This document shows, in pieces, positions 1 to 64,000 of a stretch of 64,000 nucleotides of DNA (within the stretch, counting starts at the first letter, position 1; every line of letters starts with the position of its first letter). The DNA is taken from positions 2,452,880-2,516,879 of the forward strand of contig CM074810.1 in the NCBI GenBank assembly GCA_037447605.1, read 5' to 3'. The translations under genes were made by a program, and so were the position numbers. The notes under the pieces are model-generated. The model was given only the letters and a program-made list of their open reading frames with translations. It was not told the DNA's origin and did not search any database. The stretch is from Zygnema circumcarinatum SAG 698-1b. Taxonomy: Eukaryota; Plantae; Zygnematophyceae.

Positions 1-39
1 CTCTCGCTCTCTCACGCTTAGAGTCGTGTTCTCTCTCAC

Positions 40-1093
40 CTGCGGTAACAGTCCCGGAGGACAGGTTGGGGCTGAGAATGCTGTTGTTGAAGGCGTATTT
101 GAGAGCGCATTTTTTGTTGTTCTGAAAGTATGTGAAGGCCGCGCACTTTAGGGTTGTGCTGCACAAATTGCAGCAGCTCTCCTTGTTGGGAATATCGGTT
201 TCTATGGAGCTCGTAAACAGAGGGTACTCGATCCCAACCTCAAAGTTACACCTGCCTGCCGTAGCTCACCCCACCACAGCCACGATCAGTTAGTCGCCGG
301 CACATTGTATGGCCAATTCGATCAGAACAAGGTCGCTTCAATCAAGGGTACATTATAGCAGTTAAATCCAACAGCTGCATGATTAAACATGCACTCCCTC
401 TCCCTCTCCCTCTCCCTCTTCCTCTCCCTCTCCTTCTCCCCTCCCTCTCCCTCTCCCTCTCCCTCTCCCTCTCCCTCTCCCTCTCCCTCTCCCTCTCCCT
501 CTCCCTGCTGATTTTTTTTTTTAAATGATTGCTCTGGTGGGGTCCCTCCCAATGCCCACCTGTAGCGATCCCCGAGACGGCGGTGGTGTCGGCGGCGACG
601 GTCCAACTGTTCAAGGAGTAGAGCACGCACTTGTTGGCGTTGGCTCCGTTGACATAGAACGTGAAGGCGTTACAGTTAGGGTTTGCGCGGCACTCGAAGC
701 AGCACACGTCCTGGCTCGCTATGGCGGTCAACGTGGTCAACGCAGCCCCGTCGTACCGCGTTCCATTCTGCATGGTGCAGCCTATTTTTATGACCCGCAA
801 AAAAATGAAAAGGCATGGATAGTGTTAGAATCGTTTAGAAACCTATTAGGTTAATTTCATGATAAAAAGTGTGAAAAAGCCAATTCTAAGTAGGTATAAG
901 TCATGTCCGGCGACCGATTCTCAAAACAAAGAGTAAAGTTGATTATGTTTGATTTTTTCGCTTCATATCAGAAAATAAGAGGTCAGGAGGGGAGGGCGTA
1001 AGGGCGTCAGTGTATGTACTCACCGAAGGCTACCACGCTCTGTAGGAGGATAGCCAGCACGGCAGCCATGGCTGCGCGAGTGGAGAAATCCAT
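40..1093 (-). CDS. Secreted PAN/Apple (PAN_4-like) multidomain protein, gene P1, runs off the left window edge
   Basis: Exons 1093-1024 (signal peptide MDFSTRAAMAAVLAILLQSVVAF), 781-560 (GCTMQNGTRYDG...CCFECRANPNC...KCVL), 255-40 (GRCNFEVGIEYPLF...CCNLCSTTLKC...KCALKY). All junctions are GT-AG phase 1; each domain exon has the six-Cys C..CCxxC..C..C PAN pattern. Confidence 0.88.
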
Positions 1094-3609
1094 GGCGGGT
1101 AAAAGGGTCACACGAGGTGAAAGAGAGCAGGAGGTCTAGTGGGAGCAGAAACGAGAGAGAGAAATAGAGAGAGGCACGGAGAAGGAGAGGAGAGGGAGAG
1201 AGAGAGGGGGGAGGAAGATAGAGAGAGGGAGAGCGAGAGAGAGAGAGAGAGGGAAAGATAGCGAGGAGGCAAGTTCCTCTTTTTCGAAGGGGCGGAGGAG
1301 TACAAGTCCGATGCCAAAGGATGGGTCGGCGGCGACTTTAAATAGGCGCGCCGCCCCGCGGCCTCCGCCGGCTGGTGCTCGCACGTGTGACGGTCGACGG
1401 CCATTCGGCAGGGGTCAACGGGAGGCGGGAGGCGGCCGGTCGACACGTGGATCTCCGGACAAGTGGGCGTTTCAGTCCAAATATGTACAAATAGGTACGG
1501 TCCGTACCGTATTTGGAGGCCACCATTAGTCAACAAACCAATGGCGAGGGGCCACGTGCGCACAATTCGCTTACGTGTCGACTCGTCATTGGTTTGGTAC
1601 GGCCGTCGTTCGCCAAACGGAGGGCGGCCCTTGGAGCCGCCCGGGGATCCTCGCCGGCCGGCGAAAAGTTGCCGGTCGGCGAAAGCCGGCGGCCGCTGGC
1701 GACGGTCAACGCGGCGGCAGACAACCGTCAGTTGGGGGCTGTACGGCCTACCGACCGGTAGCCAAACCGTCATCGAGAAAGACAATGAAGAACCGACAAA
1801 TATTTTCCAACGGCCGGACGGGTAGTTGGAACTCTATGGAGGGTTTTTCCATTTGCGGGTAACTAACCACCCACTCTTTGCTCGCCACGTGGCATTTTTG
1901 CAACGTGGCTATCTCTGAGTGGTCGATAGACACTAAACCCTAGCTCTGCTCGGCAACCATCGCAACTACCTTTTGTCGGGAATCGAACGACATTTCAACT
2001 TGTAGACGACCGGCACTGATTTTCACACAGAATCCAGTATCTATTCTTAATGCTACAGTACTGTACAGTAGTACAGACCCTTAAACGACAAAAAATAACC
2101 AGCAGGGCAGGAGAGTCGAATCCCCATTTTGTCCCATTGGCAAGCAGTTAGGGTCCACGTGGCAGAAAATCGACCGTTGGAGAATGCCACGCGGCCTCCG
2201 TACGGCCGTTAGCAAGTCGCCTGACGGTCGGGTCCCCTGCCGGCCGTCACCTCCACAACACGTGACACGTGGCTGGCGTGGTTGTCGTTTTGTGGTCGTC
2301 GTAGGCCTAACGCGGCGTACGGCGACCTATGGCCGGCGCGCTGGGACTGAGGCTGCCACTTCAAGGAGGGCCGGGTACCGTACTGTGGTGGGAGCGAGGG
2401 AGGGAGGGTGAGAGAGGGAGAGTGAGAGGGAGAGAGGGAGAGAGCGAAAGGGAGTGGGAAAGAGGGAGAGAGCGAGAGTGAGAGAGGGAGAGAAAGGGAG
2501 AGAGATGGAGTGAGGGAGTGAGGGGGAGAAAGGGAGGGAGAGAGGAAGGGGGGGTGAAAGAGGGAGAGAGGGAGAGAGAGGGAGAGAGGGAGAGAAAGGA
2601 GAGAGTGGGAGAGAGGGGGGAAAGGGAGAGAGAGAGGGAGAGAGGGAGAGAGGGAGAGAGAGGGAGAGAGAGGAAGAGGAGAAGGAGAAATGGAGAGAGA
2701 GGGAGAGGGCGGGAGTGTGCGAGAGGGTGAAAGGAAGAGAGAGGGAGTGAGAGGGGGAGACGAAGAGAGGGGGAGGGGAGAGGGAGCGAGGGGGAGAGAG
2801 AAGAGAAGTGAGAGTGAGGGAGGGTAAAAGGGAGAGGGAGCAAGGAAGAGGGGGGGGGGGAAGAGGATGAGGGGATACGAGAGTGTAAAGAGATGGAGAA
2901 AGGACGAGAGGGAGAAACAGAGATGGAGAGAGTGGGAGAGCGTAAGCGGGATTGGTAAAACATATAAGTTCAGTCAGTACAAGGGATTGGATAGGGAGGG
3001 ACTCACCTTTATACAGATGCTATTGTGAAAGAGCCCTCCTCTTTTTATTTCTGTCTCTATTGCTGATAACATACAGAGAGTGACGAACCGCATTGGATGC
3101 TTCAGCTTGCGCTCATGTTGTATTCCGTGTGACGGATTTTACAAAAGGAGGAGTTTAGCAAAACGGATGCGATGGGGCTTCTTGGAGCTCCTTCATCATC
3201 ATGACAACACTAATGCAAACTCTTTCTCTTATCCCTAGGTCCTTTGCGGCCAGTTCCTCGTGGTTTCCCATGCTGTTGCTTTTGTCCATTTACATTTGAT
3301 GGCCTTGTCATCGTGAGATCAATGACAATTTCCTGCTTTCTCTTGACACGCGTTTCACGAGGTGCATTGTTTTATCCATTTTTCCTTTGGTTCACGCTCT
3401 GAACCAACTAGACTCGTGAGGTTGACATGGGTCGGAGACTCCATCGATTAGAGAGACCGGAGTTTCAAAGGAGAGATCTGCCGGGATTAAACTTAGGCAT
3501 AGGTTGGACTTCCAACTGCCACGGAACCGCCAAAACCACCAAGTACCGCAAACAAAATCAAAGTAAAAAGTCCTTGCGGATCCCACTACAATCCAAAATA
3601 TCCAATCAG

Positions 3610-3875
3610 CGCTCGCCACGTGGACATTAAAGCGTGCCACGGGGTCCACCGTGGACACCGGATTCGAACGATCTCGACCGGCGGTCACGGTCGACGGCTG
3701 CACGCCCATGTGGCAAGAATATGACACGTGGCAGCCAGGTGGATCCTCATATGCCACGTGGCAGAGCCTGATTGGATATTTTTTGTGGTGGGCAGCGCCA
3801 AACGCCGATCGCAAAGTGCAAGAGCTCTTTAAGGGCCGGGCCCCCAAATCGGACACGTGGCAGCCACGTGGATAG
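3610..3875. promoter_or_regulatory. Dense cluster of CACGTG (G-box-like) palindromes
   Basis: At least five CACGTG in ~260 bp, including the repeated GACACGTGGCAGCCA(G/C)GTGGAT; target gene not identified. Confidence 0.3.
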
Positions 3876-3899
3876 AGTACACGGGAAAGCGTCGTGCCG

Positions 3900-3985
3900 C
3901 ACACGACGCCAAACAGCGTCATGGCACACGACGCCAAACAGCGTCATGGAAGCGTCATGGCACACGACGCCAAACAGCGTCATGG
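3900..3985. repeat. 25-bp tandem repeat x3
   Basis: CACACGACGCCAAACAGCGTCATGG at 3900, 3925 and 3961. Confidence 0.85.
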
Positions 3986-4332
3986 AACCCTCACTGGCTC
4001 CAATGGTCGCCGCGTGCCCGTAAATCTATGCTTACAAATTCAATTTTGACCCATTTTCTGAGCGGTGCAAACGCTTTGAGTTGAGATCAAGGAACCGCCA
4101 GTGCCAGTAATGCTAACGTCGGCAGAGCGCAAGAAAAGTTTGTTTATAAAAACTTTGACATTTACATGAAACGGACACTTGATCCGTACGGTACAGACAT
4201 TAACCCATACGGTACGGACGGTATCTTTCGTACGTTGTGCGAATCTGCGACTGGTCGACGTGGTCCAATCACATGTCGCCACGTATAGACAGGCAGTGTT
4301 GTTGTGTACAAAACGACAAAAGACTTACACTT

Positions 4333-4517
4333 CTAAAACCCTAAACCGATCCCTGAACGCTAAGCTCCTAACCCTAAAACCCTGAGCCCTAAAATCTTAA
4401 ACCCTAAACCCTAAACCCTAAACCTTAGCCCTGCCCTAAAACCCTAAACCCTAAACCCTAGCCCTAAACCCTAAACCCTAAACCCTAAAAAATCTTAAAC
4501 CCTAAAGCCTGAAACCT
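4333..4517. repeat. Degenerate interstitial telomere-like array (CCCTAAA)n
   Basis: Runs of AAACCCT with variants, just downstream of the Kelch gene stop. Confidence 0.8.
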
Positions 4518-4606
4518 TTTTTGTGCATACGACGGACTCACTGTAGAGTGACGCTGAGAAATTTCGGTGCAAAAGAGTAAAAGACAAAAAAGTTATGTCT
4601 CTCAAT

Positions 4607-5939
4607 CTACATCGCCATCACAGCGTGCCCCAAAACGACCCCCTCATGGTCTCCTCCCATCGCTGCCAGCGATTTCCATGCTTTGATGTTGTTCCGTTGG
4701 CCGTTGATTTGCCCCTCTCCATGTGCTCCTCCGTTCCGTCCCTCCTCAACAGACTCGCTAACTGTCACATGGAACGCCTCCAAACTGTTCAGCTTCTGAG
4801 TGCGCGGATTCGCCAATGGGACCTTCACTCCGCCAAAAAGAAAAAATCTATCTTCGATAGAGGTCAAACCGAAGCCAAGCCGAAAATTTTGGGTACTTTT
4901 AAAGGGTAAATTTCCGACCTTTTTCCACTCATTGGTTGAGGGGATATATGTGTGAATAGTTCCGTAACGGTCCGCCGTGTACAGCTTGTCGTTTACAACT
5001 GTACATGGAGAGGGGACCTTGCCACAGGAAACCAAAAAGAAAAGAAAAGAAAAAAGAGAAAAGAAAAGAAAAGAAAAGAAAAGAAAAGAAAAGAAAAGAA
5101 AAGAAAAGAAAGAAGACAAAGAGAGAGATGAATGAACCGCAAAAGAATTAAAAGAAAGAAGAAGACGATAATGAGATTTACGTGTTTTGCAATGGTCTGG
5201 TTATCAGTTTTTTCAGGCATGGAGTGGTTGAGAAGGGAGGACAGTGGGAGGATGTCGCGAGAGAGAGCGAGAGCGAGAATGAGGGGAGGGAGAGAGAGTG
5301 GGGAGAGAGCGAGAGAGGGAAGAGAGGAAGAGAAAGGGAAAGAGAGAGTGAGAGAAAGAGGGCAGAGAGAGAGAGTGGGGAGAGAGACAAAGAGACGAGA
5401 GGAAGAGAAAGAGAGAAAGAGAGAGAGATATGGAGAGAGACAGAGGAAGAGAGAGCGAGAGAGAGAGAGAGAGAGAGTAGTAGGGTTTGCTTACTTTGTT
5501 CCCATCGAGCCACATGCCTTCAACGAGGTTCCATGTGCCAAATTTTGGGCAAAATAGTTCCGCCGATCTTTTGAGCGGAGGCGAGCGCACCATCCGCCAA
5601 TCGTGATGCTCCACCTCGCCGGAAATCACGCACAGTTTTCCGTTCAGTACAACGGAACTGTGACTGGACCGCGCCAGTTCCATGCTCGGGATAGGCTCCC
5701 ACCGATCATCTTCAGGAAAATAGACCTTCATAACATCCCAAATGATTTCCAACCGGTTCGTTTTTTTTTTTTTGCTTCTTTTTTTTTAGGGTTATGAGAG
5801 ATCGGGAGAGCGGTTGGGGAGGGGGAAGAGAGCGAAAGAGAGAGAGAGAGAGAGAGGGGGGNNNNNNNNNNGGGAGGGGGAAGAGAGCGAAAGAGAGAGA
5901 GAGAGAGAGAGGGGGGGGGGAAGAGAGAGAGAGGAAGAA

Positions 5940-5971
<32 letters not shown>

Positions 5972-8569
5972 AGATAAAAGCACCCAGTTGAGTGACTGCA
6001 GCAGCTCCCAGAAAATTAGGGCTAAGCGCGGGCGCTTAACCTCACTCTCTCCCCCCCTCGCTCTCACTATCCCTCTCTCTCTCTCCCTCTCCCTCTGCCT
6101 CTCCCTCTCCCTCTCCCTCTCCCTCTCTTTCTCTCTCTCTCTCCCTCCCTCACCTCCGCCGCGCTGAGGAAGGCCGTCCTCCCCTGTCCGCCTGTCACGT
6201 AGACGCGGCCCCCCATCACGGCGCAGCCAAAGAATGCTCGCGCTGACGTCATCGGAGCCGCTACACCCCATTTATTGGTAATGGGGTCGAAAAATCGCAC
6301 GTCTGCGGTGATCTCGCCTGGAAGGGGAAGGAAAAATGAAAGTAAAAATATAAGCAAATGATGAATGGAATAAAAATGAGCTCAAAAGGAAGGTTTCTTC
6401 TTATATTTTAAAGTAGCAAATAATAGAGGGGGATATCGAATACGTGAGTGAATTCCAACCCTAATTTAAGTTGAAATATGAAACGTCTGAAAGTAGGCCG
6501 ATGACCCTTGAACCCAAAAACCGCTGTGAAACCGGATATGCCCTAAACCCTAACCCTTCAACCCTAAACCCTCCACTCTGAAGCTTAAACCCTAAAACAT
6601 AAACCCTAAACCCTACCCCCTTGAACCATAAACCCTAAGCCTTGAACCCTCAACCCTACACCGTAAAGCTTAAAACCTACACCCTACACCCTAAAGCTTA
6701 AACCCTGAATCCGAAACTCTCAATCCTAACCCTGACCCCCCCTAAAGCCTAACCCTAAGCCCTAAGGCCCTAAGCCCTAAACCCTGAACCCTAACCCTTA
6801 GCCTAAACCCTAAGCCCTAAGCCCTAAACCCTAAACCCGAAACCCTAAGCCTTAAGCCCTGAACCTAAGCCCTGAACCCTAAGCCCTGAACCCTAACCCT
6901 GAACCCTGAACCCAGAACCCTGAACCCTGAAGCCTGAACCCTAAACCCTAAACCCTGAACCCTGAACCTTAAACCCTAAACCCTGAACCCTGAACCCTAA
7001 ACCCTTAACCCTGAACCTTAAACCCTAAACCCTAAACCCTAAACCCTACACCCTACACCCTACACCCTGAACCCTACACCCTGAACCCTGAACCCTACAC
7101 CCTAAACCCTAAACCTTAAACCTTAAACCCTAAACTCTAAGCCCTCAAACCCAGACCTCCAAACCCCCAAGTTTGCAACCCTAAGTTGTGCCGCGACCCC
7201 GACCCGGGCAGTCCGTACCGTTCCATGTGCCGCCCAGGACGAACAGTTTTCCGTTCGCGGCGGCGCATGCGAAGCCCTCCCCTGCGCCCTCTCCCTCGCC
7301 GCCCATGCGCGGCCCCGCGTGCCACGTGTCGCGCTGCGGGTCGTACACGTGGAAGGGCGCGCCACGTGGCTCCTCCGTGAGCGCGTACAGCCACGGCTCC
7401 GCGAGCCCGCGCTCCCTCCGCACCTCGTACAGCCGTACGGACCGTACGGCCACCCGCCACGCGCGCGACACGTGGCGCGCCAGGGGGAGCTCGCCACGTG
7501 GCACGCAGGCGACCACGTGGAGCGCCACATCGTCCGGGAGACCCGGGAGGAGGGCCTCTAGGGGCGCGCCACATGGCAGGCCCTCGCCACGTGGCGGGTC
7601 TTCGCCGTCCGCCATTTTTCCAGCCAAAGCGGAAGTCGTCGAAGGGACGCACTTTTGTAGAAGCGTTCTTTCCGTTCCCCGCAACGGAGTGACTAACTGC
7701 CACGCAAGCGCAGCGAACGCCTGCGATTCCATCCTTGACTTTTCAAAGAGAAGGTCCTGAGAGCTTCGAGAAGAGGATGAAGAAGAAAAAGAAGAAGAAC
7801 AAGGGCCGCTTCCAGAACTTGATCCTACGGAACTTGCATTGTCCATATTATGAAAAAGGACACTGTTTTGAAGTGGGGTGATTCGACAGCATTTGAAACG
7901 AGTTCGAGTGGTGGGATATGTGGGAGGGAGAGGGGGATGGGAGGAGAGGGAGAGGGAGAGAGAAGGTTGAAAGTCGATCACTTTGTTGAGGGCGTCGGAG
8001 GGGGACAGCTTCATGCATAGGGACCTCCAGAGCTGGCCCTCAACACCTGCAATTCGACATGGAAATGAATGACTTGGATCAGCTCTTCCTCTCCTCAGCC
8101 CCCCTTTTCGCCCTCTCCCTCACCCTGTCTCTGTCTCAGTTTCTGTCTCTCTCTCTGTCTCCCTCACTCTCTCTCTCTCTCTCTATATATATATATCTCT
8201 ATCCCTCCATCACTCATCATCTCCACACTCTCTTTCCACCCGCACAATCCATCCTAGCCCTCCTCCCGTTCAATCCTCCCTCCTTAACATCCTCCCCATC
8301 ATCCCCCCACCTTCCCCTCTCCCGCCCCCCTCCTCCCACTTTGCCTCTGCCTCCCCCCCCTCTCCCCCTGTCCCTCCCTCCCTCCCTCCCTCCCTCCCTC
8401 CCTCCCACTCACCGAGGACGAAGAAGCGCCTGCAGACCGCCATGGCAGCTGCGAGATCGAGCGGCTGCGACAGCTTTGCTAGCACATTCAAAAGAGCTTC
8501 GTCGTCCAGGGCATGAAGGCGGTCCTCACCCTCCCCCGCCTCTCTCTCTCGCTCTCCCTCCACCTCCAT
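4607..8569 (-). CDS. F-box/Kelch-repeat protein carrying an extra N-terminal At4g00755-type F-box (chimeric double F-box gene)
   Basis: Exons 8569-8413, 8046-7219, 6317-6154, 5725-5495, 5017-4607 join in frame via GT-AG. F-box 1: LHALDDEALLNVLAKLSQPLDLAAAMAVCRRF...LWRSLC. F-box 2: LLPGLPDDVALHVVACVPRGELPLARHVSRAW. Kelch motifs: GKLFVLGG, FFDPITNKW, GGRVYVTGG, NGKLCVISG, DRFFLFGG. Confidence 0.8.
6541..7150. repeat. Intronic telomere-like array (CCCTAAA/CCCTGAA/CCCTAAG)n
   Basis: ~600 bp of degenerate heptamers inside the intron between exons 8046-7219 and 6317-6154. Confidence 0.85.
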
Positions 8570-9424
8570 GGATTCACTGCTCCTCCTCGCTGAGTCTGCA
8601 AGGTTTCTCAGAGCACTAAAGACCTTCTCTCGCTGAGAAAGACACTCTTTCAAACCGGAGGTGGGAGAATGGCTCCCTCTCCCTCTCCCTCCTCTCTCTT
8701 TCCTTCTCCCTCCTCTCTCCCTCTCCCTCCCTCCTCCCTCCTCCCTCCCTCTCCCTCCCTCCTCCCTCACTCTCCCTCCTCCCTCCTTCTCCCTCCTCCC
8801 TCCTCCCTCCTCCCTCCTCCCTCCTCCCTCCTCCCTCCCCTCCCTCTCTCCCACAAACAATCTTTCAAGAGTTAATCGACGAGGGCTTCTCCCTCGTATT
8901 CAGCAAGGCCGGCTGTCCATCGTACGCACACTAGTCTAATCACGTTATAGTGACTGTGTCGGTCCCCAGATGTTTGTGTCACTATATCGGTAATGACCCG
9001 TTTGTCATTTCACATTTATAGTAACAATGTTATTAGATATGTTTTTACGGTATATCCGTACGCCTTTGATACCGTACATTGTACTTTTTGGGCAGGCGTC
9101 ACGTGCAGGGCTCTTCAAATAGGGGAGATCCCCTAAATATCGTAAATAGCTTATTTATGTAAGATTTTGAGATTGGTTTACGTGATTTCAACTTAAATAC
9201 CACACAAGCCCCAAAAAAGCATTTTTTTGGTTGAAAACAAAAAGGAAATGAATTGCATTTGCAACCACGATAGCAATGATGTATATGAACTTTACTTGTT
9301 GGTATAATAACACGGCTTTAGAAACTGGTGCAACCTTTTCGACTCTTATAGATTGGTAAATTTTACCAATCAATTAGAACAACTGTGCATTTGGCAATCA
9401 CAACATGTAGTTGCTTATTCAAAA

Positions 9425-9927
9425 TGTAGCGAAACGCTACAGCCACCGGGGCGCTACGCGCACCTCGGAGATCTCCGTACGGTTTGTTCGTACCGACTGT
9501 CAGTCCGGTCAGAGATCGGACTGCCGGGGGACTGACATACTAGGACCGCGTGCGTACGGACGCGCGCCGCCTTTCGGCGGGCGCCGCGCGCAGGTGTCGG
9601 TCGCGTGTCGCATATGCGCGTCGTATGCGCGCGTCGTATGCGCGCGTCGTATATGCGGCGACGTCGAACCTCGCGCGACGGCTTCGGGCCGAGCGCTGAC
9701 ATATATTCCACGTGGCGATCCGCCACGGGCCACACCAGCCACGCGGCGTCTCGCCAGTGGTGGGCCCTGCTTCCGGTCCCTCATGCTGGTAGAGGGTTCG
9801 ACGGGGGAAGCGTATAGGGGCGGGGGCGAATGCAATGGCATTCAACCCGGAAACCGGCTTCTCTCTTCCGCTACCTCCCACGCTTCCTCGCTGACTCGCC
9901 AGACCAGTTCCCCGACCTTTCATTACA
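9425..9927 (+). repeat. 5' LTR of the chromovirus
   Basis: Begins TGTAGCGAAACGCTACA, ends TTTCATTACA; its last ~290 bp match 30454-30746 with only 3 substitutions seen. Confidence 0.92.
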
Positions 9928-9958
9928 TTGGTATCAGAGCCATTTTTCTTGATCCTGC

Positions 9959-10353
9959 GGCTGCTCACNNNNNNNNNNAAGGCAACCGCGGATGTAAGTA
10001 CTAGGTCATACACTCAATGTATACCGTTCGTTACATTCCTCCCCACCTAAACCGTGCTCGTCCTCGAGCACCATGCTCAAGGGTTTTCACGAGCGCGTTC
10101 AAGCTCCTTCATCACATGGACCTACAGACTTGGCTGCTCCAGCTCAACCAATCTGTACCATGCTCAGAGATCACGGTGTTTTTAGGGTGGATTGCAAATA
10201 CCAGTCCTTAGGCTCTGATACCAATGTAACAAACCCGCCTCCAGCAGGGTTCGAACTCAGGACCTCCCGGTATTCACCTAAGTGCTTTACCATTAAAAGG
10301 CAACCGCAGATGTAAGTACTAGGTCATACACTCAATGTATACCGTTCGTTACA
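9959..10353 (-). mobile_element. TRIM (miniature LTR retroelement) with tRNA-like LTRs
   Basis: 129-bp LTR 10225-10353; PBS (revcomp of TGGTATCAGAGC) 10212-10223; ~175-bp non-coding interior; PPT 10036-10048; second LTR ending at 10035, its left part lost in an N gap; possible TSD CCTGC (9954-9958, 10354-10358). Confidence 0.82.
10237..10307 (-). other. tRNA-like Pol III cassette inside the LTR (second copy 12661-12731)
   Basis: Minus strand GCGGTTGCCTTTTAATGGTAAAGCACTTAGGTGAATACCGGGAGGTCCTGAGTTCGAACCCTGCTGGAGGC: D-arm-like CTTT-TAATGGT-AAAG, AGGTC variable region, B-box GTTCGAACC. Acceptor and anticodon arms are degenerate, so this is not called a functional tRNA. Confidence 0.65.
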
Positions 10354-10572
10354 CCTGCCCCACGGGCAGGGGCCCCTGCGATATCCGATGGGGTCATCCT
10401 CCCCCGTTGTGGGGGATACCCCACCGGATACACCTGCGGGTGGGACGGGTCGGGTGGCCCTGACCCCGCAGGCGCTGGCACCACCCCCTGACTGGGGTTT
10501 GCGCAACCGCGCCAAGGTCCCGCCCATTTCGTTGTGGGGGGAGCGACCGGCTACCGACTGCCCTTTTGAGCA

Positions 10573-11217
10573 GTGGGTCAGTCAGACCGAGGGGTACCTT
10601 TACGCGACCCGCTGCCCACCGGNNNNNNNNNNAACAAGCACTTTGGCGTGCTCGACCCCAGCTTGGAGGGTCGCCGGAAGTATGCCACTTTGGTGCAGAC
10701 CGGCAGCGTGCTTCAGTTCCTCCGCGACTGCCGAGACATGGTGTCCACGATTACTCGTGACACCCCTTCCGAGATTGAACAGTTCTACAGGTTCTCCATG
10801 GGGTTGAAACCTCACATTGCTAACCAACTGTTGCTCAATCCCGCTACTTCTAAGCCCTGGGTGGCTGCGGACGCAGATTTGTTTTATGCGGCCGCTGTGA
10901 ACGCGGACGCGCGGGCCGTAGCGGCAGACCCTTGGCGTGGGACTTGGTCCCCTGTACCCTCTGGCTCCAACTTGCCTCGGCGGGAGACCCCACCCTTTCG
11001 CGCCCCACGTGGGGGCGGGAGGGGGCCCAAGCGTCCTGGCGACGCACCAGCCCAGACCTTGGTGGCGAAAGTCCCCAAGTTGACGTCCCAAGAAGCGGAC
11101 AGGCTCAAGAAGGAGGGCAGATGCTACCGGTGCCGACAGGCGGGGCATCTCGCTCGTGACTGTCCTAAGGGTCAGCAGAATCCTGGCCCGGAAAACGGAC
11201 CTCCACTTGCAGTCTAG
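10573..11217 (+). CDS. gag: Ty3 Gag (C-terminal part) with CCHC zinc knuckle
   Basis: EGRCYRCRQAGHLARDCP; upstream capsid-like FSMGLKPHI; interrupted by an N gap at ~10622. Confidence 0.85.
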   Translation: MGQSDRGVPLRDPLPTXXXXNKHFGVLDPSLEGRRKYATLVQTGSVLQFLRDCRDMVSTITRDTPSEIEQFYRFSMGLKPHIANQLLLNPATSKPWVAADADLFYAAAVNADARAVAADPWRGTWSPVPSGSNLPRRETPPFRAPRGGGRGPKRPGDAPAQTLVAKVPKLTSQEADRLKKEGRCYRCRQAGHLARDCPKGQQNPGPENGPPLAV

Positions 11218-12624
11218 AGGTTGTTGCAGGTGGTAGTGGTAGGGGAGGGGGAATGGTTGTTGGAGCTGCCAGGCGTAGGGATTTTGTTGTCCCCTTTTCC
11301 ACTGATTTATTGAATATTATGGGCCGGCAGCCCCTTGAGTCTGATATTTTCGTTCTGCATTGCCCGGAATATCTGAATGACTCTTTGTTCTCCCTCTCTA
11401 CCAGAATGACCTCTCTTGAGTTTTCTGTTGCGCAATGGGCTGAACCTGCTGACATCTGGATTCTGAACCCTACTGGCGCTACCGATCTGTTTGATAGTGT
11501 CATTGATGCCTTTCGACGGGGGCGCGCTACCATGCTGGTGTCGGCGGTGCACATCTTGCTTCCACAGCACGTCCCCATCACTTGTTTCGGCCACGCCCAT
11601 TGGAGAGTGGTACGGATTTGGCGTAAGGGTCACCCGTTGGTGTGCTGGGACGACTCAAGCCACGGCAACTCTTGCACGTCTCCGTTCCCGCTCATTTGGC
11701 GCACGGCGCGTCCCAATTCGTTGGTTGTCCTCAGATCCANNNNNNNNNNACCACAACAAGTTAGTGTGTGCCATACAATGTCTAACTATCATACACTAAC
11801 ACTAACATTTTTCTGGGCAGATTCGGTGCTTGGTCACAATGCTGACTCCTGGCATTGACTTGATCTTAGGCAGTCAGTGGTTGCAGTCAGTCCGGGCCAT
11901 GATGGATTTTTCAGTGCCAAATTGTGTGGTTCGCAGTGGTGCTCGGCGGGTCACCTTATTACCAGGTATGCCCACGGTTGTTCCCTCCCTCCATCCAGAT
12001 GCGGCGCACTTGTGCTCCGCCATGCAGGTGGCGAAAGCCGTCAAAACGGGTTGTGCACTTTTCTATGTGCACCTCGTCGATGAAATCGAGTCTGTCTATG
12101 ACGGCGACCAGGAGTGGTTACCCACTGCCTCAGAGTCGTTACCACCCGTACCACTGGCGATCCACTCGTTGCTTAACGAATTTCAGGACATTTTTCCAGA
12201 GGACCTCCCCTCAGGGCTGCCACCTGCGCGTGGCGTGGGGCATACTATTCCCCTTGAGCCTCAACAGAAACCACCTTGGCGACCAATCTATCGATTGAGC
12301 CCCAAGGAGACCGAAGAAATGCGAAAGCAGCTGGCTAATCTGCGCTCCAAAGGCTGGATTGAGCCCAGTCAGAGCCCTTTTGGAGCCCCTATCCTATTTG
12401 TGGGAAAGAAAGACGGGTCCTTGCGAATGTGCATTGAGTATCGGGCCCTTAACAAAATCACGATAAAAAACCGTTATGCTTTACCCAGAATAGATGATTT
12501 ATTAGACCGGTTGCATGGGGCGCGAATTTTCACTTCGCTCGATCTGGCCCAGGGCTACCATCAGATCCGGGTCACGGATGCTGACGTACCAAAGACTGCG
12601 CTTCGTACGCCTATTGGTCATTTC
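11193..12624 (+). pseudogene. pol: Ty3 Pol N-terminal part: Dam-like segment, protease, start of RT
   Basis: Protease [11 protein letters not shown]; [50 protein letters not shown]...[11 protein letters not shown], cut by the copia insertion at 12625. Confidence 0.88.
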
Positions 12625-12648
12625 TGTTAGTGTATGATAGTTAGCATG

Positions 12649-15600
12649 TGTAACAAACCCGACCTCAGCAGGGTTTGAACACAAGACCTCCCGGTACCCA
12701 CACCAGTGCTTTACCATTAAAAGGCAACCGCAGATGTAAATACTAGGCCATACAACACATGTATAGCGTTTCGCTACATTCCTCCCCACCTAAACCGGGC
12801 TTGTCCTCGAGCGCACTCAAGGGTTTTCACNNNNNNNNNNNNNNNNNNNNNNNNNNNNNNNNNNNNNNNNNNNNNNNNNNNNNNNNNNNNNNNNNNNNNN
12901 NNNNNNNNNNNNNNNNNNNNGAGAAGTGGAGAGGGCTCCAGTGCCATATCGAGATTGCCATGGTATGTGGAGGGGATGACCCTTCAAGCACACTCTTGGG
13001 ATTAGAGACTAGCTTTGGAGTTAGAGACTAATGAACTAGAATCTTCACATTGGTTGTGGGAGAGGCTAGGAGAGGTGCTGGGTGGCAAGGAGTGCCACAA
13101 ATGGAAAGAGTTCACTTCAAATGCGTTTGTAGTGAAGGAGGCCCAAGATCTAGGGTCTAGGAGAGAGAGCTGCCCAAGGAACCATTGCTTAAATCCTGAC
13201 TAGTCTGGTGGACAGAGCTAGTAGAATTGATAGTCACTAAGATGTTAGTGATGGACCACTAGAGGGAGTTTGGGGAATTCCCAAGGAGTAGTGGAGGAGA
13301 TCCAATTCGGAGGTAGGAGGTCGCAACTTCTATGAGGAGTCACTTCACGGAGGTAGATGTAGCAAAGGAGTAGAGTGGATAGAGTCAAAGGAATTGACAA
13401 CCATTGAGGAGGAACTTGGTGAGAGTAGGACGAGGAGGATTCACTCGAGTCGACGTGTGAACCCGGGGCTCGTGGAGATCACATTGCTAACGGACTTGCA
13501 GGGCTTATCTTGTGGAGGGATCATTTGGATCCAAGGAGACAGCGTGGTGGCTCAAGTGTGTCCAGACGTGGACTTGATCTTTGTTTGAAGAGTTTGCTGG
13601 GAGTGCACGCCTAGTTTACTCGGGAGCAAGGAATAGAGACCTTATTGAAGGAGGAGCCGAGTTGCTGATCTCAAGAGGAGTCAAGAGAAGCTGGTGGATC
13701 TCGAAGGAGAGGTGGTAGATGCGGTGTCGTGGAGACAAGGTCTCTTGATACTTTTAGGCCACAAAATTTTGTTTGAATTTTTCCTTAAAAAGGTGCATTT
13801 ATTTTGGAGGCAAGCAGGTGGAGTTAGATGCAGGTTGCTGTGAGTTACATCACATCTTGGATAGGAGACCCATAAAGTGATGGGATAGAGCGGGTAAGCG
13901 GCACTTTCTTCGAAAGGGGAAGGTCTGACAATGGACGGTTGCCGCATTAGCTTGTGGAGCTCGGCATCAAGAGACTCCGGACTTTAAGCTAGAAGAGCAG
14001 AAGTTATGCGAGGACGGGGATCTTGAGAGGTGCACAGGTCGAGTCTAGAGGAAGAGAGAGCGCCGACATGGGTGGCCGAGATGGCACTCATGAGGGATGG
14101 CCTTTCTTGAGCAAGAATACCCATAACCTTGCATACCTTGTGTGTGATAGAGTTTTGAGGGGGAGGTTTCGTTTCCCTCAAAGGAAGAAGATAGTAAGAC
14201 TCGGCGACTTGGTTGGAGGAGGATGCTACAAGGGTAGCCCAATTGGCCCAATCAAGCTTATCATTATAGCGGAGGGCATTTGAACGATGGACGGTGATCT
14301 TGACTAAAATGGCTTCTCTCAGGGTAGGAGCGTGAAAGAAGGTGCTATGATAGAAGCGGTGAAGCTGATCTTGAAGTGTTGAAGCGGCGAACTTGAAGGT
14401 TGATTAGAGGGCTGCAGTGATCATATGGAGATCAAGAGGCGGCAAGGGGCGAAGGCGTGGTGGTGGCAGCGGAATCAAGGGACAGCGGTGTAGGGAATGT
14501 CATCATGATGATGAGTGCGGTACACTTCCTTCGTGGTATTCCTTAGAAAGTCACTAAGCTAGAGTAAGGTGTTTTCAGATGCATATGAAAGGTGCAAGAA
14601 TTACACTCTTGGAGAAATTGACACGCAATGAAGAAAGAGTCAAGCAGGGTTTGTAGGACCCTGATAGGGGAAAGAAGGAACATCGGTTTGCGACTCATTG
14701 ATGGAGTATAGAGGTAGTGAAATTGAGACCCCAAAGGTGGAGTCTGAAGAGGGTGCGAGATGTCGAAGCTAGAGTTGTGCTTTGGAGGACCAGGCCTTGT
14801 ACAGGTAGGCTGTTTAGCTTAAGAGGGGGTAGGCAAGGTGTTCAGATTTGACCTTGGCAGATGGCGCTGAGGAGAGAATGTCCATGGGAGGACATGTGAG
14901 ATCATAGTGTGAGGTCCCAGGATCGTGAAGAGGAAGTTGTTGATGAAGGCGGCACTTCATTTGGGAGGAGGCCTACAACAAGTGGCAGAGTACCACGAGA
15001 AGGATTCTAGGGACAGATATGAACGACCTCATGTTTATGAGGGGGTGAGCGGCATATGGAGAAGTTGTCTTCATGGATATGTGAGTTGGGAGGAGAAGAT
15101 GGGACTTCTCAGGTTTACCTTGGAGGATGACCGTTGAAGAGTTCAGAGGTTGAAGGGTCCCACCACATTGTTGACAAGGTGTCAACTGCGCTCAAGGAGA
15201 TTATGATGTGCGAGGATTGCACATGCAGTGAACCATCTGTTGGAAGAGGTGGCCGGGGGAGAGTCTGATGGGCACATTTGCGTTAGCGGTGGGGAATCAA
15301 TTCAAAGAGGAATTGATGTCTGGCGGCAAGGTATACTGGTTAGTTGTTGTAGCTTAGGGTGCCATTGGTATAGCTTACAAGGAACTTACGTACCAAGGGG
15401 ATTGTTGATGTATAGAGTGCGTCAGGTGTTATACTCGCAGATATTGTCAGATCATGTGTTGATGTAGGGGCAATGTCATGCATGAATGGTCATGTTTGGT
15501 GTAGGACCAAACATGGGGGGTGCCCAAAGTGCTAGGGCATGGTACGGAAGGTCTAGGGAAGGTCTAGGGTCGTAGGTTTGCGGCTTAGGCTGAGACCGTA

Positions 15601-17038
15601 CCAAAGGGGGTGCGCTGGATGCGCATTAATTGGTCTGGAGCGCGACTGTACGGACGGCGCGCGACTGTACGGACGCCGCGGAAATGTTCGGACGCGGAGG
15701 TCTTTGGCGCGAAAGGCGGATCTGCACTAAGCGACATGATTGGTCGCGCCAGAGTGCAGATCGCGACGCAATCTTCAAGCGGGACATGACTCATGATTAG
15801 GTATGTACTTTCGAGGTACGGACATTGGTCGGTGCTGAGGCCCAGCGCGGCGGAGTCAGAAGTGACGTGGCGCGACGCGGCAGATTCGAAAGTGACAAGG
15901 CGCGCCCAGCGTCGGAATGTCGGCCTTGATGGGTCGAGGTGAGGGAGGCGGCTGCGTCCGGCAGTGTCTAAATGTGGAGGAGCGATGGCGAATCGGAAGG
16001 CGCCACGTGTCCAGGTCGGGGTAAGGCACAGTATAGGGCCTGGGTCGACCAGCGACCGTAGGCTACGGGGTCCCACATGTGCGGCTGAGTTGAGTGAGGG
16101 AGTCAGATCGTACGGTGGGGGACGAGGGGGATCCCGAGATGAGGCGGGGGTTTGGATCCGACGGGCTGAGGCTGGATCCGTGTGAGCCAAGGAGGATCCG
16201 ACGGAGCACGGTGAGATCAGGATAGGGCCGCTACTTGAGGCTGCGTGGGTGGCCGTGGCGTGATGGCGTCGCGTGACAAAGGCCGCCGTAGTAGTATATG
16301 AGGAAGCGAAGCTTGGCTTCCTCTTCGATATTTCGCTCGGAACGTTATCTTCTTTCGACTTCGTGTTAGGAAGAGTAAGCGGTGAAGGCGCAGGGAGTCC
16401 GGCGCGTGTAGGAGGTCGTGAAAAGAGCCCATCTACAAATGCGTGGTTAACTCACAGTGAAAGAGTTAGAGATGTGTGTCCTACTGGAGTGTTGAGGTAG
16501 AGGAGGATTGGCCAATATAGTCTTGGGCCCCTACTGCCCGGTTAGGTGTAAAGCACACTTTGTATCGATGGATAGGGTGAGTCTTCATGGAGAGGAGAAT
16601 GGGCATAAGGTTATATATGTAGATTTCTAGAGAGCTTGTATTACACTTTATGAATGTTAAGGAGTTTTAGGGCGGGAACTTTCTCGCCTCTCTTTGTGTC
16701 TGTCATGTGAGTCACTTGTGTTGGATTGGCATGATGAATAGGTGGAAGCTGACCCATTGTATGGTGATTGTGTCAGTGGAACCCAGGTGGAGGGGTGGAA
16801 ATTTGAAGGCCAGAGACAATGGAGGAGATGAAAGATGTTAGCACTTGTAGGTGGCGGCGTTTGTTTTCAGTATGCTTTGAGTGAGGGGAGGAAGAAGCAT
16901 CTTGTAAGCGGTCGCATTATGTAAGCACAAAGTAGATGTGAAGAAGTTTTGGAGTGTTGTTATTTCAGCGTGTTTTATCCTTCGGCTGGCTTCTCTGCCC
17001 CTACATGCAACAACAGCAATGTATAGCGTTTGGCTACT
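12649..17038 (-). mobile_element. Ty3-type element with the same ~130-bp tRNA-like LTRs, inserted in the copia 5' LTR
   Basis: Clean LTR 12649-12778 followed by PPT 12779-12791, like the TRIM. A garbled LTR at ~16920-17038 (TGTAAGCACAAA...ATGTATAGCGTTTGGCTAC) is followed by GCGTATTTTGTTGG, where the copia LTR resumes. A 90-N gap lies at 12831-12920. Confidence 0.6.
13100..15400 (-). pseudogene. pol: Highly degenerate Ty3 pol (RT-RNaseH-integrase order)
   Basis: Remnants read on the minus strand: VPIRLSP-AT-FQ (~MPFGL.NAPATFQ), MRSFI (~VRSFL), TSSVHQTSQ (~TAFHPQTDGQ), SWASFTTNAFEVNSFH (~W..L..AEFAYN..H). Confidence 0.55.
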
Positions 17039-18299
17039 GGCGTATTTTGTTGGAGCATTCGTTTTATTAATGTTTGTGTTGTGTGTTTCATACGGCGGTC
17101 TTGGCGCTAAGTTAGTAAGTGATGCGGACATTTGGCCCAGTGATGGAAGAAGCGCTGGCCTTGTGAGTCGAAGTGGCCCGGCTTGTGTCGAAATGGCATT
17201 AAGCCTTGAGCCAGCGGCAGCAGGCGGAGTGAAGATATGGTAGCGGCAGCGCGGAAATCTATATGCGGAATCCGGAAGCAGCCTTGGCCTTGGCGTCGGC
17301 ACTGGATTGAGCGATTGAGGGCTTTGTAGCGTCTGGCGTCCAGAAATGTCGTAGCGATTCATGCGTTATGCGGGCGTCCGGATGTCGGTGGCGTCGCGGC
17401 AGCGGAGTTTAGCCAGCGTCGTAATCACCCCAGGCCTTGATCGGATCTAACTGCCTTGAGCGTGGATTGGCAAGCCGTCGGATCGGCCGGAGGAAAGCGT
17501 CACGAGGATAAAAGTGTGGTAGAGCCGAGATCTCAGCGGCGCGGGGATGAGGATCCGGGATAGAACCCACTAGCGGGCCGGTAAATGTTATGAGCTTAGT
17601 TGTATGGTAGTGTCGCGGATGTTGTGTGACATAGTATATATAGTGTGTTGTTTTGTGTGGTTGTTATCTTTAACCCACGATTATCAAGCGTAGCTATTAT
17701 GAATTTCTGAGGCGTCTTGTTCTTGAGCATTCTGTTTGCTTGTCTTTTGCGAGGTAGTGGGCTTTTGAGTTTATTGGGCTATTTGAGGAGAATTACCGTT
17801 TGTATTGATAAGATTATTATTAAGGAGTTTTTAGAAACTTTCTCCTATCCTTCTACTGTTATTCACATTTACATGCGTATTCTGAGAGGTTATTTCTGTG
17901 AGTAAAATGGGCTATAGTGAATGTGAGAGTTTGGGAAAATGTAAATCATCGTTGGAGCAGCGAACTCGATGGTGTCTGAGAGTGGAGAAAGCCCGTAGCT
18001 GATGGAAGGAATCCCTCCGCTGACAAGAAGGTAATTATCCCGGAGGCACAAACATAGGAAGCTGGGAGGGACCCAGCGTCGGGGATTCAGCTTGTCTACG
18101 GTCCGATGGGGCCGAGGGGGATTGGCGTGGGGCCGGAGGTTGGTGCCTTTGCTTGTGGGCAAGGGTTTAGCTAGCAGATGCGTTGATGGCGGCATCAAAG
18201 CGGAGTTGTTCACAGGTTGGAGCTTTCAGTAGGAGCGTGATGCGGGCCCGCGGCGTGGCCTTCCTTAGCGATGGAAGGCAGGACAACAAAGCCACGTAG

Positions 18300-21200
18300 C
18301 GGTGTTATAGTAAGAGGAAGTCAAATCCTACATCTTTGTATGATCACGAAAACCTCTCATGCTATGTGGAAGTGTACAGGAGATGTATGATGTGAAAGAC
18401 AATGTGACTATAGTCAGTCTTTACACTCAGCTAGTCAAGATGAAGAGGACTTCAGAGGATAAACTAGAAGCTTATATGGTCAGATATGATGCATTGATGG
18501 AGAGTTTCATAGCCTTAGGGAAACCGTTAGATGCGAACCGTAAGATCAGCGGTTTACAGGGGTTTTGCTAGGGAGATTGAAGTTTGATGGCGGCCTTGAG
18601 GGGCGGTTGACCAACACCTCTATGGCGCTTGAACGGTTAGCGTAGGATAAGGAGGAGGATTGATTGAGGATATGCGGCCAAGAAGAGAAGGTGCCATTTG
18701 CCACGCTCGACCGAATCGAAGAGGCGAAGTCGGCCGAGGGGAGAGCGGCGTTTCGAATGTGACATGCTTCACATGGCGGGCAAGCCCGCTACTCCGGTGT
18801 TTGAGAACAAAGCGGTCGGAGAAAGGGAGGAAGCAGCGACTTTATCGGCAAGAAGGAGAAAGCGTTCGGCGGCACTTGTTTCAAATTAAGAAAGAGAATC
18901 CTGAAAGGGGATTGGGGCTGCAAGGTAGCGTGAGAGCAACCTCATGCTGGCAGAGAATACTGAGCACGATTTTGTGGGAAGGATTCAGGCAGAGGACCTG
19001 AAGCGGCCGTGGCTGATTGACTCCGGCGCTTCCACGCATATGTGCGGAGACACATCGATGTTCTCCAAGCTGAGCAACTTGGAGAAGGCTAAAACAGTTC
19101 ATTCGGCAACGGTGGAAAGGAGTCGTAGTGGCGAGTGGGCCCGTGAGGATAGTCACCGAGCGGCTCGGTCATCAATGAAGGCGATGTTAGGGGCGCACGG
19201 TGGTGATGTTCTTACGCTACGGCGCTCATCACGAATTTCATATGCGAGCCAAGTGTGCAAGAAAGGGATCTGATGTTACGTTTTGAGGAAGTCATCGCGT
19301 GGTATCCTTTCGGCTGGGAGACAGGCTGTTCGGGGTTATGAGAGGGAGAACGTATTATCTTGATTATAAGAGGGAGAATCATGAGGTGAATCTTTGATTT
19401 GAGAATCTTTTGGTAGATGTATGGCATAGTAGACTTAGTCACTTACACCTTGAGAGAGGCATGTTGTTATTTGAGAGAGGGAGGCTAGTCAAGTAGGCTG
19501 AACTAGGGTGTTGCCGTGGAGAAAAGGAGTTGGGGTTTGCGAGAATGTGTGGAGGGCAGGCCTGCAGGGGAGACCATTAGGTAGGTGAGGCAGGTCTGTC
19601 GGCCTTGAGAGGATTGGAACTGGTACATTGACTTGTGTGGCGATTACGCGGCGACGATGGCGGGCGAGGTATAGATCACCTTCCTTGGCGACATTCGAGG
19701 AAGATTTGGATTACACTCCTGAAGAACAAGTCAGAGGCTTTCGGAGCCTTTGAGACTGGCTGAACCAGGCGGAGACAGAGACGGGACTGAAGCTGAAGGC
19801 TTTCCGTTCGGACAATGGTGGCGAGTTCAAATCGAAGGAATTCGCGGCGTTTCTGAAGAACCGCGGTATAAGGCATGAATTCTCTGCCCCCTATTCCCCT
19901 CAGAGTAATGGAGCAGCTGAGCGAGTGACCAGGACATTGGGGGACATGGCTCGGACCATGTTGATTGATTCCCCTTTAAAATTTCCTTTTTGAGGAAGCG
20001 GTTTTCTGGTACGCTACGTTAGGAGCGGATGTCAGATCTTTTGTTCTGAAAGACCAGGTCCTGGCGGATGTGAGAGTGGGAGGAAGCGTTTCCCACTGAG
20101 GACCTTTGGCGGCGGGAAATCTTTGGGCTCTTGGCCCAAGGCGCGACGGAAGAAGAAATTCGACCCCAGAGGCGTGGGAGACTCGTGCCACCGGCTACAC
20201 TTCCCGGCCGGCCCGCTGCATACGAGGTTTGGGAACCCTGTTGAAGGGGTTCTCGGGCGAGAGCGTACGATTGATGAAGATAGTGGTTCGGCGTGTTGGA
20301 TCTCGGATCTTACCTCCGGAAGTAGAGGCCGACCTGAATCGTATGCGAGGAGGAGAAAGCGATTGGAGGGTAGTGCTGTGCGGCGGGGTGCGGCCGCGTG
20401 CGGCAAATGAAGGCCGGGAGGCGGCGGCGACAAAGTGGCGTGCGATGATGAGGAAGGCGCAGGTGGGCGCATCGCGAGGAGGGCCTTACCGATTGTGAGC
20501 GATTCCCCGCCCTTTTCCTCGGTGGTGAAGAGGAGCTTCGATTGACGGTCCGCTTCACAGCGCGATTGAAGAGATCTTGAAGGCGGCGGGAAGGCAATGT
20601 TAGCGGAGCATGCCCCGGGTTTGTTCGGACTCTACTTGCGAGGAAGGGCCAGTGCGAAGGCTTGATCGGGCGGCCGAGACGAGGCGACCAGATGTCGGTT
20701 TTCGCTGGTACTGTCGATCGAAGTACCATCAGATTCGGCTGACCTTGTGGGGTTGCCTTTGTTTCATGATTCACGAGAACGCGAGACGCTTTGAGGCGCC
20801 GCGGCGGAGTCGATGGCGATAAGTGGCGGGTTGCGATTGCTAGCGAATGGGACAGCCTGATCGAGAACGACACGTGGAGATTGGAGGAGCTGCCTCAAGG
20901 GAGGCGAGCTATCGGCTGCAAGTGGGTCTTCAAAGTCAAGAGGAAGGCAGACGGAAGCGTGGATAGGTACAAGGCGCGGTTAGTGGCGAAAGGATACGGC
21001 CAGCAGTATGGGATTGACTACATGGAGACGTTCGCTCCAGTGGTAAAGTTCAATTCCTTGAGAGCCTTGATTTCCATTGCAGCGGCTGAAGGAATGCACG
21101 TCCATCAATTGGACATCGAGCGGCATTTACGTATGGTGTCTACGCGGAAAGAGATTTACATGGAGGCGTGGGAGGGTCGTCCCAGAAGGAGCACCTGAAT

Positions 21201-22318
21201 GTCGGCTGGTGAGGCTATCGCGGCTTGAAGCGGCGGGGTGTGTGGTACGAAAAGGTGTGGCGATCTTTTGAGGAGGAATGAACTTCGGTTTGAGAGCCAG
21301 TCGATTCGATTATGCGGAGTCAAGGAGGCGACATCATGTTCGTTGGGATCTATGTCGACGATCACCGTCATGGTGAGCCTCTCCGCCCGGAAAGAATCCC
21401 AGGATCTTTGAAGGGTACTTGACAAATTTCAAAATGTCGGATCACGGGAGAGCGCGGTATCTGGCTGGGAATGTCACGGTGAAGAGGATGGAAAGCTTGT
21501 TTTACATGTCAAAGAGGTAATAGCAGATGTGCTTACCCGATTTCGAATGGAGGATGCTAGGCCGTGTTCCAGCCCCATGGAGATCGGCACTAGGCTTTCG
21601 AAGGAGATGTCACCTTCGTCGGATGCGGAGGCACAAAAGATGTTCGGAGTGCCATACAGATCCGCGATTGGGAGTCTAATGTACTTGATGTCCGGAGCGG
21701 CGTCCGGACTTGAAAGCGGCGGTGAGCTCGGCGGCCCGATTCATGAGGAGATAGGACCTCTCGAGCATTGGGAGGCGGTGAAGAGGATTTTTGAGGATAT
21801 GTGAGGGGCCTTCGATGCACGAATCCGAGTATGAGAGGGCTAACAGTGATTAATTTATCTGAGACTTCGAATTGGGGAGGAGATGTCGATACGTCACGCT
21901 CGACTTCGGGTTTCGTTTACCTGAATGGAGGAGGAGCGATTTCGTGGAGTTCCAAGTTGCAGGACTCGGTGGCGTTATCGAGCACGGAGGGCGAGTACAT
22001 GGGTGCTTGTCATGCTTCGAAGGAAGGAGTGTGGTTCATGCAATTCTTTGAAGAATGCAAGAGGGACCAGCAATGGAATTACCTTGTTCGCAAACGATCA
22101 ATGCGTCGATTGCCGCAGTGGGAAGCCACTGTGTTCCACAAAGAGGACCAAAGCACATGCAGTGCAGTACCAAATGCGTCGAGTTGGTCGAGGGCTTGAT
22201 TGAGGTGAAGTTCGTAGGCACCAAGGAGCAAGCCGCAGATATGCTAACAAAGGGAGTTAGCGGGGAAACACTATTAGTCAACGGGAGGTTGATTGGGCTG
22301 GGGCCCGTGCAAAACTAG
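18300..22318 (+). pseudogene. pol: Copia gag-pol (frameshifted; many indels probably sequencing noise)
   Basis: PR WLIDSGASTHMCGD; INT RSDNGGEF...PQSNGAAER; RT AIGCKWVFKVKRKADGSVDRYKARLVAKGYGQQYGIDYMETFAPVVK; RH SWSSKLQDSVALSSTEGEY, QAADMLTKG; PR-INT-RT-RH order. Confidence 0.9.
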
Positions 22319-23331
22319 AAGTTCCAAGAGGGGATTGTTAGTGTATGATAAATTTAAGCGTATTTTGTTGGAACATTAGTTTTGTGTGTTGTTTGTGTTG
22401 TGTGTTTCCTTGGCGGTGCGCTAAGTTAATGGCGGGAATGCGGACATTTGGTGGGTGGAAATTTGGCGGTAGCGGCGGTCGGAAGTGACGAGCGCGGCCC
22501 AGCGACGAATCCGGAAAATGACATTAGCGCGGGCGGGCGAGTGAAGATGTGGTAGCGGCGAATATACCTTGTATGAGCTCGGAAGTATTAGCTGGCGCGG
22601 TGTCAACAACTTTAGATTGAGCGGTCGGACTTGGCCGCGATCGCGGCGTCCGTCTCGGCGCCGCGATTCATCATTGTCGCGGAGCGGCGTCGGTCGCCGG
22701 TGGCACGTGCGGCGGCGGAGTTTTAATGGCGTCGCCGATGCTTAGGCGGGGTCGGTCTGGCGCCAAAGGCGTGGATTGGCAAGTAGAGTCGGATCGGCGG
22801 AGAAGCGTCACGGGATCCGTGTGAGCCGACGAGGATCCGACGGCGCAGGATGAGGATCGGGATAGGGCCCTTGCGGGCCGCTAGCCGATGTTGTGAGCTT
22901 CGTTGTATGGTAGTGTCACGGATGTTGTGACATAGTATATAGTGTGTTGTTTTGTTTGGTTGTTAATCTTTAGCTTACGATTATCAAGCGTAGCTGTATT
23001 GTAGACTCACGAGAAGCTGATGCCGTGTTCTTTTGACATTACACTTGCTTGTCTTTGCAGTCTTGGGCTTTTGAGTTTATTGGGCTATTTGAGAGGGGTC
23101 TCTCATTTTGTGTTGATAAGATTATTGACTAAGAGTTTTAGAAGCGAGAGCTTTCTCTATCCTTTTCTCTCTGTTATTCATTTGTGCATGATAAAGAGAG
23201 GTTCACTCACGTAGGTAAAATGGGCTATGAGTGAATGTGAGTTTGAAAAATGTCATCATGGAATTGGAGCGAACTCCGATGGAAGGTGTCGCAGTGGAGA
23301 AGCGGCGTGATGGAGAGTCCTCCGCCCAACA

Positions 23332-25445
23332 ATTTCCAATACAAAGATGCGCCCCTTTGGGTTGGCTCGTCTGCCGCCACCTTTGATGCATGATGAGCGA
23401 GATGTTCACGGCATGGGCGATGCGTCTTGGTCTACCTGCGATGGCGATGCGGTTTTCGGCCAAGCGAGCGGGACCACTTGACCCAGCGTTAGCAGTAATG
23501 GCATGCGATCTTCGCCGGCACACTTTATCTTGGCTGCAAAGTAATAATGATTCATGCGTATGAGCTTCTCTACCTTGGACATATCCTTGGAAGGACGGCC
23601 TCAAAGCGACACGGGCAAAAGTGCGGCGGTTGACACTTGGAACATTCCTACGGATCTACATAGTGCGTTCCTTCTTGGGCACTTGAGTGGCAGCCGTTGT
23701 TCCAAAAGGATTTGGTAAGCAAGTTACTCCACTTACGGATCTAACCAAATCTGGAGTTCGCTACACCTGGACAGATGAATGTCAGGTGGCGTTTGAGGGA
23801 ACCAAACACGCCCTCAACACCGCACCTACGTTGGTGTTGGCAGACCCTACCAAACCCTATGAGGTGGTTTGCGATGCGTCGGGGTTCGCACTTGGCGCTG
23901 TCCTGTTTCAGGAAGGCCAACCACTGGCTTATGAAAGCCGGAAGATGAACCCGGCTGAACGAAACTACTCGGCGACCAAGCAGGAACTGCTCGTAGTTGT
24001 TCACGCCTTGAGGACATGGCGGAATTTGCTACGGCTATAGGCGGAAGCCGTCACAGCGGTCACGAGACCACGGCCCTTGACCTTCCTCTCCATCCCAACT
24101 GTTGAGACATTATCTAGGCGGCCCGTTGGTCGAGTTCCTCGGAGATTTGGCGCAAATGGGTATATCAGCGGGAAGGTTGAATGTTGCGGTGATCCGTTGA
24201 AGCCGACAGTCCGGTCATCTTGCACAGATGATGCTTCGTCGACCGAGTGTTCCAGGAGGAACAAGCGGTCGGCGAAGGTGGGCGATAACTCACCTTCTCC
24301 CTTCCCAGCGTGTTTAGCCATGGGTGCTAACTTGGCCCGCGATGCGGCCCCTTACCCTCTCTTTGATCTTGACGGATGATTGGAGGGTTATCTTTGAGTG
24401 ATCTATGATGGCGGACGGCCAGGTGGTAGCTATAGGGACGATACTGGCGGCTCCGCAGGATGGGTTTTGGTACGCGACAAGCGGTTAGTGGTACCCAAAT
24501 TATGGAAGCGTAAAACTCATTCTACAAGTGAGATGCGATCCTCCTTCTGAGGGCCACATGGTTGCCAAACCTCAGTGCGGCGGTACTCCGGTGAGTTTTG
24601 GTGGCCGGGACTCCCGACGGATGTGTCGGCATATGTGCTGGCCTGTCCAACCTGTCAACGTAATAAGCCCCGCACTGGCAGGATTCCTGGCCAGCTTCAA
24701 CCACTCACTCCCTTTTATTAGGTGGGAGAGAGCATCGAGGTATGGACCGATCGCAGTTTACGAAACCCCGCGAAGTCCGCGATCTTTATTATGGTGTACC
24801 GGCCGTCTACGACAAGATGGTGCACTTTACTGACACAAGAATCCGTTAGGCGGAGGAAGAGATTGGGCAGCTCGTTGACAAGGTGTAGAGCTTTACGCAT
24901 GGTTTTGCTTGATCCACCATTGTGGGGATCCCGATTTACGGTCATTTTTGAACAGTGGCGAAAAATTATGGGGCACCAAAGCAAAAGCGCTCAGCCGCGG
25001 CTTTTCATCCGCAAACTGATAGCCCAAGCGGAAGGTCGGCGTATTGTGGAAAGATTTTCCTCTTGCGGCATTCACGTGGGATTACGCCCGGGATGGTAGG
25101 ATACTTTGCTCCCATTGGCGGAATCGCCATCAAACAATGCTCATCAAGGAATCAATGTTTTGACCCCTTCTTTGCGAATTTTGGTGAAGCATCCTCCTCC
25201 CACGCGGCCAAAGGGATGCGGCAACCGTCCTCGTGAAGATACGGGAATACGGGCGGTAACCCTTGGGGCTTGAGAGAATTTGGGAGATCACCCACCGATT
25301 CGATCTTTTGTTGACTCATGGTCCGAAGTTGTGGCCGTCGCGGCGGTACTTCTTTGGCGTACGATCACGACAAAAGCTCTATCGCGTCGCAAACGTGGAC
25401 TCGGCTCACGTTCCGGCTAAGCGGACCATGCTGCTTGAAATTACC
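23332..25445 (+). pseudogene. pol: First copy of the chromovirus RT-RH-INT segment (probable assembly duplicate of 26877-28960)
   Basis: Same LTR/ATTTC/RT junction and near-identical DPTKPYEVVCDASGFALGAVLFQEGQPLAYESRK; ends at a 100-N gap. Confidence 0.75.
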
Positions 25446-26876
25446 NNNNNNNNNNNNNNNNNNNNNNNNNNNNNNNNNNNNNNNNNNNNNNNNNNNNNNN
25501 NNNNNNNNNNNNNNNNNNNNNNNNNNNNNNNNNNNNNNNNNNNNNCGAGTACATGGGTGCTTGTCATGCTTCGAAGGAAGGAGTGTGGTTCATGCAGTTC
25601 TTTGAAGAATGCAAGAGGGACCAACGACCGATTACCTTGTTTACCGACAATCAATCGTCGATTGCCCTGGTGGGAAACCCTGTGTTCCACAAGAGGACCA
25701 AGCACATTCGGGTGCAGTACCATTATGTACGAGAGTTGGTCGAGGAGGGCTTGATTGAGGTGAAGTTCGTAGGCACCAAGGAGCAGGCCGCAGATATGCT
25801 AACAAAGGGAGTTAGTGGGGAAACACTATTAGTCAATCTGAGGTTGATTGGAAGCCCGCCAAAGAAAAACCAGAAGTTCCAAAGAGGGGATTGTTAGTGT
25901 ATGATAGTTAGCATGTTTTGTTGGAACATTAGTTTTGTGTGTTTGTGTTGTGTGTTTCCTTGGCGGCGGTGCGCGCCTAAGTTTGTAGGCGGCGGTACGG
26001 ACATTTGGTGGGTGGAAGGCGTGTTGTGGTCGAGAAGTGACGAAGTAGCGGCAGCGGCAGATCGAAAATGAAAGCGTGGCAGCGGGCCCAGCGGTGAGTG
26101 AAAATGTGGCGAATCTGGCGAATGTCGGAAGTGGCGGCCCAGCGGTGTCAACAGGATTGAGCGGTCCGGACTTGGCCAGCGTCGCGGCGTCTGCAAAATC
26201 GTATGCCTTGTTGTCATTATGTGACTGTGTCCGGATGTCGATGGCGTCTTGACGGTAGCGGAGGAGTTTTGGCCCAGCGTCATCAATCCTGAAGCGAGAA
26301 TTGAGATCTACGGCAAGGCGTGGATTAGCTTAAGCGTGGGATCGTGACGTGCGAGGATAAAGTGTGGCGGCGAAGTCCGGCCAGCGCGGGGATGGTCGGG
26401 GATAGGGCCCGCTAGAATGTCCGCTAGCCGATGTTGTGAGCTTCGTTGTATGGTAGTGTCACGGATGTTGTGACATAGTATATAGTGTGTTGTTTTGTTT
26501 GGTTGTTAATCTTTAACTTCTGATTATCAACGTAGCTATTGTAGACTCTGAGTTGCTGATGCTCGTGTTGCTGAACATTACACTTGCTTGTCTTTGCAGT
26601 CTTGGGCTTTTTGAGTTTATTGGGCTATTTGAGAGGGGGTCTCATTTTGTGTTGATAAGATTATTATTAAGGAGTTTTAGAGCCGAGAGCTTTCTCCTAT
26701 CCTTTTCTCTCTGTTATTCCGCTGTGCATATTCTGAGAGGTTCACTCTGTGAGTAAAATGGGCTATGAGTGAATGTGAGAGTTTGGGAAATGTCATCATC
26801 GATTGGAACGCGAACTCCGATGGAAGGTGATGCGAGTGGAGAAGCCGGCAGCAGTGGAGGAGTCCCTCCACCAACA

Positions 26877-29566
26877 ATTTCCAATACAAGGTACTGCCCT
26901 TTGGGTTGACAAATGCACCGGCCACCTTTCAGTCTGTGATGAACGAGATGTTCACCGGCATGGACGATTACGTCTTGAGATGCTACCGATGACGATACGG
27001 TTTTCAGCAAAAGCGAGCGGGACGCTTATTGCGGGTGCGCCAGTAATGCTGTCGTCTTCACGCCCGGCTGACACACTTTTATCGCGAAACGCAAGTAATG
27101 TCGATTCATACTGGTAGCGAAACTACTCTACCTTGGACATATCCTTGGAGAGGACGGCCTCAAGCCTGACCCGGGCAAAATTGCGGCGGTTGACACTTGG
27201 GCTGTTCCTACGGATCTGCATCAGTTGCGTTCCTTCTTGGGCTTTGCCAATTATTTTCGTAAGTTCATTCAAGGATTTAGTAAGCAAGTTACTCCACTTA
27301 CGGATCTAACCAAATCTGGAGTTCGCTACACCTGGACAGATGAATGTCAGGTGGCGTTTGAGGGAACCAAACACGCCCTCAACACCGCACCTACGTTGGT
27401 GTTGGCAGACCCTACCAAACCCTATGAGGTGGTTTGCGATGCGTCGGGGTTCGCACTTGGCGCTGTCCTGTTTCAGGAAGGCCAACCACTGGCTTATGAA
27501 AGCCGGAAGATGAACCCGGCCGAATCTAAACTACTTCGGCGACCAAGCAGAATCAAGCCAGAGTTGTTCACGCTTCTTTGAGGACATGGCGCTAAGTATT
27601 TGGAGGGGCTGCCGCCACGCTGGGTCAGCTGCACTTCAATCGCCCTGACCTTCCTCTCCTCCCCCAAATGCATATTATCTAGGGCGCAGCCCGCTGGGTC
27701 CGAGTTCCTCCGTGAGATTTGACCGCAAATGGGTATACTCAGCCAGAAGGTTGAATGTTGCCGCATCCGCTGAGCGTACGTACCCGGGCCATCTTGCCCG
27801 ATGGTGCCGCCGACCCGAAAGTGTTGGAGGAACAAAGCGGTCGAGAAGGTGGGCCGGCCAACTCACCTTCTCCCTTCCCAACGTGTTTAGCCATAGATAC
27901 CCCAACCAGCGCCACGGTCGACCCCCCTACCCTCTCTGATCTTAGACAGATGATTCAGAGGGTTACACATGCCAGGATCCTATGTTCCTGGACTACTGTG
28001 GTATGGGCTATGGGAGGGACAAAGTGCCGCGCCCACGTATGGGTTTTGCACCGCCACGCGCATCGCATTCCGCGTGGAACTGCACGGCAGCTCATTCTAA
28101 GTGAGATGTACCATCCCTCCTTACAGGGCTGATGGTGCTTTTCGCTAAAACCCTCCTCGCGGGCGCGAGATCTTCGTGAGTTTTGGTGGTCGCGTGACTC
28201 ACTTAATGATGTAAGCCTGTGCATATGTGCTCACTGGCCCAACCTGCCAATGTGATAAGCCCCGCGACCGGGTGATTCCCGCCAACCACCTTCACTCCCC
28301 TTTCAGAAGTGGGAGAGCACGGTATGGATCTCATCAGGATTAACGTGTCCTACCTGGTCACGATGCTATTATGGTGTCAATCGCTCTCAGCCAAGATGGT
28401 GCACTTTTGCAATCAATTCTAAGTCCGCTTGGGGCTAAGAGGTGGCGCTTCTACGCTGACAAGGTGTCGAGCTTGCATGGTTTTCAGTCCACCATTGTTT
28501 CTGACAGAGATCCCCGATTTACCGGTCATTTTTGGACTGAAATTGTGAAAATTGTGGGCACCAAGCAAGCGCTCAGCACAGCTTTTCATCCGCAAACTGA
28601 TGGCCAAACGGAGAGGGTCAACCGTATTGTGGAAGATTTTCCTGCGGCATTACGTGGGACCCACGCCGGATGAGTGGGATACTTTGCTCCCATTGGCGGA
28701 ATACGCCATCAACAATGCTCATCAAGAATCAATCGGTACGACCCCCTTCTTTCTGAATTTTGGTCAGCATCCTCTAAATCCCCTGCAGCCAAGGGATCAG
28801 CAACCGTCCTCGTGGAATGTGGGCATCCACCGGGACGACGACCCTTGGGGCTTGAGAGGAGCCGGGGATCACCCACCGCTAGATCTTTTGTTCACTCATG
28901 TCCGGTTGTGCGCAAATAAGGCAGCAGTAATCGCCGGGCAAAGACAAATAATGCATTAAAGCTCTATGCTGACGCGAAATCCACTCGCCCTCACGCCCGT
29001 ACCTAGGGCGGATTTGCCGCCGAAAGCACCGCTAACCCCGCGATCGGCGGCTTACTGGGAACCTGTAGTTGTGGCCACGGTTCATCGGACCATTCAAGGT
29101 CTTGAGCCGCATTGGCGAAGTCGCTTACAAGTTGGCTTTACCTGCTCACATGAAGATACATCCGGTGTTTCATGTGAGTCTGCTAAAGCGCTACTTGAGT
29201 GACGGGAGGGTCCAGCCACCTCCACCCCCAGTGGATATTGAAGGCGACCTCGAGTACGAGGTCAAGTCCATTCAAACCCACCGAACCGTGAAAAGGGGTC
29301 AGACCTCCCGCCTCGTGAAGTGGTTGGGCTATGGGGTTGAACATAGCACGTGGGAGAAAGAAGGCAATTTGACCCATTGCCAAGAGCTCTTGAACTTGTA
29401 TTGGGAGGCGCAAGCCTCTGGTGAGCGGGCACGGACTGCACGGGGCGTCCCTGTGCAGCCCGCGCGCAACTCGGAAAGGGACTTGACCGGGGTTGTCGCC
29501 ACGCCCTCCCGGACCTCACGCAGACTTCGGCGGAAACCGTTGAGGCTGCGGGCTGCTTTGTCTTAA
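26877..29566 (+). pseudogene. pol: Chromovirus RT-RNaseH-integrase-chromodomain
   Basis: RSFLGFANYFRKFI; VCDASGFALGAVL; IVSDRDPRFT...STAFHPQTDGQTERVNR; GPFKVL...HPVFHVSLLK; chromodomain EYEVKSI...VKWLGYGVEHSTWEKEGNL. Confidence 0.9.
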
Positions 29567-29614
29567 GTCTTCTCCCGTGACGAGGACGTCACGATCTTTT
29601 TCGGGGGGGAGCAA

Positions 29615-30746
29615 TGTAGCGAACGCCATAGCCACCGGCGCTTACGCCGCTACCTCGGAGATCTCCGCACGTTTGTCCAGACGATCGCCGGGCCCCATCG
29701 AGATCGGACTGCCGTGGGGACCGACATACTAGACCGCGGCGCATGGATGCGCCGCTTTTCGGAAGGGCGCCGCTGGTGTCAATGCTGTCGCATATGCGCG
29801 CTGCCGTGATAGGCCAACTCGCTTCTCGGGTAAAGCCGCTCAGAGCTTGGTGCCGGGTGAGAGGAAGAGAAGGAGGGAGCGCGGAGCTCACTGCCGTACA
29901 AAGAGCTCGGATGGTTCTCCGGCGCAGCCCCTTAAGCTCCCCGCTGAACCCCTACCAAAGATGGGAGGACCGGAGCGGACTGCTCCAATCGTGAGCCCTC
30001 GCCACAGGTATGAGGATCCCAGCCGAAGCTATCGGCTAGCGACAAGCCCCGTCTCGCCGCGATCTTCACGGGCGCGCGAGCGCGGGCAACAGCAAGTACA
30101 AGACGGCCAGGTCCGACAGAAGTCGACTGCCACCGCCCCGGCATGCTATACCTGACGCAGCATTTCGTTGCAAAGATGCCACCGCGATTCGCTGGTCGCC
30201 GCCACAGGCGGGCGTACGACGGCGGCTACAGCGGTCAGGGATTCTCCGTCATGGATCTCGTGATAGTCGGTGCGCCGCATCGACCCACGGGCCGACCGCG
30301 ACGATCCAAAAGAGATCCTTTGGGTTCGGGCCACAGCCCAAGACCAGAGGTCTCTAAGTAGGCCCTAACCCATCCGCCTAGGCCGAGATGAAGGGATAGT
30401 CATAGTATCACTATGAGTACGCCTCCAGGGTCACGCTGTAGCGTTACGCTACACGTATGCGCGCGTCGTATATGCGGCGACGTCGAACCTCGCGCGACGG
30501 CTCCGGGCCGAGCGCTGACATATATTCCACGTGGAGATCCGCCACGGGCCACACCAGCCACGCGGCGTCTCGCCAGTGGTGGGCCCTGCTTCCGGTCCCT
30601 CATGCTGGTAGAGGGTTCGACGGGGGAAGCGTATAGGGGCGGGGGCGAATGCAATGGCATTCAACCCGAAAACCGGCTTCTCTCTTCCGCTACCTCCCAC
30701 GCTTCCTCGCTGACTCGCCAGACCAGTTCCCCGACCTTTCATTACA
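29615..30746 (+). repeat. 3' LTR of the chromovirus, ~630 bp longer than the 5' LTR
   Basis: Starts TGTAGCGAACGCC after the PPT, ends TTTCATTACA before CAAAA; the extra segment is ~29810-30453. Confidence 0.88.
29810..30453 (-). mobile_element. Probable solo LTR of a related family inserted in reverse into the 3' LTR
   Basis: Minus-strand start TGTAGCGTAACGCTACAGCG versus host TGTAGCGAAACGCTACAGCC; left boundary lies in noisy sequence. Confidence 0.5.
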
Positions 30747-32673
30747 CAAAAACCCAATTGCTCGGAAACTTGGTAGATCCAATCCTAAGCTCTTTATTTC
30801 CTTTTCCATCCATCATTAATTACTCCAATTATCACTTTAGAATCCATCATAGTCTTGAAATTTCCTCACAAAAACTCTATTCCAAATCATAACCTCTAAA
30901 ATTCTAGGTGTAGTCACAAAAAAAAAACTGAAATAGGAACTAAAATTAGAAATGAAATGAAAAATGGTCTCACTCCCTTAGGAGTTTTAGGCTGAACAAG
31001 ACAGCTATAGAAGTGATGCAAACTACTCAAAGAGACCCTCGAAGAGCGGTCAAACTATCAAACTGTTTGCAGTGAAGAATGCCTTCCAATGAAAAGTCTG
31101 TCAACCTCCTTTGAAACTCGTCTTTCTCCCATCCAATTACTGAAAAATCAAACTCGACGGTAGCAGTGTTGGGAAATAATGAACGTCCGTACGTGCACGG
31201 TTTCGTCCGTACAGTCCATATTTACATGTTTTTACAAAACCAAGTTAGGGGACAGTCCCCTATCTTAAGCCGAAATCCCCTATTTGAAGAGGCCTGGTCA
31301 TGTGGGTAGGTGTGTACGAACCCTCGTGAGCATGTGTACGGACAAGTTGATATGTACGGTCAAGTCGATATCTGACAGTATTATTCGATAATGTGTACGG
31401 TCGTAAATATATTTGTAACGCATATTCCAATACGTGGGTGGATAATATCGACATTTTGAACATATAGTAACAATTAGGGCTTTTCAGCGTCGTTATATCC
31501 GTAATGGCGTCACTACTGGCGCAGGATCTGCAGTGGTGCAATTCCGTTCCCGGAAAAAAAGTCAGTATATCCATGCTGTTCTTATAAACAGTGTCACTAT
31601 AACGTGATTAGACTGTAGTCAAACGTTAAGAGCACGCTATTCGTATCTCCTACAGCCAATGCCGACGTGTCACCTGGTGCTACTCAATTGGTCATCATAA
31701 AATGCAGTCACTCAGCCTATCTAGACGCACAGCCTTTCGCGGATATTTGAGAAAATTTTATGGGCAAAGAGCACCCATTTAACGCTACAGCCACACCGAA
31801 TGGATCGCAAAGGCCACCACTTAGAGCCAGACGACTAATCAGGAGCCACCGACCACTTTTACCTTTCATTGCGGTATAAATATCGCGTTATTGACGGCGT
31901 ATCGGTAACGATGGCCAGACATTGTCGGTGTCGCTGCCGGCGCTCTCACTTCCTGCCGGCCGTCTGCCGCCCGGAGTTGATGAACGAGCTGGTGCGTAAA
32001 CAAAACATCGTCCGTACAACGCAACTGCGAAACCACAGGGAGCCCCTATGGGCGACGCCTAGACATGTTATTGTTGATCGCACGATGTCAACATTGTTCT
32101 TCATACTCTGTTCACTGTTCACATTAGACCTATAGACATTTGTGGGGCTATATGCCCCTATGCCCCTAAACCCCGAAACCCCCCCAAGTGGACGGGAGGG
32201 CATCTGGATGTATGGAGGGTTCAGAGCTTTAGAGAGAAAAATTCAGTCAAACCAAACTCTGGCAGTCCACAATTAACGCAACTGCTTCCGTAACAATGCC
32301 GCACATGTGACTCCCATTCCCTCCCTAGGCCCGGCCTGTGCCTGTTCGCATCTCCACATCCCAAAATACCCAAATCTGTACAGATGTGCCTCTACCCTGC
32401 AGCAAACCGCAAACGGAAACGTCAACTACTCAAGTTCATGGAGTCTTGAGGGTTTGTAGAATGGATCTCTCTCTCCCTCACTCTCCTCCCTCCTCTCCCC
32501 TCCTCTCTCTCCTTCCTCCCTCTCTCTCTCTCTCGCTCTCTCTCACTCACCCCCTCTCGCGTGCTTACTAGTCCTCTCTTTCATTCATGCGCACATCTCT
32601 CTCCTCTTCATCATCACTGCTTTCAGGTTGAACGAGAAGGTCTCCCCCTTCCCTCATGAAGATTAAGTTGAAG

Positions 32674-35393
32674 TTACTGAAAACGTTGAGTTAATTCATT
32701 CGAACACTGTAGTGTACCAAGCGACCTGTTTCCAGTTCCTCCGTTTCCGTTGAACCGAAGGATGAACTGCCGACAGTCCTCTGTCAGGTCGAACTGAAAC
32801 TGAGGCAGAGGTCGCCCAAGTGCTCGGACTTGGCAGATGCTGCCCAAGTAGAGAGAGAGAGAGAGAGAGAACGAGAGAGAGAGAGAGAGATAGAGAGAAA
32901 GAGAGAGAGAGAGAGTAAGCGAGATAGAGAAGAAAAAATATATTAAATATGGAAGAAAGTGCCGAGATTAGAGCAATTAGGATTTTTTGTAAGTTGCAAA
33001 GCATACAGCTTTAGGGTTCTCCCGCCAATCGTTTTCAAGGCTTTGACATTTCAGGTATTGTTTGAGCAGCCTTAGAGCGGTTATCAAATTTATGATTAAG
33101 CAAAATAAATAGTAGGATATATAATGTGCTTACCAAATATAATACCGGCCGTTAGAGTCCTTTTGAACGCCTCCGAGCAGCTCCACTTGTACGATCCCTC
33201 CAATGCATAGAACCGGTTGGGGCAACGGAAACCGTTGAAGGACGTCCGCCTTTAAACGGAGAGCATGGAAACCAAAGGAGCATGTCAGGTCGACCAACTC
33301 GTCGAAAAAAAATCACAGAAATGGAAAATGATTTTTTTGATGAATTTGACCTAAAACTGACCTTTTCCATGGGGTAAATCGGAGATTCGTAGGTCCATTC
33401 ATAACAGGTCAAAGGGTTATCGAGATATCGAGCAGATATCGATCTATGCCGTTCAGTTGCGTTGCGCACCGTCCTGTTCCAGTCCTTGCATGGAACGTAT
33501 CCCAAACGAAACCTCACAGAATTGGCAAGAAAGATCGGCTCGCCCCATTGAGAATAATCTGCATTGAAAAATGAAGTAAGGGATCAAATATGATAATTGA
33601 AATTACTGATATCGCCGTACGATTCAGAGTGACGAGAGAGATATACAAACTGAGACAGGAGGGGTAGAGAGAGTGGGAGAGAGAGAGAGAGATTGAGAGA
33701 GAGAGAGGGGGGGGGGGGAAGGAAGGATGTACCTTCAAAAGGCCGCACCATCATCTCATGTACCTGTAGAGGAAAACGAGGAGAAGCAAAAAACAGGGAG
33801 AGAAGAGAGAACGAGAAAGAAAGAGAGGGGGGAAGAAGGAGAGGGAGAGGGAGACAGAGAGGGAGTGGGGGGAAAAAAGTGAACAAAAGGCTCGACTCGC
33901 GCTCAGACCTGATAGTGAGAATGACAGATTTTGCCTTAAAGTTCTTATCATTAGGGTCATGGTATCAGAGAAGATTCGGCTTAAGGTCATGATCAATACA
34001 AGAAGTAAAACGGATTAACTTTAAGTCTAGGTTTAAGGTTACATTGAGCTTGATACTTAAGTTTGATAATTACTTACTTATTGGGATTGAATCTAACTTG
34101 AACTTATCATCCGAATTAGGGTTAGGGTTAGGGTTGGCATCACTCTCTCAAAATACCCCAGAACTGCACCAAGAACGCCAAAAAACTGGAAACTGGAAAC
34201 CACTCTAAAATAAAATAACCCAAACTCCATAAACTCCTGAAACCAAAAATGGAAACCCACAACATTGAGAAACCCGAAGTTTGACCCAAATAGACTCACC
34301 AAACAGACTCGATTTTCGAGTTCATATGTCAACGTTTCTGCGTGCTCCGAATCGTTGTACCCTATGCTCGACCAAAGAGAGCCCGGCCTTGTAGGCAGTA
34401 ACGTCTCCATTATTTCCCGAAAATCTTCATCCGTACTGGACTCATGTAACCCGTATTGGATATAGTTTGCCGTTGCCTGCGGCGGAGCGACTAACTGCCA
34501 CGCAAGCGCAGCGAACCCCTGCGATTCCATCCTTAATTTCTCAAAGAGAAGGTCCTGAGAGCTTCGAGAAGAGGATGAAGAAGAAGAAGAAGAGGAAGAA
34601 GAAGAGCCGAGAGGGGCATGGTTGGAGGGGGAAAGGGCGAGGGAGGGAGGGGACTGGAAGCCGATCACTCTGTTGAGGGCGTCGGCAGAGCACAACCTCA
34701 TGCAGAGAGACCTCCAGAGCTGTCTCTCTTGTCCTGCAATTCAGACAGGGAGATGAAAAATTCGGGTCAGGTTTCCCTCTCGCTCTCCCCCTCCCCCCCT
34801 CTCTCTCTCTAATTATCTCTCTCTGCCGCTCTCACTCTCACTCTCTCACTTTCGAGCCTCTACCTCATTCCTATATCCATCAGCAATCTCTCCCCTCCCC
34901 GCTTTCCCCTTCTCTCAATCATTCTGCCCTCGCCCCCACTCGCACCCCTTGCCCCCATGCTTCCTTTCTCTCCCACTTCCCCTTCTCAACCATCCCTCCC
35001 ACTACCCATACCTCTCCCTCTTCCCCACCCTCCTCTCGTTTCCTCCCTCCACCCCCCCCTCCCTCCCCCCTACCCCGGCTCTCCTTCCCTCCCTCCCTCC
35101 TTGCCCCTCCCTCCGTCCCTCCCTCCCTCCCTCCCTCCCCCCCTCCCTTCCTCCCNNNNNNNNNNCTCCCTCCCTCCCTCACCGAGTGCGAAGCACCGCC
35201 AGCAGACGGTCATGGCGGCGGCGAGGTCGCGCGGATGCGACAGCATCGCCAGCACTTTTAAAAGTGCTCCGTCGTCCAGGGCGTGGAAGCGGTCCTCTCC
35301 CTCTCCCTCTGCCTTTTCCTCAACGTCTCCCTCCCTCTCTCCCTTTCCATCTCCCGGATCCCTCTCCCTCTCTCTGTGCCCCTCCACCTCCAT
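32674..35393 (-). CDS. At4g00755-like F-box protein, copy C
   Basis: Six exons in frame: 35393-35183, 34733-34300, 33763-33733, 33558-33362, 33249-33134, 32839-32674. Motifs [90 protein letters not shown] match the plant At4g00755 family. Confidence 0.82.
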
Positions 35394-35639
35394 GGGTTGA
35401 GAGCTCCTCTTCGCTGAGCCAGCAAGGTTTTGCAGAGAGCGCTGAACCTTCTCTTGCAGAGAGAGAAGCTCTGAGATGCCAAGGAAGAAAAATGCCTCAA
35501 TCTCCCTCCCCCTCCTCTCCCTCCCTTTCCTTTCCCTCCCTTTCCTCTCCCTCCTTTCCCCTCTCTCTCCCTCCCTACCTTTCCTCTCCGTCCCACTTTC
35601 TCTCCCTATGACGAAAAACGGAAACCTCACAAGCCCAAA

Positions 35640-35901
35640 GGCGGGAACTGACCCACAACAAAATTTCAACCGTACCGACCGTAAGGCGGCCCGCCTTGCG
35701 CGCGACACGTGGCAAGCGCCGAGGAGCTGCTCACGTGGCTGCGGGCGACCACGTGGTACGCCACGTCACTAGAATGGATTCGAGTGGAGGGCCTATCAGG
35801 AGTGCCACGTGGCGAATTTATGCCACGCGGCGAGATCTGAGAGGTGTTTGCCATCTGGCGCCACGTGGTAGGAAGAGCCCTCCTTTCGCGTCGTCGGACA
35901 T
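35640..35901 (-). pseudogene. Frameshifted remnant of the 5' end (F-box) of an F-box/Kelch gene
   Basis: MSDD... start, DVAYHVVA / ACHVSRARRAALRSVRL homologous to 7615-7430; stop and frameshift present. Confidence 0.65.
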
Positions 35902-37984
35902 GGTAGGGTCCCGTGCGCTGACATATGGTGTCCATGTCAGCAGAAACTCAGAACCGGTTAACTGCGTCCTTTTCGACATAGATCAGGATAAGACGCACAG
36001 ACAAAAAGGAAAATTTCACGGACCAAATCTGCCAGCAACCAAGCAGGGATCGCTTTGGGATTGTGCTGACTTGGATACTGACGCGTATTCGTAGCTGACT
36101 CATGGAAATCTGACGATCCCTGATTGGTTGTGAAAGATTTGGTCTGTGAATTTTTCCTTTTTGATTTCAGCGTCGTAACCGGCCCTAACGGGGATATACA
36201 TGTAGAGGGTGGGAGAGCGTGGGAATTAACGGAACTGAAGAGCATGAACCGCTCTGGTGCACACTACTATACATCTAAGAGCACATGCATTCGCATGTGT
36301 AGATTTCACTATCACATTGAAACGTCAAACTGACACTACGACCAAACATGGAACTGGACGTGAAACTGGAATTGGAACTGGAACTGGAACTGCAACTGGA
36401 ACTGTTATTGAGTGAAAAACAAAGAACCCCAATTTTCAGAGGCACGGCAAAAGTTGAATTTTGTTCCGCCTTTGGGCCATTCCAGAGGGACCCTCGCATT
36501 GCCTTCGCCTTCTAGGAACTAAAAACCCTCCGTACAATCCGTACAATCCGTACAATATCGGTAAGAAATTCTTAAAGATCTCCGCAAGGGACCCTCCCTC
36601 CAATGAGTAACCGCGAGAGCAAGGAGAAGCCTTTCTGCCCCCTCTGCTGCTTTCTTCACATTCCGATGTTTCGCCAAATTAAATAGCAAAGAGCTTCCCT
36701 AAAAACCTACGGGTTTTTGGCCATAAAAACCCAAAATGAAGTCCCACCATTCTTTTTGTGCTTGAGAAATATCGCTTTCTTATCCATGCGGTGATTCATG
36801 GGTACAAGTTGTACATTACGACAAAGCTGCAATAGACAAAATGGAGTCCTCTCAAAAGCCTCTGTCGGCTTGTAAGCAATAACAAAGGGGATAGACTAAA
36901 TCAGGTGTTGTAAAAATGTTTGTAGTACCGCAGGTGTTAAATTGATTGGTAATTGGTTCAAAATTCGCAATTTCTTTTTTTCAAATTCTAATCCCTAGCA
37001 CAACAGGGGTTCTTCTGAATGCGTCGTTCCAGATTTTCCCTTTTTTGATTCCTGAAACTTAATAACCGTCAACATAAGATAGGGTGAGGATCACTACTAT
37101 ATTTTTAGAAGAAGCAATCGCCAGCGGCCATATCCTTTTTCAGGAAAAAGAGCCCATCACATCTCTGCTTATGACACAGCCAAAACTTTATATGAGCGCC
37201 TTCAACACAAGGGAGCACAATTAGTTTTTACGACAGTTCAAGCTATAGAGGCAGGAAACTATGCTGAAAGGCCCTCTCTATCTCTTCCTCTACCTCCCGC
37301 TCCCCTCTCCTTTTCCTTCTCCCTCTCCCTCTCCCTCTCCTTTTCCTTCTCCCCATTCCTCTCCTCTCCTTTTCCCTCTCCCTCTTCGTTTCTCTCTCTC
37401 CCTCTCCCTGTACCTCCCTCTACCTCCCTCTACCTCCCTCTCCCTCCTCACTCTCCCTCTCCGTCTCCCTCCCCTCTAGTTCACCCTTTAATCTCCTTCT
37501 CCTCTCCCTCTTCCCCTCCCCCTCCCCCTCCCTCTTTCCCCTCCCACAAACACGCTCATCCAAATTTCCCCCTTCAATATGGCCCCCCACACGGAACAAA
37601 CAACTTGAGCAACGCATGGAAACTAAACTCTAGCAGTCCACAATTAGCGCAACTGATTCCGTAACAATGCCGCACATGTGACTCCCATTCCCTCCCTAGC
37701 CCCGGCCTGTGCCTGTTCGCATCGTCACATCCCAAAACACCCAAATCTGTACAGATGTGCCTCTACCCTGCAGCAAACCGCAAACGAAAACTTCATGCAT
37801 TCAAGTTCATGGAGTCTTGAGGGTTTGTAGGGTGGATCCATCTTTCTCTCCCTCACTCTCCTCCCTCCTCTCCTCTCCTCTCTCCTTCCTCCCGCTCTCT
37901 CTCTCTTGTCCCCCTCCCTCTCTCTCTCTATCTCGCACTCTCGCACTCCCCCCCTCGCGCGTGCTTACAAGTCCTCTCTGCCAT

Positions 37985-39073
37985 TCATTCTCTGCTTTCA
38001 GGTTGAACGTGAAGGTCGAAAAATCCTCCCCCTTGTCTCATGACAAGAAGTTCCTGAAAGGTTCCTCCGTTTCCGTTGAACTGAAGGATGAACTGCCGAC
38101 AGTCTTCTGTCAGGTCGAACTGAAACTGAGGCAAAGGTCGCCCAACTGCTCGGACTTTGTTGATGCTGCCCAAGAGAGAGAGAGAGAGGAAGCGAGAGAG
38201 AGAGAGAGAGAGGGAGCGTAAGAGAGAGGGAGAGAGCGAGAGAAAAACCGAGATGGAGAAGAAAGAATATATATTATACATGGAAAAAAGTTCGGAGATT
38301 AGGGCAATTAGGGTTTTTTGTAAGCATAGCATACAGATTTAGGGTTCACCGGCCGATCGTTTTCAAGGCTTTGACCTTTCAGCTATTGTTTGAGTAGCCT
38401 TAGAGCGGTCATCAAATTCATGATTAAGCAAAATAAATAATAGGAAATTTAATATGCTTACCCAATATAGTACAGGCCGTCAGAGTCCTTTTGAACGCCT
38501 CCGAGCAGCTCCACTTGTACGATCCCTCCAATGCATAGAACCGGTTGGGGCAACGGAAACTGTTGAAGGACGGTCGCCTTTAAACGGAGAGCATGGAAAC
38601 CAAACGAGCATGTCAGGTCGACCAACTCGTCGAAAAAAAACCACAACGCACACACAATGGATAATGATTTTTTTGAAAAATTTGACCTAAAACTGACCAT
38701 TTCCATGGGGTAAATAGGCGATTCGTAGGTCCATTCGAAGCAGGTCGAAGGGTTATCGAGGCATCGAGCCGATATCAATTCATGCCGTTCAGTTCCGTTG
38801 CGCTCCGTTCTGTTGCAGTCCTTGGATGGAAAGTATCCAAAACGAAACCTCACAGCTTTGGAAGCATAGACCGGCTCGGGCCGTTGATAAGAAGCTGCAT
38901 TGAAAAATGGAGAAAGGTATCAAATATGATAATTGAAATTACTGATATAGCCGTTCGATTCAGAATGACAGGATAGTTATACAAACTGAGACAGGAGGGG
39001 TAGAGAGAGGGGCAGAGAGAGGGAGAGAGAGAGGGAGCGAGAGGGAAGAGGGAGAGAGAGAGAGAGAGAGAGT

Positions 39074-39143
<70 letters not shown>

Positions 39144-41286
39144 TAGAGAGAGGGGGAGATGGGTGGGGGAGAGGGAAGGATGTACCTCGCTGTGCCTGCA
39201 CCATCATCTCATGTACCTGTAGTGGAAAACGAGGAGAAGCAAAGGGAAGCGAGGGAAGAGAGGAAGAGAGAAAAAGTGAGGGGGGGTGAGGGAGAGGGAG
39301 CGGGAGACAGAGTGGGAGTGGGGGAAAAAAGGTGATGAAGAGAAGTTAGTCAGTGAAGTGCAAATGAAGTTCACTCAAACCCTAACCATTTGTCAAGGTT
39401 AACAAAAGGCTCGACTCGAGTTCAGACCTAATAGTTAGAATTACAGATTTTGCCTTTAAGTTCTTATCATTAGGGTTATGGTATCAGAGAAGATTCGGCT
39501 TAAGGTCATGATTGATATTACAAGTAAAACGGATTAACTTTAAGTCTAGGTTTAAGGTTAACTTGAGGTTGGTACTTAAGGTTGTTAATTACTAACTTAT
39601 TAGCATTCAAGCTACCTCAAACTTATCATCCGAATTAGGGTTAGGGTTTGCATCAAACTCTCAAAATATCCCAGAACTGCACCAAGAAAGGCTGGAAACT
39701 GGAAACCACTCTAAAATAAAATAACCCAAACTCCATAAACTCCTGAAACCCTAAATGGAACCCAGAAAATTGAGAAACCCGAAGTTTGACCCAAATAGAC
39801 TCACCAAACAAACTGGACTTTCGAATTCATATGTCAACGTTTCTGCGTGCTCCGGATCATCGAACCCTTCGCTGCACCAAAAAGAAGTAATGTCCCGCCT
39901 GAAACGCAGTAACGTCTGTACTATGTCTTGAAAATAGCCTTTCGTACTGGACGCATGTAACGCGTAACGGATAAAGTTTTCCGTTGCCTGCGGCGGAGCG
40001 ACTAACTGCCACGCAAGCGCAGCGAACGCCTGCGATTCCATCCTTAATTTTTCAACGAGAACGTCTTGCGAGTTTCGAGAAGAGGATGAAGAAGAAGAAG
40101 ACAAAGACGAAGAGCCGCTTCCAGAACTTGATCGTACGAAACTTGCATTGTCCATATTCTGAAAAAAGGAGCCGCCTCGAAGTGTGGTAATTTGACGGCA
40201 TTCGGGACGAGTTCGGTTGATGGAAAGTGTGGGGGGGAGAGGGGGATGGAGGGAGGGGGAGAGGGCGAGGGAGGGAGGGGGTTGAAAGCCGATCACTCTG
40301 TTGAGGGCGTCGGCAGAGCACAACCTCATGCATAGAGACCTCCAGAGCTGTCTCTCCGCACCTGCAATTCAGACAGGGAGGTGAAAAAGTCGGGTCAGGT
40401 TTTCCACTCCCTCTCCCCCTCCCCCCCTCTCCCTCTCTAATTATCTCTCTCGGCCGCTCTCACTCCCACTCTCTTGCTTTCGAGCCTCTCCCTCATTCCT
40501 ATCTCCCTCAGCAATCTCTCCCCTTCCCGCTTTCCCCATCTCTCCATCATTCTGCCCTCGCCCCCGCTTGCACCCCTTCCCCCCACTCTTCCTCTTTCTC
40601 TCCCTCTTCCCCTTCTCAACCATCCCTCCCTCTCCCCATACCTCTCCCCCTTCCCCACCCCCTCTCTTTTCCTTCCTCCAACCCCCCCCTCCCTCCCCCC
40701 TACCCCGGCTCTCCTTCCCTCCCTCCCTCCTTGCCCCTCCCTCCCTCCGTCCCTCCCTTCCTCCCCCCCTCCCTCCCTCCCTCCCTCCCTCCCTCCCTCC
40801 CTACCTCCCTCCATAAATCCCCACCTCCCTCCCTCCCCTTCCTTCCTCCCTCCCTCCCTCACTCCCTCCCTCCCTCCCTCACTCCCTCCCTCCCTCCGTC
40901 CCTCCCCTCCCTCCCTCCCTCCCTCCCTCACTCCCTCCCTCCCTCCCTCCCTCCCTCCCTCCCTCCCTCCCTCCCTACCTCCATAAATCCCCACCTCCCT
41001 CCCTCCCCTTCCTTCCTTCCCCCCTCCCTTAATCCCTCCCTCCCTTCCTCCCACCCTCCCTCCCTTCCACCGTCCCTTCCCCCTCCCTCCCTCCCTCACC
41101 GAGCGCGAAGCACCGCCTACAGACGGTCATGGCGGCGGCGAGGTCCCTCGGATGCGACAGCATCGCCAGCACTTGGAAAAGTGCTCCGTCATCCAGGGCT
41201 TGGAAGCGGTCCTCTCCCTCTCCCTCCCTCTCTCCCTTTCCCTCTCCCGGATCCTTCTCCCTCTCTCTGTGATCCTCCACCTCCAT
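37985..41286 (-). CDS. At4g00755-like F-box protein, copy D
   Basis: Exons 41286-41100, 40361-39805, 39216-39186, 38894-38698, 38577-38462, 38165-37985, same phases as copy C; [44 protein letters not shown]. Confidence 0.82.
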
Positions 41287-41589
41287 GGGTTAAGAGCTCT
41301 TCTTCGCTGAGCCCGACGTGTTTTGCAGATTGCGCTGAACCTTCTCTCGCAGAGAGAGACGCTCTTTGATGCCGAGGAAGAAAAAAGTCTCAATCTCTCC
41401 CTCCCCTTCCTTTCCCTCCTATCCCCTCTCTATCCCTCTCTCTCTCTCTCTCCCTCTCTCCCTTCCCTCTCCCTCCTTCCCCCTCCCTCACCCTCCCTCC
41501 CGCTCCCTCCCTCTCTCTCCCTCCCTCGCCCTTTCTCTCTCCCTATGTTGGAAACCTCACAAGCCCGAAAGGCGGGAACTGACCCACAA

Positions 41590-41830
41590 TAAACTTTTAA
41601 ACCGTACGGCCGTACAGCCGCCCAAGCGCACGACACGTGTCGAGCGAGGGGGAGCTGTTCACTTGGCAGGTGGGCGACTTACGTGGAGCGCCACATCGTC
41701 TGGAAGTCCCTGGAGGAGCGCCTGTTGGGTGAGCCACGTGGCACATAAATGTCAGGTGGCGGTATCTGAGAGGTTGCTGCCACCTGGCTCCACTTTTCAG
41801 GAAGAGCTCTCCTTCCGCGTCGTCGGACAT
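41590..41830 (-). pseudogene. Second frameshifted F-box/Kelch 5' remnant
   Basis: ALLQGLPDDVALHV / VAHLPSEQLPLARHVSCAW with a 1-nt frameshift. Confidence 0.72.
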
Positions 41831-43030
41831 GGATGGTAGAGTCCGGGGCGTTGACTTTCGAACATCCACGTCAGCAAATTTTGATAACGGGTTAACTGGA
41901 TACTATTCGACATAGAAAAGGTTAAGACGCACAGACAAAAAGGAATATTTCAGGAACCGAATCTGCCAAAACCAATCAGTGATCGCTTTGGGATAGCGCT
42001 GACTCGGAAGCTAACGTGTAAGGGCAACTGACTCAGCAGAATCTCTTGACGACCCCTGATTGGTTTGGAAAGATTTGGTCTGTGAATTTTTCCTTTTTGT
42101 CTGTGCGTCTTAACCGGCCCTTACGGATATATACATGAAAAGGGTGGGCGAGCGGGGACTTAACGGAACTGGAGAGCATGGACCGCTCTGGTGCACACCA
42201 ATACAAATCTAAGAGCACATTCATTGTCATGTACAGATTTCACTATTACATTGAAACTTAAATCTCAAACTGCAACCAAACATGGAACAGTAACTGGAAC
42301 TGGAACTTTTTCCGAGTGAAAAACAAGGAAACTAAAATCCATCGATTCATCCGAACCCCAATTTTCAGAGGCACGGCAAAACTTGAATTTTGTGCCATTC
42401 CAGAGGGACCCTCGCATTGCCTTTGCCTTCTAGGAACTAAAAACCCTCCGTACAACCCGTACAATCGGTAAGAAATTCTTAAAGATCTCGTCAACCGCGA
42501 GAGCAAGGAGAAGCCTTTCTGCCCCCTCTGCTGCTTTCTTCACATTCCGATGTTTCACCAAATTAAATATCAAAGAGCTTCCCTAAAAAGGGCCCTAATA
42601 ACCCAAATTGAAGTCCCATCTTTTCTTTACATCAGTAACCTCATCATCATCATCTGCTTATTTCTGCTGCCATTATTTGCAGCTGAACCCTAAAGCGTTT
42701 CATCACCTCCCTAATTGTTCCATGAATTACTTTCCAACCAATTTTGGCGAGTCCACGCAAGAGAGCCCTGCCCCAGAAACCACCAGGAATGGAAAGCAGC
42801 CTTTAGGAGATATCCATAGTAAAAAAAAAAAAAAGTCGAATATTAGTCTATGGACAACCAATGAGTTCAAACACAGACTTTTCTCCTTGATAACCGGCGG
42901 CATTTTCTCAGAGAATGCCACCACTATCTACAAACAATAGACTAAGCTTTTTAAAAGTAATCGCCTCTCTGAACATACCTTAATCTGACACTTTAAAACT
43001 AAAAACCCTAAAAACGAGATCAAGTAACTT

Positions 43031-44410
<1,380 letters not shown>

Positions 44411-45399
44411 GATGGCTCGAGGGTGAACCTGTGAGAGGGAGAGAGAGAGAGAGACAGAGGGGGAGGGAGAGGAAGCNNNNNNNNNNGGGAGGGAGGGAGG
44501 GAGGGAGGGAGAGGAAGCAGGAAGGGAGGGAGGGAGGGAGGGAGGGAGAGTGGGAGGGGGGGAGGGAGGGAGGGAGGGAGGGAGGAGGGAAGGAGGGAGG
44601 AAGGGAGGGAGGGAGGGAGGGAGGGAGGTAGGGAGAGCGAGATAGGCAGAGTGAGAGGATGGGGAGAGCGTGAGAGCGAGAGCGAACAGTGGGGGGCCAC
44701 TACCACAGTCGCCACTTTTTATACGCCTCACAGAGTACAAAAACCGCCGGAAGGAGTGGCCACGTGGAAGTTCCTCCGGGTTAAACGCTTGCCACGTGGC
44801 ACTCATTGACTGAAACGGCGATGCCCAATTCTGGTTGGTCGGTCGCAGTAGGGCTGACGGTCTCAGCTCTCATTGCGGCCCAAATGTCGGTGCAGCACCT
44901 GCGAATGTCGGCAGTCTTGGGTCCAAGTTGGCCGTTCGGAGACCGTTGGACGGCGGCAACAATTGCCGCCCGCCCGCGGGCATTGGTCAAAGGGACCGTT
45001 TTGGCGGTTAGGTTTGTCGTTTTCTGTGGCTTTGTTGATTTACAGAGTAGTGAGTACACTGCAATTGGACAAATTTGTCAACGACAAAAGTCAAGATTTT
45101 TCATCTGGATTCTGCAAAATTTGTCCATGTGGCGCCATACTTTTAAATCCTGGCACGTGCGATTGTACTTTTTCCTTCCCTTGTGGACGGACATGTAAAC
45201 ATATGTACGAAATGGACAAAAATATACGGACCAGTTCCTACGGAAAGGGCCGCTTTCGGCGGTTCGGCCTTTGGGGCCCTTGTCCCCCGCCGACGGCCAA
45301 GCCGATTATGACGTGTGATGACGTCACATCTATCCATGATAGCCCTTATGCGGGTTCCGTACGGTTACCGGCGGTGCCGGCTATCAACGGCTTCAGTCA

Positions 45400-45645
45400 G
45401 CCGGATTCCAGTTACAGTTCCGTTAGTCAGGACAGCAGCCACACGCTCGGGTCGAGGTGCCATGTCACGTCACGTCATTCCATTCCATGTCTTGCAATGC
45501 CATGCAATGTCATGTCATGTCATATCACCTGACGCCAAGTGACGTTACGTCATGCCATGTCTTGCAATGCCATGCCATGCCATGCCATGTCACGTCACGT
45601 CTCGTCACGCCATGTCTTGCAAGGCGATGTCATGTCATGTCATGA
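45400..45645. repeat. Low-complexity CATG-based repeat (GCCATGTCA / CATGT units)
   Basis: Repeated TGCCATGTCTTGCAATGCCATGC and ACGTC/ATGTC units. Confidence 0.6.
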
Positions 45646-46530
45646 TTTTTTGACACAGTTCGATTGGCATTATGTTACCATCAAGGATGAAAAATTGAAA
45701 TGGCGTTGTCACCATCCATTTTCATTTCAATTTCCACTTCCGACTGCACTTGTCCTCTAAGGGGAGTCTTTTTCAAAGACGACGATGGCCCTCTTCTTTC
45801 TATGTATTCCTCCAGAATTGAACAATTGTTTAGTACACGTAAAGGCTAAGAACAGGCAACGAACCCGCTGCTCTACACCATCTCGCGGGCTGCGGATTTC
45901 TTCCTGCTTTGCAGCCTCAATGCTGGCCGGGAAAAGGCACTGCTACTGCAAAAAAGTAAATTCCTGCTGGCTTTTGGCTTGTGGCAGTTTTCCTGACAGA
46001 GAGACATGTCCTTATAGGATCCTCCAAGGAGAGAGAGGCTCTGCATCTTCTATATTTTCGCTATATACATAATCGAGTCTCCTGGCTTTCAAAAAAGCCT
46101 CTTAGAAACCCACAGTAGAAAAACTACCAAAACCCAAAAGCCATTAACAATAAGTAAAGTCCAAGACGTTAAGCTTCTCTGTGGAGCTGCTCTATGTATG
46201 AAGTTTCCGTACTACTCCTAGGGTAAGGGCAGGGGCTCCTGCAATTACTTTCGAATCCCCAATAAGTCCGTACATGAAAGCCCTGCCACATACCACAAAC
46301 CTCCAGTCTCAGCGAACACTTCTTACTACTTTTAGCTTTGAAAAACTCAAAACAATTCACCTTCTTTTTTCATAGAGAATGGCCCATTTCCAAGCTCGTT
46401 TCAATAATGAAATTACCCCATTTTTTTCATTCTTTCAAAAGAAAACATTAAGAAAATTCGAGCCCTACTTATGTGGAAGCTCTCTCTCTCCCTCTCTCTC
46501 TCTCTCCCTCTCTCTCTCCCTCTCTCTCAC

Positions 46531-47345
46531 CTGAGACGCGAGAAGAGACTGCGTCCGCGTTCGCACGCCTGTTCACAGCCGAAGACTTTAGAACGCAAGT
46601 TTTGGCCTTCGGGCCGCTCATTGCATATGAGAACGTGGTACATTTGGAGGTCGCTTTGCAGGAAGCGCAGCAGGCGGCCTTGGTGGCGACTCCTGTCAAA
46701 GTTTTCAACTCAAAGCCTTTGTAGTCAAACCCATCTTCATAAGTGCAAGATGTAGAGCCTGTTCACACGTGTGACAAGAAAAGAACACTAAGGTTAGCGG
46801 CTGATTGAAGACTACAAAATTTAAGTATGGGTCGTATAATCATTCCTTTCCGTATCTCTCTCTGTTCGTTTCCGACTCAAAATCAGGGTTCGGGTTCGGC
46901 TGAGCCCACCCTCCTCCTCTCCTTGTCCCAGCACTCTCTCTACCTCTCCCTTATTCTCTGAAACCCCTCCCTCTCATCCTGTACCTCCGCCCCCTCCCCC
47001 CCACTCCTTCCTTTTCAGTTTCCACCCCTCAAGGCTTCCACCTTCCCGGGCGCAGTCTTTCCCTGTCCAGACCTCTCTACCACACCCTCGCTCTCCTTTA
47101 ATTCACTATCGTTCCCCCTCCTCTCATCTCGCCTTCCAACCCCACTACGCACGTCTCTCCCTCCCCCACGCAGCACGTCTCTCCCTCACTCTCTTTCTCA
47201 CCCTCGTCATATTCTCTTCCTCCCCCTGTAACTCCCTCTTCCTCTCTTTCCCACTACCGTCCCAACTCTTCCACCCCCTTTCCTCTCCCTCTCTCGTCCT
47301 TCCCACCCTCCCCCTTTCACCTTCCTTCCATCGCTCTCTCACTCT

Positions 47346-47384
<39 letters not shown>

Positions 47385-48367
47385 TCTCATTGGCTTACCT
47401 GCAATTGAAGTTCCCGTTGACAGATTTGGGCTCGGAATGCGGTTTGTCACAGCGTATTTGAGAGCACATTGTTTGGTGCTCTTAAAGTATGTGAAGGCCG
47501 CGCACTTTAGGGTTGTGCTGCACCAATTGCAGCAGCTCTCCTTGTTGGGAATGTCGGTTTCTACTGAGCTTGTAAAGAGCGGAAACTCAACTCCGTCCTC
47601 GAAGGCACACAGTCCTGCATGGAAAGGGAAGAAAAAAAAAGGTTAAAATAGCCGTTAATAAATAATGCAGTGATCCCCAGAAATTTTCAACAAATGACAG
47701 TTCCCGCTTTCTACATACACATCACTAGAATGTTTCGATGAATTGAAAACTTCAAAAGTTTCAAAAACCCAAACAACCAACCAACCCAAGGTCCTACCTG
47801 TAGCTACTCCTGAGACGGCCTTGACGTCACCGGTCGTACTGGTGACGTCACTCTTTAGGACACACTTGTTGGCGTTGGTTCCATTGACATAGAACGTGAA
47901 GATGTAACAGTTAGGGTTTGCGCGGCACTCGAAGCAGCACACGTCCTGGCTCGCTATGGCGGAGAGGGTGGCGACGGTGGGGCCGCCATAGCTCACTCCC
48001 GCTTGAAAGGTGCAGCCTGTAGACAGGGAATGAGCGGTGGGTTAGTGCTTGAGGAGATGTTCATGTTCATGTCTATGTTCATGTTGAGGTTTATATTATG
48101 GACTAATGTTTCATTAGTGGTTGAGAGAATACATTTTTTGGGTTAACAACTTGTGGGTTTTTTAGATGGGTTTTTCTGAAGGGTATAACTAAGTTTTTTT
48201 CGTTTTTTTAGAAGGGGAGAGAGGGGGAGGGGGGCGTGGAGGGGAAATGGGAGGGAGGGAGAGAGGGAGGGAGGGAGGGAGGGAGGGAGATACGCACCGA
48301 GAGCAGAGTTTGTGAGGAAGAGGAAGGCGAGGAGAAGCGCCATGGATGCATGCGAGAAGGAGGCCAT
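46531..48367 (-). CDS. Secreted triple-PAN/Apple protein, gene P3 (3' end unresolved)
   Basis: Exons 48367-48298, 48016-47798, 47614-47399, 46758-46531, all phase 1; the fourth exon ends in G|GTGAGAG followed by a GA tract, and a terminal exon was not identified. Confidence 0.85.
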
Positions 48368-49365
48368 GTTGACAGTCGGACAGTGTGGGAGAGAAAGAGA
48401 GTGAGAGAGAGGGAAAGGAGAGAGGAGGGAGAGAGACAGAGAGTGAGATGAAAAGTAAAGTGAGCGAGAGAGCGATATATATGGAAAGTGAGAGAGCGGG
48501 AGAGCGAGAGAGAGAGGGGAAGAGAGAAAGAGAGAGGGAGAGAGAGCGAGGGAGAGAGAGAGAGGGGGAGAGAGCGAGAGGGCGGGGGAGAGTGAGAGCG
48601 GGAGGCAGTTGTCCCGTCAGGAGGCCGTCGCCGAAATATTTACACTGTAGCTCGGCAGCCGCCCAACTTCCTTCCCCCCTCGCCGCGAATCCCTTGCTGC
48701 CACATGGCAGTCCGTACGATTGTGACCTCCGCGTGTCGGTCGTAGAAAGCTCCGAAGAGGCACACGCGCCGCCGCCCGCGTCCGGAAATTTTGTCGTTTA
48801 GCGGCGGTTCCTCCCCACCGGTGGAAGCTGCCACTGGGCCAATATCGGTTGGGCGGCGGCGGGACTTTCATCGACACGTGCGCAATGTCGGTGCAGTTCT
48901 GGTGGGCCCCACAAACGCTGGTTCTTAACCGACTTCGGTGACGGTGACAAGAGTGCCGACAAGTAATTTCTGTTAAATGGAGACACGTGGCGAGTGGTGG
49001 AAGGGTGGAGGTGGGAAACGACGGTCAGTTAAAGTTTTTCTTTTGTTTTTTCTTTGAGGCCGTTGGACGAGAGCCAACTGCCAAACTGCCAAAGTTCATG
49101 ATGACGGGAAACTGACGATTGGGCCTCTGCTTTTGGCGGCGAGGAGACACCTCCCCCTCTAAATGACAAATGGGCTTGTGCAGTATCATGTCGTTTTGTG
49201 CCACGTAGTCGCCATCAGCGCATGATGCCAAAGGCGAGCTCTGACGGTTCTTTATGAAAGGGAATGATTCGCTGTACGGAATGAGTTATTTTCTACGGGA
49301 CTGAGGACACATGCAAAGATTCCGTTTACTCTATATATTTCAATTCGGCTTTTATTTGATGGACG

Positions 49366-49640
49366 TGACATTGACATTGACATTGACATTGACATTGACA
49401 TTGACATTGACATTGACATTGACATTGACATTGACATTGACATTGACATTGACATTGACATTGACATTGACATTGACATTGACATTAACATTGACATTGA
49501 CATTGGCATTGACATTGACATTGACATTGACATTGACATTGACATTGACATTGACATTGACATTGACATTGACATTGACATTGACATTGACATTGACATT
49601 GACATTGACATTGACATAGACATTAACATTGACATTGACA
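49366..49640. repeat. (TTGACA)n microsatellite, ~45 units
   Basis: Nearly pure hexamer array with a few variant units. Confidence 0.95.
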
Positions 49641-50018
49641 TTTTTGTTTTTTTTTCCTTCATTTTTCGTTTGTAATCTATTTTCTCGCGGCACCGGAATT
49701 GACATGCCAAGACCAGCAGCTATCCAGTTCAAGAGCCTGTATCTCGATATACCAAATATATCGATATATCAAAAAATCGATGTACCGGTATCTCGATATG
49801 TCAATTTCTCGATATACAATATTTAGATATGCTAGCAAATCGATATATACGATATTATTGTTACGTACTGTACTGTATGTAAGCCGTACAGCCTGGATCC
49901 GTACACTCTCTGTTTTCCCGTACCTATTCCGTACGGTTTATCAGGGTTCAGGGGCTTTTGCGCCAAAGCCTTCGTGGAACTCCGCAAGGGTTTAGGGCTA
50001 AGGGCCCTCGGCCCGGCC

Positions 50019-53000
50019 ATGGCTGCGCAGATCTCAGTCGTCCGTTTCGACCTCCATCGACGGCCAGATCCTGGCGGAGGAGCGCTGTCCTTGACAAGGA
50101 CGTGAGTTTGAACCTCCACATTGCAGGTTTTGGAGCGCTAATAAGCGTGCAGTGTTTGGGGATACGGTACAGGGTTTAAGGGGTTTAGGGTGTAAGAGGT
50201 TTAGGGCTCAGAGGATTTAGGGCTCAAATGCTATGGTTTAGGGCTAAGTGGTTAGGGTGCAAGGTGGCTCAGAGATTAAGGTGAAGGATTTAGAGCTTAG
50301 GGTTTAGGCTCTTGGGTTTAGGGTTTAAGGTTTAGGGTTCAGGGCTTAAGGTATAGGGTGTAAGATGCAGGGTCGAGGATTTTGTGTTAAGGATTTAGGA
50401 TTTAGGGTTGAGGGACTAGGGATTAGGTCTTACACCTTTAGTGTATTCCCTCTCCCCTTCTCTCCCTCTCTCTTTCCCCCTCTCTCCGTCTCTCTCTCCC
50501 CATCTCTCCCTCTCTCTCTTCCCCTCTCTTTCTCCTCCGCTCTCCCTCTCCCCCTCTCTCTCCCTCTCTCTCCCCATCTTTCCCTCTCTCTCTCCCCCAC
50601 TTTCCCTCTCCCCCTCTCTCTCCCTCTCTCTCTCCCCCTCTTTCTCTCCCTCTTTCTCTCCCCCTCTCCCTCTCTCTCCCCCCTCTCTCCCTCTCTCTCT
50701 CCCCCCCTCTTCCTCTCTCTCTCCCTCTCTCTCTCCCTCTCTCTCTCCCCCCTTCTCTCCCTCTCTCCCCCTCTCTCTCTCCCCCACTCTCCCTCCCCCC
50801 ACTCTCTCCCCTTCTCTCCCTCTCTCTTTCTCTCTCCCCCTCTCTCCGTCTCTCTCTCTCTCCCCCTCTCTCCCTCTCTTTCTCCTCCTTTCTCCCTCTC
50901 TCTCTCTCCTCCTCCCTCCCCCTCTCGCCCCCACTCTCCCTCTCTCATGTTCCCATGTAAATTCTTCGTTTGCAGGAAATATACAATCACTGCCAGCAAC
51001 TCCCCATACCCCAATCTCACTCCCGCTTTAAGCCCATCTTCACCCCAAACAAGGTCTGAAAACGGCGGCCATTTACGGAATACGGTTCTCGACTGTTTCC
51101 CATTTTCCCACATTTTACGAAAAGGACCGAATTTTTTTCAAAAGTGCCCTCAGGAGGACACGTGGCGTTGGGGCACCGCCACGGCCCTCTCTCTCGCTGT
51201 GGGGATTGTTGGCAGTCCAACGGAGCTCCATGCGGAGGAGTTTGCCGTTCAGTTAAGGACGGAACGGCCGACCATGGAACGCATTTTGGCGGAGCAGCTG
51301 GCGCGAAGGTATAGCTGGGTGTGTTGGCCTCTCTCTCTCTGTCTCTCTCTCTCTCCCTCCGTCTCCCTCCCTCCCTCTCCCTCTTTCTCTTCCCCCTCTG
51401 TCTCCCTCCCTCCCTCCTCTCTCGCTCTGTCTCTCTCTCGCCCTCTGTCTCCCTTCCTTCAACTCTCTCTTTCTCCCTCTGTCTCTCTGTCTCTCTCTCC
51501 CTGTCCCCATTACTCCGTCTTACTTTTTGTCTCTGTGGCTCTCCACTTCGCCCTCTCTCTCGTCTCTATTGTTAATTTCTTTGTCCCCTCTCTCTCATTC
51601 TCTCTCTCTGTCTCACTCCCTCAATCCTTCTCTCCTCTCCCTCTCTCTCGCACTCGCTCGCTCTCTCTCGCTTTCTCCCTCTGCTCTCTTGCGCTCCTAT
51701 CCCTCACTCCACTCCCCCTCATTCCCCCCTCCCTCTCCCTCTCCTCTCTCTTTCTTGTCTTTTTCCTCCTCCCTTCCTCCTCCACTGTAATTTCTTTATT
51801 CGTAAAGGGGTACAAATGGGGTTCTTTCTTTCTGCAGATTTCGGGACATGACCGATGACGAACTCGTAGACTTTTTGGAAAATCTTTTGAGAGTTCAAAA
51901 GGAAACTCCCCCACCTTCTTCCTTAGAAAAAGTTTCAGGGCAGCCCCAAAAAAAACCAAATTTTTCTTTTCCAAAGGAGGACGATAAGGAAACTGAAACC
52001 CCCCCCTCGGAATTTTTTTTACCTCCTCAAAAACCGTTTTTTTCTCCCTTAAAAGAAGAGAGGAAGGAGATAATTGGAGTTTATCCAACTGAGTCGGCTT
52101 CTTCCCCAGAAACAACCCCATTTGTACCCCAACTGAGTGAAATAAATAACAATAAAATAGAAAGCGAAAGTGTTTTACAAAATATACTTGTGAGTTTCGG
52201 AAAAACATTCAGTAAAGGGAAAACATCTGTCTACCTGGGTTTAACTTTTGTGCTTTTTGGAATTATTGGGGTTTTGGGGTGGAGGAGGTTTCAAAATCCG
52301 GGAAAAACACAAGAATTAAGAAATTCAGATTTAGAAAAAGAAGTCAATTCAGTGGGAGAAAGGGGAGAGAGGGGAGAGGGGAAAAGAGAGGAGGAGAGGA
52401 GGGAGGGGTCAGAGGAAAGAAAGGTAGTGAGAGAAAGAGAAGGCAGGGAGAGCCGAGATGGAGGAGCGGGAGAGAGAGAGGGAGGGAGAGAGGGAGTGGT
52501 ATGGATGAGGAGTCAGAGAGAGGGAGAGGCAGAGGGTGGGAGACGGTTAAGGCAGAGGTTGAACAGGCTAAGTGATGAAGATTTGTGGTGGAGAGGTAGA
52601 GCTGAGGAAGAGAGAGAGGGGGAGAATGGGGTTGTGGGAGGCAAGAGTGGAGGAGTGAGAGAGAGGAGCCCCCTTTTAGATGGTAGAGAAGAGGGAGAGG
52701 GAGCGGGAGAGGGAGAGGGAGACAGAGAGAGAGAAGAGAATGCGGTAGTGAGTAGGAGGATGCAGCAGACAAGGAAAGGAGGGAGCTCAAATGTGGATCC
52801 GCTCCTGAAGTTGGATTCAGTGGAATTCACAAAAAAGGATCAAGAAAGTTCTAGGAGACAGGATCCACCACTTTTGGGAAAGCAAGTTCAACAGGATCAA
52901 CAGGATCAACAGGATTGGCAGAATCGAAAGGATCAACAGAATGTGAGGAAGCAGGATTCACTCGATCGGAAGAAGCGAGATCCACCTGAGATCAAGTTGC

Positions 53001-53602
53001 AGGATCCACTTATTTTCAGAAAGGACGACCCACCTGACTTTTGGAAACAGGAGCCAGTGAAGGAGTTCAAGAAGGTGGATCCACCCGATTTGTGGATCAA
53101 GCAGGATCAACGGGACCTGGATCAAAGCAGAGATCGCCCTCTTGGTTTTGGGAGTAAGGCGGAAACCCTAAATTCAGAGAGTTTCGAGAAATTTCCGAAT
53201 TCGGAGGCTCAGTTTGTTACTGAAAACCGAGTTTTTCCGCCTTCTTCACGACATGAAGTTTTGGATTCAGCGGGGAGGAGGAGGAGGAGGGGTCCCGGAC
53301 AGCCTAATTCTGATGAAGATTTATGGGAAGAAAATTCAAATTTATGGAAAACTAAAGAAGGGGGATATTCTGGAAAGGAGAATAGAAATTTGGGGTCTGC
53401 AGGAAAACAGGAAAGAAGAAGGGTTTTCGGGCAGGAGAAAAGTTTTTCCGGACAGGAGAAAAGTTTTTTCGGGCAGCGTCGGAGGGATTGGTTTGAACAT
53501 GAAGGCGTGATGTGGAGGAGGGATCGCGACGGTGTCTATGTTCCCAGTTCTCCGTTGGGTCAGGAGGGAAACAGTTCATCCGTACAGGGTGGAAATCGCT
53601 GA
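50019..53602 (+). CDS. Uncharacterised ~730-aa protein with a membrane-spanning segment and low-complexity charged tail
   Basis: Exons 50019-50101, 50976-51308, 51838-53602 join via phase-2 GT-AG introns; hydrophobic VYLGLTFVLFGIIGVLGW followed by RR; QD/KQDPP-rich repeats; no family recognised. Confidence 0.62.
50130..50425. repeat. Intronic telomere-like (TTTAGGG)n degenerate array
   Basis: In intron 1 of the 50019-53602 gene. Confidence 0.75.
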
Positions 53603-53882
53603 GGCTCAGCTCTCTCCCCCCTTTTTTTTTTGTACACGTGGGTTCGATTGCTTTTTTTCAGTTTTTTCAGTTTTCCGGTTTTTAGTTTTTGGATTTTAGT
53701 TTTTGGTTTTTGATAGAAGTGAGTTTTGGGGTTTTCCATTCAGTCTTGGAGGTGGCCTTAGGGAGGCGCTTGTAGTATGGGGCATTGTATACAAATTCTT
53801 TTGTTTTTTTTTTTTTTTTTTGAGGCACATATTTGTAATTATTTTTGTTTACTGGAAAGAAGGCTCTGTATGGAAAAGAACG

Positions 53883-54130
53883 AAAATGATATACCCCCCC
53901 CCCCTCGGGTTATCCCGCCCCAGTTTCTTTGAAATTCCACCCTTCATTTTGGCTATTCCGCTCCCTGTTTTGGATATCCCGCCCCTCCCCATTTTGGATA
54001 GTCACCCCCTTGTTTTCTCCTTCTCACACATCAGCGCAACTTCCGTAACGACACATTAGCAGAGCGAGAGTACGTAACGACACATTAGCAGAGCGAGAGT
54101 GGAGAGAGAGAGCAGAGGGGAGAGAGAGAG

Positions 54131-54164
<34 letters not shown>

Positions 54165-54910
54165 CAGAGGATAGAGAGCAGAAGAGAGAGAGAGAGCAGC
54201 GGAGAGAGAGGGGAGAGGAGAGGAGAGAGAGCATAGGAGAGACTAGTGGAGAGAGAGCCGAGGAGAGAGAGAGCAGAGCAGCGAAAGCAAAGGAGAGAGA
54301 GACTAGAGGAGAGAGCAGAGGAGAGAGAGCAGAAAGGGCAATTTCTTCAAGCGGCTGGAAGTATTCCTCTTCTTGCTACTCTCTTCCTGACCTCTATCCT
54401 TGTAGGTCCCCCCGCTAAAGCATTGCAGGTATAGTCGGTGGCTGTCGCTATACCTGCCAATCTTGATGTGAAATCCTTCGTGCTTGTAGTGCTCGGTCAT
54501 GACTTGTACAAGCTTATCGCGAGTCTTATACTCAGTCATTTCTGTGGAAATTTTAAACCGGGAAGAGGGAAGGGGAGGGGAGGGGAGGGAAGGGGAGGGG
54601 AGGGAAGGGGAGGGGAGGGGAAAGGACGAGAGGGGAGAGAGGGGAGGGAAGGGGAGGGGAGGGGAAAGGACGAGAGGGGAGGGCAGGGGAGGGGAGGGAA
54701 GGGGAGGGGAGGGAAGGGGAGGGGAGGGGAGGGGAGGGAAGGGGAGTGGACGGGAGGGGAGGGCAAGGGTGGGGAAGGAAGGGGAGGGGTTATCACCTCC
54801 CGACATATCCAAAATGGGTGGGGGCGGGGGGGAATAGCCAAAATGGGAGGGCGGGATTTCAAAAATAATGGGGCGGGATAACCCAAAAAGGGAGGCGAAG
54901 TATCATTTTC
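53883..54910 (-). mobile_element. Non-autonomous Mutator-like (MULE) derivative with ~110-bp imperfect TIRs and a transposase DNA-binding-domain fragment
   Basis: GGGTTATCCCGCCCCA..TTTGAAAT..CATTTTGGCTATTCC at ~53905-53960 is inverted at ~54830-54885. Internal exon 54541-~54335 reads EYKTRDKLVQVMTEHYKHEGFHIKI..LYLQCFSGGTYKDR..KKRNTSSRLK(N)CPF, FAR1/MULE N-terminal type. No TSD found. Confidence 0.55.
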
Positions 54911-55910
54911 CTTTGATTTCGAGTCTTAGGGTTTTTGGTGTCGTTTTGCGCCCTCGTAGTACGACAGTTGGAAACTGGTGTGGTCGGTCGGCGGGTAGAG
55001 CGGTTAAAAAGTCGGTAAACAATAATTGCAGGTGTCGGCGGAGGTGTCATCTGTCGCCGACCGTACGGACAAGGGCCCAAGGGACTTATACGCGCCGCCA
55101 CTTGGGCGTCGGTGCGATCTCACTAAAGACAAAAACCGTATCACCATTGACCGAATTGGCCTTTCCTTGGCCTGCACGTGTTAAATTCTTACACGTGTTA
55201 ATAAACAAGTGCCGACATTTTGGGCTGTCCACCTGCGCCACTCCAACTTTGTCCTTTTCAAAGTTATGTTTTCGGACCAGAGTCGAAATTTAAAATATCC
55301 AAATTTACGTAAGTCAAATCTTGCAAATATAAGGCAATTTACCAAAATCCGCAAACGACAAAACGAATCATATAAAACGACAAAGAAGATCGCCTGAAAC
55401 GACAAACCCAGAAACGCCGCGCCGACACGAGGCGAGTGGAGGGCGCGCCGTGTGGCGGCGCCGACCGCCAATGGCAGCCGCCGCCAAATACGCCACGTCG
55501 GCGTTTGAGGGGGCGGCGGTCCACATCAGCAGGTGGGCCACTGTGAGTGTGCAACGCGTCCCTATGGCTGGAAGGTGAGGGCTATGGCGGCGGCGGAGTA
55601 TATATGGGAGGACGCAATAGCAGATTTTCAATGCAGTTGAGCTCACTGTCTCTCGCACTGTTTTAGCTTCCCCTACTTTTTGGGTCTCTCTCTCTCTCCC
55701 TCTACCTTCTCTCTCGCGCTCTCACACATACACACTCTCTCTCGCATAAGCTTGTCTATCTCGTAAATCCCTTCCCACTTTCACTCAAAATCCCTCCTTC
55801 CCTGCCCTACTTTTTGTGTCCTTTCTCTCTCTCTCTCTCTCCCTCTCCCTCCCTCTCTCTCGCTCGCTCTCCCTCACTCTCGCCCTCCCTTTCTCCGTAC
55901 GCATCCAACG

Positions 55911-57431
55911 ATGGGCATTTCCATGTACGCCACAATTGCGGCGCTGCTCACTTTCACTCTCTTTGGAGAAACGGCTCTCGGTACGCTCAACCCTAATCCC
56001 ACTCCTTTCCTTTTAGAATTCAGATCGCCCCCATAGTAATGAACAGGAAAAAGACCCATAACCACCACCGAACAATTGAGCATAGCACCATAGCATACCC
56101 TTCTTAGCAAAACCCTAGACCCTTATGTTTCTTTTTTGTGAGGGAATGCGTGCAGGCTGCACTATCCAGAACGGCATCAGTTACAAGGGAACGGTCCTCA
56201 CCACCCTCCCCTTCATCTCCAGCGCTGACGTGTGCTGCTTCGAGTGCCGGTCCAACCCTGACTGCATCGCTTTCACTTTTTCGGTCAACGGGACGGATGC
56301 CAACAAGTGCGTGCTCAGGACTGACGTCAGCAGTACGCTCAGTGACGTCAAGGCCATCTCGGGCATTTCAACAGGTAGGGGTGGTGGGGTGGGGCCCACA
56401 TTGATTTTGTTACTTTTGTTACCCTCCAAGCACGCATGAGATAGGTAGAGTAGAGCCAAATTCAGCAAATTGGAATATGAATCGATTGAAACCTTCAAGG
56501 GAATGGGAGGGGGGGCCTGGATGCTGAGCCTAGAGGTAGATTTCCGCTAATATTTTTTTTCTATTGTCCTTACGGCCTTTGTGACCAGTTCCTTGTGGTT
56601 CCCCATGTTGATTTTGTCCATGTACATTTGATGGCATCGCCATCGTAAGGTCAATGCCACATCATACCCTAGGGAATTCAATCTCATACAATGAGTCAGA
56701 GAATAACGCGATGAACGTGAATGAGTCTTGCAGGAGTATGCTCGTTCGAGGACGGGGTCGAGTACCCTCTGTTTACCAGCCAGGTTGTAACCAACATTCC
56801 CAACAAGGAGACTTGCTGCTATTGGTGCAGCACAACCCTAAAGTGCGCGGCCTTCACATACTTTAAGAGCTCCAAACAATGCGTCCTCAAATACGCCGTC
56901 GCCAACCGCGTCCTTAGCCCCAACCTATCCTCCGGAGTCGTGATTGCAGGTGAGAAATCGAGGGAGGAGAGGGAGAGCGAGAGAGAGAGAGGGGGGGGGG
57001 GGAATGGAGGCAGGGGGGATCGGCAGTGGGGAGGAGAAAGAAAGCTACATTGGGATGCGGGGAGGGGGGAGAGAGAGAGATAGAGATGGAGGGGTAGAGA
57101 GAGGGACAGAGCGAGAGAGAGAGCGAGAGACTATCATCTACAATTATTCACTAACCAACAGTTCGAGTTCCCAACGCAATGCTTTCCAGGCTCTGCCGGC
57201 GCGTGCACGTTCGAGGACGGGTTCAAGTACAGCGGGTTCGACCTGAGGGCGCTTTCCAACGTGCCCACAAAGGCCGCCTGCTGCGCCGCCTGCCGCGGGA
57301 CCCCCCCCTGCGCCGCCTTCTCGTACTCCAGGACCGGCCCCGCGGCCAAAACCTGCACCCTCAAATCCGCAACCGTCAACAAAATCGCAAACCCCGATGC
57401 CGTCTCCGCAGTTGTCACAGGTCAGCACTGA
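55911..57431 (+). CDS. Secreted triple-PAN/Apple protein, gene P4
   Basis: Exons 55911-55980, 56156-56374, 56734-56949, 57190-57431 (ends VTGQH*). Confidence 0.9.
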
Positions 57432-59723
57432 GCACTCACTGGGCAGTAATCAAACACTTTCTCCCTTTTTTTTATTGTTCTTTGGTTTAATTGCATTTTA
57501 TTTATTCCCTGAATAGGATGAATGAGTGTAACATTTGAAGAAACTCAAAGCAATTTTTTGCGTGAGGTTTGATCTGGTAATTCCTTTTGGGAGTACTAAC
57601 GGAGGCTTTTTCGTGTGCTCGTTTTGGCAGGGCTGTCCTGTATGGACATCGCCACTGTTCGGAAGTAACGCATGGAACCGAAGGAGCGCAATTGCAGCTT
57701 CCTTGACTGGAACTATGCGCATAGAGCCCAGTAGGCTCTAAGAGTATGCGAGATGCGTAGATTGAATAGATTTAGAACTCAAGGAGCTTGAGCATTGGTA
57801 ACAGTTCATAAAAATGTTGATAAATTTTGAGTTATCTGTCGGCTTATGCCGCGATATAGCCAGCCCCGACGTAGGTAGAGATGAAGGAGAACGAGAAGAA
57901 CCCAATTTGTTTTTAGAACGCTTTTGTGGGCAAAGCCCGCTTGTTGTGTGCCCTTTGCGGCACTACTGAGGATGCGAAGAGATCTCTCTGTTGTTACATA
58001 CGAAAATACTGATTAATTGAAATCCCTTTTTTGTTACAAATGGCTGCATTGAAGAACGCGGATGCAAATCTGAACTCCGTCTTTAATTAATTTTCCAAAC
58101 TAGTCGCTTCTAGTTGTCATATTTTGAGTTTTAGGGATCATATATGTCATATGTGGTCGTTCCTTGTCGCTGCTTTTCATTCCTCGATGTTAGAATATAA
58201 GCTCTAATCCTCTGTTAGTGCTCTCTTCCCTATATGCTGATGATTCCCTTCATTTGATTTCTCAGAGCATGACTTTGGGCAGATTGCATTCAAACTGACT
58301 CCAAATAAAATATGCAAAGACGTAAAATCACAAAGAAAACATACACATACAAATGCGGAATTATACGAAGAAGAACCTCAAGGGCCTAAAGCTCCATTAA
58401 GGATAATCAAGAAGGTACGGCTCAACGGTTAAGCCCACAGCTCTTCACTATCACCACCCTCTATCCCCCAATACTACAAGCAACCATACAAGCCTGGACC
58501 AGTCTCACTCAGCCCCAACACAAGGGCCTGGTCCCGCCCAGCCATGGCTGCCGCCCACGCTGCCGCCGGCCATGCAATGCCATGCAGGAGTGACGACGGG
58601 CTGGCGAACTTCTGACGCGTTGCTGACATCATGCCCGCGCACGCGCATGGGGCGTTCACGGTTTGCTGCGTACGGTCCGGTTTCCAGTTTCTGGTTCGCC
58701 GCTTTTTGAACTGCCGGTGTGAGTTCTATGGACCGTTTTGGCGTCGTGGACGGCCCATAACGGCCGTTCCGCAGCATGGATCCTGGCAGGGATCGCACCT
58801 CTGCGGTGCTACCACGTGCTTAGACCGGGTTGGACGGATGGGTCAAATTGGTCAAAGTCAGTCAATCTAGGTCAACTTAGGTCAAACTACCCAAGGAGAA
58901 GGTTGACTGCGACGTGGCTTCCCTTCATTGGTGATTACAACGTAATTTGATTTCGTACTAAGTGTACGGAACTCAAGGGCTCGAGGTGCTTTTGATGACG
59001 TCATGTATTCTTAGATTGTGTATGATATGCGCGAAGTTGGCGTTCTATACGTGAGCATCCGTAGGATAATTTTGTCGTTTAGCGACCCTTGAAACCCAGT
59101 GACGTATGCCACCAAGAAGAGAAACCACGAAGAGCCAGGTTAATACGCTGTCGGTGGATGTACGAAATTCTTCAAAAAGCTAAAACACCATACAGTTGGG
59201 CAGTTATCCGCGATCTCCAATTTTTGTCGTATTTGCTTATACCGATTCGTCGCTGAGGACCACTGGCGTGCAGCCCCCTCGTCTTCATTGAAGCGTCCAG
59301 GAACAAACGACAAAATGTCCCACACCCTCCAATCCAGCCCCGTGAATTTCATTATTTGTCGTACCTTCACGACGAACACTCGCACCTATCCACCGACATT
59401 TGCAGTTAATGGCCGTTGGCTCAAATTTTGTCGGCGAGCGGCGCCTCTTCCGCCGCATCGCCGACACGCCGCGTGGCGGCGGTGGGCCACCGGGCGCGCG
59501 CCGCCGCTGGGGCCAGAGGGCGCCACGTGTCCAGCGTGAAACGCCGCGCCACGTCTCCTCGGGGGGGTGGCGGCTGCTCCCAGAAGGACCACTTCCGCCA
59601 TTTCTTAGTTCATCTTTCTACAAAGGGCTCCCACTCCCTCTCTCTCTCTCGACCTCTCTCGCTCCCTCTCGCTCGCTCTCTCTCTCGCTATCTCTCGCTC
59701 TCTCCCTCTCTCTCTCTCTCGAC

Positions 59724-59765
<42 letters not shown>

Positions 59766-59800
59766 GTCTCTCCTCTCTCTCTCTCTCTCAAAATCACACA

Positions 59801-61183
59801 ATGGCTACCTCGGTGCACGCAGCCATGGCGGCAGTCCTGGCTGTCCTTCTTTGCAGCAAGGCGGCCCTCGGTGCGGGCCCCTTCTAGCACTTTATCTCTG
59901 CCTTGCCTGCTAAATCTCACAGGCATCTATCTACATAAATCAAGAATTTCACGTCCTTTAGACTCATCAGCATCTCATTTTAGTCTTCGTAAAACTGGTT
60001 CGCTTTAGACACTAAACCCATACTTGAACTCATTCAACTCTTCAGCAATACTTACATCTATCAAATTTTCATCATTTCCTTTTCTTTTCTTTTCATTCCT
60101 TTGCGGATCATAAAAACAGGCTGCACCATTCAGAATGGAACGCGGTACGACGGCGCTGCGTTGACCACGTTGACCGCCATAGCCAGTCAGGACGTGTGCT
60201 GCTTCGAGTGCCGCTCAAATCCTAACTGTTACGCCTTCACGTTCTATGTCAACGGAATTAACGCCAACAAGTGCGTGCTCTACTCCGCCAACAGTTGGGC
60301 CGTTGCCGCCGACCCCACCGCCGTCTCGGGGATTGCCACAGGTGGGCATGTGGGCCCCACCAGAGCAGCTGCTTTTAATTTGTAAGCAAAAAGCGGGATT
60401 GGTTTTATGTCATGACTAGTAAAGCGTAGATCAAATAAAAAAACCCATGTTTTAAAATCTGTGTTTTTTAGATTAGCGAGTATTTAAATTACCATGCTTT
60501 ATGCTGTTATGCAGGGTGGAATAATTGTGGTTTTGTGGACGTTTGGGCTGTAACAGGAGTCTGTGCCTTCGAAGATGGGGTTGAGTACCCTCTGTTTACC
60601 AGCCAGGTTGTAACCAACATCGCCAACAAGGAGAGCTGCTGCAATTGGTGCAGCACAACCCTAAAGTGTGCGGCCTTCACATACTTTAAGAGCACCAAAC
60701 AATGCGTCCTCAAATACGCCGTCGCCAACCGCGTGCCCAGCCCCAACCTATCCTCCGGGGTCGTGATTGCAGGTGAGAAAACGAGGGAGGAGAGGCGAGA
60801 GAGAGAGAGAGCGAGAGAGAGAGAGATAGAGAGAGAGAGAGTGTGGGGGGGAGGGATGAAGGCAGGGGCAACGATATGGGGGAAGAGGAAGGAAGCTATA
60901 GTGGGTGCGGGGGAGGGGGGAGAGTCAGAGAGATGGAGGGAGGGAGAGCGAGAGAGAGAGAGAAGGAAAGAGGGGGGGGGGGGATGAAGGCAGGGATGAA
61001 CGATATGGGGGAAGGGAAAGAAAGCTATAGTGGGATGCGGCGGAGGGGGGAGAGATGGAGGGAGAGGGCGAGAGAGAAAGTGAGCGAGAGAGAGAGGGAG
61101 AAAGGCAGGGAGGACCGACATTGGGGAAGAGAAAGAACGCTACACTGGGATGCGGGGGAGGGGAGAAGAGAGAGAGAAAGATG

Positions 61184-61233
<50 letters not shown>

Positions 61234-61610
61234 AAAAGAGACACTACCATCTACAATCATTCCCTAACCAACCAATCAAGTTCCCAACGCAACGATTGAT
61301 ATCACTTCTTTCATGATTCACCCACCATTCATTTGACTTATTTCCCATGTCTTTTACATGCTTTCCAGGCTCTGCCGGCGCGTGCACGTTCGAGGACGGG
61401 TTCAAGTACAGCGGGTTCGACCTGAGGGCGCTTTCCAACGTGCCCACAAAGGCCGCCTGCTGCGCCGCCTGCCGCGGGACCCCCCCCTGCGCCGCCTTCT
61501 CGTACTCCAGGACCGGCCCCGCGGCCAAAACCTGCACCCTCAAATCCGCAACCGTCAACAAAATCGCAAACCCCGATGCCGTCTCCGCAGTTGTCACAGG
61601 TCAGCACTGA
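59801..61610 (+). CDS. Secreted triple-PAN/Apple protein, gene P5
   Basis: Exons 59801-59870, 60120-60341, 60557-60772, 61369-61610. Confidence 0.9.
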
Positions 61611-61728
61611 GCACTCACTGGACAGTTATCAAACACTTTCTCCCTTTTTTTTATTGTTCTTTGGTTTAATTGCATTTTATTTATTCCCTGAATAGGATGA
61701 ATGAGTGTAATATTTGAGGAAAGTCTTT

Positions 61729-62612
<884 letters not shown>

Positions 62613-63556
62613 TAAAAAACCTTGAATTTAAACGGAGCGAGAGAGAGAGAGAAACAGCTTATCAAAAACCTTGAATTTACATGGAGAGAGAGAGGGAGAG
62701 AGAGAGAGAGAGGAAAACGAGGGGCGAAAGAGAGAGAGAGAGATTGCTTTAATTCCACCTTTAATGTCGGGCACACTAACAGGTGACGCCTCTTCTTCAA
62801 CTCGACGTATTTGGAATTCGCTGAATTTGTTTTTTTGTTTTTCCGTCAGATCAAACACAGATTGTGCATATGCTGATTCCCGGTTTAAGGGTGTTGTTCC
62901 TCGGAGGCATTTAAAAAAAAATTTGAATGTGTAGAAGCAGTTGCAGAAGCAGGTGCTTAGAGTTAAAGTAAAGAGTGGTGCTTACATTGGTACCTGCATG
63001 GGGGGGGGACACGTGGCAGGGCTGGCCTGCAAAGACATGGCGGCAGTTCGGAGATAAAAATCTCTCACCTTCTTCAGCTCAATCCTCTCTCTTTATAAAG
63101 CTTCGAACCTCCTCAATTAGTACATAAATACAGCACAGTCATTGAGGGAATGTTAAGAAAACAAAAATAGAAAGAGAGAAAAACCCGACCTGCATAGAGC
63201 CTTAGTGCTTTTGAGGTCATATCGTACCTTGGGCGGCATCCGCAATGCAACAAGAAATTTTTATATAGAAAAAAGCTTTTATTTTTAAGGTCAAGTCTCC
63301 GAGTCACAGGTTTTAGGGTTATTTAATTATTCATAATATGGAATACTTTTTTTGAGTTTTTTACTTCCTGTAAAGAGCTTATATGCAATGATGGGAATGT
63401 TTTCTTTTTCCTCGTTCGCATATAAACAATGTTTTCATTCAAAGGAACATTCGGACCGGTTTCATCATCTCATGTTTCACATGCCTTGAAGGGGAGGGAG
63501 AGCAAATGTGGCTGGGAAGGAGTATGATGTGATGTTTGATTGAGATGCATGGGGAT

Positions 63557-63626
63557 TCAGGGTTCCAGGTTTAGAGTTAAGGGTGTTAGGATTTAGGGTG
63601 TAGGGTGTAAGGTGCAGGGTTTAGGG
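63557..63626. repeat. Short degenerate TTTAGGG-like array
   Basis: TTTAGGG/TGTAGGG/TTCAGGG variants. Confidence 0.55.
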
Positions 63627-64000
63627 TAAAAAATCCCAAAAGCCGAAAACAAAATCTGACCGTCGAAAAAAGTGTGTAGCCGAAAAGGTGTAAGTTTGAG
63701 GCAAGAACGAGTACTTCGGCGACATTGTGATCCTGGTGCGGCAGAGTACTTCTTTTTCTTGTTCGTAAGATTTCGTTAAGTCAGACACCCCCTATTACCA
63801 CGGAAAAGAAAACAAGTGGCACTACGGTATTCCACTTGCGGAGTAGTTGCAGGATTTCATCATTTTTTTGTGTGCTTTTTTTACTACTATTAGCAGCTTT
63901 CCAGAGTGTCCTTGGAGAGAGGTGAGACCTGAGAGGCAGGAGGAGCCTTGTTGAGCATTGGAAAGGAAGCTGCGGGCTTAGGCGCCATTAGGGTTAGGGT

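Follow-up and report, generated by a model that had tools for sequence, protein, structure and literature searches.

The window, by which we mean the whole 64,000-nt stretch of DNA that was analysed, carries on its minus strand a short LTR element of the TRIM type. We think it probable that this is a high-copy, apparently young TRIM whose LTR holds the relic of a tRNA, and which is copied non-autonomously and most likely transcribed by ordinary Pol II initiation. The evidence comes from the anatomy of one copy cut short by an assembly gap (copy 1) and of a second, likewise truncated copy (copy 2), from scans with tRNA models, and from the contigs of public sequencing runs.

Anatomy of the element

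Copy 1 is a real TRIM, with short LTRs, a PBS, a purine tract and a non-coding interior. It consists of the following parts.

10353-10225, minus strand: 5' LTR of 129 bp, TGTAACG...GTTACA, with TG..CA ends (read directly)
10224, minus strand: spacer of 1 nt (T) between the 5' LTR and the PBS
10223-10211, minus strand: PBS, TGGTATCAGAGCC, of the initiator-Met type (read directly)
10224-10036, minus strand: non-coding interior of 189 nt, ending in the purine tract
10048-10036, minus strand: purine tract, AGGTGGGGAGGAA, adjoining the 3' LTR (read directly)
10035-9979, minus strand: 3' LTR, first 57 nt only, running into an N gap (9969-9978)

A PBS of this kind pairs with the 3' end of initiator tRNA-Met. 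Many of the matching contigs from public runs start exactly at 10225 with varied flanks, and this position is therefore the true terminus of the element. The 5' and 3' LTRs are identical at 56 of 57 positions, the sole difference, T at 10308 vs C at 9990 (minus strand), being a CpG transition that the 5' LTR has undergone; most of the family, judged by the contigs of the runs, has C as in the 3' LTR. The 5' LTR, PBS, interior, purine tract and the 57 nt of the 3' LTR all lie on one unbroken contig (9979-10622), and the whole copy would measure about 447 bp (129 + 189 + 129). The single mechanically called ORF that overlaps the interior is on the opposite strand. The first 12 letters of the PBS, TGGTATCAGAGC, are the conserved plant PBS of the Cassandra paper (PMC7215508). 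The element lies, in antisense orientation, within the leader of a chromovirus on the plus strand, described below.

The initial annotation had described a complete TRIM anatomy starting at 9959, with a non-coding interior of about 175 bp. The 129-bp LTR, the PBS, the non-coding interior and the purine tract stand, but the 3' LTR extends for only 57 nt before the N gap, the interior is 189 nt long, and the element start should read 9979. The letters at 9959-9968 are not TRIM but chromovirus leader (the chromovirus LTR ends at 9927 and its PBS occupies 9929-9941). On the minus strand, 9968-9959 reads GTGAGCAGCC, whereas LTR letters 68-77 would be AGCACTTAGG were the gap truly 10 nt.

No contig bridging the gap at 9969-9978 was found among the contigs of four public runs matched to 9800-10500, and the contigs of these runs that reach 9968 continue into unrelated letters. 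Since no contig bridges the gap and the letters past it are not LTR, its two sides are not continuous; about 72 nt of the LTR, together with the target-site duplication, are therefore absent from the assembly. The 5' LTR is flanked by GCAGG (minus strand, 10358-10354), and a CCTGC at 9956-9960 has no LTR sequence following it. Assembly gaps hide the 3' end of the first copy as well as the 5' end of the second, and two of the eight gaps of the window lie within copies of the family. The region around copy 1 is made up of short contigs that break at repeats. The LTRs of this family are a source both of contig breaks and of tRNA-like false leads in the assembly.

It might be argued that there is no intact element here, and that the apparent second LTR is a scaffolding artefact in which unrelated contigs were joined to a solo LTR or to a fragment. 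The gap does separate unrelated sequence, is bridged by no contig, and lies in a chain of short contigs broken at repeats. However, the sequence from the LTR through the 57 nt of the 3' LTR is on one uninterrupted contig (9979-10622), and complete two-LTR copies occur in independent data (run X9, record 28). We regard such an artefact as very improbable and treat copy 1 as a real TRIM.

Second copy and abundance of the family

The second copy was found with BLAST and a repeat finder.

12649-12830, minus strand: copy 2, consisting of a 3' LTR (12649-12778), the purine tract and 52 nt of interior

Its LTR (12778-12649) is 85% identical to the LTR of copy 1, and the 3'-most 52 nt of the copy 1 interior recur beside it at 12779-12830, up to a 90-N gap at 12831 that cuts the copy. 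Copy 2 interrupts the reading frame of the host reverse transcriptase, the continuation of which after the 90-N gap is absent on both strands. Farther along, at 17010-17037 (minus strand), the head of the TRIM LTR is matched over 28 nt (GTAGCCAAACGCTATACATTGCTGTTGT), with a local score of 37 vs a maximum of 25 over 277 random 1-kb chunks; no tRNA-like block follows this match. A long version of the element built around a Ty3 pol at 12649-17038 was considered and rejected: only the 28-nt LTR-head match is present, and the four longest ORFs of 12921-17362 contain no Pfam domains.

The TRIM is a repeat family beyond chance. In each of the DNA runs, 225-542 contigs match the TRIM stretch at 80% or more, and a whole two-LTR copy of about 469 bp, whose mid-interior differs from that of copy 1, lies inside a 1392-nt contig of run X9. 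While the letter-by-letter reading covers two copies, family-wide conservation was gauged from contig depth, a coarse measure: in runs X3 and X9, the summed depth is about 100,000-190,000 at 10280-10327, about 20,000-50,000 in the other LTR parts and the PBS-side interior, and about 50-5,000 in the mid-interior, which is thus 10-100 times scarcer than the LTR in the reads. The peak at 10280-10327 recurs in four runs. This mosaic depth implies that most genomic LTR copies are not joined to an interior of the copy 1 type; such LTRs would stand alone as solo LTRs or belong to different subfamilies or elements. The family is apparently young and high-copy.

Contigs of three runs join 10069 directly to 10218, which suggests a subfamily with a much shorter interior; other contigs retain the PBS-side interior to 10202 and then have a different LTR end (…GGCTCTGATACTACTGTATCTA). 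When a 24-mer of the conserved LTR block was compared with metagenome contigs there were 0 matches, and a search of a plasmid collection gave no match.

A tRNA-like block in the LTR

Most of the LTR is taken up by a block that resembles a tRNA, within which counterparts of the two internal Pol III promoter boxes can be located.

10310-10237, minus strand: decayed tRNA-like module, LTR letters 44-117, 74 of the 129 nt of the LTR (tRNA models)
10284-10303, minus strand: A-box/D-arm-like block, TTGCCTTTTAATGGTAAAGC, containing TTTT (R1 alignment)
10248-10258, minus strand: B-box-like motif, GAGTTCGAACC (GTGTTCAAACC in copy 2) (read directly and with models)

We derived the models from 22 class-I E. 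coli tRNAs, and the window was scanned on both strands with filters off. Single-family tRNA models were used since Rfam E-values are multiplied by 4227 families; the resulting E-values are rough and the models represent bacterial tRNAs only. The structured model (R1) matches both copies at full length: copy 1 at 10310-10237 with 13.5 bits (rough E 0.085, non-significant alone) and copy 2 at 12734-12664 with 10.0 bits (E 0.97). Its best unrelated match in the 128 kb scanned has 9.8 bits. With the sequence-only model (R2), copy 1 scores 15.5 bits at 10271-10237 (rough E 8e-4) and copy 2 scores 10.9 bits at 12716-12667 (E 0.023), as compared to 7.1 bits for the best unrelated match in 128 kb. The LTR copies thus occupy ranks 1 and 2 of 128 kb (the 64-kb window, both strands) under both models, but being homologous they count as one observation. 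The best R2 match spans the variable loop, T arm and 3' acceptor, and the score falls, rather than rises, when structure is added to the model.

In the R1 alignment the acceptor reads UCUGCGG/CUGGAGG, the D arm GC(cu)UU-UAAUGGUA-AAGC, the anticodon arm CUUAG-GUGAAUA-CCGGG (with U33), the variable loop AGGUC, and the T arm CUGAG-UUCGAA-CCCUG. The geometry is that of a tRNA, and 17 of 21 stem positions are pairable if G-U is included. The initial annotation had also seen over half of the LTR as tRNA-like, and this was borne out: the 74 of 129 nt are the most tRNA-like stretch of the window in both model scans. The motifs that it quoted are likewise present, namely CTTT/AAAG around TAATGGT, AGGTC and GTTCGAACC, with GTTCAAACC in the copy near 12661-12731.

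Standard detectors respond differently. ARAGORN at its default threshold reports 0 tRNA genes in the whole window, and when relaxed flags the LTRs only at thresholds that yield 44-110 matches in the window. Rfam gives no match in the whole window at the gathering score, none at E up to 10 in stretches of 501 nt and 96 nt, and no 5S_rRNA match at any threshold. The match to our own tRNA models, both of which rank the LTRs at the top, is weak. The minimum-energy folds of the two 74-mers contain no cloverleaf, and their z-scores against shuffles are +0.35 (copy 1) and +0.83 (copy 2), i.e. no better than shuffles. We read the block as a decayed relic, not as a functional tRNA gene. The spacing, the variable loop and the B-box core of a tRNA remain in it, but neither the cloverleaf nor a proper A box does.

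Judged by its letters, the resemblance of the LTR block to tRNA is beyond chance in sequence, yet decayed. The competing view is that it arose by chance or convergence, and that the element is an ordinary TRIM with GTTCGAA and TGGTA motifs and with no tRNA ancestry. The silence of ARAGORN and Rfam fits this view, as do the placing of the LTR among 44-110 random sites by relaxed ARAGORN, the E of 0.085 with the structured model, folds no better than shuffles, and the occurrence of GGTTCGA-type heptamers 6-10 times in the window. It is harder to reconcile with the sequence-only profile (E 8e-4 and 0.023), where the two copies stand 8 and 4 bits over the best unrelated match, and with a block that aligns along a whole tRNA in the right order and spacing. 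Moreover, GGAGGTCCTG and GTTC are common to the tRNA-like part of a published element, Helenus-1_SMo, in the same register (by eye). We consider a chance origin improbable. In our reading, LTR letters 44-117 would be the relic of a tRNA gene or of a tRNA-derived SINE head that an ancestral LTR took up, capture being the origin that we infer. Descent from the primer tRNA-iMet by read-through was rejected: the module is sense-oriented, lies upstream of the PBS and has T54 (GTTCGAA), a position at which initiator tRNA is presumably unlike the module.

Promoter features and mode of transcription

The two boxes have fared differently. The A box reads TTGCC(TT)TTAATGG, with a 2-nt insertion, U at the invariant A14 and T at R9, and the D-arm/A-box region around it is identical at 29 of 29 positions between copies 1 and 2. 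It also includes the only TTTT in the 375 nt read (10298-10295, LTR letters 56-59), 12 nt into the module. The B box retains G53, T54, T55, C56, R57, A58 and C61 but has lost G52, and its core stands at tRNA distance from the D-arm block in both copies. Two of its 11 letters differ between the copies, the variable loop and T arm together being identical at 19 of 22 positions, and the depth of the B-box segment does not exceed that of the PBS-side interior. The B box is not conserved better than the LTR around it.

A TATA-like motif, TATACA, is kept in both copies at LTR letters 13-18 (10336-10341 in copy 1), 26-31 nt upstream of the module start and inside the 5' arm of a hairpin at the LTR head. 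An upstream TATA-like motif is compatible with Pol III in plants. The hairpin (10309-10353 and 12733-12778, minus strand) has survived in both copies, although the head shows six substitutions and one indel.

The initial annotation took the block for an active Pol III cassette. That proposal fits poorly with the absence of a cloverleaf and of any ARAGORN or Rfam match, with the interrupted A box lacking A14, with a TTTT 12 nt into the module, and with a B box that differs from one copy to the other, whereas the D-arm block does not vary. We judge that the element is at present most likely transcribed by ordinary Pol II initiation, a choice of polymerase that we infer because TTTT lies inside the module, because the A box has U at A14 and a 2-nt insertion, and because TATACA is kept in both copies. 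Pol II would start about 26-31 nt downstream of TATACA, right at the start of the relic, and binding of TFIIIC would be the most that the B box still does. Going by the anatomy, an autonomous element would supply the proteins that package the LTR-to-LTR transcript and reverse-transcribe it in trans, with initiator tRNA-Met at the PBS and the purine tract as primers. The helper would likely be a chromovirus of the type found in the window, whose LTR termini and PBS match those of the TRIM.

The alternative is that the tRNA-like block functions as a type-2 internal Pol III promoter, from which the element of about 0.45 kb is transcribed independently of Pol II as a true TRIMp3. In its most consistent form, the D-arm TTTT would be read through in the 5' LTR and serve as the terminator in the 3' LTR, with a short R region of about 12-16 nt. 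In its favour, both copies preserve the B-box core (GTTCGAA/GTTCAAA + CC), spaced from the A-box region as in a tRNA, no other part of the LTR is as well conserved or as abundant as the A-box/D-arm block, no second TTTT occurs in the 375 nt read, and the short length is within the range that Kojima ties to Pol III processivity (PMC10886601). Run X20 has contigs of the element but none of its flanks; this run is labelled RNA by guess only, however, and contigs reveal no transcript starts, ends or polymerase. The scheme also asks that the same TTTT be ignored once and obeyed once. The A box with its 2-nt insertion and without A14, the B box without G52, the variation of the B box between copies where its neighbours do not vary, and the lack of a cloverleaf all weigh against it, and experimental validation of Pol III use is lacking even for Helenus (PMC10886601). 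We hold Pol III transcription to be unlikely, if worth keeping in mind. The fuller version, in which a young, high-copy TRIMp3 would use the decayed block as its promoter, with a Pol III start just upstream of the A-box region, a TTTT that sets an R of 12-16 nt and the chromovirus as helper, is also doubtful. Were it true, Pol III-made genomic RNA of a tRNA-type LTR element could be put to the test in this family, which would be the first practicable system for doing so. Provided that it can still move, the family would offer a plant case for checking the claim of Pol III transcription from a captured tRNA head that has been made for Helenus/TRIMp3; a candidate helper chromovirus is found close by.

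The host chromovirus as a candidate helper

The chromovirus into which the TRIM copies are inserted has these parts.

9425-12640, plus strand: chromovirus, with 5' LTR, PBS, Gag zinc knuckle and RVT_1
9425-9927, plus strand: 5' LTR of 503 bp, beginning TGTAGCGAAACGCTA
9929-9941, plus strand: PBS
10633-11217, plus strand: Gag zinc knuckle
11830-12627, plus strand: RVT_1

The start of the chromovirus LTR is identical to the start of the copy 2 LTR at 15 of 15 positions, and its LTR end plus PBS (TTACA-T-TGGTATCAGAGCC) is identical to that of the TRIM at 19 of 19. Between the termini, no similarity is detectable between the LTR bodies of the two elements. A TRIMp3 and its partner are expected to share the ends recognised by integrase and the PBS, with unrelated LTR bodies (PMC10886601). 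The shared termini and PBS are the grounds on which we regard the chromovirus as the likely candidate helper of the TRIM.

A tRNA module in the chromovirus LTR was also considered and rejected, there being no model match but only a loose TGGTAGAG with GGTTCGA at 9787-9805. A 13-bp GC-rich tandem repeat (CGCGTCGTATGCG-like) inside this LTR (9595-9680) gives spurious low-scoring matches to the structured tRNA model. The chromovirus bears two antisense TRIM insertions, and its continuity is uncertain, with scaffold joins across four gaps. The best RT relatives do not exceed 59% identity across the full query, and reach up to 74% across roughly half of it; those that are named come from green algae. 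Dense CT/GA microsatellites occupy 4600-8900, within and next to a minus-strand F-box/kelch gene, an exon of which has its best homologue, at 37% identity, in the lycophyte Diphasiastrum.

Comparison with known elements

The initial annotation knew of no named family of this sort; by the refuting condition that it set itself, the suggestion of novelty falls. TRIMs with tRNA-derived LTR segments have been named Helenus since 2024, and are grouped with Cassandra and Ajax as TRIMp3 (Kojima 2024, PMC10886601). Insertion of a SINE into an LTR was proposed there as the origin of Helenus, and most Helenus LTRs have a box A with TRGCY and YGG and a box B with GGTTC (PMC10886601). The TRIM described here belongs to this published kind, as a distinct and more decayed family. 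Its TRGCY reads TTGCC, with the 2-nt insertion, and its GGTTC reads AGTTC (copy 1) or TGTTC (copy 2). It departs from the typical Helenus boxes in that box A is TTGCC + 6 nt + TGG, a spacing 3 nt longer than in TAGCTCAGTGG.

Kojima lists one plant Helenus family, Helenus-1_SMo of Selaginella moellendorffii, with an LTR of 120 bp, an interior of 85 bp and a 5-bp duplication (PMC10886601). Like the present TRIM it is a short non-coding LTR element in a plant host, in which a tRNA-like block fills most of an LTR of about 120-130 bp. Both have a PBS of the initiator-Met type (TGGTATC.GAGC) and a G-rich purine tract, and in both the tRNA-like block is non-functional as a tRNA and Pol III use is assumed. 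About 37 of 72 letters of the block agree by eye, including the shared motifs mentioned above. Outside the block no similarity is seen by eye in heads, tails or interiors, the interior being 189 nt in the TRIM vs 85 nt in Helenus-1_SMo, and a search of the window for a 25-mer of Helenus-1_SMo with 3 mismatches allowed gave 0 matches. Helenus-1_SMo keeps TAGCTCAGTGGTAGAGC, GGTTCAATCC and a pairable acceptor stem, whereas the TRIM is much more decayed. The position of TTTT also differs: it lies inside the module in the TRIM but after the module in Helenus-1_SMo.

Cassandra, too, is a plant TRIM with the PBS TGGTATCAGAGC and with a block in each LTR that derives from a small-RNA gene and carries a Pol III promoter motif. 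The Cassandra block, however, is 5S rRNA-derived and comprises boxes A and C as well as a terminator, and transcription of Cassandra has been demonstrated (Kalendar et al. 2008; PMC7215508), whereas our TRIM is without a 5S match and is known from sequence. Ordinary TRIMs (TRIMp2 of Kojima) resemble it in size, TG..CA LTRs, Met PBS, purine tract, lack of coding capacity and frequent nesting, but their LTRs are without a small-RNA-derived block. Finally, tRNA-derived SINEs (SINE2) have in common with it a tRNA-derived head with a B box. They differ in that the TRIM has LTRs, a PBS and a purine tract and is without a LINE-type tail or A-rich end; SINE2 elements are mobilised by a LINE, and the TRIM would be mobilised by the proteins of an LTR element.
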